Part shown: positions 1-64,000 of the stretch, in pieces
Position numbering within the stretch: position 1 is the stretch's first letter
Layout: every line of letters begins with the position of its first letter
Sequence record: OM632671.1
Reading direction: 5' to 3' (one strand)
Length of the DNA stretch: 64,000 nucleotides
From: Escherichia phage BEU50
Notes under the pieces: model-generated
What the model was told of the DNA's origin: nothing
Databases searched by the model: none
The model's input: the letters and a program-made list of their open reading frames with translations, nothing else
Program-made: the position numbers and the translations under genes

Positions 1-177
1 GCTAAAATTTTCGATAAGCTTAAAGATAATGCTTACGATAATGATGATAAAATGGTTATTGAATTCGAAACCAATTATCATATTGTGTCAGAATACATGG
101 GACGACGTGGTACTCTTTCCAAAGAACAGGTCGCTCAAATCGTTAAATTCATGAAGGCCGTGGAAGCGGCCAAATAA
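1..177 (+). CDS. rIIA: rIIA C-terminal fragment (partial at window edge)
   Basis: Open frame running in from the window edge, stop at 175-177, immediately upstream of rIIB as in T4. Confidence 0.45.
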   Translation, partial: AKIFDKLKDNAYDNDDKMVIEFETNYHIVSEYMGRRGTLSKEQVAQIVKFMKAVEAAK

Positions 178-186
178 GGAAACATT

Positions 187-1134
187 ATGTACAATATTAA
201 ATGCTTGTCCCAAGAAGAACAGTTAGAAGCTTACGGCCTGGTTGAATCAGGCAAATGGACTCGTAAAGAAATTGCCGATTACTTCGACATTTCAACAGAT
301 ACTCTTCGTAAGATTGTTAAGAATTTTAAAGCAGAAGGCGTTGTCCCTGAAGCAAACGATGCCTCTTATGTAATCGAAGAAGTTCCAGAAAATGATGAAC
401 CTATTATCGGCGGACATCGTCCTGAAATCGTATGGAACGCGTCATCTAAATTTATTTCAATTATTGAAGGACGCGTAGCATACAATGCGACTCCATCAAG
501 TCATGCAAATTTTGAAGAAATTAAAGCTAATCTGGTCGCAGGAAACCTTAGTAAAGCTGTCGAACTTATTAACATCAAGAAAGCTATTACTAAGTTTGTT
601 GATGGTAATGTTACTATTGAAGGTGGTAGTTTATTTTATCAAGGTATAGAAATTCGTTCAGGACTGGTTAATCGTATTATTGATTCCATGGAAAAAGGTG
701 AAGACTTTAAATTCTATCTGCCGTTCCTTGAAAACCTGTTAGAAAACCCAAGCGAAAAAGCTGTACAACGTTTATTCGACTTCTTGGTTGCAAATGATAT
801 TGAAATCACTGAAGATGGGCATTTCTATGCGTGGAAAGTAGTTCGTAAAGACTATTTAGACTGTTATAGTGGCACATTTGATAACTCGCCCGGTAAAGTT
901 GTTTCAATGCCTCGTACTCGTGTTAACGATGATGATACACAAACTTGTTCCCGTGGTCTACATGTTTGTGCTAAATCATATATTCGTTACTTTGGTTCTA
1001 GCTCAGATAAAGTTGTTAAGGTTAAAGTTCATCCACGTGATGTTGTGTCTATCCCGGTTGACTATGGTGATGCTAAGATGCGTACTTGTCGTTACGAAGT
1101 AATTTCAGACGTTACTGAATTATTTGCAGAATAA
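187..1134 (+). CDS. rIIB: rIIB membrane-associated protein
   Basis: 315 aa, N-terminus MYNIKCL resembles T4 rIIB (312 aa); RBS taaggaaacatt upstream; synteny. Confidence 0.7.
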   Translation: MYNIKCLSQEEQLEAYGLVESGKWTRKEIADYFDISTDTLRKIVKNFKAEGVVPEANDASYVIEEVPENDEPIIGGHRPEIVWNASSKFISIIEGRVAYNATPSSHANFEEIKANLVAGNLSKAVELINIKKAITKFVDGNVTIEGGSLFYQGIEIRSGLVNRIIDSMEKGEDFKFYLPFLENLLENPSEKAVQRLFDFLVANDIEITEDGHFYAWKVVRKDYLDCYSGTFDNSPGKVVSMPRTRVNDDDTQTCSRGLHVCAKSYIRYFGSSSDKVVKVKVHPRDVVSIPVDYGDAKMRTCRYEVISDVTELFAE

Positions 1135-1139
1135 TAATT

Positions 1140-1162
1140 GGGGACTTCGGTCCCCTTTTTTC
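1140..1162 (+). terminator. Intrinsic terminator (GGGGAC-TTCG-GTCCCC hairpin plus T-run)
   Basis: Perfect 6-bp stem with UUCG tetraloop followed by TTTTTT directly after rIIB stop. Confidence 0.6.
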
Positions 1163-1175
1163 TTTAGGGGTAATT

Positions 1176-1463
1176 ATGATTCATCCATTTGACGTATCAG
1201 AATCCAAAATTGCTAATCTTCGTGGTCATCATAAGTGTAAATCAGTTTATTGTGCTAAATTGGTAAAACATCCTGGTGATGCACACTACGGCTGGTTAGA
1301 ATGCGACGAAGTTGTTATTGAAATTCCGCCTGTAGATGCAGAATATCTTGAAGAAGGTGACCGCATTTATTTTGGCGAACTACACATCAGAGGTATCTAT
1401 GGTAAAGACGAACTTGGGGCTGTTGAGGCTGAAGAGTCTTCCGACATTTATCCTGTCGAATGA
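1176..1463 (+). CDS. Hypothetical early protein
   Basis: 95-aa ORF with AGGGG RBS-like sequence upstream; no recognised homolog. Confidence 0.4.
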   Translation: MIHPFDVSESKIANLRGHHKCKSVYCAKLVKHPGDAHYGWLECDEVVIEIPPVDAEYLEEGDRIYFGELHIRGIYGKDELGAVEAEESSDIYPVE

Positions 1464-1479
1464 GTTTTTGACTAGTGAA

Positions 1480-1956
1480 ATGAAGGTGAAGATTGCTGAC
1501 ACTGCTCGGTATTCTCTGAGCCAAAATCCTGGCCAAAACAAAGAAGATGTAGTTCGACGTTGTAAGGTTGCGGTCTTTGCAGAGTATGTAGTAGCAAATT
1601 GGCTAGACGGATATGTTAATAAAGGTAATGAAGACGTAGAAGACCCGTACACGTATGCATGGGACGTGTTAGCTCATCCTAAATACTGCGGGTTGCGTGT
1701 AGAAGTCAAGACACACCAGATGGATTCTAAATGGATTTCCGTTACCACAGGATACAGTGGTGATTATCCGGGTGGTAATGGAATCAATATAGGGCCCTTC
1801 TTGAACCATCGAGTCGCAGATTGCATTATTATATTAGATGTCAAAGAAACCTCACCTGACGTCTTCTCTTATTCTATAAAGTTCGTGGGAGACCATGAAG
1901 ACCTAAAGAAAATCGTCCGTAAGAGCAACTACAACGGGTGGTATCTTCATCTTTAA
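1480..1956 (+). CDS. Hypothetical protein at the position occupied by denB in T4
   Basis: In-frame ATG at 1480 after the upstream ORF stop; synteny only (rIIB-denB-ndd in T4); identity not established. Confidence 0.35.
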   Translation: MKVKIADTARYSLSQNPGQNKEDVVRRCKVAVFAEYVVANWLDGYVNKGNEDVEDPYTYAWDVLAHPKYCGLRVEVKTHQMDSKWISVTTGYSGDYPGGNGINIGPFLNHRVADCIIILDVKETSPDVFSYSIKFVGDHEDLKKIVRKSNYNGWYLHL

Positions 1957-1968
1957 TTTCATAAAAGT

Positions 1969-2005
1969 GTTTACAACTAAGTAGGACTATGATATAGTAG
2001 TCCTA
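1969..2005 (+). promoter_or_regulatory. Early sigma70-type promoter with inverted repeat (GTTTAC -35, TGaTATAGT extended -10, TAGGACTA/TAGTCCTA arms)
   Basis: GTTTAC 1969-1974, TATAGT 1993-1998, 8-bp inverted repeat 1982-1989 and 1998-2005. Confidence 0.6.
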
Positions 2006-2024
2006 TCTAAAAGAGGATAACATC

Positions 2025-2288
2025 ATGAAATTTAAATTTTTCTACGCAAAACATAAAGTAACAGGCGAATTTGTTTCAATGTACAACACTGCAGATGACG
2101 AAGGGATGATTTATACCCATTTGGGTCTATCTCATTGGGACTCGGACGTGCCTTATATGTCATCTGAAGCCGAAATAACTCGTTTAGTTAATGGACATAT
2201 GAACGACCATTTTGGTGTTATTCTTTCTAAAGACCTTAAAGAGGTTATCAACAAAGGATATATGGAACTTGCGGAAGTTGAGATATGA
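2025..2288 (+). CDS. Hypothetical early protein
   Basis: 87-aa ORF directly downstream of promoter cassette with GAGGA RBS. Confidence 0.5.
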   Translation: MKFKFFYAKHKVTGEFVSMYNTADDEGMIYTHLGLSHWDSDVPYMSSEAEITRLVNGHMNDHFGVILSKDLKEVINKGYMELAEVEI

Positions 2289-2480
2289 GCTCTAAAATGT
2301 GGATAGGAATATGGTTGCTTAGTATCCCAATGATTTGTATAATATTTTCAATTGTGTTGAGGTACTTATGAAAAATGCACTTCTTATTGTACTAAGAACA
2401 ATTTGTGATACGGGTTTTTACATCGCATGTTCGTTCACTGGAACATGGTTGGCTTTAACATATTTTAATGTAATTTAATT

Positions 2481-2517
2481 GTTTACATCAAGGTAGGATT
2501 ATGGTATAGTAGTCCTA
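2481..2517 (+). promoter_or_regulatory. Early promoter cassette (GTTTAC, TGgTATAGT) with imperfect inverted repeat
   Basis: GTTTAC 2481-2486, TATAGT 2505-2510, arms TAGGATTA and TAGTCCTA; leader identical to that at 21855-21884. Confidence 0.6.
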
Positions 2518-2539
2518 TCAACAACATGAGGAAATCAAA

Positions 2540-2740
2540 ATGGCTAAGCTTTTTAAAGATGTTGAAATTGGTGAAAAATTTGTCCTGAATAATGGTCAGC
2601 AGCTTATTCGTGTAGCTTCTATAGCCGGACAAACTCATAACTGCATCGCCCCAACGTATTGGACCCGATTCTTTATTGAGGATGACACAGAATGTTTAAC
2701 TGTTGAAGAGCTTTTTGAACGTTCTGATATAACCGAATAA
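2540..2740 (+). CDS. Hypothetical early protein
   Basis: 66-aa ORF with GAGGAAATCAAAATG start context. Confidence 0.5.
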   Translation: MAKLFKDVEIGEKFVLNNGQQLIRVASIAGQTHNCIAPTYWTRFFIEDDTECLTVEELFERSDITE

Positions 2741-2742
2741 AA

Positions 2743-2779
2743 TTGTACAAACTCTTGAGAGCAGAGTATAATGCTCTCA
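2743..2779 (+). promoter_or_regulatory. Early promoter with palindrome (TTGTAC, TATAAT, TGAGAGCA/TGCTCTCA arms)
   Basis: TATAAT 2767-2772 lies between perfect 8-bp inverted repeats 2756-2763 and 2772-2779. Confidence 0.5.
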
Positions 2780-2816
2780 TGGATTACAAAAACATTAATC
2801 AATTGAGGAAATTAGC

Positions 2817-3263
2817 ATGTCCAAATATTTAACTCGTAAAGACCTTCTGGCAGTTGGCGGTGAAGTTGTTGCAGTAGTTCGTAATGGCGAATACGGTTCT
2901 GAAGTTTCTAAAGAGTTTCGTTCTCGTGAAGGTTTTTACTTCTTTGTTAAAGGTTCATCTGATTGGCGACAAGTAGCAGCACGATTCTTTGTAGGACGTC
3001 AACGTTCTAAACAAGGGTTGGATGCAATTCTTTCTCACATTCGTCAAGGCCGTTCGCAACTAGCCCGTACCATGGGCACTAACAATATTGAATATGATGT
3101 AATCTTTGTTGCAGCTAAGAATATGAAACCACTGACCACTGGTTATGGTAAAGGTCAATTGGCTCTGGCGTTCACTCGCAACCATACATCAGAATATCAA
3201 ACACTCACTGAAATGAACCGTCTTCTGGCAGATAATTTCAAATTCATTCTGCAGAGTTACTAA
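2817..3263 (+). CDS. ndd: Nucleoid disruption protein Ndd-like
   Basis: 148 aa; size and position (last sizeable gene before the tiny membrane ORFs and gene 52) match T4 ndd; remembered similarity only. Confidence 0.55.
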
Positions 3264-3315
3264 TTTATATAGGCCTAGCTTAATAGGCCTTTAATTTATT
3301 TTTGAGGTAATTAAA

Positions 3316-3462
3316 ATGGTAGCATGGATTATTGCATTGCTGTGTTGGTCGTTTTTATTCGTTAGCACTTTAGTTACAGGCGAAACAACAGTATTTCAAC
3401 AGGCCGTATCACAAGGTACCTTAGCGGTCTTAGCGCTTCTTAACGTATTAAAAGGCGAGTAA
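3316..3462 (+). CDS. Small hydrophobic protein (possible ac-like membrane peptide)
   Basis: 48-aa ORF, largely hydrophobic, located between ndd and gene 52 where T4 carries ac and stp. Confidence 0.3.
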   Translation: MVAWIIALLCWSFLFVSTLVTGETTVFQQAVSQGTLAVLALLNVLKGE

Positions 3463-3602
3463 TGATTAAGAAAATCTTAGCAGGAGCCTTCGGGCTCTTG
3501 TTGTTGCTTACGGTTCTGTACTATGGTGTGATGTTTGGACTAATCCAAGTAGTGCTTTTCATTTCAGATGTTATAATGATTATTCGTTCATTAATATGGT
3601 GA
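3462..3602 (+). CDS. Small hydrophobic protein
   Basis: 46-aa hydrophobic ORF, start overlaps previous stop (TAATG). Confidence 0.3.
   Translation: MIKKILAGAFGLLLLLTVLYYGVMFGLIQVVLFISDVIMIIRSLIW
3554..3578 (+). promoter_or_regulatory. Possible MotA-dependent middle promoter (TGCTTTT box, 12-bp spacer, TATAAT)
   Basis: TGCTTTT 3554-3560 and TATAAT 3573-3578 upstream of gene 52. Confidence 0.3.
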
Positions 3603-3606
3603 AAAT

Positions 3607-4932
3607 ATGCAATTGAATTCTCGTAATCTAAAAAGTATTATTGATAACGAAGCCTTAGCATATGCGATGTACACCGTTGAAAACCGTGCAATCCCAAACA
3701 TGATTGATGGATTTAAACCGGTTCAACGTTTTGTGGTTCATCGTGCATTAGATTTGGCTCGTGGTAATAAAGAAAAATTTCATAAACTTGCGTCAATTGC
3801 AGGCGGTGTTGCAGATTTAGGTTATCACCACGGTGAATCTTCTGCACAAGATGCAGGTGCATTAATGGCTAACACATGGAACAACAACTATCCACTGTTA
3901 GATGGCCAGGGCAACTTTGGTTCTAGAACAGTCCAAAAAGCTGCAGCATCTCGTTATATTTTTGCTCGTGTAAGTAAAAATTTCTATAACGTATATAAAG
4001 ATACTGAATATGCTCCAGCTCATGAAGATAAAGAACACATTCCACCAAAATTCTATCTTCCTATTATTCCGACAGTTCTTTTGAATGGCGTCTCTGGTAT
4101 TGCAACCGGTTACGCAACAAATATTCTGCCTCATAGTTTTAAATCAGTCAAAAAGGCTGTATTACAAGCTCTTCAAGGTAAAAATGTCACTAAGCCAAAA
4201 GTTGAATTCCCGGAATTCCGTGGTGAAGTACATGAAGTTGATGGGCGTTATGAGATTCACGGAACATATAAGTTCACATCTCGCACTCAAATGCAGATAA
4301 CTGAAATCCCATATAAATTCGACCGTGAAACGTATGTGAGTAAGGTTCTTGACCCGTTGGAAGACAAAGGTCTAATCTCATGGGAAGATGATTGCGGTGA
4401 ACACGGCTTTGGGTTTAAGGTGAAGTTCCGTAAAGAGTACTCGCTTTCTGATGATGAAGAGCTACGTCATGAAAAAATCATGAAAGATTTTAGTCTCATC
4501 GAACGTCGTTCACAAAACATCACAGTGATTAATGAAAAGGGTAAATTAGCGGTCTACGATAATGTAGTGGACTTAATCAAAGATTTTGTTGAAGTCCGTA
4601 AGACTTACGTTCAGAAACGTATTGACAACAAAATCCTTGAATCTGAAAAAGCATTTAAACTGGCTTTTGCTAAGGCACACTTCATCAAAAAAGTTATCAG
4701 TGGCGAAATTGTGATTCAGGGCAAGACTCGTAAAGCTTTGACTGAAGAGCTAGCACAAATCGAAATGTATAAAGAACATGTCGATAAACTGGTAGGTCTT
4801 AACATCTTCCATATCACTTCCGATGAAGCACGTAAACTAGCAGAAGAAGCTAAAGCTAAGAAAGAAGAAAATGAGTATTGGAAGTCTACTGATGTTGTGA
4901 CAGAGTACACTAAAGACTTGGAGGCACTTTGA
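3607..4932 (+). CDS. 52: DNA topoisomerase II medium subunit gp52
   Basis: 441 aa, GyrA-like N-terminal sequence; T4 gp52 size and synteny. Confidence 0.9.
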   Translation: MQLNSRNLKSIIDNEALAYAMYTVENRAIPNMIDGFKPVQRFVVHRALDLARGNKEKFHKLASIAGGVADLGYHHGESSAQDAGALMANTWNNNYPLLDGQGNFGSRTVQKAAASRYIFARVSKNFYNVYKDTEYAPAHEDKEHIPPKFYLPIIPTVLLNGVSGIATGYATNILPHSFKSVKKAVLQALQGKNVTKPKVEFPEFRGEVHEVDGRYEIHGTYKFTSRTQMQITEIPYKFDRETYVSKVLDPLEDKGLISWEDDCGEHGFGFKVKFRKEYSLSDDEELRHEKIMKDFSLIERRSQNITVINEKGKLAVYDNVVDLIKDFVEVRKTYVQKRIDNKILESEKAFKLAFAKAHFIKKVISGEIVIQGKTRKALTEELAQIEMYKEHVDKLVGLNIFHITSDEARKLAEEAKAKKEENEYWKSTDVVTEYTKDLEAL

Positions 4933-5008
4933 GTGCCCTAGCCTTAGGATTTCTCGGTGCAATAGCTGCACTAGTGATTTGGCTGTATTGGTTGGACAAA
5001 CATGATTA

Positions 5009-5030
5009 GGGAGCTTCGGCTCCCTTTTGT
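5009..5030 (+). terminator. Intrinsic terminator (GGGAGC-TTCG-GCTCCC plus T-run)
   Basis: Perfect stem with UUCG loop followed by TTTT downstream of gene 52. Confidence 0.6.
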
Positions 5031-5048
5031 GCATTTTTCTCACAAAAC

Positions 5049-5126
5049 AGTTTACATGTGCTTCAAACATGATATTATAGACCTATCAAAACAAAACAAC
5101 CAAATTGGAGAAATAAAATGTCTAAA
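5049..5126 (+). repeat. Promoter/leader cassette, copy 1 (early promoter, leader, first codons ATGTCTAAA)
   Basis: About 90% identical to 5371-5446; GTTTAC 5050-5055, TGATATTAT extended -10, shared RBS GGAGAAATAAAATG. Confidence 0.7.
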
Positions 5127-5333
5127 ATGAAATTAACCCAAAACACAACTACTCGTTTCGGTAAAGTTAAACCTGGTATGAATGCTCCCCGTAAAGCACT
5201 TGTTGAAGAATTAAATTTCTTAGAAGTTGAAATCAATTCTTTAGTGGTTCGCGGTTCAAATGGACATCGTTTAGAAAAGCTTCGTTCTAAAAAGGCAAAA
5301 CTTATTGGCCTTATTAAAGAAATGAGTTTGTAA
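5118..5333 (+). CDS. Hypothetical small basic protein
   Basis: 71-aa ORF flanked by the duplicated promoter/leader cassette. Confidence 0.5.
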   Translation: MSKMKLTQNTTTRFGKVKPGMNAPRKALVEELNFLEVEINSLVVRGSNGHRLEKLRSKKAKLIGLIKEMSL

Positions 5334-5370
5334 ATTTTACCAGGGCTTTTGGAAAAAGAGCCCAAAATAA

Positions 5371-5446
5371 AGTTTACTTTTGCTTCAAACATGATATTAT
5401 AGACCTATCAAAACAAATACTAATTTGGAGAAATAAAATGTCTAAA
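5371..5446 (+). repeat. Promoter/leader cassette, copy 2 (upstream of motA)
   Basis: Direct repeat of 5049-5126 including the first three codons MSK. Confidence 0.7.
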
Positions 5447-6070
5447 GTTACTTACATCATCAAAGCTTCTGAAAACGCTCTGAATGAAAAAACTGCTGCA
5501 ATAATGGTTTATATCATTAAGAACAACTTCACCACTGCTGCCAATGTCCGTGAAGCTCTGGAAGCGGAATACAATGCATCGGTTGTTAACTCTAACATTG
5601 GTGTATTGATTAAGAAAGGTTTAGTCGAAAAATCCGGTGATGGACTTGTAGCAACAGGCGAAGCAATGGATATTATCCAAAAAGCTGCAGACCTATTTGC
5701 TCAAGAAAATGCTCCAGAACTTCTTCAGAAACGTAACACTAGAAAAGCACGTGGAGTTACTCCTGAAATGCATGAATTAGCAAACTTTGTTTTTGAAAAT
5801 ATTAAAGATAAAGTTGAAGTTAAAGAAATTGGTGAAAACCGTAGTAACTTGGAAGTTCGATTTGCAAAACGAGTTCTAGGTATTCGTCAGATCGAAATTC
5901 GTCGAGATGGTTCTCTTAGAATCTTTGCATACAACATGTCAGAAACTGAATCAAAGCTGTTTACTTCTCTTGAAAATGATGTTAAGATTAAGATCGGTGG
6001 TAAATATACTTACATTGACTTCCCTAATGTGTCCAAAGAAATCATTACCCTTGTAACTAACGTACTGTGA
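5438..6070 (+). CDS. motA: Middle transcription activator MotA
   Basis: 210 aa, N-terminus MSKVTYIIKAS and overall similarity to T4 MotA (211 aa). Confidence 0.85.
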   Translation: MSKVTYIIKASENALNEKTAAIMVYIIKNNFTTAANVREALEAEYNASVVNSNIGVLIKKGLVEKSGDGLVATGEAMDIIQKAADLFAQENAPELLQKRNTRKARGVTPEMHELANFVFENIKDKVEVKEIGENRSNLEVRFAKRVLGIRQIEIRRDGSLRIFAYNMSETESKLFTSLENDVKIKIGGKYTYIDFPNVSKEIITLVTNVL

Positions 6071-6080
6071 GGAATACATA

Positions 6081-6410
6081 ATGAATAAGCTGAATATTAT
6101 TAACGAACTTCGTAAATGTGCAGAACCTACTCAGGAAGGATGGGATATTTGGTACCACGGGGCTTATTTAGGGACAATTGTAAAGATTAAAGCAGGCCAA
6201 TATATGGTTATTCGTGAAAATAATGACGCGCCATTTGGCCTTCGTAAAAACTACATGGCAGCGATCAGTTCATTTGTTGATGCAGCTTACGAAATTTATA
6301 AAGAAGATTATAAAGAATATCAGCAGTCACAACCGGTTATTCGTTCGATTGGTGTAAATAAACAAGCACAAAAATCTATTTGGCAACGTATTAAAGGATG
6401 GTTTAAATGA
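6081..6410 (+). CDS. Hypothetical early protein
   Basis: 109-aa ORF, RBS GAGGAATACATAATG. Confidence 0.5.
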
Positions 6411-6868
6411 AAACTTTTAAAGAACGTTTAGCTCTGTTAGATAAAGCTTTGTCGCGTGAGACTCCGGAAAGTCTGGCCGCTAAATTAGCTTCTTACGGCG
6501 GTGAATATACAGAACAAAATGTTTTAGATGAAGTTCCTGAAATCTGTTGGCAGACTCTGTATTGGGATGAAAACCAAAAGTACCAACGACGAATTGTCTG
6601 TGCAGCCAACCGTTTTAAATTAAAAGATGGACGAACTCTTATTATTCCAGGTGCTCGTCATTACTCTAAAGATATGGCTGAAGTACTTGATATAGTTGGT
6701 CCTCAATTAGTCTCGCAGCAAGTTTGTGGCGACGACCAAGGCTTTATCGATCAATACTCTAATTACTGGACTCGTGAAGAAGCAATGATTATTGCAACTT
6801 ACGCTGGACAAGTACGTATTGAACGTGGTGGTAATGAAAAAGAACTTTACTCTGAGGACCTTTACTAA
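6407..6868 (+). CDS. Hypothetical early protein
   Basis: 153-aa ORF, start overlaps previous stop (ATGA coupling). Confidence 0.5.
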
Positions 6869-7149
6869 TGAATCTTAAACAACTCCAGATTGATGCTATT
6901 GAAGCCCACATTAATCATATCAAACGCCTGAATGCTATGATGGAAGAAAATTATGGTATGTATGCTAATCAGCCTGGTTGGGATGCTTTAGACCATCCTT
7001 ATTTGGTTAATTTATGTAAAGGTGATACGTTAGCAATTATTCGTGATGGGTTAAAACCTTTCTTGCGTGACATGTATATTAAAATGAACGAAGAAATTAT
7101 TAGCTCGTTGCAATATCAATTAAGGAAATTAGACGATGAGAATAATTGA
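6868..7149 (+). CDS. Hypothetical early protein
   Basis: 93-aa ORF translationally coupled to upstream ORF. Confidence 0.5.
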   Translation: MNLKQLQIDAIEAHINHIKRLNAMMEENYGMYANQPGWDALDHPYLVNLCKGDTLAIIRDGLKPFLRDMYIKMNEEIISSLQYQLRKLDDENN

Positions 7150-7360
7150 TTCTAAAGCAGATTATTTTAATTCTGTTAATGATAAGAATAAAGCTTTAAT
7201 TCGCCACTTTATTACTGAGATGGGTTATACTGACTCTAAAGATTTGAAAGAGCACATTATCGAATGTTCTGTGGCTAAAAAGTTTTCTTTCACAGACAAA
7301 TGTTTAAATGAGGTTATAAATCATTATGAACAATCTTGTAGCAAAACACGATTTCAATAA
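7136..7360 (+). CDS. Hypothetical early protein
   Basis: 74-aa ORF overlapping previous stop. Confidence 0.45.
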   Translation: MRIIDSKADYFNSVNDKNKALIRHFITEMGYTDSKDLKEHIIECSVAKKFSFTDKCLNEVINHYEQSCSKTRFQ

Positions 7361-7434
7361 GGCTTCTGTCCATAAGGACAAGAAGAAATCAGAACTTCAA
7401 TCTAAACGTAAACAAAAACATAAGGGTAAAGACT

Positions 7435-7734
7435 ATGCTTACTAAAATCAAAGAAAATCCTGCCACTGAACTTGTTATTCGATGTGAAGAACTTGCAGAG
7501 CTTTATCAGGTTAACCGAGAAGTGTGTCGTAGTGTTATCGTAGATATGGCAGACGAAGTATGTTCTCGTATTCCTTTTAGTGTCGATTTCAATCATATGA
7601 AGCCTGGTGAAATCACTATCGTCTTTGGTTCTGACTATACTGAAGAACGGGCTCTTAATGTCCTAGAATATGAAATGTCATTCTTTGACATACAGGATTA
7701 CATTGATAGTTATAAGGAACGATATGAGTCATAA
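7435..7734 (+). CDS. Hypothetical acidic protein (possible Arn-like DNA mimic, unproven)
   Basis: 99 aa, strongly acidic composition, located between motA and asiA where T4 carries arn. Confidence 0.45.
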   Translation: MLTKIKENPATELVIRCEELAELYQVNREVCRSVIVDMADEVCSRIPFSVDFNHMKPGEITIVFGSDYTEERALNVLEYEMSFFDIQDYIDSYKERYES

Positions 7735-7885
7735 TCTTCAGAACGTAGTAGAGGCCGAACGTGAGCGTGAGGCCTTAGTCTATAATGAATTATTAGCTCT
7801 GTTCTTAGCCTTACACTCGTACGAACAGGAAGACTACATTGATTACGTTAAAAGCGTAGAAAAAGCCGTTTACAATCAACACTGA
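7724..7885 (+). CDS. Hypothetical small protein
   Basis: 53-aa ORF from internal ATG 7724 with AAGGAA RBS; overlaps previous ORF end. Confidence 0.3.
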   Translation: MSHNLQNVVEAEREREALVYNELLALFLALHSYEQEDYIDYVKSVEKAVYNQH

Positions 7886-7931
7886 TAATGGTACTATATC
7901 CATATCAACTAAGTGGAATGAATAAAACGTT

Positions 7932-8204
7932 ATGAATAAAGACATTGAAATCGTACGTGAAATTATTACTATTGCTTCTATTTTGATTAAATTCTCTAGG
8001 GAAGATATTGTTGAAGACCGAGCGAGTTTCATCGGTTTCTTGAATGAGATTGGAATTAAAAAAGATGGTCGGCAGCTAAATCAGAATTCGTTCAGAAAAC
8101 TAATTACAAATTTAACTGCCGAAGAAAAGAAAACACTGATTAGTGAATTCAATGAAGGTTTTGAAAATATTTATCGTCATTTAGCGATGTATTCTAACAA
8201 CTAA
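7932..8204 (+). CDS. asiA: Anti-sigma70 protein AsiA
   Basis: 90 aa, MNKDIEIVREIITIASILIKFSREDIVE closely matches T4 AsiA. Confidence 0.85.
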   Translation: MNKDIEIVREIITIASILIKFSREDIVEDRASFIGFLNEIGIKKDGRQLNQNSFRKLITNLTAEEKKTLISEFNEGFENIYRHLAMYSNN

Positions 8205-8864
8205 TTATTTAGCCCTTCCTAGTATTCGGATCGCTTGGTTGCATATAGCCGCTAAGCGATCTTCCTCAAGTATATTACTCCCCTTATACCAATACATCGT
8301 CACAGTTCCAGCATAGATGTTATCCAAATTAAAGTATGGACAACTATACATATAAGAAAGTTCAGCAGTCTTAGATTTTGTAGGCAAAAATGCAAATTCT
8401 GATTTAGATGAGAAATGACGGCCACTTAAATGAATTATATATTCATTAGCCGTTTTATCCACTGGGAATCCGCCAAGGGACTTTTCAGAAATTGTGCTAG
8501 GTAGTTTGCCTTCATAAGCTATAAGGTCGACAAAATAATTTAAGTTTTTAGGTCTGAAAGAATACACAGCACTAAAATCTGCACCAGATGAGATATGAAC
8601 TATTTGCAGTTGTTCTAGAGCCGCAGATTCAAAACGTAAAGCTCGTTCTTTTTGGATTATTTCAGTATAAGTATCATACTTAGCTCTTACATAATAATCC
8701 AGCAAAATACTTCCTTTGTACCATATTAGTGCCATTAGGAACAAAAGAATAATTACCGCTACTCGGGACATTAAAACCTTTCCAGTAGCGTTATCTTTGA
8801 AAATACGATCTAGCAACCCAAATAGAATATCACTAGGCGAAAATGACACTTTTGGTGTTGCCAT
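8205..8864 (-). CDS. t: Holin T
   Basis: 219 aa, strong similarity to T4 holin t along the full length; synteny next to gene 38. Confidence 0.85.
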   Translation of the reverse strand: MATPKVSFSPSDILFGLLDRIFKDNATGKVLMSRVAVIILLFLMALIWYKGSILLDYYVRAKYDTYTEIIQKERALRFESAALEQLQIVHISSGADFSAVYSFRPKNLNYFVDLIAYEGKLPSTISEKSLGGFPVDKTANEYIIHLSGRHFSSKSEFAFLPTKSKTAELSYMYSCPYFNLDNIYAGTVTMYWYKGSNILEEDRLAAICNQAIRILGRAK

Positions 8865-8873
8865 AATACCTCC

Positions 8874-9425
8874 TTACTTAAAGATATTTATAATCGCTTT
8901 GACAATAGATTTGTTTTCAAGGTCAGGGAATTTAGGGAATTCGCCGCCAAGATGTTCATGTTTTTCTAAAAGGGCAAAGAATTTTTTGAGCTCTTTAAAT
9001 TTTCGTTTTTCTTCTCTATTAGCAACCTCTGCGTCAATAAGAGAACTTAAAACACTGAATAATTTATAGAGTTCATGAATTTTCTTATCACGTTGAACTA
9101 CGCGTTTATATGCTTCATCTTCCTTCCACCCATCGTCAGTCCAAATGTCAAATTCACCAGGTTCTTCTGTAGTAACATTTTGAAGAGCACCTGGAGTGTC
9201 AATAACAATTTTTTGCTTATCATAAGTCCATACTGTTTTTCCACGATGGTCTTCAACATATACCCATTCTTGCTCGCGTTCATCAAATACAACAGCATAG
9301 CCTTCTTTAGGGTCTAAAGGTTTTTTTGGTGTCGAATGAGCCGGAAATCCTACGCCTTTTAATGGTTTATAATTTTCTTCTTTGTAAAATTCTTTAGTGT
9401 CAAAATAATAGTGATAGAGTTTCAT
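8874..9425 (-). CDS. 38: gp38 tail fibre assembly chaperone (T4-type)
   Basis: 183 aa, MKLYHYYFDTKEFYKEENYKP matches T4 gp38. Confidence 0.85.
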   Translation of the reverse strand: MKLYHYYFDTKEFYKEENYKPLKGVGFPAHSTPKKPLDPKEGYAVVFDEREQEWVYVEDHRGKTVWTYDKQKIVIDTPGALQNVTTEEPGEFDIWTDDGWKEDEAYKRVVQRDKKIHELYKLFSVLSSLIDAEVANREEKRKFKELKKFFALLEKHEHLGGEFPKFPDLENKSIVKAIINIFK

Positions 9426-9429
9426 ATTA

Positions 9430-9449
9430 TAAAAAGGGACAGAAGTCCC
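9430..9449 (-). terminator. Hairpin with U-run between genes 37 and 38 (minus strand)
   Basis: GGGAC-TTCT-GTCCC stem-loop followed by TTTTT on the minus strand. Confidence 0.4.
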
Positions 9450-9455
9450 TTCTCC

Positions 9456-12400
9456 TTATGCTAAACGAACGATATAGTTAAAAGCAACGTTTTTAACTGT
9501 GTTTTCTGTATTTCCTGTGGCATTTACAGTTATTGTATGTCCATGGGAACCAATTGCAACAGTATGCGTATGAGCACCAATACCTACCGAATGGGTATGA
9601 GCACCGATACCCACAGTATGAGCATGGTTACCCGTAGCGCTAGTAGTTCCTGACCAACTATGGGTGTGGGCACCGTCTGAAGAAGTTTTGGCCATATTCG
9701 ACGATGCAGTAGCACCGCTCACGGATCCAGTGATTTTAGCGTTGCCGTTTGGACCCGCACTATTGTATCCATCATAGAATATGCTAGTGGGTACGACGCC
9801 TTGTATCTGGGGGCCTGAACGCGCGTGTTGGTGAGCTCCTGCGGAACTAGTATTACCACTCACTGTATGGTTATGGTTGCCAGTGGTATTACTGGTCTTA
9901 GTACCATAATCAAAGCTTGAAGTCGTTTTGCTACCATAATCAAAACTAGAAGTGGTCTTAGTACCCAAATCTGTGTTTGATGCACTTGCGCTATGGCTAT
10001 GTGACTTAACACCGTCTGCTTCTGTACTTAATACAGCACGCCCGGATGGTTTACCCTTGATAGTTTGACCACGCATATCAGGCAGAGCACCGGAAGGATA
10101 CACCACAGCTAACTTAGGATACAAGCCAGCATCAAATGTTTGACCTTCCATTATGGCATAACCTTCAGGAGGTGTATCAGTAGGCCAAGGAATCGGAGCA
10201 CCAATTGGATAACTCGACACAATATCTGTCTTAAGGTTATTTATTGTGGTATTCAAGTTAGCAAAATTACCAGAACCACCGGTGATATTACCATCAGTAC
10301 CAAAAGTGGCAGCACCGGCAATAATTTTACCAGCAGCACGGAAATCACCAGTGCGACGGAATTCCCAACTTAAATCAGTGCCACCAGTACTGGTGCCTTG
10401 GTGGTAATGAACACGGAAATCTCCTTGATTAATTAATGTCCCGATAGAATAAGTGCTATCACCTTGCACATAACGTTGTTTAACAATAGGAATATATTCA
10501 GAAGTAGCAGTACGCTCTATATTCATATAGATTGGAGCTCTGGAGTTTGCGTCATTCTGAGATGCAAATGAACCACAACCTGCTGGGCGAACTCCATCAG
10601 AAGCCTCAATATCTATATAAGCATTTTGTCCTAATTGCATACGGTAATTAGGAGAAATGCGACTATTACTAGTAACAACAACAAGTTTGTTATCATTGTC
10701 CACTGTAATCATATTACCGCCAGCTCCATCATCGCCTAACGTGACAGAATGACGCATTTGTACCATACCATTATTAAGACTAATACTTAATGGACGGAGA
10801 TTGCTTATTCCACCTGATTCTCCAGCATCTTTAGGAGTCGGGATAATATGCAATGCCGCTTCAGAACGACGGAAAATAGCGCCGTATTCAGCATTCCAAA
10901 TTCTTAATGCATCAGCTGTTCCACCGAATTTAGCTTGTCCAGTAATAGAAGAACCACCTTGAACAAACAATCCATTATTCATTGTAACGTTGCCAACTAG
11001 AGTGCTTAATCCGTTAACTCTAAGACTTCCGTCGGTTATTAAGCTTCCTCTAGCATTAACCTGTCCATTGAACTGAGTTACAACAGGCCCAGTAGTTTCA
11101 GAGCCACTTGGAGCCACACGCTGTGAATAAAAATAATATCCTTGCCCATCTGATACTTCAAAAACCGTTTCACGATTACGATCGCCAGATGCGTTAAATG
11201 AATTACCCCATGCTTTAACAGTTACATAGCTTTTATTCTGACCAGCACGAGTACCGCCTTCCCACAAAATTTGCTTAGTGCCATCAATACCTGAAGCTGC
11301 TTTAAAAACTAGAGAAGCATTAGTTCCATCACCATTAAAATATAATCCATTATTAAGTTTTAATGTTTGAACAGAAGCGATGGTACCATCAGCACGCAAA
11401 TTTAACGAATTTGAACCGGTTTTAATATCTAAAATGCCAGGCTCAACAAGAAGCCCATCACCCATACTAATGGACATACGACCCGTGCCACGGAAATAGT
11501 GATACATTTTAGAATTACTGCTATAACCGATATGAGTTTGACCATCACCATTATTATTACCATCAACATCGGTACGCGCAGTAAACATTGCTTGGTTGTT
11601 ATTTGGGTAATCCCAAGTAGTACCAGAATCGCGGCTATAACCGACCATCAATTTCTTAGTGCTGTTAATACCTTTATTCAAAATGGTAGCGGATGAAATA
11701 CCGTTAGCCATGAAATCAATAACACCGTCGCGGACCCATTTAATACCGGTGTCGTTATCACCAATTGCAATACCTATAGAAATCGCAGAATCTAAAGGAT
11801 AACGTCCATTTGTACCATTATCAGGAAGACCTACCGAAATCGATTTACCTGCAGTAATACGACCGGAGGTATCAAACGCCCATTGGAAAGATTCCGGGCC
11901 TACACCTGTCCACCAAGAAATTTCTTGTGGCTTACCTTTTCGGCAATCGGCAATTTCATGGAAAATACTTGATGCACTTGATGCACGCAATTTACGCAAA
12001 TAGTTTAAACCGTTAGTAGTATTATCAGAACCATCAGCCGGTGGGTTATAAACCCAAGTAGGTAAAGAAACCCAATCATATCCAATGTTAGCATTAGCTA
12101 CAAATCTTTTTGTACTAAAATTAATATTTTTAGTAACAATTTCAGGACCGGTGATAATACCATTAGCAGAGTTTATATTGCCTGAAGCAGAAATATTACC
12201 GGTACGAACTTCAATACTACCGGAATCTACGATGAAATTACCATTTCGATTAAAAGTCCAATATTTTGAAGTCCCGGTTTCATCAATATAATGGAATTTA
12301 AAACTACCTTCGTTTACTAATGTACCGGCAGAAAAAGTACCGTCTTTATAACGTTGCTTAATCAGAGGATGATATTCTGATACTGAGGTAGTTGAACTCA

Positions 12401-12740
12401 AATCTGTAAAGATAGGGGCTTTATTTAGGTGTTGATTTGCCCAAGCACCATTACCAGCTATTTTAGGTAAAAATTCAATATATTTTCCTGCATAAACAAA
12501 CTGGTTTCCATTAAGATTATATGTACCGTTTTGTAAATAATCGCCATTTTGAGTTACATTACCGTTAATATCCCCACCCTTAGCAAAGCCTAGGCTAATA
12601 ATATTACCGAGGTCATCTTTAGTAAAAAGAGTTCGATCTTTTAAGTTTATCGCTAATTCACCTTCGGCTAATTGTGCTGCAGTAGGATTAACTCCTGCCA
12701 CTTTGCTTCTTTTAAATTGTATCTGTTTTAATGTAGCCAT
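9456..12740 (-). CDS. 37: Long tail fibre distal subunit gp37 (receptor-recognising tip)
   Basis: 1094 aa; C-terminal region with repeated GxHxH histidine boxes as in T4 gp37; synteny 34-35-36-37-38. Confidence 0.9.
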
Positions 12741-12748
12741 AAGTCCTC

Positions 12749-13414
12749 TTAATAATAGCCGAAATCTTGAACAGAATCCTTAATTACGATTTGGTCGAAA
12801 CGAGGAACGTGATTAGCCTCGGATGCCGGATTCTGTGAGAAAAAGTTTGGTGCTGTTAAAGTACCAGTCATGGTATCGCCAGAACGCAATACACGGGAAT
12901 TTGCGTTATCCGTAACAATATTTATTCGTCCATCAACATAATCTTTTCTAGTAAGGTCATTCGCTGCTATAGGAGCAGTAGCGTTAGAACGGACAGGACC
13001 GGTTGCATAAAAACCGCCCTTAGTGCTGATATCACCGGTACGAGTGTTAATAACCACAGTACGTAATGCAGAACCTTGAGAAGATTTAAATCCAATGCCA
13101 TACCATGAAACAATATCAATGTTTGCCATATCATATGTTGCATTGTCTCCGTTGCCTGGGAAAATACCACTTTGATTTGTGTTATTTACGGCATAAGGTA
13201 TTTGCACACCATTATTAAATGTTACTCGAGCGGCATACGTACCACCATTAGCTTTAGAAACGAAATCGTTATCAGCAGCTTGTGGTTTATTATATTCTGA
13301 ATAGAGTTTAAACGTTTTATACAGGACGTCATCACCTGCTGGCATTAAAGGGAAATTACCTTGATGCCATATAACAGCACCGCCAGTTGTACTACCAGCT
13401 TTTAAATCGGCCAT
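12749..13414 (-). CDS. 36: Long tail fibre distal connector gp36
   Basis: 221 aa, same size as T4 gp36; synteny. Confidence 0.85.
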
Positions 13415-13438
13415 AGTTGTCTCCTTATATGTATACCA

Positions 13439-13446
13439 TATTTATA
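13439..13446 (-). promoter_or_regulatory. Late promoter TATAAATA upstream of gene 36
   Basis: Plus-strand TATTTATA gives TATAAATA on the minus strand 25 bp upstream of gene 36 ATG. Confidence 0.5.
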
Positions 13447-13471
13447 CAAAAATGGGAGACCGAAGTCTCCC
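13447..13471 (-). terminator. Intrinsic terminator after gene 35 (GGGAGAC-TTCG-GTCTCCC plus U-run)
   Basis: Perfect 7-bp stem with UUCG loop followed by ATTTTTG on the minus strand. Confidence 0.5.
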
Positions 13472-13476
13472 TAAAT

Positions 13477-14604
13477 TTATTCTGATGCTTCTTTAAATTC
13501 TTGTCCAAATACCTTACCAGTATCAGTTGAAGATTGAGTAGGTAATGTCATTATGTCTGGGGCACTTAAAGACTCTGAAACATAATTTACACGAATACCA
13601 TTTATACCAAACTCAGCAGGTTTTGAAACGCTTCCATTACATGATACTTCAGTGAATATAACGTTTCTTAATCCACCTTGCCCGACTGGAGCTGTACGAT
13701 AACAATAAATCGTGAACCCGTCAGCACCAGCAGGAATTTCTATGTAGTCTTCATATATCTTCCATTCACCTGCAGCCCCATCAAAGTTTGTATCCTTAAA
13801 TGAAATAGGTGAAGTAGAAGGAGATTTAAAGAAACGAATAGAAAGTCGTGTCGTCCCTTGTGCTAACAAATCAGCATCGGCCATTAGTTGGAATTTCATA
13901 TAAAGGAAATCTCCAGGCTTCAATTTATACCCAGCGAGAGGTGTAATAATGGACGTTGTAGGCATCCTTTTAATTTCATTATTAGTACCTCCAACAGCAG
14001 ATAAAAATGTGTCTGTCGATTCGTACGTACGACTAGGGAAGCCGGTAGCACCAATATCATCGATCGTGTCGTACACAACATCAAGTGGTGTACTATAGTC
14101 GGTTGAAGTTTTCTTATTACTATACTTAATATGTTCTAGTGCTATAGCATTCTTACCAGAAATATAAAATGCAGAATAAGAAATGTCCACTATATTTAAA
14201 ACTTGTTGAGCTAATGGAATAGCAGAACTCCCAGCTTTAGTAAACCATGCAAGAACTTCAGGAGGAAAGTTTGTTTTAGCGTTAGTAACAAGAGCAAATA
14301 TAAAATTTGAAGCATATGTGTCCATGAAAGTAACAAATGCACTTGACGTGGCGTCGTTTTCAGTAGAGAAATTATATGTCTTAGATTCAACTACTGCACC
14401 TGTTGTAGGATTTATTACACGAACGTTTAATCCAACGGAAAAAACCTGAGACCCAAGTGGATTATCTTGAAACTTAATATAAGCAGGAGATGTTGATAGC
14501 GGGCAAGAGCCCGCTATGCTTAATTTAAATCGTACTGAATTGCTTTCCGATAAAAATGGCGTTTGGACGTATCCTTGTCCAAACTTAGCCATAAATTTTT
14601 CCAT
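13477..14604 (-). CDS. 35: Long tail fibre hinge connector gp35
   Basis: 375 aa; synteny and size (T4 372 aa). Confidence 0.85.
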   Translation of the reverse strand: MEKFMAKFGQGYVQTPFLSESNSVRFKLSIAGSCPLSTSPAYIKFQDNPLGSQVFSVGLNVRVINPTTGAVVESKTYNFSTENDATSSAFVTFMDTYASNFIFALVTNAKTNFPPEVLAWFTKAGSSAIPLAQQVLNIVDISYSAFYISGKNAIALEHIKYSNKKTSTDYSTPLDVVYDTIDDIGATGFPSRTYESTDTFLSAVGGTNNEIKRMPTTSIITPLAGYKLKPGDFLYMKFQLMADADLLAQGTTRLSIRFFKSPSTSPISFKDTNFDGAAGEWKIYEDYIEIPAGADGFTIYCYRTAPVGQGGLRNVIFTEVSCNGSVSKPAEFGINGIRVNYVSESLSAPDIMTLPTQSSTDTGKVFGQEFKEASE

Positions 14605-14612
14605 AATACCTC

Positions 14613-17600
14613 TTATTCAATCCACTCGAATTTAACAGATTTATTCACAGGGTCTGGAATAATGCGGACATTACCAATCCTTAAGAAATCCCTTATTGTC
14701 AAGTTTCCGACTGTTGCATTATCAGAAGGTAAAGCACCAATATCAGAAGGTTGAGGAGGGTTTCCACCATCAAATACCTGAACAAAACTCGACCAAGAAT
14801 TTTTGGTTTTCTGCCATGTACGTGTCCAACGGGTTGTACGTGCTTCTGGAGTTGTTGGATAAGTAATCCAATCTTGGTAAAGTGAATCAAGTGTATTACC
14901 AAACTGAGTCAATGTACCAGGAGATTTAACTTCTTCGCCACGTTCTAAGTATGGAAGCCCAGTCACTTCATTAGTTTTTTCAACCATTTTAAAATAACCT
15001 GGGAACTGGTTATAAGTGGCTGAATCGTTAATATCGATTGACCAGAATCCTACTGTATCAGATGTTGGTGCGCGGGTGTATAAATCAGATGTTTTATTGC
15101 CCTGAGAACGAATTCTCGAGTTAACAGTCAAACCACCTGAATTTATAGTAGCACCTTTGGCAATGATTAAGCTTTCACCAATTGTGACTTGACCGGATGC
15201 ATTATTAATAGCTAAAGGACGTAATCCATTAAATCCACCAGTTTGGTCACCAGAAGCAGTTAACATGAAATAGGTGCTGCCCCCATCATTGCGAATAAAG
15301 AATCCGTAATCACCACTAATTGCTCTGAAAGCATTTGCAGACTTGCTAATGAATTCACCATTGGCTGTAACTGAACGACCAAATGTTGCAACGCCATTAA
15401 CATTCATCAAACCGGAAGCATTAATGTTTATTGGCATCACAGTACCATTAATGCTAAACGCTATATTCCCAGCTTTATTACGTTGAGAATAAAAGTGATT
15501 AGATGTTTCATCACCAACTTCAAATACAGTAGAACGTGTTGTATCTGAACCACCACCAAATTCATTTCCCCAAACTCTGATAGTCATCGTCTGTGCTGGG
15601 TTAGTTCCAGTTTGAGGTCCTTTCTCAAAAATCAGACGAGTTGCCGTTCCAGTATTAGAAATAGTTAATGTACTATTTGCCGAAACTGAACCACCAAACG
15701 TAGCAGTACTAGATGATACAAGAGGGGCACTCAGATTCGTTTGTTGGGTTAAGGTTAGTGAACCATTAACCGTCTGTGCAATATCCCTACGAATGAACTG
15801 AGATGAATCTAGGCCATCTAATAAATTTGCGTCAGCAGCTTTAGCTTTCAATGGCAAATAGTTAGCAAGTACACGGTTTAATTCATATGGAGATATAGCA
15901 TAGCTATTTTTCTCATATGATTCTAAAGGTTGTGTTGAACCAACTGTATCATTACCAACAAATGTAATAGAACCGGATGAAGTTTTAACGAATCCGCGAA
16001 TTGCTGTAGTAGCAGCCCATGTTGGTTCGTTCTGGACAATCCATTTTAAATTCTTAGGAGATACAGCAGTATTAGCAGAAGTTCCTGTTACAGTTTCAGC
16101 CTGAGTAGCAACCTTAATTACGCCTTCAGACGTTTCAGTGGACTTAGTCCCTAAAAGCTTTTTAGGAGTAATAAGAACATCATCTAAAGTTCCTGCATTA
16201 GATTCTGCCTGAGTCGCTACGCGAAGTGTACCACGTTGTGTTTCATTTGCTTTAGAAATATCAAGAGTATAATGGTTCCACAAGGTTCCTTCTTCAATAA
16301 GTCCGGAATCAGAATTAACACTGGTACGGTCAGAAGAATCAAAATGAGTTTTAATTTTCAGTGGAGTCGAGATACGAGTATCATCAGTTCCAGTATCAAA
16401 TTCAACTTGCGTAGCAAGTTCGGCTATGCCGGATAATCCTTCCGTAGCTTTCCTATCATTTAACGTCTTAGGCGTTACTGCACGTGTATAATCAGTCCCA
16501 GCATTAGTTTCTGCTTGCGTAGCAATTTCAATTAAACCAATACGTCCATCAGTAGAAGTTTTCTTATGTAGTGTTTCAGGAGTTACTACAGCGTGAGAAT
16601 AACCTGCTTGAGATTGTCCAGCAATTACTTCACTATCAACAGCTAAAATTACTGCACCTTGTTGAGCATAAGTTGCTTTATATTGGTCAAGGGCTTTAGG
16701 AGAAATAGTTAAATTATTTACGGTTTTATTATAAACGTTAGTGCCTGCGGCCCCACGAGTTTCAGCAGGAGTAGCAGAAGTAGTTGATACATATTTAACT
16801 ATACCAGATAGTGTTTCAGAACCCTGACGTGCCTGCAATTTCTTAGGTGTAATAATCGTTGTGTCATCAAGACCAGCATCGGTTTCAGTCTGAGTAGCAA
16901 TTTCAGCAAGACCGCGACGAGTTTCAGTTGCTGTACGCTCATTTAGTTTTTTAGGCGTAACAATAGTATCGTCCACAAATGATGATGTGGAATTCTGGTT
17001 AACTTGTGCTGTTGTAGCAATTTTAGCGATACCACGTCGAGCTTCAGTTGCTGTACGATTTGCCAACGTTTCAGGAGTAATAGCCACTTCTTTAGCTGGA
17101 GTATTCTCTAAATCAACATTTGCCTGTGCCTGAGTTGCAAGAGCAATAACACCTAAACGAGCTCGTGTAGCATCAGTTCCAGCATCAACACGTTCTACTG
17201 TAGGGACGTTTTGTTGAACAACCCAGTAACTTGTACCAGCAACGGTGTCTTCGATATACGCTAATTCTAATACAGGAACATATGAAGTAGTGCCATTGAA
17301 TTCTAGTTCAGTAACAGAGACCCATTGAGCATCGGGTGGATATTCAGAACGTTTAGGGAACTGAAGTAATGCAACAGAAGAAGCAATTGTATCACCTTCG
17401 GCAGCTTTAATTTTTACTGTTTGGCCTTTACGCATGTAGTTCATTGAAATTTTAACAGTATCACCGGTCAAAATTCCTGTAGGAAGCGTAAGGTTAATAG
17501 TTTCTGCTGTAGCGTTATTTGTACCAAAAATAAGAACTTCTTCATTTGGGCGAATATTTGAATCTGTACGGATAATACGAAGACGTGATTTCTGGTCGCC

Positions 17601-18488
17601 TTCCCATATACGCCATAAACTATTTGCAGCATCAAAAACAAAAAACGCGTCAGAAGAAGTTCTACCTTCGACGATATGAGTCCCGACTTCGCCAATAGAC
17701 GTTGTATCATCAAATGTTTTAATAATCGTATGATACAGTGGGTTTAATTTATCTAAATCGACTAGGCTGATTATATCACCATTGTTAGCATTACGTGGAA
17801 GTGTAATGTTGATTGGTGCTGCACTAGTAAAACGACGAACGATAAAATCATTTGCTTGTGCTTGATATGGTGTCGCAGGTGTAACAGTGATTGATTCTTT
17901 ACCATAATCGGTAATATACATCTGCCACAAACGATTACTAAACACAAACAATAGTTGTGAACGTGGGCGCGTCATTAAAACTGTACGAACTTGTTCACCT
18001 CTAAAGTTTAAAATACTCTGCACAGACGCGTTAATCTGTACTTTAACTGTCCCGGTTCTTCCACCAATATCAGCCAAAACAACAGTATCGCCATCAACCG
18101 GCGTATTCGGCAACGTGAAAACCATATCATTGCCGGCACCAGTGTTAACCGAAATCGATTCACCTGAAGAAAGTTGATAAGTCCCAGAAGCGACAGTTAT
18201 CCATTGTGCATCGGTACGAACTGCACGCCATTGTAAAAGGTTAAATGCCCCGGAAGGAGACACGATATCATTTATTGCTTGATATAAACGGTTGTCATAA
18301 AGAACAACAAATCCTTTGTTATATCCACGCGTAGAATCATATACTTGAACGGTGTTTTCTTGTACCAGGAAGTCAACGTTTACGCCATCAGTACCTACTG
18401 TACGGTCGGCTAATGCTACGTTAACAATCTTGTCGCCACCGGCGTCCAGTCCGTCTTCGGCTCTGAACTTACGTTTGATGTCGGCCAT
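14613..18488 (-). CDS. 34: Long tail fibre proximal subunit gp34
   Basis: 1291 aa (T4 1289 aa), internal repeat-rich fibre protein; synteny. Confidence 0.9.
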   Translation of the reverse strand: MADIKRKFRAEDGLDAGGDKIVNVALADRTVGTDGVNVDFLVQENTVQVYDSTRGYNKGFVVLYDNRLYQAINDIVSPSGAFNLLQWRAVRTDAQWITVASGTYQLSSGESISVNTGAGNDMVFTLPNTPVDGDTVVLADIGGRTGTVKVQINASVQSILNFRGEQVRTVLMTRPRSQLLFVFSNRLWQMYITDYGKESITVTPATPYQAQANDFIVRRFTSAAPINITLPRNANNGDIISLVDLDKLNPLYHTIIKTFDDTTSIGEVGTHIVEGRTSSDAFFVFDAANSLWRIWEGDQKSRLRIIRTDSNIRPNEEVLIFGTNNATAETINLTLPTGILTGDTVKISMNYMRKGQTVKIKAAEGDTIASSVALLQFPKRSEYPPDAQWVSVTELEFNGTTSYVPVLELAYIEDTVAGTSYWVVQQNVPTVERVDAGTDATRARLGVIALATQAQANVDLENTPAKEVAITPETLANRTATEARRGIAKIATTAQVNQNSTSSFVDDTIVTPKKLNERTATETRRGLAEIATQTETDAGLDDTTIITPKKLQARQGSETLSGIVKYVSTTSATPAETRGAAGTNVYNKTVNNLTISPKALDQYKATYAQQGAVILAVDSEVIAGQSQAGYSHAVVTPETLHKKTSTDGRIGLIEIATQAETNAGTDYTRAVTPKTLNDRKATEGLSGIAELATQVEFDTGTDDTRISTPLKIKTHFDSSDRTSVNSDSGLIEEGTLWNHYTLDISKANETQRGTLRVATQAESNAGTLDDVLITPKKLLGTKSTETSEGVIKVATQAETVTGTSANTAVSPKNLKWIVQNEPTWAATTAIRGFVKTSSGSITFVGNDTVGSTQPLESYEKNSYAISPYELNRVLANYLPLKAKAADANLLDGLDSSQFIRRDIAQTVNGSLTLTQQTNLSAPLVSSSTATFGGSVSANSTLTISNTGTATRLIFEKGPQTGTNPAQTMTIRVWGNEFGGGSDTTRSTVFEVGDETSNHFYSQRNKAGNIAFSINGTVMPININASGLMNVNGVATFGRSVTANGEFISKSANAFRAISGDYGFFIRNDGGSTYFMLTASGDQTGGFNGLRPLAINNASGQVTIGESLIIAKGATINSGGLTVNSRIRSQGNKTSDLYTRAPTSDTVGFWSIDINDSATYNQFPGYFKMVEKTNEVTGLPYLERGEEVKSPGTLTQFGNTLDSLYQDWITYPTTPEARTTRWTRTWQKTKNSWSSFVQVFDGGNPPQPSDIGALPSDNATVGNLTIRDFLRIGNVRIIPDPVNKSVKFEWIE

Positions 18489-18518
18489 TCGTTTTTCCTT
18501 TATTGTTTCAATAATACT

Positions 18519-18526
18519 TATTTATA
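18519..18526 (-). promoter_or_regulatory. Late promoter TATAAATA for gene 34
   Basis: Plus-strand TATTTATA 18519-18526, about 30 bp upstream of gene 34 start on the minus strand. Confidence 0.55.
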
Positions 18527-18529
18527 CCA

Positions 18530-18559
18530 GTTTACGCTTTCAAATGAGTGTGTTACTAT
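18530..18559 (+). promoter_or_regulatory. Early promoter for rnh (GTTTAC, TGtTACTAT)
   Basis: GTTTAC 18530-18535, extended -10 TGTTACTAT 18551-18559. Confidence 0.5.
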
Positions 18560-18591
18560 AGACAAGTTGACTAACTGAACAAGAGGTTCAT

Positions 18592-19509
18592 ATGGATTTA
18601 GAAATGATGTTGGATGAAGATTACAAAGAAGGTATTGCACTTGCCGACTTTAGTAACATTGCATTGGCAGCCGCATTAAACAACTTTGAAGACGGCGATA
18701 AAATTACTGTTCCAATGGTTCGCCATGTAATCTTGAATTCAATTCGTAAAAACGTAGTGATGTTCCGTAAGCAAGGCTATACAAAATTTGTATTGTGTAT
18801 GGATAATGCTACTTCAGGTTATTGGCGACGTGACTTTGCTTACTATTACAAGAAAAATCGTAAAACCGATCGTGAAGCTTCAAAGTGGGATTGGGAAGGA
18901 TATTTTACTGCACTCCATCAAGTTGTTGATGAGATTAAGAAATACATGCCATACGTTGTAATGGATATTGACAAGTATGAAGCAGATGACCATATCGGTG
19001 TATTAACTAAATATTTGTCATTAGCTGGTCATAAGGTATGTATTGTTGCATCAGATGGTGACTTTACACAATTACACAAATATCCTAACGTTAAACAGTG
19101 GTCGCCACCACAGAAAAAATGGGTTAAAATTAAGAACGGTTCTGCTGAAATTGATTGCATGACTAAAATTCTTAAAGGTGACCGTAAAGACGGCGTTGCA
19201 TCTGTTCGAGTTCGTGGCGACTTCTGGTTTACCAGAGTTGATGGTGAACGAACTCCAAGCATGAAAACATCAATTATTGAAGCAATTGCTAACGACCGTT
19301 CTCAAGCTGAAGTATTATTAAGTGCAGAAGAATATAAACGGTATCAAGAAAATTTGGTTCTCATTGATTTTGATTATATCCCTGATAATATTGCTTCAAC
19401 CATTATAGAGTATTATAACTCATATAAACCACAACCTAAAGGCAAGATTTATTCATACTTTGTAAAATCTGGTCTTTCTAAATTAACAAGTGTAATTAAT
19501 GAATTCTGA
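18592..19509 (+). CDS. rnh: RNase H (5'-3' exonuclease)
   Basis: 305 aa, same size as T4 RNase H, FEN-family acidic motifs; synteny. Confidence 0.9.
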   Translation: MDLEMMLDEDYKEGIALADFSNIALAAALNNFEDGDKITVPMVRHVILNSIRKNVVMFRKQGYTKFVLCMDNATSGYWRRDFAYYYKKNRKTDREASKWDWEGYFTALHQVVDEIKKYMPYVVMDIDKYEADDHIGVLTKYLSLAGHKVCIVASDGDFTQLHKYPNVKQWSPPQKKWVKIKNGSAEIDCMTKILKGDRKDGVASVRVRGDFWFTRVDGERTPSMKTSIIEAIANDRSQAEVLLSAEEYKRYQENLVLIDFDYIPDNIASTIIEYYNSYKPQPKGKIYSYFVKSGLSKLTSVINEF

Positions 19510-19516
19510 GGTAAAC

Positions 19517-19786
19517 ATGGCTAAGAAAGAAGCAGTTGAATTTAATCAAGATGTGCATGGTGAAGAACTGGCTAAACTAGTCAAGGAAGCTTCCGATAAC
19601 AAACTTAAAATTTCTGGTTATAATGAACTGATTAAAGACATTCGTACTCGTGCTAAAGAAGAGCTTGGTGTCGATGGAAAAATGTTTAATCGTTTGTTAG
19701 CTCTTTATCATAAAGACGCTCGTGACCAATTTGAAGCTGAAAACGAAGAGGTAGTCGAGCTTTATGACACAGTTTTCACTAAGTGA
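19517..19786 (+). CDS. dsbA: dsDNA-binding protein DsbA
   Basis: 89 aa from ATG 19517, MAKKE... similar to T4 DsbA. Confidence 0.8.
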   Translation: MAKKEAVEFNQDVHGEELAKLVKEASDNKLKISGYNELIKDIRTRAKEELGVDGKMFNRLLALYHKDARDQFEAENEEVVELYDTVFTK

Positions 19787-20102
19787 TATTAAACCGGTTG
19801 ATGAGGCCGGTTTATCTGAACAAGAATTAGCAGTAAAACACGATAAAGATGATATCGCTAAATTGCTTGACCGACAAGAAAACGGATTCATTATCGAATC
19901 CATGGTTGAACAATTTGGTATGTCTTATTTAGAAGCAACAACTGCTTTCTTGGAAGAAAATTCTATTCCAGAAACACAATTTGCTAAATTTATTCCTACA
20001 GGAATTGTTGAAAAAATTACAAGCGAAGCAATTGACGAAAACATGCTTCGCCCATCAGTTGCTCGTGGTGAAAAAACTAATACGTTAGATTTCTTATTAT
20101 GA
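19764..20102 (+). CDS. 33: Late transcription co-activator gp33
   Basis: 112 aa, MTQFSLSDIKPVDE... matches T4 gp33. Confidence 0.85.
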   Translation: MTQFSLSDIKPVDEAGLSEQELAVKHDKDDIAKLLDRQENGFIIESMVEQFGMSYLEATTAFLEENSIPETQFAKFIPTGIVEKITSEAIDENMLRPSVARGEKTNTLDFLL

Positions 20103-20752
20103 TTAAAATACGCATGCCTCCTGATGGAGAACGTTATATTAACGGAAAATCGGTATACAAACTATACTTGATGTGCAAACAACATTTTAATGGTCGGTAT
20201 GACGTAATCAAATATAACTGGTGCATGCGTGTTTCGGATAATGCGTATCAAAAACGCCGAGATAAATATTTCTTTGAAAAACTAGCAGAGAAATATAAAT
20301 TGAAGGAACTCACCTTGATATTCATAAGCAACTTAGTTGCTAACCAAGACGCATGGATTGGTGAGATATCAGACGCTGATGCATTAGTTTTCTATAGGGA
20401 ATATATTGGACGTCTCAAACAAGCTAAAGAGACGTTTGCTGAAGACGTACGTAACATCTACTATTTCAGTAAGAAAGTTGAAGTTAGTGCGCTTCAAGAG
20501 ATATTTGATTATAATAACAACGTTCAGTCGAGCTACATATTTAAATTGCTACAAAGCAATATAATTTCGTTTGAAACTTTCTTATTGTTGGACTCGTTTT
20601 TGAATATTATAGATAAGCACGACGAACTCACCGATAACTTAGTCTGGCAAAATTATTCTACCAAATTAAAGGCATATCGAAAAATACTTCAAATCGATGG
20701 AAATGCTGCTAAGAAATTGTTCATAGAAACAATCAAATCATGTAAGTATTAA
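20099..20752 (+). CDS. 59: gp59 helicase loader
   Basis: 217 aa, near-collinear match to T4 gp59. Confidence 0.9.
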   Translation: MIKIRMPPDGERYINGKSVYKLYLMCKQHFNGRYDVIKYNWCMRVSDNAYQKRRDKYFFEKLAEKYKLKELTLIFISNLVANQDAWIGEISDADALVFYREYIGRLKQAKETFAEDVRNIYYFSKKVEVSALQEIFDYNNNVQSSYIFKLLQSNIISFETFLLLDSFLNIIDKHDELTDNLVWQNYSTKLKAYRKILQIDGNAAKKLFIETIKSCKY

Positions 20753-20781
20753 GCTTTATTTCTTGTGTGTTAAAATTACTT

Positions 20782-20868
20782 TATAAATAAATCATACCAG
20801 CTACGAGGTATAAGTGTCGTAGCAACCAACTGTAAATAAATTAAATAATCTAAATAAAGGTAAATATA
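20782..20868 (+). promoter_or_regulatory. Gene 32 leader: late promoter TATAAATA, hairpin/pseudoknot-like element and AU-rich translational operator
   Basis: TATAAATA 20782-20789; GCTACG...CGTAGC stem 20800-20822; AU-rich tract TAAATAAATTAAATAATCTAAATAAA before ATG, as in the T4 gene 32 autoregulatory leader. Confidence 0.5.
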
Positions 20869-21771
20869 ATGTTTAAACGTAAATCTACTGCTGACCTCGC
20901 TGCTCAAATGGCTAAACTGAACGGTAACAAAGGTTTCTCTTCAGAAGATAAAGGCGAATGGAAGCTGAAGCTAGATGCATCAGGTAATGGTCAAGCGGTA
21001 ATTCGTTTCTTGCCAGCAAAAACTGATGATGCACTACCATTTGCAATTCTTGTTAACCACGGTTTCAAGAAAAATGGTAAATGGTATATTGAAAATTGCT
21101 CTTCTACACACGGCGATTATGACTCTTGTCCTGTATGTCAGTACATTAGTAAAAATGACCTGTACAATACCAACAAAACTGAATATTCTCAACTGAAACG
21201 TAAAACTTCTTATTGGGCTAATATTCTGGTTGTTAAAGACCCACAAGCTCCAGATAATGAAGGTAAAGTATTCAAATATCGTTTCGGTAAAAAGATTTGG
21301 GACAAAATCAATGCAATGATTGCAGTCGATACTGAAATGGGTGAAACTCCTGTTGATGTAACTTGCCCATGGGAAGGTGCTAACTTTGTGCTGAAAGTTA
21401 AACAGGTTTCTGGTTTCAGTAACTACGATGAATCTAAATTCCTGAATCAATCTGCGATTCCAAACATTGATGATGAATCTTTCCAGAAAGAATTGTTCGA
21501 ACAAATGGTTGACCTTTCTGAAATGACTTCTAAAGATAAGTTCAAATCGTTTGAAGAATTGAATACTAAATTTAATCAAGTTCTTGGTACTGCCGCTCTT
21601 GGTGGTGCAGCAGCCGCAGCAGCTTCTGTTGCAGATAAAGTTGCTTCTGACCTTGATGATTTTGATAAAGACATGGAAGCCTTTAGTTCTGCAAAAACTG
21701 AAGATGACTTCATGAGCTCTACCTCATCCTCTGATGATGGCGACCTCGATGACCTGTTAGCTGGTCTATAA
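20869..21771 (+). CDS. 32: ssDNA-binding protein gp32
   Basis: 300 aa, [23 protein letters not shown]..., acidic C-terminus; T4 gp32 301 aa. Confidence 0.9.
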
Positions 21772-21777
21772 TAAATT

Positions 21778-21800
21778 GGGAGACTTCGGTCTCCCTTTTG
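21778..21800 (+). terminator. Intrinsic terminator (GGGAGAC-TTCG-GTCTCCC plus T-run)
   Basis: Perfect stem-loop with UUCG loop then TTTT after gene 32. Confidence 0.6.
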
Positions 21801-21826
21801 AGTATCTGTAAATTGCCGAAAAAGTT

Positions 21827-21858
21827 GTTTACTTCTTCCCTGGATGTGTTACTATAGA
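21827..21858 (+). promoter_or_regulatory. Early promoter cassette (GTTTAC, TGtgTTACTAT)
   Basis: GTTTAC 21827-21832; -10 TACTAT 21850-21855; downstream leader identical to 2510-2545. Confidence 0.55.
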
Positions 21859-21884
21859 CCTATCAACAACATGAGGAAATCAAA

Positions 21885-22277
21885 ATGGAAATCGGAAAAT
21901 CTTATATCATTAACCCTTTATTTAAAGATGACTTTGTTCAAGAAGCACCACACAATAACGCTAAGATGTTAAAATTGATTGAGCTCCACGGGCCCAGTTT
22001 TGTTGTAAACGGAATGGAACCTGATTATGATAGCGATACGCCAAACGTAGTAAGTGTAACTATGGAAGATGGTACTGTATGTTCTGCCGGTGGTGAAATT
22101 GAAACTTATTTTGAGATTTATCCTGACGAGTTCAAATACTTTACTGAGGTAGATTTAGTAAAGTCTCAAACTACTAACGAAGGTATAGCTTTAGGTGTAA
22201 CAAAAATCCATTGTATCGTAGATGAAACCAACGTCGACGAAATCATCAATCTTTTGCAAAAAACTTTTAAAAAGTAG
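21885..22277 (+). CDS. Hypothetical protein (frd.3 position)
   Basis: 130-aa ORF between gene 32 and frd. Confidence 0.5.
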   Translation: MEIGKSYIINPLFKDDFVQEAPHNNAKMLKLIELHGPSFVVNGMEPDYDSDTPNVVSVTMEDGTVCSAGGEIETYFEIYPDEFKYFTEVDLVKSQTTNEGIALGVTKIHCIVDETNVDEIINLLQKTFKK

Positions 22278-22314
22278 TGTACAATCAGATAGGGTTATGT
22301 TATAGTAGCCCTAT
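22277..22314 (+). promoter_or_regulatory. Early promoter cassette with inverted repeat (GTGTAC, TGtTATAGT)
   Basis: -10 TATAGT 22301-22306 between GATAGGGTTA and TAGCCCTATC arms. Confidence 0.5.
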
Positions 22315-22338
22315 CAAATAAAAGTGAAGGAGAATAAA

Positions 22339-22581
22339 ATGAGATTGCAACGCCAGAGTATCAAAGATTCTGAAGTTAGAGGTAAATGGTACTTCAACAT
22401 CGTTGGTAAAGATGTTGAACTCCTTGAACAAGCCGAAGAAGCTTTACGTGAAATGGGTTGGAACGAAGAATGTGATGGATGTCCACTCTACGAAGATGGT
22501 ATATCATCCGGATTCTGGATTTATCACTCGGATGTCGACCAATTTAAAGCTGATTGGAAAATTGTGAAAAAGTCTGTTTGA
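22339..22581 (+). CDS. Hypothetical protein
   Basis: 80-aa ORF from ATG 22339 with GGAGAATAAAATG context. Confidence 0.45.
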   Translation: MRLQRQSIKDSEVRGKWYFNIVGKDVELLEQAEEALREMGWNEECDGCPLYEDGISSGFWIYHSDVDQFKADWKIVKKSV

Positions 22582-22590
22582 GAAAATACA

Positions 22591-22842
22591 ATGAAAACAC
22601 TAAATTTACTTAAGGTTGGGGAAGACATAGATATTGCTGATATCTACAAAAATCTAACTTATTATGATAATTTATTTGTCGTTCAAACCTTAAATGGCGA
22701 TTATTATACGGTTTCTTTAGTGCGAAATAAATTTAAAAACAAATTTTACTTTTGTATTTATAATTATCATGGCCAACGCTCTAGCAATTATATTGAACCG
22801 TCTGACATATTTTATATTGAGGAATTAAAATGCTTAAATTAG
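22591..22842 (+). CDS. Hypothetical protein
   Basis: 83-aa ORF preceding frd. Confidence 0.45.
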   Translation: MKTLNLLKVGEDIDIADIYKNLTYYDNLFVVQTLNGDYYTVSLVRNKFKNKFYFCIYNYHGQRSSNYIEPSDIFYIEELKCLN

Positions 22843-23417
22843 TATTCGCATGTGCCCCATCTAAAACAGTTGATGATAAACTGGAATATGCTTTTGGATT
22901 AGGTGATGGACTTCCATGGAAGCATATCAAACAAGATATGAGTAACTTTGTTGCTCGCACTAAAAACACTGTAATGGTTATGGGTGCTAAGACTTTTGCA
23001 TCATTACCTCGTCTACTCCCAGATCGTACTCATGTGGTTGTCACTGATATGGCCAGAAAACTGCCTAGGACTAAAACCAACGAACTTGCACGGTTCTATA
23101 TCACCCAATCTGAATTTATTACCTTGGTAACAGGTGGTGAAATTAACCTGTTTAGCCCTGCAACTGACGTACCGTTTAAACTTTCTACTGAACATGTTGA
23201 TGTATCTGTTATTGGCGGCCCAGCTCTGTTGAAACAAGCACTGCCTTATGCCGATGAAATCGTGATGACTAAAATCATTAAGAAATGTCGTGTTAATTCC
23301 GATGTTCAACTTGATAAAGATTTCGTCCAAGATATTATGCTTCAACGTTCTATGGTAGAATCTCATTACTACAGAATCGATGAACTCACCGAAATTACTG
23401 AGAGCGTGTATAAATGA
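22830..23417 (+). CDS. frd: Dihydrofolate reductase
   Basis: 195 aa, DHFR fold motifs; T4 frd 193 aa; synteny. Confidence 0.9.
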   Translation: MLKLVFACAPSKTVDDKLEYAFGLGDGLPWKHIKQDMSNFVARTKNTVMVMGAKTFASLPRLLPDRTHVVVTDMARKLPRTKTNELARFYITQSEFITLVTGGEINLFSPATDVPFKLSTEHVDVSVIGGPALLKQALPYADEIVMTKIIKKCRVNSDVQLDKDFVQDIMLQRSMVESHYYRIDELTEITESVYK

Positions 23418-23962
23418 AACATTATCAATACCTGATTAATGATATCCTAGAAAATGGCTACGAAACAGACGACCGTACAGGCACAGGAACAATTGCCCTG
23501 TTCGGAACTAAATTACGTTGGGACCTGACTAAAGGATTCCCTGCAGTAACAACTAAGAAATTAGCATGGAAAGCTTGTATTGCCGAACTACTGTGGTTCA
23601 TGTCTGGTTCTACCAATGTTAATGATTTGCGTATTCGTACTCATGGTAGTCTTATTCAAGGTAAAACTATTTGGGACGACAACTATGAAAATCAGGCAAA
23701 AGACCTTGGATATCATAGCGGCGAACTTGGTCCTATTTATGGTAAGCAATGGCGTGATTTTGGTGGTGTAGACCAATTGGTCAAAACTATCGACCGTATT
23801 AAAGCTCTTCCTAATGATCGTCGTCAAATAGTTTCTGCATGGAACCCAGCCGAAATTGACCAAATGGCTCTTCCTCCTTGCCATATGTTCTATCAGTTCA
23901 ATGTGCGTAATGGTCATCTTGATTTACAATGGTATCAACGCAGTGTAGATGTTTTCTTAGGT
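23414..23962 (+). CDS. td: Thymidylate synthase, exon 1
   Basis: 183 codons ending ...VDVFLG; intron follows, beginning TAATTTAGGCC as in T4 td. Confidence 0.85.
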
Positions 23963-24978
23963 TAATTTAGGCCTAGGTATAAGGTGACTTATACTTGTAA
24001 TCTATCTAAACGGGGGACCTCTCTAGTAGACAATCCCGTGCTAAATTGTAGGACTACCCTTTAATAAATACTTCTATATAAAAAGAGGTGTTTATGAAAA
24101 GCGGAATTTATCAGATTAAAAACACTTTAAACGGTAAAGTGTATGTTGGAAGTGCTAAAGATTTTGAGAAAAGATGGAAGAGACATTTTAAAGACCTTGA
24201 AAACGGTGTTCACTCTTCTATAAAATTTCAAAGGTCTTTTAATAAACATGGTAATGTTTTTGAATGCTCTGTACTGGAAGAAATTCCATATGAGAAAGAT
24301 TTGATTATTGAACGAGAAAATTTTTGGATTAAAGAGCTAAATTCTAAAATTAATGGATATAATATTGCTGATGCGTCTTTTGGCGATGTGCTTTCAAATC
24401 ATCCATTAAAAGAAGAAATTGCTAAGAAACGAGCTGAAACTGTTAAAGCTAAGATGCTTAAGCTTGGTCCTGATGGTCGGAAAGCTCTTTATGGTAAACA
24501 CGGAAGTAAAAATGGCCGATGGAATCCAGAAAACCACAAGTTTTGTAAATGCGGTGTTCGCATACCATCTTCGGCCGATACTTGTGGAAAGTGCCGAAAA
24601 CGTTCAGGTGAAAATAACCCGTTCTTTAATCACAAACATTCAGAAAAAACTAAAACTAAACTATCTGAAAAGATGAAAGGCAAAAAGCCAGCTAACATCA
24701 AAAAGATTTCATGCGATGGGATTATTTTTGAATGTGCAGCCGATGCGGCTAGACATTTTGAAATTTCATCAGGATTAGTTACTTACCGTGTAAAATCTGA
24801 TAAGTGGAATTGGTTCTACATAAATGCCTAACGACTATCCCTTTAGGGAGTAGGGTCAAGTGACTCGAAACGATAGACAACTTGCTTTAACAAGTTGGAG
24901 ATATAGTCTGCTCTGCATGGTGACATGCAGCTGGATATAATTCCGGGATAAGATTAACGACCTTATCTGAACATAATG
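23963..24978 (+). ncRNA. Group I self-splicing intron in td
   Basis: Sequence closely resembles the T4 td intron 5' and 3' ends (UAAUU.AGGCCU...UAUAAGGUGACUUAUACUUG ... ACAUAAUG); exon 1 plus exon 2 give a 286-aa protein, the T4 td length. Confidence 0.85.
24094..24831 (+). CDS. I-TevI: I-TevI-like GIY-YIG homing endonuclease (intron-encoded)
   Basis: 245 aa from ATG 24094; GIYQIKN...KVYVGS GIY-YIG motif, zinc finger CKCG...CGKC, C-terminal HTH; near-identical in architecture to T4 I-TevI. Confidence 0.85.
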   Translation: MKSGIYQIKNTLNGKVYVGSAKDFEKRWKRHFKDLENGVHSSIKFQRSFNKHGNVFECSVLEEIPYEKDLIIERENFWIKELNSKINGYNIADASFGDVLSNHPLKEEIAKKRAETVKAKMLKLGPDGRKALYGKHGSKNGRWNPENHKFCKCGVRIPSSADTCGKCRKRSGENNPFFNHKHSEKTKTKLSEKMKGKKPANIKKISCDGIIFECAADAARHFEISSGLVTYRVKSDKWNWFYINA

Positions 24979-25290
24979 CTGCCGTTCAACATTGCCTCGT
25001 ACGCTGCCTTGACGCATATTGTAGCGAAGATGTGTAATCTTATCCCGGGTGATTTAGTGTTCTCAGGCGGCAACACGCATATCTACAGCAATCATGTAGA
25101 ACAATGCAAAGAAGTTCTTCGTCGTGAACCTAAAGAGTTATGTTCTCTTGAAATTAATTGGCCTAGTAATTTTGAGAATTGGCCTACAAAAATCCAAATG
25201 GACTGGGTTACTGGAACGATGACACATTCTGATTTCGTTCTTAAAAATTACGAATCTCATCCAACTATCAAAGCTAAAATGGCGGTATAA
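24979..25290 (+). CDS. td: Thymidylate synthase, exon 2
   Basis: Begins LPFNIASYAALTHIVAKMCNLIPGD..., ends KMAV; continues td frame after intron. Confidence 0.85.
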   Translation: MPFNIASYAALTHIVAKMCNLIPGDLVFSGGNTHIYSNHVEQCKEVLRREPKELCSLEINWPSNFENWPTKIQMDWVTGTMTHSDFVLKNYESHPTIKAKMAV

Positions 25291-25545
25291 ATGATTTTAC
25301 GTTTTATTAATTCATATGGCACCACAATTTTTGAAATGAAAAATCCTACCGAACTAGATATCCCTTCACCAAATAGTGAAATCACAATTAAAGGTGAACG
25401 ATTCATTTGTTATTCACATGAACGAATTTATGAATATCGTGAATTTTGTGGTGGTTACGGTATGGAAAAAGAACCATTGGTTTATTTCAATATCACAGTC
25501 TTGACACCTAAAGAATACGAAGAAATTATTGCTGAGGATAATTAA
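25291..25545 (+). CDS. Hypothetical protein
   Basis: 84-aa ORF directly after td. Confidence 0.5.
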   Translation: MILRFINSYGTTIFEMKNPTELDIPSPNSEITIKGERFICYSHERIYEYREFCGGYGMEKEPLVYFNITVLTPKEYEEIIAEDN

Positions 25546-25574
25546 CGCTTCAGTTTAAAAGTGTATAATAAATT

Positions 25575-25597
25575 AACGGGATAAATACTATCCCGTT
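25575..25597 (+). other. Perfect 9-bp inverted repeat (AACGGGATA/TATCCCGTT) upstream of HNH gene
   Basis: Arms 25575-25583 and 25589-25597 with 5-nt spacer; TGTATAAT -10-like box at 25562-25569. Confidence 0.4.
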
Positions 25598-25620
25598 GAT
25601 ACTACAAAGTGGATTATACT

Positions 25621-26256
25621 ATGGATTATTTAAAAATATATAAAAACTTGGTAAATAAAGAAAGAAATTTTGAAGATATAGATGGTGAATGGCATCATAT
25701 AATCCCAAAATGTTTAGGTGGCACCAATGAGTCATACAATCTAGTTAAATTAACATATTCAGAACATTATTTGGCTCATCTTCTTTTATTAAAAATATAT
25801 CCGAACAATTTAGGTTTAGCAACCGCGGTTAATTTAATGAGTTCTAGAAATAATAAAGAATTTGGATGGACTAGAGCAAAAATGGTTGATTTGCTTAAAG
25901 GGCGAAAATTAGACCAAAAAACAAAAGATAAAATATCTCGTTCCAAACTAGGACATGTTAAATCTGAAGAGACTAAAGAAAAGATACGAAATTCTTTATT
26001 AGGTAAAAAACGTGGACAATACAATATAAAAATTAAATCAAAAATTTCTAAAGGAGTCCCATTAAAAGAATCAACTAAGCAAGCTATTTCTAATGCTATG
26101 ATAGGAGCTAAGAATCCATTTGCAAAGAAAGTAATTATAAACGACGTAATATATGATACATTAAATGAAGCGTCAATAATTTTATCTATGAGCACCCAAA
26201 CGGTTAGACGCCGTCTAAAATCATCAAATTATCCAACATGGAATTATTATGTATAA
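25621..26256 (+). CDS. Free-standing HNH homing endonuclease
   Basis: HNH motif EWHHIIPKCLGGTNESYNLVKLTYSEHYLAH; two NUMOD3-like repeats (KDKISRSKLGHVKSEETKEKIRNSLLGKK); C-terminal HTH-like tail. Confidence 0.7.
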   Translation: MDYLKIYKNLVNKERNFEDIDGEWHHIIPKCLGGTNESYNLVKLTYSEHYLAHLLLLKIYPNNLGLATAVNLMSSRNNKEFGWTRAKMVDLLKGRKLDQKTKDKISRSKLGHVKSEETKEKIRNSLLGKKRGQYNIKIKSKISKGVPLKESTKQAISNAMIGAKNPFAKKVIINDVIYDTLNEASIILSMSTQTVRRRLKSSNYPTWNYYV

Positions 26257-28513
26257 TTTTAAAGTAGTGAAAAATTCAGGTGTATCCCAAAATTTTGATG
26301 CACAGAAAATTATTCAAGTCTTAACTTGGCAATGTGAAGGAACACAAATTGACCCATATGAATTGTACGAAGAAATTAAGACCCATCTTGTCGATGGTAT
26401 GAGCACCAAAGATATTCAGAAGATTTGTATTAAAGTTGCAGCTAACTCGATTTCTGTCGAAGAACCTGATTATCAGTATGTCGCCGCCAAAGGGCTAATG
26501 TTTGCACTTCGTAAAGATGTATATGGGCAGTTTGAACCTCCTGCTTTTATCGACCATATCTCGTATTGTGTTAATGAAGGCAAATACGACCCTGAGTTGT
26601 TGTCTAGATATTCTGCAGAAGAAATCATTTATCTCGATTCACAGATTAAACATGAACGAGACTTTGACCTGACTTATGCTGGTGCTATGCAGCTTAAAGA
26701 AAAATATCTAGTTAAAGATAAAACAACTGGGAAGATTTATGAAACTCCACAGTTTGCTATCATGGCTATTGGCATGGCCTTACACCAAGACGAAACTCAT
26801 GACCGTTTGAAACATATTATTCGTTTTTATGATGCCGTTTCTACTCATCAAGTTTCATTGCCAACCCCAATTATGGCAGGTGCTCGTACTCCGACTCGCC
26901 AGTTCTCTAGTTGTGTAGTTATTGAAGCCGGTGATTCGTTAAAATCTATTAACAAAACTTCAGCATCAATTATTGAATATATTTCTAAACGAGCTGGTAT
27001 CGGTATCAACGTTGGTATGCTTCGTGCAGAAGGTTCTAAGATCGGTATGGGTGAAGTTCGACATACGGGTGTTATTCCATTCTGGAAACATTTCCAAACT
27101 GCAGTAAAATCTTGTTCTCAAGGTGGTATTCGTGGTGGTGCTGCTACAGCGTATTATCCGATGTGGCACTTAGAAGTAGAGAACCTATTAGTTCTGAAAA
27201 ATAACAAAGGCGTGGATGAAAACCGTATTCGACATATGGACTACGGAATTCAGATTAATGACCTCATGATGGAACGCCTTGGTAAAAATGATTATATTAC
27301 TTTATTTAGCCCTCACGAAATGTCAGGCGAACTATACTACTCGTTCTTTGAAGATCAAGATAAATTCCGTGAGCTTTATGAGAAAGCTGAAAAAGACCCA
27401 ACAATCAGAAAGAAAAGAATCAAAGCACTAGAACTCTTTGAATTGTTCATGACTGAACGTTCTGGCACCGCTCGAATTTATCCGCAATTCGTTGATAACA
27501 CGAACAACTACACTCCATTTATTCGTGAAAAAGCTCCAATTCGTCAGAGTAACTTATGTTGTGAAATCGCTATTCCAACTAATGATGTGAATGGTCCTGA
27601 TGCTGAAATTGGTTTATGCACATTATCTGCATTCGTGTTAGATAAATTTGATTGGCAAGACCAAGATAAAATTAATGAACTTGCTGAAGTACAAGTACGT
27701 GCACTTGATAACCTGTTAGACTATCAAGATTATCCGGTTCCAGAAGCTTTAAAAGCTAAAAAGCGTCGAAACCTCGGCGTTGGTGTTACGAACTATGCTG
27801 CATGGTTAGCTTCTAACTTCGCTTCATATGAAGACGCTAACGATTTGACTCATGAATTGTTTGAGAGATTGCAATATGGCCTTATCAAAGCATCAATCAA
27901 ACTCGCCAAAGAAAAAGGATGTTGCGAGTATTATTCAGACACTAAATGGTCTAGAGGCGAATTACCTATCGACTGGTACAATAAAAAGATTGACCAAATC
28001 GCAGCCCCGAACTACGTCTGTGACTGGGAAGAACTTCGAGCTGAACTCAAAGAACATGGAATTCGTAACTCAACGTTGTCTGCACTCATGCCTTGTGAGT
28101 CAAGCAGTCAAGTATCGAACTCTACAAACGGGATTGAGCCCCCACGCGGTCCAGTAAGTATTAAAGAATCTAAAGAAGGCAACTTCCGTCAGGTTGTTCC
28201 TAATATCGAACATAACATGAGTCTTTACGATTATGCGTGGAAACTTGCTAAGAAAGGTAATAAACCTTATTTGACCCAAGTTGCTATCATGTTGAAATGG
28301 GTGTGCCAATCTGCTTCTGCTAATACTTACTATGACCCTGCAGTATTTGAGAAAGGTAAAGTGCCAATGTCAGTAATGCTTGACGATCTACTTTACTTCT
28401 GGTACTTTGGCGGAAAAAACCTCTACTATCATAACACTCGTGATGGGTCTGGTACAGACGACTATGAATTAGAAACACCTAAAGCAGAAGATTGTTCTGC
28501 TTGTAAGCTTTAA
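26249..28513 (+). CDS. nrdA: Ribonucleotide reductase large subunit NrdA
   Basis: 754 aa, class Ia RNR alpha motifs (NLCCEIAIP, GxGxxN); T4 NrdA 754 aa. Confidence 0.9.
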   Translation: MYNFKVVKNSGVSQNFDAQKIIQVLTWQCEGTQIDPYELYEEIKTHLVDGMSTKDIQKICIKVAANSISVEEPDYQYVAAKGLMFALRKDVYGQFEPPAFIDHISYCVNEGKYDPELLSRYSAEEIIYLDSQIKHERDFDLTYAGAMQLKEKYLVKDKTTGKIYETPQFAIMAIGMALHQDETHDRLKHIIRFYDAVSTHQVSLPTPIMAGARTPTRQFSSCVVIEAGDSLKSINKTSASIIEYISKRAGIGINVGMLRAEGSKIGMGEVRHTGVIPFWKHFQTAVKSCSQGGIRGGAATAYYPMWHLEVENLLVLKNNKGVDENRIRHMDYGIQINDLMMERLGKNDYITLFSPHEMSGELYYSFFEDQDKFRELYEKAEKDPTIRKKRIKALELFELFMTERSGTARIYPQFVDNTNNYTPFIREKAPIRQSNLCCEIAIPTNDVNGPDAEIGLCTLSAFVLDKFDWQDQDKINELAEVQVRALDNLLDYQDYPVPEALKAKKRRNLGVGVTNYAAWLASNFASYEDANDLTHELFERLQYGLIKASIKLAKEKGCCEYYSDTKWSRGELPIDWYNKKIDQIAAPNYVCDWEELRAELKEHGIRNSTLSALMPCESSSQVSNSTNGIEPPRGPVSIKESKEGNFRQVVPNIEHNMSLYDYAWKLAKKGNKPYLTQVAIMLKWVCQSASANTYYDPAVFEKGKVPMSVMLDDLLYFWYFGGKNLYYHNTRDGSGTDDYELETPKAEDCSACKL

Positions 28514-28567
28514 GACTTTTTATTATAATTTACTCATGGATGAGTTAATAACTAAGTGAGAAATATA

Positions 28568-29218
28568 ATGAGTACAGTTTTTAACACACAACAAGTCGAT
28601 GTTTTGAATGAACCGATGTTCTTTGGTTCTGGTCTTGGCCTCGCACGGTATGATATTCAGCGTCATAAAGTTTTTGAAGAGCTTATCGAAAAGCAGCTCT
28701 CGTTCTTTTGGCGTCCCGAGGAAGTAAACTTGATGTTGGATTCGGCCCAGTTTAATAAGCTTCCACAGTTCCAACAGGACATCTTTACCAACAACCTTAA
28801 GTATCAATCATTATTAGATTCTATCCAAGGTAGAGCACCATCTGCGGTACTTATGTCATTGCTTTCAGACCCTTCATTAGATACATGGGTTGCTACATGG
28901 ACTTTCAGTGAAACTATTCACTCTCGTTCATATACTCATATTATGCGAAATCTTTATACAGATCCATCGAAGGTGTTTGATGAGATTGTATTAGATGAAG
29001 CTATTATGAAGCGTGCCGAATCTATCGGACGATATTATGATGATGTTCTGGTTAAAGCTCGTTATTGGGAAAACGCTAAAGAATTTGTAGAATTAGCTAA
29101 AGAATCTCCTGATGCCGACTTTCGTTTAAACCAAGCTATTAAACAAGAAGCCGAAGCTAAACGTGCTTTAATGAAATCTCTTTACCTCTGTTTGCACGTT
29201 ATTAATGCCTTAGAAGCT
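28568..29218 (+). pseudogene. nrdB: nrdB 5' fragment (ribonucleotide reductase small subunit, truncated after codon 217)
   Basis: MSTVFNTQQVD... through LYLCLHVINALEA matches class Ia R2 up to the conserved NALEA; expected continuation (IRFY...) absent; frame then runs through antisense gene 23 sequence. Confidence 0.75.
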
Positions 29219-29518
29219 AACCATACCCATAACTGCTGGCCCAATCTGGGTTACTGCACCAGAGGTTTGACCTGCTGCGATGTTCTGAGCATTATAACCG
29301 TGGTCACCACCAATTTCAGCTTCGGTCAAGAAAGAACCAAATGCCTGAGCGATTTTCTCGTCTTTATATTCAGGGGATACTTCGAAATCTTTTTCCTGGT
29401 TTTCGAAGATTTTAGCGATAATAGCCTGCTTGCTATTAGCGATTTCCGGCAGGCCTTCACCTTCCAGCAGTTCTTTCCATTTGTCTACGAGCTGAGCTTT
29501 AGTTTTGATAGTAGTCAT
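29219..29518 (-). pseudogene. 23: Major capsid protein gp23 N-terminal fragment (first 100 codons only)
   Basis: MTTIKTKAQLVDKWKELLEGEGLPEIANSKQAIIAKIFENQEKDF...GPAVMGMV matches T4 gp23 residues 1-100, then SF-stop where T4 continues RRAIPNL; no remainder of gene 23 in the window. Confidence 0.8.
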
Positions 29519-29535
29519 TTGTGTTAACCTTTAAA

Positions 29536-30348
29536 TTAGAAACGAGATGCGACTTTCGCATATAAACTTACATTAGAATTCTGTTCTACCTGAGTTGTGG
29601 TAGTGTCAACTGCTTCGGCAACAAAATTAAGACCGGCAGCGTCATTGTCAACTGTATTTATACTTTCGGTAATAGCGGCTTCTTCTTTAGTAGAACCTTT
29701 AACCATTTCTACAATAGCAGTTAACTTAGTACCAAATGCGTCAGAATAATCCATACCTTCAACCAGGCCAATAACTTTTTCTTTCTGAGATTCAGTCAGG
29801 TCTTTTACGCTTTCATTAATAGCGGTTTCACGCTGAACGTAATTGATATATGCATCACGTTTGGTAACTTCTTCGAACAATCGAGCGGTTTCTTCTTTAT
29901 GTTCGGCCAGCTCTTCTTCCATTTCTGCTACAACATCTACAGATTCTTCTGGAACAACAACGTTATGTTCAACAAACAGTTCTTTCAGACCACCAAGCAT
30001 GGATTCGAACAAATCAGCTTTAATGCCTTTATCAACTGCGATTTGGTTTTCTGCGAGCCATTCTTTTGCAAGATGGTCTAGGAATTTAGAAGCTTGTTCA
30101 GCCAATTTTTTATCAGCTTTCTCTTCAGCATCTTCTTTAGCCTTTTCAACTTCTTCTTCGGCCTTTTCGGCGATGGCTTTGATATGAGATTCAGCCAGTT
30201 TGACTGCTTCCTGCTTAACGGTGGCTTCGAATACAGTGCTGAAATTAGCTTTAACGTCCGGAGACAGTTCTACTGATTCGAAAACACTATTAAGAGCAAC
30301 TGAAGTCTCGATGTTCTGAGCTTCTTTCAAAAGTTGTTCTTTGATCAT
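29536..30348 (-). CDS. 22: Prohead scaffold protein gp22
   Basis: 270 aa, acidic coiled-coil-rich; synteny upstream of 23. Confidence 0.85.
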   Translation of the reverse strand: MIKEQLLKEAQNIETSVALNSVFESVELSPDVKANFSTVFEATVKQEAVKLAESHIKAIAEKAEEEVEKAKEDAEEKADKKLAEQASKFLDHLAKEWLAENQIAVDKGIKADLFESMLGGLKELFVEHNVVVPEESVDVVAEMEEELAEHKEETARLFEEVTKRDAYINYVQRETAINESVKDLTESQKEKVIGLVEGMDYSDAFGTKLTAIVEMVKGSTKEEAAITESINTVDNDAAGLNFVAEAVDTTTTQVEQNSNVSLYAKVASRF

Positions 30349-30381
30349 TTTAGTGTCCTGTGGTTTAGATTACATTATTAT

Positions 30382-31023
30382 TTATAATGCTTTTAAACTC
30401 TCTGCGAGAGCTTTAAATGCTTCGTCAGCACTGTTTTTGGTGATTTCCACCGAATTTTCTGATTCTGATATTTGTTTAGGAGTAACCCAAGCATCTGGAG
30501 CAGAAGGTCCCCATACGGCATCTACGCCGACGGTTAATTTAAATCCTTCGTTCACGATACGGTACCCTTTATTGGTGTCGGTTAAAGAACCAAGACCACG
30601 AGAGGAAACACCTGGAATCCAACCAGCTCGTATATTAGCAGCTAATTTATCGCCGGGACCATGGTCGCCTTCAATAATTCTAGCACGTCCATATACATCG
30701 TTTCCTTTCCACCACATATCTTCAATAATGATAGCGGCTTGCATAGGGTCAACATTTGCACGAGGTGGATGGTTTAATTCTCCAAGGGCTTGTTTGGTTG
30801 CGACTTGTTCTTTAATATAGTCACTTACTGCTTTTTCCAAAACGCGTTTAGGATATAAACGTTTATTTCGGTTAACAACCTCTGCCTGAAGAAAAATACC
30901 TTCTATATAAAGCCCTGGTTTTAAGCCAGAATCTTTTCCATCATGAGATTCCAACATTGGAACGCCATCAATAATCTCACCGGGTTGACCCCAAGTTTCA
31001 ATAAGTAACTCGGGTTTATTCAT
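30382..31023 (-). CDS. 21: Prohead protease gp21
   Basis: 213 aa (T4 212 aa); synteny 20-67-68-21-22-23. Confidence 0.9.
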   Translation of the reverse strand: MNKPELLIETWGQPGEIIDGVPMLESHDGKDSGLKPGLYIEGIFLQAEVVNRNKRLYPKRVLEKAVSDYIKEQVATKQALGELNHPPRANVDPMQAAIIIEDMWWKGNDVYGRARIIEGDHGPGDKLAANIRAGWIPGVSSRGLGSLTDTNKGYRIVNEGFKLTVGVDAVWGPSAPDAWVTPKQISESENSVEITKNSADEAFKALAESLKAL

Positions 31024-31448
31024 TAGCTTAATCCTAATGCTTTACGACGTTTAAGAGCTTTTTTACGCTTACGCAAGCCTTTAACTTGGCCTGAAGGGTT
31101 AGCTTTTTTAGCTTTAACGACCTTACGAGCGATTTGTCTACGTTTTGCTTTAGAAAGACCAGTGGTTTGGAACGCGTTACGTTCACGAGTTTTACGGTCT
31201 TTAGTGCGGGTAACTTCACCACGAGAAGAAACATGTTTAACGATAAACTCATTTAACTGTTCTTCATTAATAATGGAAGCCATTGCAACAGCTAAATCCG
31301 TTTCAGTTTCAAGCATGTTCTCGATAATAGTATTTATATCGTCAATATCGAGAGCAGAAGACAATGCATCGATTCGGCCCTGTGCTTCAGGAATAAGTGC
31401 TTCGACATTTTCGAGTACCAATTCATAAGATTCAGGGATAAGATACAT
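31023..31448 (-). CDS. 68: Prohead core protein gp68
   Basis: 141 aa, same size as T4 gp68. Confidence 0.8.
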
Positions 31449-31684
31449 TATTCATCGTCCTCATCATCTTCGTCTTCGTCGTCATCGCCTTCATCAGCGT
31501 CGTCTTCCGAAGCTTTAGCTTTCTTTTCTTCTTCAGGTTCTTCGCCTTCAATCAAAAATTGAGAAGCGATTTCTGCTTTGCGTGCTTCAATCAAACGAAC
31601 CGTTTTTTCTGCCATTGCACTTTCAAAAAACTTTCGAGTAGCAACGAGGTCGTTTGATTTAATAGCTTGAATTAAATCGTCCAT
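31448..31684 (-). CDS. 67: Prohead core protein gp67
   Basis: 78 aa with poly-acidic C-terminus ([11 protein letters not shown]). Confidence 0.75.
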
Positions 31685-33255
31685 TAAAAATCCTCTTGTT
31701 CTTGGTCGGGGTCTTGGAAACGAGCCTCTTTCGACTCTTCTTCAATTTGCTTAGCCTCTTGTTCAATTTCCTCATCAGACATCTGAAGAATATCTTTCAT
31801 AGCTGTTCTGTGAGAAATATATTTACCAATAAATGGTTCGGCCATCTGAAGCATATTAATTCGACGCTCCAGAATCTCAGCATCCTTTAATTCCGAGAAA
31901 TAACTATCCCGATGAAATTTTATCTTAATATTATTTATTTCATCATTCCACTCATCTTCTGTAATAATTCCTTTAAGAATTAAATTAGTTTTAAGCGGGT
32001 CTAGGAATATCTCTTCAAATTTATGTTGCAGCTCACGAATAAATTTACCAAATGACAATTCATCTCGTGTAATAGAAGTACCAGCATCAAACTGTATACC
32101 ACCTTGGTCACTTGGAATACGGGTAATAGGAATACGTAAAGCCATATAAAGTGCATTACGGAACCAACGTACATCTTCCATATTTCCAGTATTATCTGCA
32201 CCTGGTAATGTGTCAACTTCTGTTACTGCTTTACCATCACGTCGTTGTAACCAATAATCTTCGGTCATCGACATAATATGCTGCTGGTTTTTAATCTTGC
32301 CTGTAGTAGCATCATATGCAATACGGTTTTTCATCGTATTCATAACATGTTGCATATGTTCTGCTGCTTTTCTTGAAGGCATATTACCTGTATCAACGTA
32401 CCATACACGACGATCGGGAGCACGAGTAATACGATAAATTACGACGGCATCTTCAAGAAGTTTTAATTGGTTCGCTGGCTTAATAGCCCGATGCAAATAA
32501 CCGATGATATTTTTACCACAACAATCAACTAAACCAGAATGGGCATAAACAATCGCGGCTTTAGGGATTTTTATTTTTGTGCCAGCTTCATATATGCGAC
32601 CATCACAAGCATAAGATTCGTGTGATGTGTCATAAATGAAATATTCTTTATAACCCTTGACTATTTTAACACCGGCTTCAGTGGTTGTAATAACTTCACG
32701 GACATATTGAACTTGACGTGGGTCTAAACGACGAAGCTCTTTAATACCTTCTTTAGGGCGTTTAGGGTCAATAATTTTATGGAAGAAAATTCGAGAATCC
32801 ACATACCAACGTCTAAAATGATCTGAACCTTTACGTTGGAAAGATAAATGATTTAACACTTCGTTAAATTCATCCAACATCATTGATTTGATATTTGGAC
32901 TAAATTTTGTGTTGTCTAAATTTATAGAAACGACTTCTGTATCATCTTCATATACGATAGCATCGGAAACTATTTCAGAGACCGCATTGTCTACTTCATA
33001 GTTCGTCATCAAATTTCGATAAGTATCGATTAATTCACGGGTTGATTTGAGCCCTGGTTCTTGACTACCGAACATTCTCTGAAACATAGCATTATATGTT
33101 TGCTGTGCTTCATTTTCAGATACTTCGTATTCTTTAGCGCCGTCGTCTAATTTTGGCGCGGTGATAGATTCTAAATTTTCTTTTTCTTGGTCTTTGTAAT
33201 CACGTTCGTCCATTTTTGCCCATGGAGCAAACAAACTTAAGATATTAAATTTCAT
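31684..33255 (-). CDS. 20: Portal vertex protein gp20
   Basis: 523 aa (T4 524 aa); synteny. Confidence 0.9.
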
Positions 33256-33283
33256 TGTATTCTCCGAATGGGAATTATAGTTA

Positions 33284-33291
33284 TATTTATA
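33284..33291 (-). promoter_or_regulatory. Late promoter TATAAATA for gene 20
   Basis: Plus-strand TATTTATA about 29 bp upstream of gene 20 start. Confidence 0.5.
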
Positions 33292-33339
33292 TGGACTTCT
33301 CCGTCATCACGGGAAGCTGGGGATTTCTCCCCAACCAGA

Positions 33340-33831
33340 TTATTCCCACCAATCAAGAGCAAGAGTTACTTCGAACGTTTCAATCTCGTTATTCGAATCC
33401 CAATCAAGAGATACTTCACCAACGTTAGTAGGCCACAAGCCGACAATTTCAACTTCTTTAGTGACCGTTTTAGCATCACGAGCAAATTGACGAACGATAG
33501 CAGACTTTTTATATTCAGCAGGTTTACCACCGGTAATTTCATTACCTTGTCCTGCTGCAATACCTTGCCAATCAACAAATTTCTGACGAATGCTATGAGC
33601 ATCATCGTTCATTACTGTAATAGTCCAATCATCGAATGTACGATCACCGGCCACGTTAATTTTACGGTTCATATAAGAAACAGGAACCTTTTCAACAATC
33701 GCAGCAGGAAGAGCCGTAGCACGACACTGGAAGCTAAAGTTTTGCCCAAGATAAGAGATTTCTACTTCGAACAGGTTAGGGCGAGCGAAATCACCTGATT
33801 CGAAGGCACGAGTTACGTCATCTACAAACAT
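33340..33831 (-). CDS. 19: Tail tube protein gp19
   Basis: 163 aa, same size as T4 gp19. Confidence 0.9.
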   Translation of the reverse strand: MFVDDVTRAFESGDFARPNLFEVEISYLGQNFSFQCRATALPAAIVEKVPVSYMNRKINVAGDRTFDDWTITVMNDDAHSIRQKFVDWQGIAAGQGNEITGGKPAEYKKSAIVRQFARDAKTVTKEVEIVGLWPTNVGEVSLDWDSNNEIETFEVTLALDWWE

Positions 33832-33903
33832 ATTAGCCTCTGTAGTAATATGGGCTTAGGATTAACCGGATGCCCATAGAATTAATTTTTAAACGATATA
33901 GTA

Positions 33904-33911
33904 TATTTATA
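33904..33911 (-). promoter_or_regulatory. Late promoter TATAAATA for gene 19
   Basis: Plus-strand TATTTATA between genes 18 and 19, adjacent to ATGGGCTA...TAGCCCAT hairpin. Confidence 0.45.
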
Positions 33912-33943
33912 TGGGCTACCGAAATAGCCCATCAGGCGTCTTA

Positions 33944-35926
33944 TTAGGCACCTACAGCACCAATTAGTTCGTCGAAATCGGCACCCGTTGCTGTTGCTAC
34001 AAAGTTCAACGTAATATAATTTATCGATCTCGCAGGTTGTAAGTAGAAAGTAGCTACAAATTCATTACGGTCGATAACTGCTGGGGTGTTATTGGTAGTA
34101 TCACAAACAACTTTAAAGTTATATACACCACCGAGAGCTTTAATACCCTGTAGATATTGAGAAGTCTCTGTACGGAAAGAAGAACGGGTAAATGCGTTGT
34201 TCAATTCAAACAGGCGATATTTAGATGCTGAACCAATGTTCGTTTTAACCATATTGAACAAACGACGAACGTTAATACGGTCAAATGGCGAAGGAACGGA
34301 AGTGGCAGTTTTATCACCGTACAGAACATACCCATCACCACCGGTACCAGTAACAGGGTTAATAGCTTCCTGGTACAAACGATCACGCTGCGCTTGGCGA
34401 GTTTCAATTGCAAGCTTAATAACGTTAAGAATTTGTCCACGGTTATAACCGGCAGGAGACATCCAAGGCTGAGAAATATTGTCTGTGCGAGCACAAAGAC
34501 CAGCAATATCAGCAGCTAATGGAACCCAACGATTCACATCATTATATTTGTCATATTGATATTTATAGTTACCGTCAATAGCAGCATAAGTAGAACTTAC
34601 ATTAAAGTTATTATCAGTGTAAGTTCCTGACGCAGTACGCCAATCAACCAGATTATCAACTGCACGATTAACAGGAATACCGACTATAGTTGCACGTGGT
34701 GGTGAGCAAAGAACCAAACAATCTTGGCGAGAATCACCAATTGCTACAACATGTTTCTGAACTGTAGAAGCAACTTCTAAAGATTCACCTGCACAAGAAC
34801 CAGCAATAAACAACTGCGCATTAACAGATTCACGGTCAGCAAACAAATCCCAAGCTTCCATTAAATCACCAGCGTCAACAGTTTCATTAGATGATAAGCC
34901 ACCACCCAGTTTGATTACGCCAGAGAAACCTTTTGGCCAACCTTGTGCAGTAGCGAAAATATAATTGCTTGCGCCTTTAGCAAAGAAATCATCAATAAAG
35001 ATATTACTACCATAAATATCGCGTTCACCACGTTTAGTAGAAAGAACTACGCTCTGAACTACAGCATCGTTACGACGAACGATAATTGCATATTGGTCAT
35101 CAGTTTGTGGGCCATACCCAAAGATTGCTTTAGCAGTAGATGCACGAGTACCACCATCAGGATAAATTTTTAACTGGGCTGAAGCACCTTTGTCATAGTC
35201 TGCTTTAGATACGATTTCAATTTCGAGCTGGTCGCCAAGTTCACCAGGATAAAGAGCAACTACGCCTGGGACACCATATTTTTTAATAGATTCTTGGAAA
35301 GTTAGAGAAGTAATAGCTTCTTCAGAAGTTTCAACTTCAGTTAACAGAATACCCGAATCGGTTACGATAGAACCAATTGTAATAACGCCAGAGAGACCAG
35401 AAGAAGAACTGGCAACTTCGGCGGTCCAGTTAGAACCCAATGCCGGATATTCATTAATTTCTTTTGCACGAGCAATAATTTTACCGGTTGGGATATAAAT
35501 GTTACGAATTTTACCATCGACATCAACTGAAGTGACATAACCATCTGCTTCAACAGTTTCGGTCAAATACTTAACGATAATTTTATCACCAACTGCATAG
35601 TTACTACCAGCAGCAGAGATTGTGAATTCAATATTGCCTGCTACAGGAGATGAGTTCTTAGCAGCATCACGATCAACTGCGCGTACAACACGAAGGTCAT
35701 TACCATATTGAAGGAAGTTCATAGCAGACATGAAATAATCTGCTGTATCCGTATTAGGAGCACCAAACATATCAACCAATGCAACTTCATCAGTGATTTG
35801 TTTAATCTGGAATGCAGGTCCCCATTGGAATTTTCCAGCCAGGGCAGCAGTACCAGTGGAGTTATTAACTACAGTACTCTGTACGGTAGTTTCTTTGAGC
35901 TCAACGCCCGGAGAGAGAAGTGCCAT
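33944..35926 (-). CDS. 18: Tail sheath protein gp18
   Basis: 660 aa (T4 659 aa); synteny. Confidence 0.9.
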   Translation of the reverse strand: MALLSPGVELKETTVQSTVVNNSTGTAALAGKFQWGPAFQIKQITDEVALVDMFGAPNTDTADYFMSAMNFLQYGNDLRVVRAVDRDAAKNSSPVAGNIEFTISAAGSNYAVGDKIIVKYLTETVEADGYVTSVDVDGKIRNIYIPTGKIIARAKEINEYPALGSNWTAEVASSSSGLSGVITIGSIVTDSGILLTEVETSEEAITSLTFQESIKKYGVPGVVALYPGELGDQLEIEIVSKADYDKGASAQLKIYPDGGTRASTAKAIFGYGPQTDDQYAIIVRRNDAVVQSVVLSTKRGERDIYGSNIFIDDFFAKGASNYIFATAQGWPKGFSGVIKLGGGLSSNETVDAGDLMEAWDLFADRESVNAQLFIAGSCAGESLEVASTVQKHVVAIGDSRQDCLVLCSPPRATIVGIPVNRAVDNLVDWRTASGTYTDNNFNVSSTYAAIDGNYKYQYDKYNDVNRWVPLAADIAGLCARTDNISQPWMSPAGYNRGQILNVIKLAIETRQAQRDRLYQEAINPVTGTGGDGYVLYGDKTATSVPSPFDRINVRRLFNMVKTNIGSASKYRLFELNNAFTRSSFRTETSQYLQGIKALGGVYNFKVVCDTTNNTPAVIDRNEFVATFYLQPARSINYITLNFVATATGADFDELIGAVGA

Positions 35927-35953
35927 TTTAATTCCTCTTAATTTGCTTTATTT

Positions 35954-38279
<2,326 letters not shown>

Positions 38280-39101
38280 TTATTGTTTTCTAGGACCAGG
38301 AGGGGTTGGTGGAGTCGGGATTGGAATATCATGAGTATAAGTTTGTTCAACTTCACCATTCCAATCTTGTGCTTCAACGTCTCTCGGTTTAATTTCTGTA
38401 TCAACTGATTCAAAAACGCTGGCGGCTGTTTGAAGGTCTCGTTCATTAGCATGAAAATCAAGATAAGTCGTTTTAATAAGGCCTTCAGCTGCGCCTACCG
38501 GAGGATACATCCATCCATTTACTTCAAATGTTAATGACCACTCTAAACGTCGACGGGATAAATTATCACCGTCTATTTGTTCATCCATTGCTGCTGCCAT
38601 CCATACGACTTTAATATCCCTTTCAAATGGAATATCCTGCCCATATTGTTCAATCATAGTCGTATTAAAATGCGGCTGAAAATATGGAATAATTTGCTCA
38701 ACGATTTGGAACATATCATCTTCATAACGAGTAAAGATGCTCAGTTCAAAAATCATTTTAATTGGTGATGGGTTGTATTGGTCTACAATATCCTTAGTCG
38801 ATTTACTCAAAAGAGAGTTATTCAATATATTCGTTTTAAACGTTGGGTTATAAACGAAATCCACCATTTGGAGATTTATACGTGGTAGAATAGTTTCGAC
38901 TTTAGCCACATCTTCTTGTGAGTTTATAGAGGTCCATTTATTAAGTTTCATCATAAAGTGCTCTTTAGATGCATACGTAATAGGAACTCTAATTAATTTA
39001 TTGCCTGTAGACAATTGACGGTTAACTTGGATATTTGAAAACAAATCGCCCATCATTGTGATATATCGCCTGAACGACGAGTTGTAAAAATAGCCAAACA
39101 T
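38280..39101 (-). CDS. 15: Tail sheath stabiliser / tail terminator gp15
   Basis: About 273 aa starting MFGYFYNSSFRRY as T4 gp15. Confidence 0.85.
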   Translation of the reverse strand: MFGYFYNSSFRRYITMMGDLFSNIQVNRQLSTGNKLIRVPITYASKEHFMMKLNKWTSINSQEDVAKVETILPRINLQMVDFVYNPTFKTNILNNSLLSKSTKDIVDQYNPSPIKMIFELSIFTRYEDDMFQIVEQIIPYFQPHFNTTMIEQYGQDIPFERDIKVVWMAAAMDEQIDGDNLSRRRLEWSLTFEVNGWMYPPVGAAEGLIKTTYLDFHANERDLQTAASVFESVDTEIKPRDVEAQDWNGEVEQTYTHDIPIPTPPTPPGPRKQ

Positions 39102-39153
39102 CATTTCTCCTAACCGGCCTTTCGACCGGTGTTTGCTTTATCTTATCTATTTA

Positions 39154-39918
39154 TTAATTCATAAACCCATCGTCAAATGGTGAATTTTGTCTACCACGGT
39201 TGTTAACTACTACGTACGGTTCAACGTATTCACTTGCCTCTGAATTGATTTGCTCAACTTCAGAATATTCATCGATATTAATGTCATGGATACCGTCAAG
39301 ATTTCTAACAGGGTTAAGTTCCAAGTCACTAAATTCAGGTATATTGATACCTTCATTTTTCTGAAGCACCGGATTGATTTCTTCGCCAGAGTAAATAAAC
39401 TTGCCTGCAGTAATTTTACGAATCGCATTTTTACCTACTTGATAGAATGGGTCATATGGTTCAACCCAGTTAATCTCAAACAAACTGTTATCCATTGGGA
39501 AGTATATTAAATCACCTTCCTTGGGCTCCTGATTGTTGACCTGGTGTTTGAAAAGACCCGGGTTAATAGATAATGTAACTTCGTCTTGAACTTGCATTCC
39601 GAAGTTGCTGAAGAACGATTTCGCTCCTTCATAACCTTCAAAAGAGTTCAGATATGCAGCAAATTTCCATGCTTTAGTAAATTTATTTTTAAGGTCCTCA
39701 CCAAAGATAAGGTCCACGGCAACATATTCACGTGGAACATAAAAACATTCAATACCGCGCATCTGTATGCTTTCTGCTACTAACACATCAGCTAGGGTTT
39801 GACTATTTTCGTATTTGTTGAAGTTCACGTATTTGTTTAAAATCTCGGTTTCATTAGTTTTAGAATAGCCACCACGATTTTCTAGTTTGGCGAAAAGATT
39901 TTTATCATAAGTTGCCAT
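39154..39918 (-). CDS. 14: Neck protein gp14
   Basis: 254 aa (T4 256 aa); synteny. Confidence 0.85.
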
Positions 39919-39919
39919 A

Positions 39920-40846
39920 TTAACCTACCAAAATACCTGCAGGAGGGTCCAGTAAATATAACTCTTCTCGTAAAGCTTCTTTCTCTAAACGAGCTTCTTC
40001 AATTAATCGAACACCATCAACAGTGACGCCGCCTGGTAACATCATACCTTGATGTTTAGCAAGAATTTGTCCATTAAGCTCTTTAGCTAATGCAGTTGCA
40101 TAATCTTTAACCCAGCGGTTGTTATATGCGCCTTGTTTGGTTGCAGGATCTTCACCAACTCGGCGTCCGACCAAATTATGGTCTGGATTATCATAACGTT
40201 CAGAAATAGTCCATGAATCACGAGGACCAACCTGACCGTACCCTACTGTATTTCCTACCATCTTATGGGTCTCGATATAAGAGCGAACATACGATTCAAC
40301 GATAATGACATCTTTCTGTCTAAAGTTACCCATTACTTTTAATTGCTCGTTTGCAGAGTTAAACCAAAAATCTGGAAGAGGAGCAATCATATCTTGAAGC
40401 ATACCCATATAAGATACTAATTGAGAATAATACCCAAGATCAGCGCCAAAAGCGTTCGGGCCGTAGAATTTACCGCAATTACTACCCATACCACCTGAAA
40501 CACCTGCCATTCCTAAAAGGAAATCAGTGAACCATGGATAAGTTGCATTACCATCCATTGAAGTAATAGAGCCAACGTTTGTTCTTATAATTCTTGTTAC
40601 AGCAAATACGTTAGAACCACGCATATCAAATACGCCGTGACGGTATTTTTCTTCGTCATCAACAAAAAATACATGGAACCCTTTATTCAACCCGTCAAAA
40701 TGGTATTCGCCATAAAGTTCTAACGCTCGTGAAATACAATCATAAATTTGGTCTGTAGTTAATTCAACATTTACAATAGGAGCGCCTAAACGACGTAATA
40801 TTACGTCCTTTAATTCTTTAGGGTTTTGTGCATTATAACCTGACAT
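39920..40846 (-). CDS. 13: Neck protein gp13
   Basis: 308 aa (T4 309 aa); synteny. Confidence 0.85.
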
Positions 40847-40878
40847 ATAAATCCTTTAGGGCCCGAAGGCCCTTTTCA

Positions 40879-42327
40879 TTAAGCTGTAGGAAGTTCAACC
40901 CATGCGCCATCTTTGCGAACATAGAATTTACCGTCTGAAGGAGCATCTTCAATATATCCAGCGTCCTTAAGAGTTTGGATTTCAGCTTCTGCAGCGGCCA
41001 AATCAGTTTCAAGAGTAGCAATTCTAGAAGTTAAACCATTAATTGTCGTATCATGACTTTTAACTGTAGGCAATATACCGCGTTCTTCAACAGTTGAACC
41101 ATTTGGGTTGGTGCCATTTATAAGAGTATTTAATGTGTTTACAGAACCCTTAATTCCTGTGGAATTAGTCCCAACATCAGTTTGAATGTTCTGAATGTCA
41201 TTACTCAGCCCACCGATAGTTCCTTCAAGCTCTCGAGTACGATAAAGCAAAGAGCCGTCTGGTTCCGGTTTCCCACCTGAAGCGTCAACACCAACTACGT
41301 TATTTAACCATGACACATTAAAACGCAATCCTGACGAAGAATCAGAGCCGACAACAGTGTTCAATGCTCCGATAGCATCAGTATTGAGTTTAATACGTCC
41401 TTGGATTGTAGTAGGCAAATCATCAGCGCCAATGGCAGTTTCTACTGTAGTCAAACGAGGTTTAATACCACCGGATTGATTGAGCTCAAGATTAATGTCG
41501 TTTATTGCTGAACTATTCGCATTAGTTGTAGTAATAATAGAAGTCGTATTAGGATACCCAATAGACTGTTTAATGCCATCCAAGTCAGCATTTTGACGCG
41601 ACAAAGTTAAATCAATACTGGAAAGACGACTAAACACTGGAGTAGTGAAAGAAGTACGAGGCCCCATTTCTTCGCGCAAGTGTTCGACTTCAATAGTTAA
41701 AGAGCCGACGTCAGAATCAGCAAATTTAGTTTCTAAATCGGTTAATCGAACACCGTGGTCAACAATTACGGAGCTATTAGTCATAATACGGCGTTTCATA
41801 CCAGTGCTATCATTTCCTGGAGTAGGAACCCCATTAATATCTTGACCAGTATATTGTCCTAATTCATTTTTAATCCAAAGCAGGTCATTACGAACCGTTC
41901 TATAAACTGAATCCGTTTCCTGATTATAAACACCAATATCATCAGTATTCGCATCAATATGTTCATTCAAATCATTCAATTCACTGGCATGGGTTTGAAC
42001 TGTGACTTTAATGACATCGATATCTTGGGTGTTCTGACCTATCTGTGAAAGAGCATCAACATCCCCAGAAACATCTAAAATACCTTGAATAACTTTGATA
42101 TCTTCATTGGCCGTATTCAAAGAAGATGCTATAGTTTTAATATTAACATCTAACGCTTCTACGTTACGTTGAACTTCAACAATAGGACGGTTCATTACAC
42201 CTTCAGAACCGTATTTTGTGTCAGCACCTGTTATTTCTTCATCGTTTTTAATCCATTCAATACGACTCTGACCCGCGTCTGGCGGGCCGTCAACATATGG
42301 TAAATCTACCAGAGTTATATCAGCCAT
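40879..42327 (-). CDS. wac: Fibritin (whisker antigen control)
   Basis: 482 aa coiled-coil protein; C-terminal foldon-like GYIEDAPSDGKFYVRKDGAWVELP. Confidence 0.85.
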   Translation of the reverse strand: MADITLVDLPYVDGPPDAGQSRIEWIKNDEEITGADTKYGSEGVMNRPIVEVQRNVEALDVNIKTIASSLNTANEDIKVIQGILDVSGDVDALSQIGQNTQDIDVIKVTVQTHASELNDLNEHIDANTDDIGVYNQETDSVYRTVRNDLLWIKNELGQYTGQDINGVPTPGNDSTGMKRRIMTNSSVIVDHGVRLTDLETKFADSDVGSLTIEVEHLREEMGPRTSFTTPVFSRLSSIDLTLSRQNADLDGIKQSIGYPNTTSIITTTNANSSAINDINLELNQSGGIKPRLTTVETAIGADDLPTTIQGRIKLNTDAIGALNTVVGSDSSSGLRFNVSWLNNVVGVDASGGKPEPDGSLLYRTRELEGTIGGLSNDIQNIQTDVGTNSTGIKGSVNTLNTLINGTNPNGSTVEERGILPTVKSHDTTINGLTSRIATLETDLAAAEAEIQTLKDAGYIEDAPSDGKFYVRKDGAWVELPTA

Positions 42328-43910
42328 TATTTTACCTTAATGATATAGTTTAAAGAAATATTCCATGGACGTGTTTCATTTCCAATTAATTCAGGACGAT
42401 TCATGGTATATTTAGAGTTACGCTGAGACGCTGGATCAATTTCATATCCTTCGTTAGTAAAATATGAACGGTTATCCCAGTCAAGTCCTTTACGAGTACC
42501 AACAAAGTTTGAACGACGAGTATTACCAAATGCACCGGAATCGTCATGTTCGCCAAAACCGCCAGCATGCTTATGATATGACATCTGTTGTTTTTGCACT
42601 TCACCGACATATCCACCAGTACAACCTACACCTAATCTAGGCTTACCAAACTGGTCATTACCATTAACATTAGGGTTAGTTAAATGGTTACCACGACCTG
42701 AGCCGCGAACAAATAATCCACGCATATCAGGCAAGCCTGGGTTAGAAGAACTACCACCATATCGTGTCCCAATTCTGGAAGCATATACCGGACATTCTGA
42801 AGCAGAAACGGTCCCACCGTGACAGAAGCGCCAGTCAGAACTCGGTAAACTATCTGCAGCCCACATTGTAATAGCGCCAACTGGAAGAATTCGGTCTAAT
42901 TCATTTTGAGTCACAATACGATTGCCTTGAATATAACCACCAGTCATATTGACATTACCAGTTATATTAGCTCCACCAGAACCAACCGTCAACGTATTAT
43001 TAATGCGAAGCGTGCCATTAATAGTTTGTCCGCCTCGTTGGTGGATAACATCAGCATTCCAAGCAAGGGCAGAAGAACCATCACCGCCTGATTGGCTACC
43101 CGCTTGTGTAGTTAAACGAACAACTCCACGTAAAGAAGTTGTAGCCCCACGCCCGTTTAATGTTGCGCCGGTCACTACAACTGAAGAGTTGTTACTATTT
43201 ACTTCAGTCTGTGTCCCTAGTTTAACGACACCTTTATTAGTTTCTGATGCTACTGAATTCATAAAGGTATAAGGTGAAATTGCATAGCCTTCACGCAGGG
43301 TGCCTTGTTGTGCTTGAGCAACTGTAGCCAAACGAACAACACCGGTAATAGATTCGCTGGCGTCACTATTATTTGGAGCAATTTGTGAAATAAGTTTAAT
43401 TGCTAATTGTTGTGTTTTTAACGGGGTCATTGCCGTTGTATCGTCAGAACCAGCTAATGCCGCAGCAGAAGTTGAAATTTTAATTACACCATTTGTTGCT
43501 TCTGTTGATACTTTTGTCTGGAATACATTGTCTATTTTTTGATTCAATTTAAGCGGAGTAATTGATGCATCGTCAATAGCTCCGGCTACTGCTTCATCTT
43601 CAGTAGCATAACGAGTTAAACCATATTGAGTTTCGGTTGCATTAGGATATTGTAGACGAGCATTCAGTGATGCCGGAGTAACAGCTTTACTATTATCTAA
43701 TCCATCAATAACTTCTTGTGGAGTGGCTATTTGAATAATTCCAGGTGTAGTAGTTGTTGCTTCCGGGACGCCGTTAACACCTGAAGGAGAAATAGCAGCT
43801 AATGCGGCTTGGACATTAGTGACTGTATCTGGAAAATTCGACCCAGTAGGGTCGAATTCAACGTAAATAGATTCATTTGAAACGTGTTGGTATGTATTGT
43901 TATTACTCAT
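42327..43910 (-). CDS. 12: Short tail fibre gp12
   Basis: 527 aa, same size as T4 gp12. Confidence 0.9.
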
Positions 43911-44566
43911 GAGGCTCTCACAAAGTGGTAGAAAACGGTAGGAGTATCATGGTTATCAAGAGTAACCGTTTGGGCACCTAATAAATTCCATGTTCCGTAT
44001 CCGGATTTTGCTTCAGACAAAATTTCTTGCGAAATTGTTACACCAAACGAAGCATATGTTGGCAACACATGACGTTGGTTATCTAAATATGTCACCTGAA
44101 GTTTATTACCTTCGGATGGATGGTCTTTATAAGAAGAAATAGCGATTTGATTAGCAATGGCTTCTTGTAAAGCTATACGAACTTGTGCCGTTAATTCGTT
44201 ATCAGTCATACCGATTGTTGCTTTAACAGCAAGTCCAAATACGTTAATAACGACTGGCGTTCCAGTGGTCAAAGTATCGTCGAGAACATCACCAGAAAAA
44301 GTCCAATAATCAACTTGTGCTGTACCTTCAGGCGATACGCCTGAAGTGTTTGTGACAACAGTACCAATATCAGCTCGTGCCATATTATGGACATCATTTA
44401 TTGCAGATTCTACGTTAGCATCATAAAAACCGCGAGCTAACTGAGAAATAGTCACGGAACCTACAGCTTGGTTGTTTAAAACATCAATTTGAGCTGGATT
44501 TTTTCTGTAATTCAAAAAATCAGCATGACGGGAAATAACTCCCGCCTTTGTATTAAGTACAGTCAT
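43907..44566 (-). CDS. 11: Baseplate wedge protein gp11
   Basis: 219 aa from internal Met ([10 protein letters not shown]), same size as T4 gp11. Confidence 0.85.
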
Positions 44567-46371
44567 TATGCAATCCTTACCCAACGGTATACAGTTATAG
44601 ATGGCTGAATATTAGTTATAGAACGCGCTGGAACATGAGATCCATTAGTCTTTGCATGGTCTTCACGATATTTAGTGTAAATAGGACCTTCTTCATCCGG
44701 GTCATATTGGCAACCGCCTATAATTACTGTACCATTATCATCAGAAATAAGAACCTTTTCATCGGTTTGTGTAGCTGGTAAATCAGCATTTTCTAATGTG
44801 ATGGTTGTTACACCAACGGTACCACCTGCGGTATGAGTAGGGTTACCATTGACGTCAAGGTCATTATTATTTAATGCAAAATTAGGATCGGATGCGTCGT
44901 CATTCCAACCTGCTAATACTTTGCCTTGTCCCCAAATTTTCCACAAACCAAAACCTAAATAAGTTGCCGGATTATTAGGGTTAACCGCATTTTCGTAAAT
45001 AGTCCCGACAGGATAAATTGTATCAAATATTGCTGAGATAGTCGAGAATTCACGTTCATACTTAGGAACAGGTTCTACATTAGGCCATCCAATTTTATCG
45101 AAATCGGTTAATGCAACGTCACCAGTAATTTCAATGTTAGACCCTTGAGAAACATATTTCTCATCAGCGACATCAAGGATTTCTTCCATTTCAAGAAGAG
45201 TTCCTAAATCGTTATTAAACCATGTGATGGTAATAATGTCTTGGTCTTCAAATTGACGGTCAAACAGAATTGCGCTAGGGATATTATCAGTATATTCAAT
45301 CGCATAATCTGTATACGATTGAGTCCATGTCCCACCGAGATTAGCGCATGACTCTTCAGAATCAGCATCCACACCTTCACAACGGAAAATAGGAGTTCCA
45401 ACAGTACCAGCTAATTCTTGGAGAATACCATTGAAGCGAACTTCTAACGAATTAGGGTTAGGTGGTTCCGTAGGATTAATACCAAATGCTGTAAATGGAA
45501 TAGACCGGAACGTACTCAAATCAGTGACGTAAATACTTCCGTCAATAGACTTTTTAGCAGTCAATTTACTATCTAAAATGCGAACTTGGCGACGAGTATA
45601 TGAACTACGCCACTGAGAAACACCATCTAGGAATGTCTCAATTTGTACAGTGTCCCCAACATTACACGGTTGGCGTAATCTAATATTAAATCCATCGAGT
45701 GCAACCAGTTCACCAGGATTAGCGCCTGGAGAACCAAAATCACTATTATCACTGAATACATCACCATAGTACAATTCGTTGCCACGATGTTTTACGCGAA
45801 TGTTGTTAACATTATAAGAGGTCCCGTTAAAAACATCCATGAAATCGGTCTGACCTTGGGTTTCAACCAGATATTCTCTACGAGCAACGTTACTAATGTC
45901 AGAGCTAACTATTTTGTCAATTTGTTTGTTCTTGATGTATTCCCAACGTCCAGGAGCACAATAAACTAATTCTAAATCAGAGAACTGAACGTTAATTTCC
46001 ACCGGAGATGAAGAACCTTTAATCGTGTCTCCGTTTGCCGGAATTAAAGTAACAGGGTTAATGTTCCAAGTTGCAAATACGTCACGGGCACGAATAACTT
46101 TATTATAGTCTGCAATTGTCCCTTTAGGAAGATTTACCGAAACTCGTCCAGAAGTAGTATTAATTGCATAAGATTTACCCCAAGCAGCCTTAAGATTAAG
46201 ACCATCAGCCGCATCATAAGTCTTCCATGCGCCAGCGGCATAAGGAACTTCACCGTCACCTAATTCATAATAGATTTCGTCAAAGTTCTCATTTATTTTT
46301 TCACCACCTCGACGAAGGTAATCGCCTTGTCCGTCATCAACGACGTTACCAATTTTAATATTTTGTTTCAT
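44566..46371 (-). CDS. 10: Baseplate wedge protein gp10
   Basis: 601 aa (T4 602 aa). Confidence 0.9.
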
Positions 46372-47243
46372 TATTGAGCGACCCCAATTTTCTGAGTTGA
46401 GATAATTTTAACTGCTGAACGTAATCCAATAATATCGGATGTAATCGTCATAGTAGCAAAGTTGTTAATAATACTAAAGCTAATATTAGCAATCTCGTCG
46501 GTTTCATCTACATTACCAACTCGCATTACTGCAAATTCGGTAGAAAGAACTTCTGAGTTAATTGTATCTATTAGAATATTTATTTCACATGTTTTTATTT
46601 TTCTACCGTCTGCGGATTGGCATGTAACAAGCAATTTAGCCATGTTATAATCTGTGCGATAAAACAGAGGAATAGAAACTGAGTTTCCTGTAAGACTCCA
46701 AGTCCCATCGACAGGAGATTCTTTCTGCCCAAACATGCTATCGGTAGAATAATTCCATACTGAAGTTGGCCCATTAATTTCAACACAGCGAAGAACAACA
46801 TGGGTATAAGGGGTTGAAATAACAAGATTATTAAGAACACCTTTAATCGAACCGTCGGTTACTTGGATACTTAAAGGATTGTTAACAGAAATAGACCCAT
46901 TAGAGTTTATGAATTCTACAGAGTCACCTAATTCAGGACGGTCAATAATAACAATCACACCACCATCAGAAGCATCAATATCATGCATAGTGCCTGGTTT
47001 AATAGGAGTTTGATAATCGACCGCCTTTCCTTTTTGATAATAACCTGTGGCATGAATAGTTTGACCTGTAGGTCCGGTTCCATCTGCTACGGCCATTTTA
47101 CGTTGATCGCCAAATGCATTGTAAATAGCGTTGATATCGTCATTTATTTTATTACCACCGTCGAATAAGATATCACCTGTTGAGGCATTACCAATTTCGC
47201 CGGTATCGATTAATTGTTTAGGAGTTTGCTTAAAAAATGCCAT
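46371..47243 (-). CDS. 9: Baseplate wedge protein gp9 (long tail fibre socket)
   Basis: 290 aa (T4 288 aa). Confidence 0.85.
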   Translation of the reverse strand: MAFFKQTPKQLIDTGEIGNASTGDILFDGGNKINDDINAIYNAFGDQRKMAVADGTGPTGQTIHATGYYQKGKAVDYQTPIKPGTMHDIDASDGGVIVIIDRPELGDSVEFINSNGSISVNNPLSIQVTDGSIKGVLNNLVISTPYTHVVLRCVEINGPTSVWNYSTDSMFGQKESPVDGTWSLTGNSVSIPLFYRTDYNMAKLLVTCQSADGRKIKTCEINILIDTINSEVLSTEFAVMRVGNVDETDEIANISFSIINNFATMTITSDIIGLRSAVKIISTQKIGVAQ

Positions 47244-47275
47244 AATTCTGCCTTTTGTTGTCCGATATTATATTC

Positions 47276-47283
47276 TATTTATA
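47276..47283 (-). promoter_or_regulatory. Late promoter TATAAATA for gene 9
   Basis: Plus-strand TATTTATA about 30 bp upstream of gene 9 ATG. Confidence 0.5.
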
Positions 47284-47287
47284 GACA

Positions 47288-47312
47288 CAAAAATGGGAGC
47301 CCGAAGGCTCCC
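47288..47312 (-). terminator. Intrinsic terminator after gene 8 (GGGAGCC-TTCG-GGCTCCC plus U-run)
   Basis: Perfect 7-bp stem with UUCG loop followed by TTTTT on the minus strand. Confidence 0.5.
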
Positions 47313-47315
47313 TAA

Positions 47316-48320
47316 TTAAAACATAAACAAAATGTTAATTTCTTCTGTTTGGTCCATTGCCATAATAACAGGTGGTCGGTTTTCCATATAAATCATTTCA
47401 CCAGAATGACGTTGCAGGTCTCTAGGGTCGTAATAATCCTTTTCTGCTTTAACATTAGGGTCATTTGGATTTTTCTTAGCTTCTAACGGGTTTGCGATAA
47501 TTGATATCTGTCTAAAACCCTTGTTACCAGGCAAAGCTGCCTCAGGGAAATAAACAGAATCAAAATATGCTTTAAACCGCATCGTATTAGCTTTAACACG
47601 GTAAATCAAACCGTAGTCATCTTGTTGCCAAGTTAAGTTATTTTCATATCCCCAACGGGTGGGGTCTTCTTTAATTTCTTCGGGCCATGGAACTACAAGA
47701 TATTCGTTAGTGCAACGGTTAATTGACACATCGGCAGGAATCTCATAAAGATATTCCCAAATATATCCATCACCGGTTTCGATAACCCCATTAGCATCGC
47801 CTCTGCCTTCAGGAGGAGACATAGAACGAACAGACGGAGTCCATTTACCACCTAATTTAAGACATTCATCTTTATTATCTAAAGATTCTATTGAACAGAG
47901 CCCTACGTCAGGGACATCTAAACAACGGTAAATTAACCAACCGGCTCCAACTTCTGTCGCGTTGTACGGAGCAGTATTACATGCGACTATATCGTTAATT
48001 CTAAACGTGTAAGGGTCTGGATATCGCACATCTCCCCAATCACGTCTAGGAATAACAGAATCTAACATTGAAGGTAAAACTTTAACGGTACCCATCATAT
48101 GGGTCCACATATCAGTAACACCAAGAACAGAATCTGTAGGATAAGGTGGGGCGAAGCCCACCTCATTTTCATTTGACGCCCAAGGCTCTGAACGTCCAAA
48201 CGTAATATAAATGGAGTTCTTATCATCTCCATCCCCAACTGAATTGTAAAAATTCAGCATTTTCTCTGTTCTAAATTTTGATGTAACTATTGCACGATAG
48301 ATAACACTTGAATCATTCAT
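47316..48320 (-). CDS. 8: Baseplate wedge protein gp8
   Basis: 334 aa, same size as T4 gp8. Confidence 0.85.
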   Translation of the reverse strand: MNDSSVIYRAIVTSKFRTEKMLNFYNSVGDGDDKNSIYITFGRSEPWASNENEVGFAPPYPTDSVLGVTDMWTHMMGTVKVLPSMLDSVIPRRDWGDVRYPDPYTFRINDIVACNTAPYNATEVGAGWLIYRCLDVPDVGLCSIESLDNKDECLKLGGKWTPSVRSMSPPEGRGDANGVIETGDGYIWEYLYEIPADVSINRCTNEYLVVPWPEEIKEDPTRWGYENNLTWQQDDYGLIYRVKANTMRFKAYFDSVYFPEAALPGNKGFRQISIIANPLEAKKNPNDPNVKAEKDYYDPRDLQRHSGEMIYMENRPPVIMAMDQTEEINILFMF

Positions 48321-51300
48321 CTAATTTAACCTGTGGTGGATTCACGGGGTCTCTTGGATTTCCTACATTATCGATTAACCGTTGTTCAACCAAATCTCTA
48401 AATCTAGAGAATGTTGTTCCGGACGCATCAAATAATGGGCTCATCAGTTTACGTCGTTCCGATGGAAGTTGACCTTGAAATATGGAGTTATTGTTTTCAG
48501 CGTTATAATCTTCAGGCAATGGATAATCTTGTCCAGCCATAGGGCCTATTTCATATATCGCTTCACCTGTAATAGGGTTAAACTCAACATTTCCTTGTGG
48601 GTCTAATTTAGCCACTCGGTCTGCATATTTAGTCGGTAATCCAGAATCCCACTTATAGTTTTTGTATTTATTAATAATGGTTTCAACATGTTTAAGTGTT
48701 AATCCGGTGTTAATAAACATTGTGAGAAGGGTAATTGCGATAAATCCAAATCCAACCGGATGAACAAAACGTAATACGTCTGATTTCCAACGAGATGATG
48801 GAAGTTTAGATTTAATCTTCATTACGTAGTATGCTCTACCACGATTTATGTAATCGATGTTGTTCTGAGAAAGCTCTTTACCTTTAATACCACGAACAAT
48901 TTCACCTTCAAAACCAGGGAGTCTTTCAGCTTTAACTTCCTGTCCTTGGATTAAACGTCCTAAGAGGTTGTGAATTGTTACAGTCCATTGTAATTTACCT
49001 TTAGAGTAACTTCTCTCGATATACGTCACATTACAACGTCCTGTAGCAGTGTATATGGTTTGTCCGACCAAATCTTCTGTCAACGAATCAGATTCAATGA
49101 TGATATCATATTCGGTCCCGGAACTAGATTCAATTTCAATTTCAACATCTTCGTTATAGAGCACTTTAAACAAGAATTTATATGATGCTTCAGTTCCTTT
49201 AGTTGAATAGAAGTCATAACTTCTTGATTCAAAGAAACGAGACACTAAATCGCGTTTTTCGGCGTTTAAGTAAATGTTTCGTTTATAAATCTCAGACCAT
49301 AAGTATTCCCACGCATGTTCTTCGCGCGGATATTGATTTTTAATAAGATTCAAAAGGTTGTTATAATGGGTCCCATAACCGTCAGAAAGATACTGAATAT
49401 AAGCCTCGCAGAATGCTTCGAAGTTTGTATTGTCTAAAAGATAAGACTCTGGCATCATTGTAGTGAGCAATGGTCGTAAATCTGGGTCTGCAATACCGTT
49501 CTCTTCTACAGGAGTCCATGTGGTATCTTTTTCTTGGTTTTGTAACGATGCTGTTAAGAATATATTAGTAGGCTTCCAAATTATAGAAACATTATCTCTA
49601 ACACGATAACTAAAATCATAATAAGAAATAATCTCACCTGATGATTTATAGAAAATCATGCCGGATGCATATTTTTTAAATCCGGTGAAATCTACGTTAG
49701 GCATCACTATTGTACAGTCACCATCCTTCCAATATTCATGAACTTCACGGTCTGAAGAACTAAGTGGATGATTCTCAATAACCTTAGTGTAAAGTAAATC
49801 AGAATAAATTACAACGGCCTTGTCTGAGTTATTAATCCAACATCGGGTACCAGACTTTCTAGAATAACTAAAGAATGGCTCGGCATAGTATTCCATCGGT
49901 TGAGGAGTGAACGATTCCCATTGAGAGTCTTCAGTTGAAATAAATGCCATCATATGATAATGTTTATCAGCCAACCATTCGCGAGGATACTCATATTTAA
50001 CAGCACCGATTAAACCGTACTTGATTTGTGTTTTTGGGTCATCAACAATATCCGATTCTAAAAATTTAAAATTACTGGATGAAATAGATAACTCAACACC
50101 ATCAGTAGACATACTGGTGTACCCAGGTTCAATACGACGGCGTTCTTCTTCAGTATTACCAAACACACGTTTAAATGTGCCAGCATCATGGTCTAGAACG
50201 TAAACACCCTTATCAGCAGAATCAACAATAGGAGTAGTCCTCGGGTCATCGTTAAGATTAACAACTTCACCGATAATCAGTGCAAATATTTTACCACCGA
50301 CAGAATCCATTTTATAGCAAACTGCCTTAGGGTTACCTGTGATGTTAAATGTTTCTTGTTCAAACAAACGTTCGGAATATGTCGGAGATAACGGATCTGA
50401 ATCAATAGGGGCATTACTAGTTTTAATAAAACGAACTTTATCTCGAGCAGCAACATATACATAATCGTCATTGCAAACGATAGCTTCTGCAATACGTGAT
50501 ACGTTAGCAGGTAATGATGCATAGTTACCAAATATTTCTACATCATATCCTAAATTTAACTGGTCACCAACTTTAGCAAATGTTATATCTTGAGAACTAA
50601 ATCTCACATCATCAGCAGACCAACGAACGTCAGTTGATTTACGGCCGTAAAATAATTTATCATACCCAAGAACATACGTGGTGTAATCTGTCTGGTAATA
50701 CACTGTTCTTGATACAGGGTACCCTACACGGTCATTAAACAATTTAACCGATTTCCAGGTTTGTCCCTTATCATTAGAGACTTTAACCACAGGCTGATAC
50801 CGTTCAAACAAATAAAGAATTCCTTCGGATTCCATCAAATAAACACGGTTTATATCATTACACACCTGTTGAATCGAACCTTGAATTTCATGATACTCAT
50901 TTTCGCCAATAATGAAATTTTTAATAGATGAAATATCCGCATAAGCAGGGCTAAATTGGAACGATTCATTCATTAGAGCTGCCATTATAGTGTCGTTATT
51001 AAAATCGACATAAGCCGTGTTGTTATTTGTAAATTTTTCTCTAATAAAAGTGTTAGCCAATTGCATTTCAATCATATGTTGAAATGTATACGCGTTAGTC
51101 TGAAATGATTCAAATATTTCGGTATATACCCAATCAGATCTCTCGAAGCCTTCGGCGGCAGTTGATACACGAATAATATAAGAAGTTAATGGGTCTAAGC
51201 TACTTTCGAACCAGTTGCTATTAGGAGTATATCCTAAATTTATCCATCTGTAGCTGGCAGGGGGAATTATTTCCCCGTCTGCCGTTTTAGTCTCAGCGAT

Positions 51301-51411
51301 TTCTACGAAATAGTAGAAATTAGCACCAACGTCATCCCAGCGTATTTGAACTTGGTTAGCGGACAACTTGGATATTCTGAGACTTGTGACTGCTGGCGCT
51401 TTTACTGTCAT
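48313..51411 (-). CDS. 7: Baseplate wedge protein gp7
   Basis: 1032 aa, same size as T4 gp7. Confidence 0.9.
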   Translation of the reverse strand: MTVKAPAVTSLRISKLSANQVQIRWDDVGANFYYFVEIAETKTADGEIIPPASYRWINLGYTPNSNWFESSLDPLTSYIIRVSTAAEGFERSDWVYTEIFESFQTNAYTFQHMIEMQLANTFIREKFTNNNTAYVDFNNDTIMAALMNESFQFSPAYADISSIKNFIIGENEYHEIQGSIQQVCNDINRVYLMESEGILYLFERYQPVVKVSNDKGQTWKSVKLFNDRVGYPVSRTVYYQTDYTTYVLGYDKLFYGRKSTDVRWSADDVRFSSQDITFAKVGDQLNLGYDVEIFGNYASLPANVSRIAEAIVCNDDYVYVAARDKVRFIKTSNAPIDSDPLSPTYSERLFEQETFNITGNPKAVCYKMDSVGGKIFALIIGEVVNLNDDPRTTPIVDSADKGVYVLDHDAGTFKRVFGNTEEERRRIEPGYTSMSTDGVELSISSSNFKFLESDIVDDPKTQIKYGLIGAVKYEYPREWLADKHYHMMAFISTEDSQWESFTPQPMEYYAEPFFSYSRKSGTRCWINNSDKAVVIYSDLLYTKVIENHPLSSSDREVHEYWKDGDCTIVMPNVDFTGFKKYASGMIFYKSSGEIISYYDFSYRVRDNVSIIWKPTNIFLTASLQNQEKDTTWTPVEENGIADPDLRPLLTTMMPESYLLDNTNFEAFCEAYIQYLSDGYGTHYNNLLNLIKNQYPREEHAWEYLWSEIYKRNIYLNAEKRDLVSRFFESRSYDFYSTKGTEASYKFLFKVLYNEDVEIEIESSSGTEYDIIIESDSLTEDLVGQTIYTATGRCNVTYIERSYSKGKLQWTVTIHNLLGRLIQGQEVKAERLPGFEGEIVRGIKGKELSQNNIDYINRGRAYYVMKIKSKLPSSRWKSDVLRFVHPVGFGFIAITLLTMFINTGLTLKHVETIINKYKNYKWDSGLPTKYADRVAKLDPQGNVEFNPITGEAIYEIGPMAGQDYPLPEDYNAENNNSIFQGQLPSERRKLMSPLFDASGTTFSRFRDLVEQRLIDNVGNPRDPVNPPQVKLDE

Positions 51412-53381
51412 TGTGAAATAGGCTCCAAATCTATAGTTAAGTACTGAGGACGTAAGTCGTTTTCGAATACGATTAAAGAACCATCCTTTGTAAAAATAAT
51501 ATCATCTGCAGGGTCGGAATAAAGTTCAATTGTTTGAACTTCAAAACGGTCTGAAGTGAGGTCAATTTTAGCAATGTTCCAATAAATCGAATCGGCAGGA
51601 TAATTCACTTCACCAATTGAATAGTATTTGTTTCGTCCGTCAGTAACAGTAAGTTTATTAAAATCATTACCTGTATAAGGTTGTATATTTTCGTTTTCAA
51701 CAACATCGCCGTCGGCAAATGGACCAATAATAACTTGACCTATGCCACGGTCATTACGGTCAGAAGATACTATGCGAACACCATATTTAATAGTTTCGTT
51801 TGCATTTTCTGGATTAGGTCTGTGCGAATCAAACGAGAATATATTAGATTCCAACGATCTATCTTTAATCTGATTATTGTATTTAATACCGGCCTCAGGC
51901 GTTTTATAGAAGTTTTGTACTTCGCGAACCATTTGAATAGTAGCTGAAGAACCAATAATAGAAATATCTGCATCATCGACATAAGTTAGCATTTTAGATT
52001 TTGCAAACGATGAGTTAAAAATTTCTACATCTTCAATATAATATCGGTCAATTTTATTAATAATTTGCCCTTCAAGATATTGTTCTGATTCTTGGAGTTT
52101 ATTCAACGCGTATGTAACTTTGATATTCATTTTGATAAACAAATAATCAGGCGAAATAACAACAGGTGTAATAGTCCCTAAGTTATAATCATTTAAATAG
52201 TTTTTGATATCATCGCGTTGGACAGAAGTCAAATACAATCCAGATTTAGGCTTAGCAGCAATATATGCGTACCCTGGTTTAGATGAATCTGTGAATGTTT
52301 GAACCGCTTGAATAATAGAACCAAACCGCTCAGAGACGAATGTGTCATAGTCGGAAGCGGTTACACAACGTTGTTGAGTTTCGCGTTTAATTGTGCCTAA
52401 TTCGCGGATACGTTCAATATCTTCAGGGTCACCACCACCATCGGCCCCAACAAAGTCTGGGTTATTGCTAGGGTTCTCGTTAATACCGATTACAGTGATA
52501 TTAGCTAATGTATCAGCATAAGAAAATCCTACAGCACCGTTAGCATCTGCGCCATTAGTAGAAATATACTCAATTACGATTTTAGAACCCTGAACAGGTT
52601 TAAGGCCACCAATATAGTTAGACGTTAACGCACCTTCTGACGTGTTAATAGAGATTTCGCCTTCACCAAAATAAAATTCGGTGTTCCCGTCAACTGTTTC
52701 ACGCATATAATAGATTGTTGACGTAGAACCAGCGTGAACCATCGACTTACGAGTCCAGTTAATCCATTCTGCTCCGTCAACATACAACTTAACCAAATTA
52801 CGGTCAATATTCTTATCACGAATAATGATAGGTTTTAATTTATCAAATGTTAATTCAGTGCGAACAATACGTCCTTGAGCTAATCGAAGACGTGGAAAAT
52901 ATTGGTTATTTTTGTCTTTAACTACAATGACATCTTCAGTAGAAACAAAGTTATACGGGTTAACAGAAGTATCTTTAGCGTATGCTAAGAAACGAGTGCC
53001 ACGTGGAATGGTGATATAGTTTCTATTTAATGCATCCGTACATGTGAGCATAATTTCTGTTTGTGCTGCTGATTTAGATGAAGGCAGATATCCGTTATCT
53101 TGAGCCGCTTGTACAACAGAACTACGCAAGTTTGCAGTACGCATAAAACTTTCATACACTGCACTATTACTGAACTGTTGGATGTAAAGAGTGTTATATG
53201 CTAAAAGGTCGCACAATACGTTTAAACGCGAACCTTCAAAATCATAATCAAGAAATTCATTCTGTCCATTGAGCCATTCGATAATGTTTTGTTTGATTTC
53301 GGCAAATGTGCCCCCGATAAAAATCTCGGGAATAGCATTCGCTGTTCGGGTTAATTGATAATTTACAGGAGTGTTTGCCAT
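51408..53381 (-). CDS. 6: Baseplate wedge protein gp6
   Basis: 657 aa from Met of MANTPVNYQLTRT (T4 gp6 start). Confidence 0.9.
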   Translation of the reverse strand: MANTPVNYQLTRTANAIPEIFIGGTFAEIKQNIIEWLNGQNEFLDYDFEGSRLNVLCDLLAYNTLYIQQFSNSAVYESFMRTANLRSSVVQAAQDNGYLPSSKSAAQTEIMLTCTDALNRNYITIPRGTRFLAYAKDTSVNPYNFVSTEDVIVVKDKNNQYFPRLRLAQGRIVRTELTFDKLKPIIIRDKNIDRNLVKLYVDGAEWINWTRKSMVHAGSTSTIYYMRETVDGNTEFYFGEGEISINTSEGALTSNYIGGLKPVQGSKIVIEYISTNGADANGAVGFSYADTLANITVIGINENPSNNPDFVGADGGGDPEDIERIRELGTIKRETQQRCVTASDYDTFVSERFGSIIQAVQTFTDSSKPGYAYIAAKPKSGLYLTSVQRDDIKNYLNDYNLGTITPVVISPDYLFIKMNIKVTYALNKLQESEQYLEGQIINKIDRYYIEDVEIFNSSFAKSKMLTYVDDADISIIGSSATIQMVREVQNFYKTPEAGIKYNNQIKDRSLESNIFSFDSHRPNPENANETIKYGVRIVSSDRNDRGIGQVIIGPFADGDVVENENIQPYTGNDFNKLTVTDGRNKYYSIGEVNYPADSIYWNIAKIDLTSDRFEVQTIELYSDPADDIIFTKDGSLIVFENDLRPQYLTIDLEPISQ

Positions 53382-53389
53382 TTTAATTC

Positions 53390-53683
53390 CTATTTTATAA
53401 AGACTTTTGACGAGGCCTGAGAAACAGTATCCCCGCATGAAATTGGGTCAGCCATTTGAACGGCCTTTTTACCGGTGACGTATACTTTAGATGTACGAGG
53501 TTCAGTAACACCTCCATGAGTCTCGTATGGTTTTTTAATTTCTGTATGAGGTGTTATTTGGTCTCCTGCTACAAGAACAGGAATACCGCCGGTGAACACT
53601 TTAGATTGGGAAGCATTTATTACAGTAGGAGGCCATGCTTCATGACCTGTTGTAACGCACTTGTCGTAACTTAAGCCAGACAT
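53390..53683 (-). CDS. 5.4: gp5.4 PAAR-repeat spike tip protein
   Basis: 97 aa from MSGLSYDKC...; size and position between genes 5 and 6 as in T4. Confidence 0.75.
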
Positions 53684-53685
53684 TT

Positions 53686-54201
53686 TCACGGCCTCACATA
53701 AACATAGTTTCGTAATTGATGAGCCCATTTGCTCCAATTTCCTACTATAGTTTTTGTATAAACCTTAGTAAGAGTTTTTTGTACTGGAGCCGGTGGAGGT
53801 TCTGTACCAGAGTCACTTCTAGAACCGCCTGATGAACTTTCTTCTTGGTAGTTATAAATCATTTCAACCGTATAACTAAACACTTTACGAAGATTCTGAG
53901 GAGCTCTCCACAAATATAACTGTGTGGACTCATCTTTTGGTAAATCATCCCATGAAGATGCGGTTTCAAAATCATCATTTAATCGGTATTTCAATGCGTC
54001 CGAAGAAAAGCTAAACACACTTTCATATGTTCCATATAAACGATTACCATCTACCGTAATGCCTTGTGTCGGTTCATAATCTGTTATATTTATTGACACT
54101 AAAGTTTCGGTTGTTTCTAACTGTGGAGTAAAAAGGACGTCAATAGACGCCCCTTCCATGTCTTCTCCTAAGTCGGTATTTAAAGGAAGTATTTGTGCCA
54201 T
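53686..54201 (-). CDS. Hypothetical protein (5.1 position)
   Basis: 171-aa ORF between gene 5 and 5.4. Confidence 0.6.
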
Positions 54202-54204
54202 ATA

Positions 54205-55938
54205 TTACCCAATATCAATACGAGATCCGTCAACAGTGTATTGTCCTGAAGCTACTGAGCTCATTGTAGACATTGTTTCTGCCCAATCCCCGGCAACAGT
54301 CATATCAACATTACCATTAACAGTCCATTTAACGTTTCCGTTGACGGTGTAATCATGATTCCCTTCGACCTGAGTTTTAGCATCACCTTTAACAAGAATA
54401 TCTGCATTTCCGTCAACAACTATTTTGATATTACCCTTAACGTAAAGAGTTCCATCGCCTTCAACAGTTTTAGTTTGGTTACCACGAATAAAGATTGTGT
54501 CATTGCCGTCTATTTGATGGAGGCGGTCTGCCATGTTATAATATATTTCATTAGCACCAACGTTAACAAGCTTATCGCCAGAAATCAAGAAGTTCCCATC
54601 GCCATTAGTGATGTCAAAAAGGTCTTCTACAGTTTTACGAGTACGACGCCCAGACGGAGAAACTTCCTCATATGACCCTGTTGGATGAACTAAGCGATAA
54701 CGTTCATTACCTGGAGTATCGTCAAATTCTTGGATATGACCACTTTCTGTTTCCATAGCATGAACATATGGGTACTCACCACGATAACTTGATTCCGGTT
54801 CTTTAAAAAGGATGCGTGAATCTAATGGAACAGGAGGACCAGCCGGGTCTTCTGAATCGGTATTTCTAGTAACTAAATCGGCACCAACTCCTGGTGAAGG
54901 CGGTGTTTTAACAGGAACACCGTATGATTCCATGTTACCGGTTAAAATAATTGTTGTTACACGTGAAGCGCGTCCTTTAGTCTGTTGGAACCATAATGAA
55001 TCGCGCCCGGATTTGTATGCAGTTTTCCAATCACCTTCGGCCATTGCTTTAAGCATAGTATTGAATTTTGCTACACCACCAACGCCCATTTGGAAGCACA
55101 TGTTTTCTAATGCCATTTGGCGAGATCTGTTCATTTTAGCATAAACAGGACCTACTTTAGAATTAGAACGAATGTCTTTCTGCATCTTAGCAAGGTCCTT
55201 CTCAAATAACGCTGTTGCTTCTTCTAATGTAATAGTTCCCGGATTTCCTGTTACTTCACGCCCTACTTGATCAGATAACAATTTATTAATTCGAGACATA
55301 TCTCGGGTCTTTTCCATTACGATAAGGTGTCCAATACCTACTGTAGGATACCCGAGATGGTCCCAATACACTTTATCACGAAGACCTTCGTCACGACGTA
55401 ACATTTCTGTTATTGTAAAATTAGGGTCATCATCTTCTGGAATATTTGCTAAATCTGTATCATCTGGGTTTATACCATAATCCAAGTTGTTATCTTGAAT
55501 TACGTTAGAGTTCGAATAATAACCAGCTTCACCACCTTGGTTTAATACGTTCGTATCATTACCTAAACGTCGCGGATACTGGCCTGTCGGGTCTGAAAAA
55601 CCTTCAAGTCTATTAGGCTTTTCACGTACGATTCCGCCATATGTACCAAGTACAATACCGTTTGTTTTCCATTTGTCTAAGAAATGACCATATACTCGAG
55701 TTCCTTCAACAGGACCTGTAACAGAACCACCAATACCTGACATTGATGCAGACGTAATAGGTTGAATAACAGTCATCCATGGAAGTTTTTCTGTAGGAAT
55801 ACCTTGTACGTCACCTTGTGCTCTCTGCGCTGGATGAAGACCAACGACTCGAACTCGAACTCGCCCTTGTTTTAATGGGTCCATTCTGTCCTCGACAACA
55901 CCCACGAACCAATTAAGGCTACTGCTAATCATTTCCAT
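54205..55938 (-). CDS. 5: Baseplate hub and tail lysozyme gp5
   Basis: 577 aa with T4-lysozyme-like domain (GIGHLIV...) and C-terminal beta-helix repeats (VxGxxxxxV). Confidence 0.9.
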   Translation of the reverse strand: MEMISSSLNWFVGVVEDRMDPLKQGRVRVRVVGLHPAQRAQGDVQGIPTEKLPWMTVIQPITSASMSGIGGSVTGPVEGTRVYGHFLDKWKTNGIVLGTYGGIVREKPNRLEGFSDPTGQYPRRLGNDTNVLNQGGEAGYYSNSNVIQDNNLDYGINPDDTDLANIPEDDDPNFTITEMLRRDEGLRDKVYWDHLGYPTVGIGHLIVMEKTRDMSRINKLLSDQVGREVTGNPGTITLEEATALFEKDLAKMQKDIRSNSKVGPVYAKMNRSRQMALENMCFQMGVGGVAKFNTMLKAMAEGDWKTAYKSGRDSLWFQQTKGRASRVTTIILTGNMESYGVPVKTPPSPGVGADLVTRNTDSEDPAGPPVPLDSRILFKEPESSYRGEYPYVHAMETESGHIQEFDDTPGNERYRLVHPTGSYEEVSPSGRRTRKTVEDLFDITNGDGNFLISGDKLVNVGANEIYYNMADRLHQIDGNDTIFIRGNQTKTVEGDGTLYVKGNIKIVVDGNADILVKGDAKTQVEGNHDYTVNGNVKWTVNGNVDMTVAGDWAETMSTMSSVASGQYTVDGSRIDIG

Positions 55939-56513
55939 TATGCAATCTCCATCTCACGAATCAAATCAGTAATAAACGAGTTTATATCTTCTTTTGCAAC
56001 AATTTTTATTTTACGAAGTTTTTCATTATCTAATACTGCCGCTTCATAAGTATCTACTGCAGCTAAAGGTCCTTTATATTGTGGATACTTACGAGCTTCA
56101 TCACCTTTATCGTACCACACTAAAGGCTCGTCTGGATATGAAACCAAATTGTAAAATTTCTCACGGTTCTCGTTAATATGATAAAGAATTTGGTCTCCGC
56201 CGGCATTTGCATATTTCTGAATAGAAGCTTGATACGCTGCTTCCTGAGATGTAATCCAACCATAATACGGATCATAGTTGTCATTACACATCAAAAGGAC
56301 CCAGTATAATTGAGGGTTGCCATAAATTATGTTTGCTAGTTCTTCAGGACGTGGAGAGCCTTTAATGTAATAAGAACGTAATCTATAATTGGCAGCCACA
56401 CGCTTAAAGTACTCTTTATAATTACGAAATATGTCCGTCATAGGAATAGTAGGTGCGTTCTTATTAACTGTTTTAGCACTATATCCTATCGGGTCGAAGA
56501 ATGTAAATAACAA
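55938..56513 (-). CDS. 53: Baseplate wedge protein gp53
   Basis: 191 aa (T4 196 aa); synteny. Confidence 0.85.
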   Translation of the reverse strand: MLFTFFDPIGYSAKTVNKNAPTIPMTDIFRNYKEYFKRVAANYRLRSYYIKGSPRPEELANIIYGNPQLYWVLLMCNDNYDPYYGWITSQEAAYQASIQKYANAGGDQILYHINENREKFYNLVSYPDEPLVWYDKGDEARKYPQYKGPLAAVDTYEAAVLDNEKLRKIKIVAKEDINSFITDLIREMEIA

Positions 56514-56540
56514 GATAGTCTCCTTCCAATATGAAATTGG

Positions 56541-56548
56541 TATAAATA
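56541..56548 (+). promoter_or_regulatory. Late promoter TATAAATA for gene 4
   Basis: TATAAATA 27 bp upstream of gene 4 ATG. Confidence 0.5.
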
Positions 56549-56555
56549 ATAATAC

Positions 56556-56563
56556 TATTTATA
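56556..56563 (-). promoter_or_regulatory. Late promoter TATAAATA for gene 53 (divergent)
   Basis: Plus-strand TATTTATA upstream of gene 53 on the minus strand. Confidence 0.45.
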
Positions 56564-56574
56564 AGGAGGACAAC

Positions 56575-57024
56575 ATGGCCTACTCTGGTAAATGGGTCCC
56601 AAAAAATTTAAAAAAATACCGTGGAGACCATACCAAAATAACGTATCGTTCAAACTGGGAAAAATTCTTTTTCGAATGGTTGGATAAAAATCCAGAAATT
56701 ATTGCATGGGGTAGTGAAACAGCAGTAATTCCATATTTTTGTAATGCTGAAGGTAAGAAACGTCGATACTATATGGACATATGGATGAAAGATGCATCAG
56801 GTCAAGAGTTCTTTGTAGAAATAAAACCAAAGAAAGAAACTCAACCACCTATTAAGCCTGCAAATCTTACGACTGCAGCAAAGAAACGTTATATGAACGA
56901 GATCTACGTGTGGTCTGTGAACTGTGATAAATGGAAAGCTGCGTCAGCTGTTGCTGAAAAGAGAAATATAAAATTTCGAGTTCTAACCGAAGATGGTCTT
57001 AGAAAACTCGGATACAAGGGGTAA
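56575..57024 (+). CDS. 4: Head completion protein gp4
   Basis: 149 aa from [12 protein letters not shown] with AAGGAGG RBS. Confidence 0.8.
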
Positions 57025-57026
57025 TT

Positions 57027-57848
57027 ATGAGCATATTCCAAATTATATCTGAAGGCGTACAAGCCCCTAAGATTGCTCAGTCTATGAATGAAAGAAAATG
57101 GATTGAGATAGGATTAGAATACAAGAAAGCTAAAGAGAAAGGAATCACTGCAAAAGCATTTGCAGAATCAAAAGGAATAAAATACTCGTCGTTTACATCT
57201 GCAATGTCTAGATATGCATCATCTATTAAGACTGCACAGAAAATTGAAACGCTTGAATCTAAACCTAAAAATAAACTCAATAAACAAGAACGTCAACTTC
57301 TGATGATAAACTCGTTTCGCAGTTCAATACGAGAAAAGATTAGAAATGAAGGCGCAGCAGTAAACAACAAATCATCTAAGTGGTTTGTTGAAACAATTAA
57401 GAAAAGTGTAAAAGGTCATAAAGTAGTCAAGCCTACGCCAGGCAAAATTTATACTTACGTGTATGATGCTAAACATAAAGATACTCTGCCGTATTGGGAC
57501 CGATATCCTTTGATTATTTATTTAGGATTAGGTAAACATAATTTGATGTACGGGTTAAACTTGCACTATATCCCACCTAAAGCACGTCAACAGTTTCTTG
57601 AAGAATTGCTGAAGCAATATGCTAGCACAACTACTATTACTAATAACACAAAGTTGAAGATAGACTGGAGCAAGGTGAAAGGATTTCAAGGTGCGGACAA
57701 AATGATTAAAGCATACCTGCCAGGCCACATTAGAGGAACAATAACAGAAATAGCTCCTAAAGACTGGGCTAACATAATCATGTTACCTACTCAGCAATTT
57801 ATGTCAAAAGGAAAACGTTTCTCTGCGAATACTGTTTGGAAATCTTAA
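57027..57848 (+). CDS. 2: DNA end protector protein gp2
   Basis: 273 aa (T4 gp2 274 aa); synteny 4-2-3-1. Confidence 0.8.
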
Positions 57849-57944
57849 TTCTATTCTCTTCCGTTCTTCTGATATTCTGTTGAACCAGATTAATGGAAGA
57901 GACCTAAAACCATTATACTGCATTTTTATTAAAGCGTTTTTGAG

Positions 57945-58535
57945 GTGCTTATGACTCGTCCAACGAGACAGATTTTTAACCAAACAAATATAACAAACTT
58001 TGTTGTGGATATCCCGGATAGTACACGAACTTCAGGTTTTGTGCTCAATGCCCAAACGGCTCCATTGCCAGGTGTGAGAATTCCTGTTGTTGAAACTGTG
58101 ACAGGCACAATGGGGTTAGGACGTGCAATGCGTGCAGGCACCACATTTGAATATGACCCTTTTGTTGTACGATTTATAGTTGATGAAGACATGACGTCCT
58201 GGATGAACATGTATAAATGGATGCTCAGCACTAATAACTATATAACCGGACATAATACGGCCCACTCCGATGGTCCTGAGTTTGTTACTTTGCACATTTT
58301 AAACAACAATAAGACTGAAGTAGTTTTGACGGCAAATTTCTATAAACCATGGATTTCCGATCTGAGCGAAATTGAATTTAGTTACACTGAAGATTCTGAC
58401 CCTGCCGTTACGTGCGTAGCAACTATTCACTATGCGTATATGACGATAGAAAAGGATGGTGAAGTCATTGTATCTCAACAACCGCGTCAAGCGGTCGAAT
58501 CTAAATCCATTTCTAGACACCCTTCCTTGCGTTAA
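57945..58535 (+). CDS. 3: Tail completion / sheath stabiliser gp3
   Basis: Assigned by synteny; about 194 aa versus 176 in T4, so start uncertain. Confidence 0.6.
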   Translation: MLMTRPTRQIFNQTNITNFVVDIPDSTRTSGFVLNAQTAPLPGVRIPVVETVTGTMGLGRAMRAGTTFEYDPFVVRFIVDEDMTSWMNMYKWMLSTNNYITGHNTAHSDGPEFVTLHILNNNKTEVVLTANFYKPWISDLSEIEFSYTEDSDPAVTCVATIHYAYMTIEKDGEVIVSQQPRQAVESKSISRHPSLR

Positions 58536-58588
58536 TCGCTTCTAGCTCCGTATGTTATAATCACTCATAAATTATATGAGGAAAACCT

Positions 58589-59323
58589 ATGGAGCTAATC
58601 TTTTTAAGTGGCATCAAACGTAGTGGTAAAGACACTACTGCTGATTACATCAATTCAAACTTTAAATCCGTAAAATACCAATTGGCATATCCGATTAAAG
58701 ACGCTCTAGCAATAGCCTGGGGACGTAAACATGCTGAAGATCCTGATGTATTCACAGAGTTGAAATACGAATACTTTGAAGGTGTCGGATATGACCGTGA
58801 AACACCATTAAATCTCAATAAGTTGGATGTTATTGAATTAATGGAAGAAGCGCTAATTTATTTACAAAGTCAATATTTACCAATTAATAATGTTAAAGTA
58901 TTATCATCATTAGAAGGTGGATATTCATATCTAGATATTAAACCATATGAAGCCCTGCGTGAAGCTATAAATAATATCAACGACACATGGTCAATCCGCC
59001 GTCTTATGCAAGCCCTCGGTACGGATGTTGTCGTTAATTTATTTGACCGTATGTATTGGGTTAAACTTTTTGCATTAAACTATATGGATTATATTGGAAG
59101 TGATTTCGATTACTATGTTGTAACCGATACACGCCAAGTCCATGAAATGGAAACCGCCAGAGCGATGGGTGCTACAGTTATTCATGTGGTTCGCTCTGGT
59201 ACGGAATCCACTGATAAACATATTACAGAAGCTGGGTTGCCTATTGAAGAAGGCGATTTAGTTATTACAAACGACGGCTCTTTAGAAGAGCTTTATTCTA
59301 AAATTGAAACAATCTTAAGGTAA
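58589..59323 (+). CDS. 1: dNMP kinase gp1
   Basis: 244 aa, P-loop GIKRSGKDT; T4 gp1 241 aa. Confidence 0.85.
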   Translation: MELIFLSGIKRSGKDTTADYINSNFKSVKYQLAYPIKDALAIAWGRKHAEDPDVFTELKYEYFEGVGYDRETPLNLNKLDVIELMEEALIYLQSQYLPINNVKVLSSLEGGYSYLDIKPYEALREAINNINDTWSIRRLMQALGTDVVVNLFDRMYWVKLFALNYMDYIGSDFDYYVVTDTRQVHEMETARAMGATVIHVVRSGTESTDKHITEAGLPIEEGDLVITNDGSLEELYSKIETILR

Positions 59324-59327
59324 TAAA

Positions 59328-60013
<686 letters not shown>

Positions 60014-60025
60014 TTTCACAAAACA

Positions 60026-60060
60026 GTTTACATAAGGATGATGGCGTGTTACTATCATCC
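60026..60060 (+). promoter_or_regulatory. Early promoter cassette with inverted repeat (GTTTAC, TGtTACTAT, GGATGAT/ATCATCC)
   Basis: GTTTAC 60026-60031, -10 60050-60055, 7-bp inverted repeat arms flanking -10. Confidence 0.55.
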
Positions 60061-60089
60061 TATCAAATAAACGACCTCAAGGAAATAAA

Positions 60090-60377
60090 ATGAAAACCTA
60101 TAAAGAATTTATATCACCTGATGCTAACGTTTCTACTCTAACCGAAGCAACCCTTACTTCCGAAGTTATTAAAGCAAATAAAGGACGTGAGGGTAAACCA
60201 ATGATTGGCCTGGTTGACGGCGAAGAAGTAAAAGGTACTGTTTACTTAGGGGATGGATGGTCTGCTAAGAAAGATGGCGCTACTATTGTTATCTCTCCGG
60301 CTGAAGAGACTGCACTGTTTAAAGCTAAGCATATTTCTGTAGCTCAGCTTAAAATTATTGCAAAAACTCTTCTGTAA
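60090..60377 (+). CDS. ipI: Internal protein I-like capsid-targeted protein
   Basis: 95 aa with N-terminal capsid targeting sequence MKTYKEFIS (T4 CTS consensus MKTYQEFIAE); located next to 57B as ipI in T4. Confidence 0.6.
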   Translation: MKTYKEFISPDANVSTLTEATLTSEVIKANKGREGKPMIGLVDGEEVKGTVYLGDGWSAKKDGATIVISPAEETALFKAKHISVAQLKIIAKTLL

Positions 60378-60380
60378 GTA

Positions 60381-60418
60381 GTTTACATGCTGATAGGACT
60401 ATGTTATAGTAGTCCTAT
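60381..60418 (+). promoter_or_regulatory. Early promoter cassette with perfect 10-bp inverted repeat (GATAGGACTA/TAGTCCTATC)
   Basis: GTTTAC 60381-60386, TGtTATAGT 60402-60410 sits in the 8-nt spacer between arms 60393-60402 and 60409-60418. Confidence 0.6.
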
Positions 60419-60447
60419 CAAAACAAATGAGTAAATGGAGAAATAAA

Positions 60448-60633
60448 ATGAAACGCGCTGAACTGATTCGTAATGTTGCTGTAGTAATTGCTTCAATGGC
60501 TTTTAGTTTTTCGATGTTTGTAGGATTCATTTGTGGACTACTGACAACAACAGAAAATTCTATCTCATTGGTAGTAGCATTTCTAATCGGCTTAATCGCT
60601 ATCGTTATGGATAAAATTGCAAAAGGTGAGTAA
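60448..60633 (+). CDS. Small membrane protein (hypothetical)
   Basis: 61 aa from ATG after GGAGAAATAAA RBS; one or two predicted TM helices. Confidence 0.4.
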   Translation: MKRAELIRNVAVVIASMAFSFSMFVGFICGLLTTTENSISLVVAFLIGLIAIVMDKIAKGE

Positions 60634-60634
60634 A

Positions 60635-60997
60635 ATGAAATATCACGTATATGCGGATTTTGAAGCAAATCCTTCTAAAGACCCTGATTGTCGTTTGATA
60701 CGCAGACCATTTGATTCAGCAGCTCAAGCATGGGCTTGGATTAAAACTTGTACTCCTTCTTACACTTTCTTTGAAGTGGTAGACGATAACGGTGTTCTGC
60801 ATCCAGAACCTACAGAAACTATTAATTTCCTTCTGTTTGCTGGTTACGACTGTTATCCTCTTGGCGGTATTGATGATCTTGTTGCTACAGGAAAAACTGT
60901 TGAAGCTCTTCGCGAAATTTATAAAAACGCGGAAGAAAATTTTGACTGGTATCATATTGTTGATGCTCATACCTTTGAAATGGTGGAACATTCATGA
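60635..60997 (+). CDS. Hypothetical protein
   Basis: 120-aa ORF from ATG 60635 (GGTGAGTAAAATG). Confidence 0.45.
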   Translation: MKYHVYADFEANPSKDPDCRLIRRPFDSAAQAWAWIKTCTPSYTFFEVVDDNGVLHPEPTETINFLLFAGYDCYPLGGIDDLVATGKTVEALREIYKNAEENFDWYHIVDAHTFEMVEHS

Positions 60998-61284
60998 TTC
61001 TTTATGCTAAAGTATCGTCCATTGAGAACGGATATGAAAGCGACCAACGAGCAGCTAAAGCGTTAGTTGATGACTATGGTATTTTGACTAATTTTGAAGT
61101 TGAAAAGGTTTACATCGACCGTTCGTCTTCACAGGTTAAATTACTCTGTGAAGACGATAAATTTAACACAGTTAACTTTGATTTCTTTATTGAAACAGAA
61201 AAAGGCCCTCTTGAATATGATATTTTCAAGAATCCTTTGAAATTACGTTGCATTGAATATAATTACATTAATATGGTACGGTGA
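60994..61284 (+). CDS. Hypothetical protein
   Basis: 96-aa ORF, ATGA coupling with upstream ORF. Confidence 0.45.
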   Translation: MILYAKVSSIENGYESDQRAAKALVDDYGILTNFEVEKVYIDRSSSQVKLLCEDDKFNTVNFDFFIETEKGPLEYDIFKNPLKLRCIEYNYINMVR

Positions 61285-61288
61285 GTAA

Positions 61289-61804
61289 ATGAATATTTGT
61301 TTAGGCAGTACAATTCCTAAGGGTTACGTAATTGATGTCACTACTTGGGAAAATGACGGCGACAACTATAAAACCAAAACATTATTTGGTGTGGAAGAGC
61401 ATGAGCTCCAACAGTTTAAATATCTCTTGAAGAAATTTAAGAGTCGTCATTCCAGCACTAAAGCTGAACGTTACTGTGGTAATACACCATTCAGTGATTG
61501 CTCGCTTTTAATCTATGAATACTTGGTTGAAGGGCTGTTCTCAGACCAGCTTTATCCAGAATTCATTAAAAAGGTCTTTGATATTGAAGTCGACCTTGGT
61601 AATAAATCTGAAGAAGACGAATCGCGTGTATTCGACCTGTTCCATGAGAATGGATATTTGGTATCAGAAGGTCTCATTGATATTCTTGGTCATGCTTCTG
61701 AATATTATGATTATGATTTCTTGCGTGTAGTTGAATGTGTTGAATTTGCTTATATTGAAGAAGAAATCGTTTTGCCAACTGTTAAAATGATTGATTTGCT
61801 TTAA
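61289..61804 (+). CDS. Hypothetical protein
   Basis: 171-aa acidic ORF. Confidence 0.5.
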   Translation: MNICLGSTIPKGYVIDVTTWENDGDNYKTKTLFGVEEHELQQFKYLLKKFKSRHSSTKAERYCGNTPFSDCSLLIYEYLVEGLFSDQLYPEFIKKVFDIEVDLGNKSEEDESRVFDLFHENGYLVSEGLIDILGHASEYYDYDFLRVVECVEFAYIEEEIVLPTVKMIDLL

Positions 61805-61883
61805 GAATTATGTGTTATTATTAATTCGTACCCTCTATTACCAAAGGTGCTCTAAAGTGCCTTTCATAATAGAAAGTTATTTA

Positions 61884-61957
61884 GGCCCTGTAGCTCAATG
61901 GTTAGCAGCAGTCCCCTCATAAGGGAAAGGTTACCAGTTCGAATCTGGTCTGGGTCA
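61884..61957 (+). tRNA. tRNA with CAU anticodon (Ile2-type lysidine tRNA or Met)
   Basis: Manual fold: acceptor GGCCCTG/CTGGGTC (one mismatch), D-arm GCTC, anticodon loop CTCATAA, T-arm ACCAG-TTCGAAT-CTGGT; 5' end resembles bacterial tRNA-Ile2; CCA not encoded. Confidence 0.6.
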
Positions 61958-61963
61958 TATATT

Positions 61964-62040
61964 CGAGGCATAGCTCAATTGTATGGAGCAACGGACTTCT
62001 AATCCGTAGGTTGAAGGTTAGAATCCTTCTGTCTCGACCA
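61964..62040 (+). tRNA. tRNA-Arg (anticodon UCU)
   Basis: Manual fold: acceptor CGAGGCA/TGTCTCG, D-stem GCTC/GAGC, anticodon stem ACGGA/TCCGT with loop CTTCTAA, T-arm GAAGG-TTAGAAT-CCTTC, encoded CCA. Confidence 0.75.
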
Positions 62041-62058
62041 ACTTTAAGTGAGGAAAAT

Positions 62059-62403
62059 ATGAAAGGCAATATTTATCTGGTAGTTCATGATTTAACGTTT
62101 TATTTTAACGAATATGATACAGTTATTTCTCATCGATTGATTAATTCGCTGTATCAGCATGCCGATTACATTTATGTTCAAAATGAATTTGGACATTGGA
62201 AGTTCATTAAAAATCGTTACGGGTTAACTAGTTTTGAATACTTTGACCGTAAAGACCTTTTAAACGAAATCCCATTGCAACATCGATTCCAGAAACGCGA
62301 ATCATTATATTATTGCCGTCATATACCAAACGCCGAATGTGTTAATGAAGCGATTAATCTATGGCGTCGGCGTCGAGAGCAAATTGATGATATGCCAAAA
62401 TAA
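62059..62403 (+). CDS. Hypothetical protein
   Basis: 114-aa ORF from ATG 62059 (GAGGAAAATATG) just after tRNA-Arg. Confidence 0.5.
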   Translation: MKGNIYLVVHDLTFYFNEYDTVISHRLINSLYQHADYIYVQNEFGHWKFIKNRYGLTSFEYFDRKDLLNEIPLQHRFQKRESLYYCRHIPNAECVNEAINLWRRRREQIDDMPK

Positions 62404-62700
62404 GAAGCCGGGTCGCTACCGGTAAGTCGTCGGACTGATGTTCCCTGAGTAAGGACTGGTCTTAATAAATCTTTACGATTTGTTAATATCCCCTTACATC
62501 ACAGCAGAAACGGCGCACAGAATTATCGATTCGAGGAAATATCTTTGCCGTAAGCCGAGTAGCGTTTTTGACGGAACGTTCGGATATGGTCGAGATATGG
62601 CCTTTTAAAAATATTGAGTAGCGTCAACTGCTTAATAACCGGGTTCGAATCCCGGCGTTTCGTACAAACACTTGCCTTAGCAGGTGGAAACCCCGACAAG
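62404..62700 (+). ncRNA. Putative small stable RNA region with tRNA-like 3' module (compare T4 species 1/2 RNAs, rnaC/rnaD)
   Basis: Non-coding stretch containing a perfect T-arm CCGGG-TTCGAAT-CCCGG (62639-62655) and an acceptor-like pairing CGGAACG/CGTTTCG, but no canonical D or anticodon arm. Confidence 0.3.
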
Positions 62701-62715
62701 GTTGCCGCAAGGCTT

Positions 62716-62744
62716 AGCCCCTTCCGAAAGGTTGGGGCTTTTTG
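62716..62744 (+). terminator. Intrinsic terminator (AGCCCC-UU-CC-GAAA-GG-UU-GGGGCU plus T-run)
   Basis: Hairpin with GNRA loop followed by TTTTT; near-identical copy at 63259-63287. Confidence 0.55.
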
Positions 62745-62788
62745 GCATAATAATAAATAGATAAGTTAATTAACTTAGGAAAAGCAAC

Positions 62789-63253
62789 ATGAAATCATAC
62801 GCTGAATTTTTGACTGAACAATCTAGTTCAGATGTAAAAGCCGCTGCGATTGCAGCAATTCAAGCAGGTAAATATTCTTACAAAGACGCCTCTGATGAAG
62901 AACGTTTCCGTTTTATTAGAGATTTTAAAGCCGAAGGTTTTACTAATGCTAATACTGTTAGCCGAGTTTTTAAAAGCCTAGCTGCATCAGGTGAATTGTT
63001 CCAGAAAGCTACAGGTAAAGCACCTGCGCCAAAAGCGGACCCTAAAGCAGCTCAAGAAAAAAATATCGCCAAAGGAATTATTTCTAAGTATGAAGCAATT
63101 CTTAAAGAGCTTTTAGTAATCAAAACAGAAGGACAGAAACTGGCACGAGCACATAGCTTCAAAGATAATCCTCACGCTCATAGCCTTGAGTATGTTGAAG
63201 ATATCCAAAAACTTATTAAAGACCGTATCTGGTCTGCTAAACAAATTAAATAA
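62789..63253 (+). CDS. Putative capsid-targeted internal protein (CTS-bearing)
   Basis: 154 aa beginning MKSYAEFLTEQ, matching the T4 internal-protein capsid targeting sequence and gp21 cleavage motif L-x-E; lysine/alanine-rich. Confidence 0.5.
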   Translation: MKSYAEFLTEQSSSDVKAAAIAAIQAGKYSYKDASDEERFRFIRDFKAEGFTNANTVSRVFKSLAASGELFQKATGKAPAPKADPKAAQEKNIAKGIISKYEAILKELLVIKTEGQKLARAHSFKDNPHAHSLEYVEDIQKLIKDRIWSAKQIK

Positions 63254-63258
63254 TAGAA

Positions 63259-63287
63259 TGCCCCTTCCTTATGGTTGGGGCTTTTTG
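63259..63287 (+). terminator. Intrinsic terminator (second copy of the GCCCCTTCC...GGTTGGGGC hairpin plus T-run)
   Basis: GCCCCTTCCTTATGGTTGGGGCTTTTT; direct repeat of 62716-62744. Confidence 0.55.
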
Positions 63288-63319
63288 GCATCTAGGGCAT
63301 AAAAATATTTCATAAAGAT

Positions 63320-63349
63320 GTTTACTTCTTCTAAGGACATGATACTATA
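63320..63349 (+). promoter_or_regulatory. Early promoter cassette (GTTTAC, TGATACTAT)
   Basis: GTTTAC 63320-63325, -10 63344-63349; leader GACTTATCAACCACAGAGGAG repeated at 63721-63745. Confidence 0.55.
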
Positions 63350-63376
63350 GACTTATCAACCACAGAGGAGAATATT

Positions 63377-63682
63377 ATGAGTCTTTACACTGAACTGAAT
63401 AAAAAATCTGAAGAATCTGCTGAAACTATTTTTAAAAACGTGCAAAAGCGTATTTTAGAAAAGATGTATAACACTGCAGCTAAAGGTGAAAAATCTTGCC
63501 GGTTCCCGATGAGGTGTTCTTCCGATTTATGCGCAAATACTATTGAATGGCTGGAAAGTGAAGGTCTTACGGTAGAGAAAAACCCGGCGATTTCTATTGA
63601 CAGTGAATCATATATTAGTATTTCTTGGGATAAACCACGTATGAATGAAGGACACTACAAGTTGTTAAGTTGGAAAAATTAA
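63377..63682 (+). CDS. Hypothetical protein
   Basis: 101-aa ORF downstream of promoter cassette. Confidence 0.5.
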   Translation: MSLYTELNKKSEESAETIFKNVQKRILEKMYNTAAKGEKSCRFPMRCSSDLCANTIEWLESEGLTVEKNPAISIDSESYISISWDKPRMNEGHYKLLSWKN

Positions 63683-63690
63683 AAATAATG

Positions 63691-63720
63691 ATGTACAAGC
63701 ACCAAGGATGGTGATACTAT
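63691..63720 (+). promoter_or_regulatory. Early promoter cassette (ATGTAC, TGATACTAT)
   Basis: -10 TACTAT 63715-63720 with upstream TG; leader shared with 63350-63375. Confidence 0.5.
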
Positions 63721-63750
63721 AGACTTATCAACTACAGAGGAGTAAACAAA

Positions 63751-63915
63751 ATGACTACTTTAATTATTTGGTTCGATGAAAATGAAGAAACATACTGTGT
63801 GAATATTGGTGAAAGTCCAATGCCTGAATTTGAATCCTCAGATAAAAACTCTGTTGTATCTTGGGCTGAAGGTTATAAAGCAGCTAAAGGTGACGTTGAA
63901 ATAATTTACATCTAA
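63751..63915 (+). CDS. Hypothetical small protein
   Basis: 54-aa ORF (MTTLIIWFDENEETY...) below the ORF-track size cut-off, with GAGGAGTAAACAAAATG start context. Confidence 0.35.
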   Translation: MTTLIIWFDENEETYCVNIGESPMPEFESSDKNSVVSWAEGYKAAKGDVEIIYI

Positions 63916-63927
63916 GTAAGTTTATGT

Positions 63928-63948
63928 TATAGTAGTCCTATCAAATCA
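63928..63948 (+). promoter_or_regulatory. Early promoter -10 plus shared leader (TGtTATAGTAGTCCTATCAAA)
   Basis: Same TATAGTAGTCCTATCA module as at 1993-2008, 2505-2520 and 60405-60420. Confidence 0.45.
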
Positions 63949-63961
63949 AGAGGAAAACAAA

Positions 63962-64000
63962 ATGGCTAAAGTTAGTATTGATGTCGTTGATTATGAATAC
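63962..64000 (+). CDS. Hypothetical protein, 5' end only (window edge)
   Basis: ATG 63962 with GAGGAAAACAAAATG context; ORF runs off the window. Confidence 0.3.
   Translation, partial: MAKVSIDVVDYEY

Follow-up and report, generated by a model that had tools for sequence, protein, structure and literature searches.

Hairpins embedded in early promoters of Escherichia phage BEU50 and their relation to promoter-early stem-loop cassettes

Six of 14 early promoters (about 40%) in the window, the whole 64,000-nucleotide stretch of Escherichia phage BEU50 analysed here (OM632671.1), carry an inverted repeat whose arms straddle the -10 hexamer. The embedded hairpin is a real, selected feature. These elements are probably compact cassettes of the promoter-early stem-loop (PeSL) type, in which the hairpin forms only in read-through RNA and serves the 3' end of the upstream cistron.

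Promoter catalogue and hairpin geometry

Judged from its sequence, the window is that of a T4-like myovirus, an RB69-like Mosigvirus (Tevenvirinae). At 97-99% identity, Escherichia phages a20 and vB_Eco_F31, two members of Mosigvirus, are nearest to it, and the gene names are taken over from the annotation of relatives. The region from 0 to 8 kb contains rIIB, denB, small ORFs, ndd, ac, gene 52, motA and asiA. The tail fibre genes 38-34 are located on the - strand, followed by rnh, 59, 32, frd, td and nrdA at 18-28 kb, structural genes on the - strand at 29-56 kb, and genes 3, 1, 57A, 57B, ipI, small ORFs and two tRNAs at 57-64 kb. Early transcription runs along the + strand. The 14 credible early promoters catalogued on this strand are all intergenic or at gene ends, and an independent promoter scan of the window puts the same sites at the top of its ranking. 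They share an A/T-rich upstream tract, a GTTTAC-like -35 box, a spacer of 16-17 nt, mostly a TGn extension, and a TAnnnT hexamer, with a Shine-Dalgarno sequence and an ATG 30-45 nt downstream. The promoters with an embedded hairpin, labelled by the first base of the -10 hexamer, are P1 (1993), P2 (2505), P3 (2767), P9 (22301), P10 (60050) and P11 (60405). Rfam returned no known RNA family at the embedded-hairpin sites, the two tRNAs being the only matches.

1969..2006, + strand: P1, early promoter; -35 at 1969-1975, -10 TATAGT at 1993-1998; denB upstream, stop at 1956
1982-1989 / 1998-2005, + strand: P1 hairpin TAGGACTA/TAGTCCTA; dG -13.2
2481..2519, + strand: P2, early promoter; -35 at 2481-2487, -10 TATAGT at 2505-2510; small ORF upstream, stop at 2478
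2492-2519, + strand: P2 hairpin GGTAGGATTAT/GTAGTCCTATC; T.G pairing included, dG -13.7
2743..2783, + strand: P3, promoter 5' of ndd; -35 TGTACA at 2744-2749, -10 TATAAT at 2767-2772, no TG; upstream ORF stop at 2740
2756-2763 / 2772-2779, + strand: P3 hairpin TGAGAGCA/TGCTCTCA; dG -13.9, arms unrelated to those of other loci
22277..22315, + strand: P9, early promoter; -35 GTGTACA at 22277-22283, -10 TATAGT at 22301-22306; upstream ORF stop at 22275-22277 abuts the -35
22288-22297 / 22306-22315, + strand: P9 hairpin GATAGGGTTA/TAGCCCTATC; one T.G pair, dG -16.3
60026..60061, + strand: P10, early promoter 5' of the ipI-like internal head protein gene; -35 at 60026-60032, -10 TACTAT at 60050-60055; 57B-like gene upstream, stop at 60013
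60035-60042 / 60054-60061, + strand: P10 hairpin AGGATGAT/ATCATCCT; shifted register, 11-nt loop, dG -13.2
60381..60420, + strand: P11, early promoter with embedded hairpin; -35 GTTTACA at 60381-60387, TGt at 60402-60404, -10 TATAGT at 60405-60410; ipI-like gene (60090-60377) upstream, stop at 60377; likely start of the downstream ORF at ATG 60448
60391-60401 / 60410-60420, + strand: P11 hairpin; 11 bp, 8-nt loop, RNA dG -17.7, z -6.4

The five inverted repeats quoted in the initial annotation are all present, with coordinate ranges one base off in three of them. Those at 1982-2005 and 2756-2779 were placed exactly. The repeat given as 60393-60418 consists of GATAGGACTA at 60392-60401 and TAGTCCTATC at 60410-60419, and lies within the perfect 11-bp repeat of P11. 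GGATGAT starts one base earlier than noted (60036-60042, with ATCATCC at 60054-60060) and is part of the perfect 8-bp repeat of P10; the P9 repeat ends one base later, at 22315, and includes one T.G position that is not a Watson-Crick pair. The sixth case, P2, was absent from that list, and the "many" early promoters first described as carrying such repeats amount to the six of 14 in the window.

The six stems have 8-12 pairs, with an RNA dG of -13.2 to -17.7 kcal/mol and z of -4.6 to -6.4, compared to an RNA dG of -6.2 or weaker at the eight remaining promoters. The 5' arm lies within the spacer between -35 and -10, and the 3' arm extends from the last T of the -10 hexamer through the start site, to +3/+4. 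The closing pair is formed, in five of the six, by the last T of the hexamer and the base immediately 5' of TGn, and the 8-nt loop is made up of the three bases 5' of the hexamer (TGn; gag at P3) and hexamer bases 1-5. P10 is shifted in register by 5 nt, with a loop of 11 nt. The reported 8-nt spacer containing an extended -10 is thus accurate for five of the six as to loop length, P10 having 11 nt, while P3 is without the TG. A T.G position occurs in the stems of both P2 and P9, and P9 differs from P11 by a compensatory change, A-T to G-C. The arm sequences had been described as different between loci; this is the case for P3 and P10, whereas the other four share one arm pair in variant forms, their 3' arm being the conserved start-site block of the promoter.

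That block, CCTATCA, is present in nearly all early promoters. The positions after the -10 hexamer (A-n-n-C-C-T-A-T-C-A-A) hold about 1 bit each in early promoters with or without the repeat, and the information content of the spacer is almost nil. In T4-like early promoters, C residues were reported at -3 to -1 (Nolan et al. 2006, PMC1524935). Because the start-site block is conserved and the spacer uninformative, the sequences point to a 3' arm (-7 to +3/+4) fixed by the promoter and to the spacer as the side that adapts. By standard sigma-70 geometry, +1 would be the A of CCTATCA, which would be the A at 60417 in P11, at 2005 in P1 and at 22313 in P9. Given this start site, the transcript of the promoter itself would contain no 5' arm and 3-4 nt of the 3' arm, and the full hairpin would be found only in RNA coming from upstream. 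The 5' leaders produced by the window promoters themselves are unstructured (dG 0 to -2.8).

Enrichment and covariation

A single 7-bp repeat is not remarkable on its own, since the window contains 81 perfect repeats (arm of at least 7 bp, loop of 3-12) against 50 +/- 6 in dinucleotide shuffles. The excess of palindromes at promoters over chance, on which the first reading depended, was borne out. A Watson-Crick stem of at least 7 bp across the -10 occurs in 5 of the 14 promoters, a number reached in none of 500 spacer shuffles, and the background rate of such straddling stems is 3.7% at 1,631 other TAnnnT sites. The analysis was extended to T4-type promoters of other T4-like phages, fetched from IMG/VR by pattern scans (341 loci, 3.06 Mb). 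The mining definition placed no constraint on the arms and yielded 206 unique promoters, from which 170 non-redundant representatives (more than 6 of 48 positions different; 31 loci) were retained. A Watson-Crick stem of at least 7 bp across the -10 is present in 21.8% of the 170, against 2.9% (maximum 7.6%) after permutation of the spacers between promoters. The dG values of the 170 are bimodal: a trough separates about 43 strong hairpins from the bulk, which lies above -8.

For covariation, every promoter with a 17-nt spacer (127 in all) was aligned without gaps, irrespective of hairpins. In the main register, 51.5% of cells are paired (46.5 +/- 1.0 in the null), and the covariation score is 0.262 against 0.201 +/- 0.011, a value reached in 0 of 500 shuffles and exceeding all slid registers. 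The second register (closing pair -8/+4, the P10 type) gives a weak signal on the same unselected alignment (5/500 and 18/500) and is a minority arrangement. At least 30 distinct 3'-arm cores with matching 5' arms occur over the 31 loci; examples of this diversity are GATAGGAAG/CTTCCTATC, GGGTTAT/ATAACCC, TGATGAGGTA/TACCTCATCA, GTGTAGGAGTA/TACTCCTACAC and GATGGAAGCA/TGCTTCCATC. The unrelated arms, the two registers and the significant covariation on an unselected alignment uphold the earlier proposal that base pairing, rather than a sequence-specific operator, is what is required.

Neither of two counts separates RNA from DNA pairing. At variable stem positions, G.U exceeds A.C by 17 to 11 in a strand-neutral search of the larger set (null ratio 244:317), a smaller first count having given 7 to 0. 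The sense RNA is more stable than the antisense RNA in 39 cases versus 8, a bias partly built in by fixed promoter bases and not independent evidence for RNA, since G/A of the -10 hexamer is paired by the T of TGn.

Dependence on the upstream gene and competing explanations

The remaining eight promoters of the window have no embedded hairpin, and four of them are preceded by a separate one.

5008-5025, + strand: P4 stand-alone terminator-type hairpin AGGGAGC-ttcg-GCTCCCT, then TTTTGTG
5008..5078 including the hairpin, + strand: P4, early promoter, no embedded hairpin; -35 at 5050, -10 TATTAT at 5073-5078
-10 at 5395-5400, + strand: P5, early promoter; separate hairpin at 5343-5363
7868..7897, + strand: P6, early promoter of the asiA-like gene, no hairpin; upstream ORF runs over the -35 and spacer
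18530..18559, + strand: P7, early promoter of rnh, no hairpin; divergent intergenic region, no co-oriented gene upstream
21778-21795, + strand: P8 stand-alone terminator-type hairpin GGGAGAC-ttcg-GTCTCCC, with TTTT, after gene 32
21778..21855 including the hairpin, + strand: P8, early promoter, no embedded hairpin; -10 TACTAT at 21850-21855
63260-63281, + strand: P12 stand-alone hairpin GCCCC...GGGGC, with TTTTTG
63260..63348 including the hairpin, + strand: P12, early promoter, no embedded hairpin; -10 TACTAT at 63343-63348
from 63691, -10 at 63715-63720, + strand: P13, early promoter, no hairpin; short or overlapping upstream gap
to 63933, -10 at 63928-63933, + strand: P14, early promoter, no hairpin; short or overlapping upstream gap

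At P14 the 3' block AGTCCTATCA is kept, and the spacer taagtaagttta resembles a decayed 5' arm.

All six embedded hairpins of the window occur where a co-oriented upstream gene ends -1 to 12 nt before the -35 box. At P4, P5, P8 and P12, where the gap measures 37-116 nt, it holds a hairpin of its own; three of these four hairpins are textbook terminators that combine a GC-rich stem with a UUCG-type loop and a T-run. In the large set, the embedded hairpin is present in 34 of 81 promoters (42%) at gaps of up to 15 nt versus 9 of 74 (12%) at longer ones (Fisher p=3e-5), and a stand-alone hairpin of -9 kcal/mol or stronger is found at 36 of the 55 long-gap promoters without an embedded one. None of the 15 promoters lacking a co-oriented upstream ORF in the 170-promoter set carries an embedded hairpin (p=0.013), nor does any of the nine in the large set whose spacer is overlapped by the upstream ORF. 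The hairpin is not obligatory, being present in 34 and absent from 38 of the 72 promoters with gaps of -1 to 15. The association with gap length could partly come from shared ancestry of cassette families; against shared ancestry alone stand the 31 loci sampled and the distance between representatives, which is always more than 6 of 48 positions.

The two kinds of hairpin differ in make-up. The embedded ones have on average 12 pairs, 43% GC, loops of 6-8 nt and A-rich tails (T fraction 0.19, TTT in 1 of 43), whereas the stand-alone ones have 57% GC, often tetraloops, and T-rich tails (T 0.48, TTT in 18 of 36). A terminator scan of the + strand of the window did not call the embedded hairpins. 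The embedded hairpin was considered as a canonical intrinsic terminator and rejected, as it has neither the GC-rich stem nor the immediate U-tract and is followed by A-rich tails; these features are found in the stand-alone hairpins at 5008-5025, 21778-21795 and 63260-63281. Efficient intrinsic termination is unlikely with no U-tract, and on sequence grounds the published "terminator" role is doubtful for the embedded class.

Since the hairpin depends on the upstream gene and alternates with terminator hairpins, we infer that it acts at the RNA level, in read-through RNA, where it would serve the end of the upstream cistron. The unit would be a strong sigma-70 early promoter composed of an UP-like A/T tract, GTTTACA, a 17-nt spacer, TGn, TAYWRT and the CCTATCA block, in which the otherwise unconstrained spacer may have evolved complementarity to its own conserved -7 to +4 block. 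Initiation within the 3' arm would give an mRNA without the hairpin and with an unstructured, A-rich leader. Read-through RNA from the upstream gene would contain both arms and fold, some 10-25 nt beyond the upstream stop, into a hairpin of 10-12 bp. Folded into the promoter, the embedded hairpin would stand in for the separate stem-loop that a short intergenic space cannot accommodate. One candidate role is to pause or attenuate read-through transcription, as proposed for PeSLs. The favoured candidate is a barrier to 3'-exonucleases after cleavage in the A-rich leader or the Shine-Dalgarno region, which is preferred because there is no U-tract.

The initial annotation had put forward cruciform or hairpin extrusion from the DNA. 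Such a structure, cruciform or single-strand hairpin, would make the promoter sensitive to supercoiling, with the -10 occluded, or would be a target for nucleases or recombination. It is unlikely as the working form, because a property of promoter DNA would not depend on the end of an upstream gene, and the hairpin tracks the position of the upstream stop, is absent without a co-oriented upstream gene, and alternates with RNA hairpins of the ordinary terminator type. In four of the six window repeats the palindrome is perfect, so that both strands could fold (DNA dG -5 to -9 kcal/mol on either), and the 17 to 11 count of G.U and A.C is compatible with a DNA structure. However, the stems of P2 and P9 need T.G, the DNA dG at P2 is only -1.9, and short stems of 8-12 bp with loops of 6-8 nt are unfavourable for extrusion. 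The shut-off of T4 early promoters is still without a settled mechanism (PMC2988021, PMC3014915), which is in favour of a DNA-level device, but with a hairpin at about one quarter of early promoters it could not be the general shut-off switch.

The same proposal included a recombination hotspot, and promoter cassettes are indeed recombination sites. The promoter elements match one another at 80-97% identity as dispersed repeats, located in the denB-ndd region, downstream of gene 32 and in the 57B-ipI-tRNA region, 5' of ORFs of 66-148 aa. One cassette is bounded by a direct repeat:

5049-5370, + strand: promoter and ORF cassette of 322 bp, with a 71-aa ORF (5118-5333) and its own hairpin (5343-5363), then P5
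5049-5126 and 5371-5448, + strand: 78-bp direct repeat bounding the cassette, from the promoter through the first codons

Four related phages have one promoter copy and no cassette at this site, as seen from overlapping alignments. This PeSL-style indel was seen at the non-embedded P4/P5 pair. No indel breakpoints were found at the embedded-hairpin promoters (P1-P3, P9-P11), which lie in stretches collinear with the close relatives compared; apparent extra alignment pieces were rejected as promoter cross-hits. The hotspot claim therefore stands in so far as promoter cassettes act as recombination linkers, the basis being the repeat of about 50-80 bp and not the hairpin.

The palindromy may also have no function of its own and be a by-product of cassette recombination or duplication, for example inverted-template repair, carried along by a successful promoter family. 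The membership of four of the six window cases in one sequence family, the cross-matching of cassettes that mediate indels, and the resemblance of P14 to a decayed copy are in line with this. It is nevertheless quite improbable in view of the at least 30 different 3'-arm cores with matching 5' arms at 31 loci, the significant covariation, the use of two registers, and the compensatory changes both between P9 and P11 and between T4 and the window at the ipI promoter; the bimodal dG also indicates maintenance rather than drift. An operator for a dimeric protein repressing or activating some early promoters is highly improbable: dyad symmetry centred on the -10 is classic operator geometry and the early shut-off factor is not identified in the T4 literature (PMC2988021, PMC3014915), but the diversity of the arms, unrelated between loci (TGAGAGCA, AGGATGAT, GATAGGACTA, TGATGAGGTA, GTGTAGGAG), appears largely to refute this reading, the symmetry centre moves 5 nt between registers with no conserved half-site at a fixed distance, and the sole conserved half is the start-site block, found also in promoters without the repeat.

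Relation to known elements and significance

The resemblance to PeSLs, noted in the initial annotation, is supported by the layout described by Arbiol et al. (2010, PMC2839356), and the same layout was found directly in RB49. In the PeSLs of RB49 and phi1, the stem-loop was reported most commonly between -35 and -10 or over the -10 (PMC2839356). The five subclasses place it between -35 and -10, over the -35 or the -10, 5' of the -35, or just 3' of the -10 (PMC2839356, PMC4122927). Other reported traits are a terminator or attenuator stem-loop and excised mini-circles arising from recombination of neighbouring elements (PMC2839356, PMC4122927), terminator activity having been demonstrated for a single RB49 stem-loop, PeSL211/210 (PMC2839356). 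In the first 50 kb of RB49, 11 of 23 sigma-70-type promoters have a strong hairpin; seven of the 11 straddle the -10 and three lie inside the spacer. In these seven, the spacer contains the 5' arm and a CCCATC start block the 3' arm, and the tails are A-rich.

The window elements share with the RB49/phi1 PeSLs the intergenic composite of a strong early promoter and a stable stem-loop (six in the window), the stem-loop position of the -10-overlapping subclass, the occurrence as dispersed repeats 5' of small ORFs in plastic regions, and the cassette indel bounded by promoter copies (here P4/P5). They do not share the consensus, which in RB49/phi1 is TTGACA-N17-TATAAT with G/C-rich Gn-loop-Cn stems; the window elements have a -35 of GTTTACA, a -10 of TAYWRT (TATAGT/TACTAT) and stems of 43% GC. 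They fit the PST/T4 variant, to which Comeau et al. (2014, PMC4122927) extended the PeSL, with the consensus TTTACW-N17-TAYWAT and A-Gn-A/T-Cn-T stems (AGGA...TCCT here). The comparison with the published consensus that had been suggested thus comes out against the RB49/phi1 form and in favour of the PST/T4 form. By these sequence features, the window elements would be analogs of the RB49 PeSLs and members of the T-even variant.

According to Arbiol et al. (PMC2839356), the T-even elements are analogs and not homologs of the RB49 PeSLs. As cited there, Repoila et al. (1994) described analogous elements on T4 early promoters at T-even internal-protein loci, with weaker, AT-rich stems. The same ipI locus is involved here, P10 and P11 flanking the ipI-like gene. 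The orthologous T4 promoters of ipI and trna.4 keep the hairpin with different arms (TGATGAGGTA/TACCTCATCA and ATAGGGT/ACCCTAT). The denB-ndd region, with P1-P3, is the exchange example of Fig. 6A in Comeau et al. (PMC4122927). The PST stem-loops described there as "just upstream of the promoter" correspond to the stand-alone class (P4, P8, P12) and not to the -10-straddling one. The window belongs to Mosigvirus, a genus not analysed by Comeau et al. or, as cited, by Repoila et al. The T4 records NC_000866 and AF158101 contain no promoter or terminator annotation, and a review of T4 transcription reports "additional regions of consensus" in early promoters with the dyad not mentioned (PMC2988021).

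The T4 genes e, soc, 49 and I-TevI have a late promoter inside the segment coding for the 5' strand of an RNA hairpin (PMC3014915). As proposed for the window elements, the read-through RNA is structured and the promoter-initiated RNA is not. In those genes, however, early read-through RNA is kept from being translated by the hairpin, which covers the ribosome-binding site. The window hairpins leave that site free: their 3' arm ends about 15-20 nt 5' of the Shine-Dalgarno sequence, and the promoters are early instead of late. With intrinsic terminators and 3'-stabilising stem-loops, the embedded hairpins share the position of a stable hairpin just 3' of a stop, interchangeable in position with the terminators at long-gap promoters; they differ from intrinsic terminators in the absence of a U-tract, the AT-richer stems, and loops of 6-8 nt in place of tetraloops.

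The kind of element is already known as the T-even variant of the PeSL, and the Mosigvirus case adds a member. What may be new, judged against the accessible portions of the papers, is the link to intergenic length, the unequal roles of the arms and the absence of U-tracts; these details leave the category unchanged. The dependence on intergenic length and the missing U-tracts were not found in those portions of the PeSL papers (PMC2839356, PMC4122927), and they make the function of the hairpin directly testable. For annotation, about one quarter of T4-type early promoters are prone to being miscalled as "hairpins" or palindromes, and intergenic hairpins without a U-tract should not be labelled terminators. 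For engineering, cassettes of 50-80 bp are natural recombination linkers, as in the 5049-5448 example, and an altered promoter spacer may affect how stable the upstream message is or how much read-through it undergoes.

The finding accounts for the complementarity between spacer and start region in very strong phage promoters, and would be a case of genome compaction in which one stretch of DNA serves as the promoter of the downstream gene and the 3' hairpin of the upstream gene. A more tentative proposal is that the embedded hairpins are markers of transcript form and not terminators. Early cistron boundaries of Tevenvirinae might then be selected for a hairpin in read-through RNA, and in tight intergenic spaces the promoter spacer would be enlisted as the pairing partner of the invariant start-site block. 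The hairpin would act post-transcriptionally, for example as a stop for 3'-exonucleases once RegB or RNase E has cut the A-rich leader. If this is true, the decay of neighbouring cistrons would be uncoupled, read-through and promoter-initiated mRNAs of one gene would meet different fates, and the "non-informative" sigma-70 spacer would carry a second, RNA-level code.

Abrupt junction relative to phage a20

Compared with Escherichia phage a20, among the closest relatives of the window, an abrupt junction is present at 29219 (context 28556-29536). To the left, the match to a20 ends at a20 position 44037, in nrdB exon 1; to the right, it begins at a20 position 9052, approximately 300 nt inside the major head protein gene. 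The comparison places 34,984 bp of a20 as missing at this point, comprising most of gene 23 and every a20 gene from there to nrdB, and a phage with such a genome should therefore not be viable. The junction probably reflects an assembly error, an artificially concatenated sequence or a genome that is defective.

Inserted cassette and sites near the early promoters

Features of the window in these regions
within 5049-5448: 322-bp insertion between gene 52 and motA
5118-5333: 71-aa ORF of the 322-bp insertion
60015-60116: equivalent of a20_258, a 33-aa "hypothetical protein" CDS of the a20 record (L342 3493-3594)
60411-60436, reverse strand: promoter-like site at P11
61123-61157: longest perfect inverted repeat of the window, 12 bp, TCGTCTTCACAG / CTGTGAAGACGA, 11-nt loop
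61884-61957, plus strand: tRNA gene, tRNA-Met by the a20 annotation
61964-62037, plus strand: tRNA gene, tRNA-Arg by the a20 annotation
63934-63958, reverse strand: promoter-like site at P14

The 322-bp insertion is flanked by a 78-bp direct repeat that contains the promoter, the leader and ATGTCTAAA. The inserted ORF and motA have their first codons in common because the repeat runs into coding sequence. The insertion was not present in the four phages compared (O157 typing phage 6, AV118, JK36 and phiE142).

At the early promoters P11 and P14, the promoter-like reading of the reverse strand (ATTTACT/GTTTTCC, 17-18 nt, TACTAT) is due to the palindrome. Both reverse-strand sites have their -35 in the ribosome-binding region of the downstream gene. 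Since they lack the TG and their -35 is poor, they are probably not functional; antisense starts could arise from them. The 12-bp inverted repeat lies within a small ORF (60994-61284) and not at a promoter. The a20_258 call sits right on top of the ipI promoter and its hairpin, and is probably a spurious gene call due to the intergenic cassette. The tRNA cluster, with two genes, is much smaller than the cluster of eight in T4, and segB is absent.

Spacer pairing in other T4-like phages

In one T4-like phage clade of the comparative set, the consensus of the start block (the conserved start-site block after the -10) is CCTACACAAAC, not CCTATCAAAAC, as in loci with CCTACAC 3' of the -10. In the hairpin promoters of this clade, the spacer contains GTGTAGG to match, which shows that the spacer follows whichever start block its clade has.

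In some other phages, at loci L078 (IMG/VR 2938479101_000006), L094 and L045, the pairing partner of the promoter spacer is the Shine-Dalgarno region further downstream instead of the start block (for example, spacer TTCCTCCG and ribosome-binding site CGGAGGAA). Such pairing would shut off translation only in read-through RNA, i.e., RNA arriving from the upstream gene, and would thereby be a counterpart, at an early promoter, of what is seen at T4 gene e.

Follow-up and report, generated by a model that had tools for sequence, protein, structure and literature searches.

Downstream of its tRNA genes, the genome of Escherichia phage BEU50 carries a stretch that looks like tRNA in some parts and not in others, and this locus raises the question of what the cluster represents as a whole and how its tRNA-like portion may act. 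The analysis covers 64,000 nucleotides of the phage (sequence record OM632671.1; hereafter the window), with emphasis on positions 61884-62748. Escherichia phage a20, a Mosigvirus, matches the segment 61800-62800 with 100% identity, and on the evidence of this sequence the source phage is a Mosigvirus, that is, an RB69-like T-even phage.

Taken as a whole, 61884-62748 is best explained as the T4 transcription unit for tRNAs and stable RNAs in its Mosigvirus (RB69-type) version, a reading to which a probability of about 0.85 is assigned. The unit comprises, in this order and on the plus strand, tRNA-Ile(CAU), tRNA-Arg(UCU), a small open reading frame (ORF), rnaD (species 2), rnaC (species 1), a structured trailer and an intrinsic terminator, and the identity and orthology of all these elements are established. 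The cluster is the classic T4 arrangement and its elements are already known, the fold of rnaC being a modest new detail.

Judging from the tRNA biology of T4 and Escherichia coli, the whole unit would be transcribed as at least one long precursor, from which host RNase P and 3'-end nucleases would release the tRNAs and rnaC, while the host CCA-adding enzyme would complete ends that are not encoded, such as that of the CAU tRNA. RNase P, RNase III and CCA addition are part of the known background of tRNA processing in T4. A scan upstream of the tRNAs gave no convincing promoter, and the T4 late-promoter box TATAAATA is absent on the plus strand from 58974 to the end of the window.

The two tRNA genes and the adjacent reading frame

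ARAGORN predicts exactly two tRNAs in the whole 64 kb window, at 61884-61957 (CAU) and 61964-62040 (UCU). Both align to the full Rfam model RF00005 (1-71) with a complete cloverleaf and with scores of 54.0 and 67.6 bits, respectively, against a gathering score of 29 bits, and in the Rfam scan, which was run with the gathering cutoff and also with E values of up to 10, they are the only two elements above threshold. The genome of a20 (168,870 bp) contains these two tRNAs only, according to both ARAGORN and Rfam, and published counts are two tRNAs for RB69 and eight for T4 (PMC1524935, Table 1). The initial annotation had described a minimal set of two tRNAs and had named prediction programs as the check on the CAU gene; the set is confirmed at the scale of a complete genome, and both programs accept the gene.

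The CAU tRNA is a lysidine-type tRNA-Ile, an allele of the T4 tRNA-Ile. It is identical at 73 of 74 positions to the CAU tRNA of RB55, a phage of the T4 species, and its best match in E. coli is an annotated tRNA-Ile at an ileY-type locus. Direct reading of the acceptor stem gives G1-C72, G2.U71, C3-G70, C4-G69, C5-G68, U6.U67 and G7-C66, and the Rfam alignment together with direct reading reveals a C13.C22 mismatch, which reduces the D stem to 3 bp, and a G27.A43 opposition; the short D stem and the acceptor U-U mismatch noticed earlier correspond to C13.C22 and U6.U67. The CCA end is not encoded, A73 being followed by UAU.

The TilS enzyme of E. coli requires C4-G69 and C5-G68 (PMC11947777, PMC1635315), and the presence of both pairs next to a CAU anticodon argues for the lysidine type. 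According to the rule that separates initiator from isoleucine tRNAs by 1:72 pairing and A11-U24 (PMC1635315), the gene is not of the initiator type, as G1-C72 is paired and C11-G24 takes the place of A11-U24. Nolan et al. (2006) had already placed the CAU tRNAs found in T4-like phages, among them that of RB69, in the lysidine class (PMC1524935). The likeness to tRNA-Ile2 proposed from the letters of this gene is thus upheld by the T4-species allele, the TilS pairs, the ileY-type match and the published class. The a20 and SA79RD records label this lysidine-type tRNA-Ile as tRNA-Met. We infer from these features that host TilS would convert C34 into lysidine and that the modified tRNA would carry isoleucine, and so would read AUA.

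The tRNA-Arg (UCU) has an encoded CCA and an unusual T loop, UUAGAAU (A56), which in a comparison of tRNA-Arg alleles is paired with a G18-U19 D loop; it would read AGA. AUA and AGA are among the rarest codons of E. coli. ATA accounts for 11.9 per 1000 codons in the window and 10.2 per 1000 genome-wide, and AGA for 6.4 and 6.6 per 1000, the contrast with the host resting on published genome-wide E. coli values; a 20-kb E. coli sample treated by the same method gave 8.2 per 1000 for ATA and is too small to serve as host reference. Of the T4 set, exactly tRNA-Ile(AUA) and tRNA-Arg(AGA) have been kept, which suggests that no other phage tRNAs are as useful in E. coli as these two. In several T4-like phages, tRNA content and codon bias were found to be poorly correlated (Nolan et al.; PMC1524935).

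The ORF that follows (62059-62403, identified from the ORF list and by homology) encodes 114 amino acids and is a homolog of RB69ORF150c (phrog_3355). A Shine-Dalgarno sequence (GAGG, 62050-62053) precedes it, and at its other end the stop codon shares bases with the start of rnaD; the product shares 66% amino-acid identity with that of a Shfl2 CDS which also abuts rnaD, and gave no match in a Pfam search. As had been remarked, the ORF starts close behind tRNA-Arg: the encoded CCA ends at 62040 and the ATG lies at 62059, leaving a spacer of 18 nt. Taken by itself, this spacing would be compatible with the tight coupling of processing and translation suggested for the ORF.

The stable RNA block and its 3' end

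The two stable RNAs are located by alignment to relatives in which they are annotated. The orthologue of rnaD (62400-62520) lies directly upstream of that of rnaC and matches RB5 at 108 of 121 positions and RB55 at 105 of 121, and rnaC (62526-62664), which follows rnaD and precedes the e.x genes, matches the annotated rnaC of RB5 at 139 of 139 positions and that of RB55 (T4 species) at 137 of 139; the mature ends of both RNAs follow the annotation of these relatives, with an uncertainty of about 2 nt. The resemblance to the T4 species 1 and 2 RNAs that had been suspected is therefore true orthology, the ncRNAs of RB5 and RB55 aligning base for base. The original structure of species 1 is reportedly that of Paddock and Abelson. 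In T4, rnaC has been detected by northern blot, and rnaC and rnaD were both grouped with the late RNAs that have no assigned function (PMC9697503).

Conservation is much higher in the RNA block than around it: 62402-62748 is 95.4% identical to RB5, against 74-86% for the flanking genes. The stretch 62404-62700 had been described as non-coding; this holds, with no ORF longer than 58 aa in 62404-62750, but the limit at 62700 does not, as the conserved feature reaches the terminator at 62717-62743. The conserved 3' trailer (62665-62748; 80 of 84 positions identical to RB5) is folded into hairpins at about 62669-62686 and at 62702-62715, followed by the intrinsic terminator, in which GCCCC and GGGGC flank a loop containing GAAA and are followed by UUUUU. 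In the Dhakavirus phages VR5 and dhabil, from which rnaC is cleanly absent, the trailer stands directly behind rnaD, and the terminator stem shows compensatory changes. The loop of this terminator is 12 nt long, and for this reason it was missed by the terminator scan.

The consensus of 11 rnaD sequences consists of a 5' hairpin (62407-62423, loop GUCGCUA) and a long irregular rod closed by pairing of 62426-62432 with 62511-62518, and the fold is more stable than that of shuffled sequences (z = -3.25). A tRNA-like end or a cloverleaf was considered for rnaD and rejected in favor of this hairpin and rod. The core is invariant or almost so among the 11 sequences, with only a few pairs being informative. 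In outline, rnaD is a rod-like RNA in which the core is invariant and the distal hairpin can be swapped. Its 3' end reads CAG here, CCA in T4 and RB5, and CCG or CCU in other phages; neither the encoded CCA end nor the start directly after tRNA-Arg, both of the T4/RB5 type, is found in the present copy. Since an ORF also lies upstream of rnaD in Shfl2, DalCa and KNP5, both are traits of the T4 copy and not of the family.

The position of the block at the 3' end of the unit, directly before the terminator, could mean that rnaD, rnaC and the trailer act in cis only, as a structured 3' end which protects the tRNA/ORF transcript or directs its processing. The conserved hairpins of the trailer agree with such a role, as does the direct abutment of rnaD on tRNA-Arg in T4, RB5 and VR5, yet it is unlikely in view of where rnaC occurs in other phages. 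It is flanked by tRNA-Met(CAU) and tRNA-Gly in Moon, and by tRNA-Trp and tRNA-Gly in phages of the genera Karamvirus and Gelderlandvirus, in all cases with spacers of a few nucleotides, in the middle of a tRNA array and far from terminators; in addition, T4 accumulates rnaC and rnaD as discrete stable species. These observations favor rnaC as an RNA in its own right within the T4-type unit.

The fold of rnaC

The rnaC segment folds with -50.2 kcal/mol (z = -4.55 against shuffles), and its structure was compared among 21 homologs from about eight phage genera. The cloverleaf-like consensus is paired in 96.9% of 819 cells, and 24 of its 39 pairs show compensatory changes; none of 500 shuffles reached the observed values, and slid controls pair in 41-49% of cells. 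A tRNA-like four-way fold of rnaC is thus kept through compensatory changes.

The acceptor stem is formed by 62527-62533 (CGAUUCG) and 62656-62662 (CGUUUCG), with the pairs C-G, G-C, A-U, U.U, U.U, C-G and G-C. At the third position, 6 sequences have A-U and 15 have G-C, and the remaining four standard pairs do not vary; the stem contains two U.U mismatches and a single covarying pair. The position of the D arm is occupied by a long arm (62534-62604; helices 2-6, 15 of 20 pairs compensatory) with the apical loop UUGACG (62568-62573). An anticodon-like arm follows (62612-62637; 7 of 9 pairs compensatory), the loop of which has 6 nt (CGUCAA, 62622-62627), and then a canonical T arm with covariation (CCGGG-UUCGAAU-CCCGG, 62639-62655), in which 5 sequences have G-C as the third stem pair and 14 have U-A. 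Behind the T arm are the 3' strand of the acceptor stem, U62663 at the discriminator position and A-C-A at 62664-62666, whereas Marfavirus-type homologs encode U-CCA.

The initial annotation had reported a perfect T arm, an acceptor-like helix for which no coordinates were given, and the lack of a canonical cloverleaf. The first is the T arm at 62639-62655 and the second is now placed at 62527-62533 with 62656-62662; the third agrees with the outcome of the class tests, in that ARAGORN makes no call, the loop of the third arm has 6 nt instead of 7, and the best match in the Rfam clan is tRNA-Sec, with 16.6 bits against a gathering score of 47 (E = 3.9). The tRNA-Sec match makes use of an internal helix between ACGGAACG (62571-62578) and CGUUUCGU (62656-62663), which was rejected as an acceptor stem: 86.7% of its cells pair, with no compensatory change and a score below the shuffle mean, and a local hairpin covaries in its place.

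The loop CGUCAA is the exact reverse complement of the loop UUGACG, and because of this complementarity a loop-loop pairing is proposed, by which the two arms are probably locked through a 6-bp "kissing" interaction. It is paired in 126 of 126 cells, with an A-U to G-C replacement in 5 Marfavirus-type sequences, and the duplex has an energy of -7.5 kcal/mol; its support consists of this single evolutionary event and of the exact complementarity of loops that are otherwise invariant. The long arm has roughly twice the base pairs of the short arm, so an intramolecular kiss would need a bend, and an intermolecular kiss, that is, a dimer, is equally possible. The two complementary loops offer concrete targets for mutations by which this RNA could be put to the test.

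Roles proposed for rnaC and comparison with known systems

The family covariance model (R1) recognizes rnaC in the window with 154 bits and in a single copy. A wider search, based on degenerate patterns, covered IMG/VR, metagenomes and 185,579 bacterial and archaeal genomes and found no rnaC homologs outside T-even-like phages in these collections; three GC-rich pattern matches (L042, L046, and L056) are due to chance and have no covariance-model match. The identity of rnaC across genera whose proteins have diverged, together with a fold supported by covariation, argues that this RNA, an orphan for 50 years, is under strong selection.

At the level of a guess, the most likely mode of action would be tRNA mimicry, in which rnaC binds some tRNA-binding factor. 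It would be cut out like a tRNA owing to its acceptor/T-arm minihelix, which it would then present, and with its arms locked by the loop-loop pairing it would be unable to decode. It is tempting, albeit doubtful, to go further and regard rnaC as a distinct, uncurated RNA family of T-even-like enterobacterial phages, a non-decoding mimic by which a tRNA-binding factor of host or phage origin would be captured; this could be, for example, a processing, modification or defence enzyme. If true, an RNA to which no function has been assigned since the 1970s would gain a structural hypothesis open to testing.

The same minihelix could instead serve for aminoacylation, much as the tRNA-like domain of tmRNA does, with the charged RNA acting in translation or in a transfer reaction. 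The acceptor stem and T arm, the invariant discriminator U followed by N-C-A, the true CCA encoded in Marfavirus-type homologs and the weak cross-hits of the rnaC covariance model on real tRNAs are what such an RNA would be expected to show. This role is nevertheless quite improbable: most members carry ACA in place of CCA, the stem has two U.U mismatches, no known identity set is matched, and experimental evidence of charging was not found in the searchable literature. ARAGORN likewise detects no tmRNA and there is no tag reading frame; the Rfam tRNA match is below threshold, and Rfam tmRNA models give no match to rnaC at E up to 10.

It is very improbable that rnaC is a decayed tRNA gene, a functionless pseudogene or processing by-product which survives only as a passenger of the tRNA operon. 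The lack of an anticodon loop beside a T arm and an acceptor stem, rejection by tRNA finders, the absence from the Dhakavirus phages VR5 and dhabil, which indicates that rnaC is dispensable there, and some 50 years without a reported function all suit such a relic. Decay is, however, difficult to reconcile with 139 of 139 identical positions between a Mosigvirus and a Tequatrovirus next to genes at 74-86%, with a structure kept by compensatory changes in about eight genera, and with the invariance of its two loops and junction sequences.

Finally, next to no credence is given to the GenBank record of a20, by which 62404-62760 encodes small proteins: the plus-strand ORFs 62480-62608 and 62614-62760 (42 and 48 aa, TTG starts) correspond to its CDS a20_250 and a20_251 ("hypothetical protein"), and other records also have "hypothetical protein" features over the stretch, but the substitutions follow a pattern of paired RNA (compensatory in 24 of 39 pairs), homologs differ by single-base indels, the reading frame is not conserved across the 21, tRNAs flank rnaC at a distance of a few nucleotides in Moon and in phages of the genera Karamvirus and Gelderlandvirus, RB5 and RB55 annotate this DNA as ncRNA, and the T4 rnaC is seen on northern blots. 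The "hypothetical proteins" of a20 over rnaD and rnaC are spurious calls. The present assignment is also of value for annotation, since the Mosigvirus records inspected have no rnaC or rnaD feature over 62400-62664, and in the SA79RD record T arms are labelled "terminators".

Compared with known systems, the unit is closest to T4, in which rnaD and then rnaC likewise lie between the tRNA genes on the upstream side and the e.x genes on the downstream side, with the same trailer and terminator behind them. It differs in that rnaD begins 1-2 nt after tRNA-Arg in T4 and RB5, whereas the 114-aa ORF intervenes here, and in that the Mosigvirus rnaD ends in CAG and that of T4 and RB5 in CCA. The CAU tRNA shares with the T4 tRNA-Ile and the E. 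coli tRNA-Ile2 (ileX/ileY) the anticodon, C4-G69, C5-G68 and, unlike initiator tRNA, G1-C72, and over its 5' half it shares 87% identity with an E. coli tRNA-Ile; it departs from them in U6.U67, G2.U71, G27.A43, the lack of an encoded CCA and an additional base in the D arm, which gives C13.C22.

With canonical tRNA (RF00005), rnaC has in common an acceptor stem of 7 positions contiguous with a 5-bp T stem, the T loop UUCGAAU, a four-way junction and N-C-A behind the discriminator position. In contrast to tRNA, it has a 71-nt arm in place of the D arm, lacks nucleotides 8 and 9, carries a linker of about 9 nt for position 26 and no variable loop, and bears on its third arm a 6-nt loop complementary to that of the long arm. 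Stable non-decoding RNAs with an acceptor/T-arm mimic that are handled by tRNA-processing enzymes are represented by tmRNA, through its tRNA-like domain, and by the Y-RNA-like YrlA of bacteria. The YrlA model (RF02553) does not match rnaC, its sole hit (14.7 bits against a gathering score of 69) lying at 61929-61989 over the true tRNAs, and rnaC is distinguished from both tmRNA and YrlA by two arms joined through complementary loops, without a tag reading frame.

The tRNA genes and their codons

Escherichia phage a20 matches the region at 100% identity, and other phages of the genus Mosigvirus (the RB69 group) match it at 96–98%. In the 64-kb window ARAGORN calls two tRNA genes, one with a CAU anticodon at 61884-61957 and one with a UCU anticodon (tRNA-Arg) at 61964-62040, which score 54.0 and 67.6 bits, respectively, with the Rfam tRNA model (gathering score 29). 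The same two tRNAs and no others were found by ARAGORN in the whole a20 genome (168,870 bp), and Rfam agrees over the first three of four pieces (~150 kb). The minimal tRNA set described in the initial annotation is right and is an already published property of the RB69 group, RB69 having 2 tRNAs and T4 having 8 (Nolan et al., PMC1524935, Table 1).

The CAU tRNA, accepted by both predictors, has the acceptor stem G1-C72, G2.U71, C3-G70, C4-G69, C5-G68, U6.U67, G7-C66 followed by A73; read against the Rfam model, a C13.C22 mismatch leaves a D stem of 3 bp, and G27.A43 is a further mismatch. The U-U acceptor mismatch and short D stem noticed at the outset are thus correct, and so is the resemblance to tRNA-Ile2. 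E. coli TilS separates tRNA-Ile2 from tRNA-Met by C4-G69 and C5-G68 (PMC11947777; PMC1635315), both of which are present, and with 1:72 paired and C-G at 11:24 the initiator marks are absent. The gene differs at one position from the allele of the T4-species phage RB55 (73/74), its identity to the different allele of the Tequatrovirus RB5 is only 46/77, and in E. coli its 5' half matches only annotated tRNA-Ile genes (ileY-type locus, 87% identity). The CAU tRNAs of T4-like phages, RB69 included, have already been assigned to the lysidine class (Nolan et al., PMC1524935).

CCA is not encoded in the CAU tRNA (61955-61963, A73 followed by UAU), so its 3' end would have to be added post-transcriptionally, whereas tRNA-Arg, 7 nt downstream, encodes CCA (62038-62040); the two neighbors therefore need different 3'-end maturation. 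The T loop of tRNA-Arg is UUAGAAU, with A56 in place of the near-universal C56, and its D loop (AAUUGUAU) has G18-U19 in place of G18-G19. Alleles carrying GG in the D loop carry UUCGA in the T loop, therefore the 19:56 elbow pair seems to have been switched from G-C to U-A. The U19/A56 combination also occurs in the tRNA-Arg of VR7, whose stems differ. The base just 5' of the D-stem 3' strand is G in the window and A in other Mosigvirus copies. Comparison of 61884-62040 with RB5 and RB55 shows a mosaic of tRNA alleles across the T-even phages, tRNA-Arg being identical at 61/79 positions to RB5 and at 44/82 to the T4 species; these alignments suggest cassette exchange of the tRNA genes that is independent of the genome backbone.

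In the long ORFs of the window, ATA makes up 17% of Ile codons (11.9 per 1000 of all codons) and AGA 14% of Arg codons (6.4 per 1000), the genome-wide values being 10.2 and 6.6 per 1000. Published values for E. coli K-12 are ~4–5 per 1000 for ATA and ~2 per 1000 for AGA; a 20-kb E. coli sample analyzed in the same way was too small for use. The two codons at which the phage's demand goes furthest beyond the host's supply are thus the ones read by the tRNAs that it retains, which is consistent with codon supplementation without proving it. How the two tRNAs work is inferred here and is well grounded in established tRNA biology.

The rnaD–rnaC block and its surroundings

tRNA-Arg ends with CCA at 62040 and the next ORF (62059-62403; phrog_3355) is preceded by GAGG at 62050-62053; its protein has no Pfam match. 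A homolog lies directly 5' of rnaD in the Tequatrovirus phages Shfl2 (66% protein identity), DalCa and KNP5; in these, as in the window, its stop codon and the first bases of rnaD overlap (..UAAGAAGCC..). In T4, the region upstream of tRNA-Arg is occupied instead by the homing endonuclease gene segB.

From 62404 to ~62750 only short ORFs occur, and the stretch is accepted neither by ARAGORN as a tRNA nor by any Rfam family; the best Rfam match is tRNA-Sec (16.6 bits, E=3.9; gathering score 47). The perfect T arm without a canonical cloverleaf reported initially is indeed present at 62639-62655. A sensitive BLAST search with 62400-62790 matched 811 phage records, among which RB5 and RB55 annotate the corresponding DNA as "rnaD (species II RNA)" and "rnaC". 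The proposed likeness to the T4 species 1/2 RNAs is borne out by base-for-base alignment to both, which places rnaD (T4 species 2 RNA) at 62400-62520, rnaC (species 1 RNA) at 62526-62664, and then a conserved trailer whose 3' end is the terminator at 62717-62743. Identities to RB5 and RB55, respectively, are 108/121 and 105/121 for rnaD, 139/139 and 137/139 for rnaC, and 80/84 and 79/84 for the trailer. The RNA block is 95.4% identical and the neighboring protein genes 74–86% in the same comparison, which argues for much stronger constraint on the RNAs or for recent exchange. The rnaC and rnaD segments fold more stably than shuffled sequences (z = -4.55 and -3.25, respectively). Both are classed as late RNAs, a classification validated by a northern blot with an rnaC probe (PMC9697503), and they are still given as of unknown function (PMC3014915; PMC9697503; PMC12685909).

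The a20 GenBank record places two "hypothetical protein" CDSs over rnaD, rnaC and the trailer (a20_251 and a20_250; window equivalents 62480-62608 and 62614-62760), and many other records likewise place protein CDSs over the rnaD/rnaC stretch. These look like spurious gene calls on structured RNA, and this mis-annotation of public records is new information. In the SA79RD record (L001), the "rho-independent terminators" called by WebGeSTer at 3209-3245 and 3840-3866 (window 62008-62044 and 62639-62665) are the T arm and acceptor 3' strand of tRNA-Arg and rnaC. Two near-identical intrinsic terminators, GCCCCUUCC(GAAA/UUAU)GGUUGGGGCUUUUUGG, lie at 62717-62743 and 63260-63287, 540 nt apart, bracketing an ORF (62789-63253); several records show a second BLAST match because the terminator is repeated. 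The second one is followed by a T4 early-promoter-like GTTTAC...TACTAT (~63321-63349).

Folding of rnaC and rnaD

The alignment of rnaC comprises 21 distinct homologs from Mosigvirus, Tequatrovirus, Gaprivervirus, Moonvirus, Karamvirus, Kanagawavirus, Gelderlandvirus, Marfavirus and metagenomes, for which RNAalifold predicts a four-way consensus fold. In it, the two ends of the RNA pair with each other as an acceptor stem (62527-62533/62656-62662) that has five standard pairs and, at its center, two U.U mismatches. The other elements are a 71-nt arm in the D-arm position (62534-62604), a hairpin of 10 positions closing a 6-nt loop (62612-62637) and the T arm (62639-62655). In this structure 96.9% of the 819 pair-by-sequence cells are paired and 24/39 pairs change on both sides, values reached by 0/500 shuffles; controls slid by 1–3 columns paired only 41–49% of cells. 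At the third acceptor pair, 6 sequences have A-U and 15 have G-C. The stem is followed by an invariant U and then by N-C-A; most phages have ACA here, and the Marfavirus-type group has a true CCA.

The internal helix 62571-62578/62656-62663, an obvious choice of "acceptor" when only one sequence is considered and the basis of the tRNA-Sec match, shows no compensatory changes, scores below the shuffle mean, contains A.C in Moon and largely fails in PEi26; a local hairpin using its bases covaries. The acceptor-like helix of the initial annotation, given there without coordinates, holds for 62527-62533/62656-62662, in which one pair covaries, and not for the internal candidate.

The apical loop of the long arm, UUGACG (62568-62573), and the 6-nt loop, CGUCAA (62622-62627), are exact reverse complements. 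Both are invariant in every homolog outside the Marfavirus-type group, where UUGGCG is combined with CGCCAA, a compensatory change from A-U to G-C. With 126/126 cells paired and a duplex of ~-7.5 kcal/mol, a loop–loop contact is likely on comparative grounds, the evidence being moderate as it comes from a single evolutionary event. As the arms are unequal in length, pairing within one molecule would require a bend; alternatively, the loops of two molecules could pair. If real, the contact would bury the "anticodon" loop and leave rnaC unable to decode; tRNA mimicry is our best guess for this RNA, held with low confidence.

Among 11 rnaD homologs the core is almost invariant and the distal hairpin variable. 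The consensus, a 5' hairpin (62407-62423, loop GUCGCUA) and a long irregular rod closed by 62426-62432 with 62511-62518, is not a cloverleaf; one internal pair alternates between U-A and A-U. The 3' end is CCA only in T4 and RB5, CCG/CCU elsewhere and CAG in the window. In Shfl2, DalCa and KNP5 the distal part (62446-62497) is swapped for a similarly long but unrelated sequence, and the Dhakavirus dhabil has yet another replacement, the flanking core being invariant throughout. For a T4-like phage, a convergent SNP in rnaD was reported during adaptation to a new E. coli host (2025; PMC12685909).

rnaC as a phage-borne unit

rnaC is flanked by tRNA-Met(CAU) and tRNA-Gly in Citrobacter phage Moon, and by tRNA-Trp/tRNA-Gly with few-nt spacers in Karamvirus phages and Salmonella phage Melville. 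The Dhakavirus phages VR5 (L017 1494-1700) and dhabil (L028 397-560) keep tRNA-Arg, rnaD and the trailer and lack rnaC, rnaD joining the trailer directly at a clean junction (..GCGCACCG|AACACTTGCC..); rnaC thus behaves as a cassette of its own, open to gain and loss. With a covariance model built from the alignment, it is detected just once in the window (154 bits), once in the a20 genome and not at all in VR5 or dhabil, and real tRNAs are matched only weakly; when bacterial genomes were scanned with sequence patterns, no cellular homolog turned up. rnaC is a discrete, tRNA-like unit, and its restriction to T-even-like phages of enterobacteria is counted as new information, as is its covariation-supported fold with complementary loops. 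The initial annotation was correct overall in both observation and interpretation, and the elements that it described are the already known T4-type tRNA-Ile, tRNA-Arg, rnaD and rnaC in an RB69-type arrangement.

Follow-up and report, generated by a model that had tools for sequence, protein, structure and literature searches.

The open reading frame at positions 62789..63253 (+) of the window, by which we mean the whole 64,000-nt stretch of Escherichia phage BEU50 DNA that was analysed (record OM632671.1), is probably the gene for an internal head protein (Ip) in a T-even phage of the RB69-like kind, a protein that would be packaged, processed, and injected with the DNA and may act against host defence. 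It belongs to a known class, i.e. internal proteins of T4-like phages that bear a capsid targeting sequence (CTS) and are carried in swappable cassettes, and does not stand for a new type of system.

The window is of the RB69-like Mosigvirus type, and its region 62400-63400 matched Escherichia phage a20 at 100% identity and many Mosigvirus genomes at 97-99%. Along the window, gp3, gp1, 57A, and 57B are followed by ipI (60090-60377), a bona fide IPI gene (Pfam IPI_T4, E = 1e-49), then by homologues of tRNA.4, tRNA.3, and tRNA.2 with one ORF, by tRNA-Met and tRNA-Arg, by one small ORF, by a rnaD-like gene and rnaC (62406-62664), by ORF 62789-63253, and finally by small early genes. The rnaD-like small stable RNA (62406..62524, +; ends approximate), recognized from the T4 annotation, is the upstream neighbor of the rnaC (species 1 RNA) homologue (62526..62664, +) in the same transcription unit. 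Both ends of the latter matched T4 rnaC upon alignment, and ATK47 is annotated with rnaC at the equivalent position. Mean column identity over the rnaD-rnaC stretch was 95% in an alignment of the window, T4, and RB69. An Rfam scan of 61500-64000 returned two tRNAs only; Rfam contains neither an rnaC nor an rnaD model. The cassette with the ORF is inserted immediately 3' of rnaC. Its end is marked by an early-type promoter read directly from the sequence (GTTTAC, 17 nt, TACTAT; 63320..63348, +), which serves the next, unrelated early gene (63377-63682). An element similar to this promoter precedes 63751. The phage also encodes both a cognate prohead protease and a scaffolding core, as expected for a carrier of CTS-bearing internal proteins. 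The gp21 protease gene (30382..31023, -; Pfam Peptidase_S77, E = 2.8e-107) specifies the enzyme predicted to remove the CTS in trans, and the gp22 scaffold gene (29536-30348; Pfam T4_CASP, E = 1.4e-89) and a gp67 gene (GP67, E = 1.7e-19) were likewise identified in the window.

Translation of 62789..63253 (+) yielded a protein of 154 residues and bore out the N terminus MKSYAEFLTEQ, which a first-pass annotation of this DNA had read as a T4-type CTS. A Shine-Dalgarno sequence (AGGA, 62777..62780, +; direct sequence reading) is located 8 nt 5' of the ATG. Codons 1-10 (MKSYAEFLTE; 62789..62818, +) constitute the predicted targeting propeptide with a predicted gp21 cut after Glu10, and the predicted mature protein together with the stop codon occupies 62819..63253 (+). 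Experiments on the T4 CTS by Mullaney and Black (reviewed in PMC9026906) established that no more than the first 10 residues is required for packaging; residues 4 and 7 are the main determinants of targeting, and processing is governed by residues 8 and 10. The ORF carries Tyr4, Phe7, the aliphatic Leu8, and Glu10, i.e. the claimed resemblance extends to every position mapped for targeting or processing. Met1, Lys2, Tyr4, Phe7, and Glu10 were invariant when six family members (78-99% identical overall) were aligned, and the pattern [YF]xEFLxE was kept in more distant members (48-60% identity). T4 IPII and IPIII start with MKTYQEFIAE/A (the slash marks the cut), and genuine IPII orthologues start with MKTYNEFLTEA or MKSYNEFITEA. 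Because the leaders of IPII orthologues vary in the same manner, Ser3, Leu8, and Thr9 of the ORF fall inside natural CTS variation. The window contains 717 frames that start with ATG and span at least 30 aa; ipI and ORF 62789-63253 are the only two of them to begin with MK.[YF].[EQ]F. The CTS resemblance of the ORF is not a chance match. In an AlphaFold2 model, residues 1-9 had pLDDT values below 50, as expected of a flexible propeptide.

The N-terminal part of gp23 in the window reads AFGSFLTE/AEIGGDHGY, and SFLTE/AEIGG is the position of the classical gp23 maturation cut, which follows Glu65 in T4. The FLTE of the ORF leader is identical to P4-P1 of this site. Behind the predicted cut, the Mosigvirus allele has Gln at P1', where other alleles of the ORF, the T4 Ips, and gp23 have Ala or Gly. 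Cleavage of the ORF product by gp21 after Glu10 is predicted from Leu8-Thr9-Glu10 and from the gp23-like FLTE, with the atypical Gln at P1' as a caveat.

The predicted mature product (144 aa, 15.9 kDa, pI 9.61, 13.9% Lys, net charge +8) is small, basic, and Lys-rich, as are the T4-type internal proteins: IPI*, IPII*, and IPIII* of T4 have pI values of 9.0-9.65 and contain 13.2-15.6% Lys. The AlphaFold2 model (mean pLDDT 75) consisted of a disordered leader, an N-domain (taken as residues 11-71) with three helices (residues 13-25, 36-48, and 54-67), a disordered Lys/Pro/Ala linker (about 72-84), and a long C-terminal helical hairpin (85-151). For composition and dN/dS the protein was divided into segments 11-71, 72-92, and 93-154. 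The linker, KATGKAPAPKADPKAAQEK, contained 24% Lys. Compared with Tequatrovirus orthologues, the C-domain showed a dN/dS of 0.02-0.03 at a dS of about 1-1.5. The dN of the N-domain, whose synonymous sites were saturated, was 8-fold above that of the C-domain. From these rates we conclude that selection acts on the ORF, as on a genuine gene, and that its N-terminal module evolves fast.

The ORF is flanked by two copies of one terminator hairpin. The first copy (T1, 62717..62748, +; GCCCCTTCC-GAAA-GGTTGGGGCTTTTTGGCAT) is the terminator of the tRNA/rnaD/rnaC unit and the left cassette boundary, and the second (T2, 63260..63291, +; GCCCCTTCC-TTAT-GGTTGGGGCTTTTTGGCAT) is the cassette terminator and the right boundary. 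The direct terminator repeat reported in the first-pass annotation is thus real, although its unit measures 32 nt instead of 34 and the first copy had been placed one base off. T1 and T2 are identical at 29 of 32 nt, and all three differences are inside the tetraloop (GAAA versus TTAT). When up to three mismatches were allowed, they were the only copies in the whole 64-kb window (expected number 0.00, 100 shuffles). Each folds into five G-C pairs, a 2 × 2 T·T internal loop, two G-C pairs, and the tetraloop, followed by U5, with free energies of -17.7 (T1) and -16.8 kcal/mol (T2). Folding z-scores of 46-nt pieces were modest (-2.3 for T1 and -1.4 for T2). Owing to the internal loop, neither copy was picked up by a simple terminator scan of the window. 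The counterpart of T2 in SA79RD is annotated as a rho-independent terminator (WebGeSTer and TransTermHP). The succession of rnaC and this hairpin was also found in T4, RB69, slur03, fD1, and VIPECOOM01, and the T2 tail, GGCATCTAGG, leads into the sequence found in T4 immediately behind its one hairpin. Stem variants are lineage-specific (TT in Mosigvirus, GA in Tequatrovirus). Because both copies of a genome carry the same variant, ongoing exchange between the copies is suggested.

A late-promoter-like motif, AATAAATA, is located at 62752..62759 (+), 30 nt 5' of the ATG. Six listed late structural genes in the window have TATAAATA 21-33 nt 5' of their starts, and a perfect TATAAATA is found at the same place as the ORF motif in orthologues from Tequatrovirus and a Klebsiella phage. 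AATAAATA departs from the T4 late consensus; Nolan et al. (PMC1524935) found the T at position -13 to be weakly conserved, with A or T common, in most members of a set of five T4-like genomes to which RB69 belongs. No early promoter was detected between T1 and the ATG, where AATAAATA was the sole promoter-like element. Judging by motif and position, we infer late transcription of the ORF from (A/T)ATAAATA. As only a late motif precedes the ORF and the downstream genes at 63377 and 63751 have early-type promoters of their own, the ORF would stand out as a late gene in early surroundings, which is what a component of the prohead requires.

The contents of the slot behind rnaC were compared between phages in a census of a handful of genomes, complemented by BLAST counts; a pattern search of IMG/VR for the 3' end of rnaC gave five loci only. 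In T4, one hairpin (GCCCCGACCGAAAGGTTGGGGCTTTTT) follows rnaC and is directly succeeded by GGTATCTAAGCC... and e.8, with no gene in between. The window has hairpin, gene, and hairpin. In the Tequatroviruses slur03 and fD1, the hairpin is followed by TATAAATA, by a 157-aa orthologue (74% identical, MKSYAQFLNEAVLNEA...), and by a second hairpin, with an exit (GGTATCTAGGCC...) as in T4. Two tandem modules are present in vB_VIPECOOM01 and in IMG/VR contig L008, the second of which encodes an unrelated 187-aa protein starting with MKTYAEFLTEA. In phiE142 (L010), the first module is followed by the leader of the second, where the available sequence of the locus ends, and in RB69 the second module alone is joined directly to the first hairpin. 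A third type of cargo (MYTVNEFLAETEIITEA..., start MYTVNEFLAE) with a long histone-H1-like PKAKPEPKPEVKATPKAP linker resides on L011, a metagenomic Mosigvirus-like contig. Klebsiella phage RCIP0032 has the hairpin, TATAAATA, and then MKFKEFLAEA...; residues 3-68 of this protein are 59% identical to the N-domain of the ORF, and its C-terminal half is different. The slot consequently holds zero (T4), one (window, RB69), or two unrelated CTS genes, each closed by the hairpin, in line with the shuffling of ip gene cassettes by way of terminators and promoters that is known from T-even phages. RB69ORF149c (MKTYAEFLTEA) and the ORF had residues 1-10 alone in common upon BLASTP. Genes for Ips are defined by just such a common leader on unrelated cargo.

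In the seven genomes compared, every gain/loss joint coincided with the GGGGCTTTTT end of a hairpin. From the position of all these joints it follows that the slot is a hyperplastic site accepting modules of a putative late promoter, a CTS gene, and a terminator. Two earlier descriptions were substantiated in this way: the gene is cassette-like in that its presence or absence coincides exactly with the hairpins, and the locus is hyperplastic in that it holds zero, one, or two modules with unrelated cargo. This comparison of loci is the strongest line of evidence. The gain and loss of cassettes is apparent from the comparison itself; recombination in the hairpin repeats would be the mechanism by analogy with work on promoter-early stem-loop (PeSL) cassettes.

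The ORF matched 511 phage records from Mosigvirus and Tequatrovirus, and its N-domain also occurred in Klebsiella phages. Out of these 511 records and four protein clusters, all matches listed and all cluster members inspected were annotated as hypothetical. PHROG 2280 matched the ORF end to end (E = 1e-53). This group has no function or category, and it also takes in the RB69ORF149c-type cargo (in vB_VIPECOOM01); by BLASTP, these two cargo types of the slot have only the 10-residue leader in common. An exhaustive HMMER search of 1.84 billion representatives returned only eight clusters, all of them T4-like phage proteins or fragments. Scans of the protein with Pfam, NCBIfam, and PADLOC yielded no significant family (for Pfam, chance matches only at E ≤ 1), a PDB sequence profile search gave nothing below E = 0.7, and neither the mature protein nor its model matched solved folds. 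For the mature part, the homology and structure searches produced no named Ip, Pfam family, or solved fold.

Several candidate relatives were rejected. Upon BLASTP against IPII and IPIII, the leader region alone aligned. A BLASTP hint (E = 0.002) that the N-domain might be a homologue of T4 IPII was dismissed after CTS-trimmed hhalign, which gave a probability of 2%. PST IpIV has the same length (157 aa) and is unrelated in sequence; no homology to the ORF family was seen for PST IpIV, IpV, or IpVI. T4 e.7 and e.8, which take the equivalent position in T4, were rejected as homologues by inspection. A literature search for RB32ORF133c found nothing, and the ORF sequence was absent from the supplements of Silas 2025.

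Proteomic data have been published for an orthologue. In Yersinia phage fD1 (Tequatrovirus), the orthologous g140 (67942-68415, 157 aa) is marked PPAP in Table S3 of PMC8309999. This mark denotes identification by LC-MS/MS in virions purified by ultracentrifugation, supported by two or more peptides and by spectral counts averaging 2 or higher (PMC8309999). The fD1 particle list in that paper comprises 113 proteins, including clearly non-structural ones such as rI, and is therefore of modest specificity. Detection of g140 is supportive but not conclusive for virion association of the orthologue.

The ORF resembles the genes for T4 IPI-III in its 10-residue leader with Tyr4, Phe7, an aliphatic residue 8, and Glu10, and in its small, basic, Lys-rich mature product. 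It is likewise a non-essential, variably present gene with a putative late promoter and its own terminator, from the same subfamily and with the same protease/scaffold machinery. In contrast to IPI-III, the mature part of its product lacks similarity to them in sequence or fold and does not match IPI_T4 (PF11634) or the IPII family PF26874, and P1' is Gln. The location also differs, since the ORF follows rnaC about 2.4 kb from ipI and not in the 57B-ipI or the ipII/ipIII-e locus; two ip loci are recognized, and the post-rnaC locus is neither of them (PMC2839356).

The likeness extends to the polymorphic ip genes of T-even phages (Ip4-Ip13 and later, PST IpIV-VI, and Ip7 of RB15/K3/ATK47), which are unrelated ORFs with the CTS alone in common, have repeated regulatory elements at their flanks, and differ between close relatives. 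An example is the Ip annotated in ATK47 as "flanked by 43 bp direct repeat". That CTS-bearing T-even ip genes are flanked by repeated promoter/terminator elements was already described by Repoila et al. in 1994 (cited in PMC2839356 and PMC12373910), and Arbiol et al. noted more than 30 IP variants (PMC2839356). Unlike these genes, the family of the ORF carries no Ip label among the matches listed or the cluster members inspected. The repeat at its flanks duplicates the G+C-rich rnaC terminator, whereas IP-associated elements are based on T4 early promoters and weaker AT-rich stem-loops (PMC2839356). With the PeSL cassettes of RB49/phi1 and other T4-like phages (Arbiol et al. 2010; Comeau et al. 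2014), the locus shares a single accessory ORF between repeated stem-loop terminators, indels between relatives that map to the repeats, and transcriptional insulation of the module by its own promoter and terminator. It differs from them in that the 32-nt repeat comprises the stem-loop and T-run only. The late (gp55-type) motif is outside the repeat, and the strong sigma-70-like early promoter of PeSL has no counterpart in it. For RB49/phi1, experiments have demonstrated that the flanking stem-loop elements recombine with each other and that mini-circles are excised (PMC2839356).

Taken as an internal head protein, the ORF product would run through the following steps. Late in infection the gene would be transcribed from its (A/T)ATAAATA promoter directly 3' of the rnaC terminator, as the motifs suggest. 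By analogy with T4 IPIII, and in keeping with the conserved determinants and the cargo swaps in the same slot, MKSYAEFLTE would act as a CTS that delivers the ORF product to the scaffolding core inside the prohead. There gp21 would cut after Glu10, behind the same F-L-T-E that precedes the gp23 maturation cut. The basic, Lys-rich product of 144 residues would stay in the head with the DNA, a residence that is partly shown for the fD1 orthologue, and by analogy it would be ejected into the cell together with the DNA. Once injected, it would most likely neutralize an early-acting host defence, possibly a type IV enzyme, with specificity set by the fast-evolving, exchangeable N-domain. The anti-defence function is an inference from analogy: each of the three proteins Ip1, Ip2, and Ip3 acts as the inhibitor of its own GmrSD type IV restriction enzyme (Silas et al. 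2025, PMC12373910). As the comparison of genomes shows, the putative late promoter, CTS gene, and terminator make up a self-contained module whose 3' hairpin duplicates the resident rnaC terminator, and recombination inside the short hairpin repeats would add, remove, or swap such modules.

Other readings of the locus were weighed against this one. A packaged internal protein could have a purely physical role, neutralizing the charge of the DNA, condensing it, or assisting its exit, with no specific host target. The net charge of +8, the 13.9% Lys, and the Lys-rich linker of the ORF product would suit such a role, as would the histone-H1-like linker of the related L011 cassette and the very strong purifying selection on the C-domain. 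Moreover, solid-state NMR has revealed contacts between DNA phosphates and Lys residues in the T4 internal proteins (PMC3012670). However, the slot is empty in T4 and its cargo is exchangeable, so that the ORF product cannot be needed for packaging, and the N-domain, with its 8 times faster dN and its shuffling between phage genera, displays a pattern typical of an arms race. The three T4 Ips themselves were long seen as DNA-associated fillers and all proved to be specific GmrSD inhibitors (PMC12373910). A purely physical role is therefore considered rather unlikely. It is very improbable that the protein is a non-packaged accessory protein that owes its CTS-like N terminus to common descent or recombination with an ip gene, and that its detection in fD1 particles reflects carry-over contamination. 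The residues for targeting and processing are invariant in alleles that differ at 20-50% of the other positions, the same leader is found on three other cargo types of the slot, and the composition matches that of known Ips. Furthermore, the single promoter-like element in the interval from T1 to the ATG is a late-type motif and is a perfect TATAAATA in orthologues. These observations outweigh the over-inclusive fD1 particle proteome of 113 proteins, the atypical Gln at P1', the early accessory genes downstream, and the name "hypothetical protein" in all entries among the matches listed, each of which would agree with a protein that stays outside the head.

An alternative view of the repeat holds that T1 and T2 are two independent terminators of similar sequence that have no part in gene mobility. 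G+C-rich hairpins with T-runs are indeed common as terminators, and the modest folding z-scores would fit. Against it, no chance matches are expected for a 28-of-32 pattern, all gain/loss joints in the seven genomes are at the GGGGCTTTTT hairpin end, and the lineage-specific stem variants (TT or GA) are common to both copies. Stem-loop recombination with formation of mini-circles has experimental precedent in RB49/phi1 (PMC2839356). Independent origin of the two terminators is thus improbable.

Returning to the reading as an internal head protein, a wider and more speculative idea can be formulated, which we regard as possible, with the balance of probability against it. PHROG 2280 might be a modular superfamily of injected proteins, each composed of a CTS, an exchangeable N-domain of about 60 residues, a Lys/Pro/Ala linker, and an exchangeable helical C-domain. 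The N-domain might specify the defence that is disarmed, e.g. type IV enzymes directed against glucosyl- or arabinosyl-hmC DNA, and the duplicated rnaC terminator might serve as the recombination site at which a phage collects zero, one, or two effectors.

Three features of the family look new. It appears to have gone without an Ip label, although an earlier listing in Repoila 1994 or Comeau 2007 is possible; its sequences are unrelated to IPI, IPII, IPIII, and PST IpIV-VI; and its location after rnaC is outside the two described ip loci. The ORF product is a sensible anti-defence candidate, one that would not surprise a T4 specialist, and the concepts of the field are unchanged by the finding. 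Because all three T4 Ips inhibit different GmrSD enzymes, CTS-bearing families are ready-made candidates, and any further such family is a candidate anti-defence effector delivered ahead of phage gene expression. The cassette would also serve as a clear natural example of terminator-bounded cargo that is predicted to be expressed late. The family includes many coliphages that are candidates for therapy, for which a correct label would improve annotation and provide a short testable list for host-range engineering.

The 154-residue ORF at 62789-63253 (plus strand), which encodes a putative internal head protein, is bounded by two terminator hairpins, the stems of which (62717-62741 and 63260-63284) carry TT in both Mosigvirus copies, resulting in T.T mismatches. 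In the Tequatrovirus stems compared (T4, slur03, and fD1), GA occupies this position and the stem pairs along its whole length. In SA79RD and ATK47, close relatives of BEU50, the second hairpin copy has a different tail (GGGGCCTTTTGGTAT). Because of this difference, the two copies of the window are closer to each other than are those of the close relatives, which hints at gene conversion.

Two small stable RNAs, one rnaD-like and the other rnaC, lie upstream of the cassette (62406-62664); their joint alignment between window, T4, and RB69 gave a mean column identity of 95%. No Rfam family was matched by these RNAs, and an annotation of rnaD was absent from the Mosigvirus records compared.

The slot after rnaC accommodates other cargo as well. 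RB69ORF149c and ORF148c (positions 5429-5991, minus strand, of the RB69 reference NC_004928) correspond to a single gene elsewhere, which encodes a 187-residue protein bearing a capsid targeting sequence and is unbroken in Tequatroviruses, e.g. in vB_VIPECOOM01 and as RB14ORF136. This second putative internal-protein gene is frameshifted in the RB69 reference, where it has either decayed to a pseudogene or been misread in sequencing. A third type of cargo was seen in the same slot at 12437-13058 of the IMG/VR contig 3300030021_000002. Its protein combines the leader MYTVNEFLAETEIITEA with a long, histone-H1-like Pro/Lys/Ala linker, and its C-terminal part contains a DTPDLY motif that is also found in the Klebsiella-phage protein. 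In the contig, a frameshift apparently divides the gene.

Early-type promoters (TTTACA, 17-nt spacing, TATAGT) were located at 60382-60420, directly after ipI, and at 63905-63933, where the site includes TAGTCCTATC. The former overlaps a strong stem-loop, GATAGGACTA...TAGTCCTATC (-18 kcal/mol, z = -5.2). The element at 60382-60420 is a composite of promoter and stem-loop, a type known both from the ip loci and from promoter-early stem-loops (PeSLs).

Apart from this region, a breakpoint was observed at 29205-29219, where nrdB and the gene for the major capsid protein gp23 abut tail to tail. Homology to nrdB (plus strand, from 28556) is lost beyond approximately codon 216, and gp23, which runs on the minus strand from 29518 to 29210, breaks off after approximately codon 100. 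None of the 742 matching phage records spanned the join, and among the matches listed the two halves mapped to separate places in each record. Judged from the gene order of T4, the join would take out approximately the stretch between 103 and 137 kb. The arrangement does not look viable and suggests either a chimeric assembly or an extensive deletion.

A 94-residue protein from a Logan assembly (P0010) proved to be chimeric, its tRNA.3-like N-terminal part, comparable to window 60617-60997, being followed by the last 32 residues of the family of ORF 62789-63253. This fusion implies that some phage has lost about 2.3 kb, comprising the tRNAs together with rnaD/rnaC and the greater part of the ORF, by deletion.
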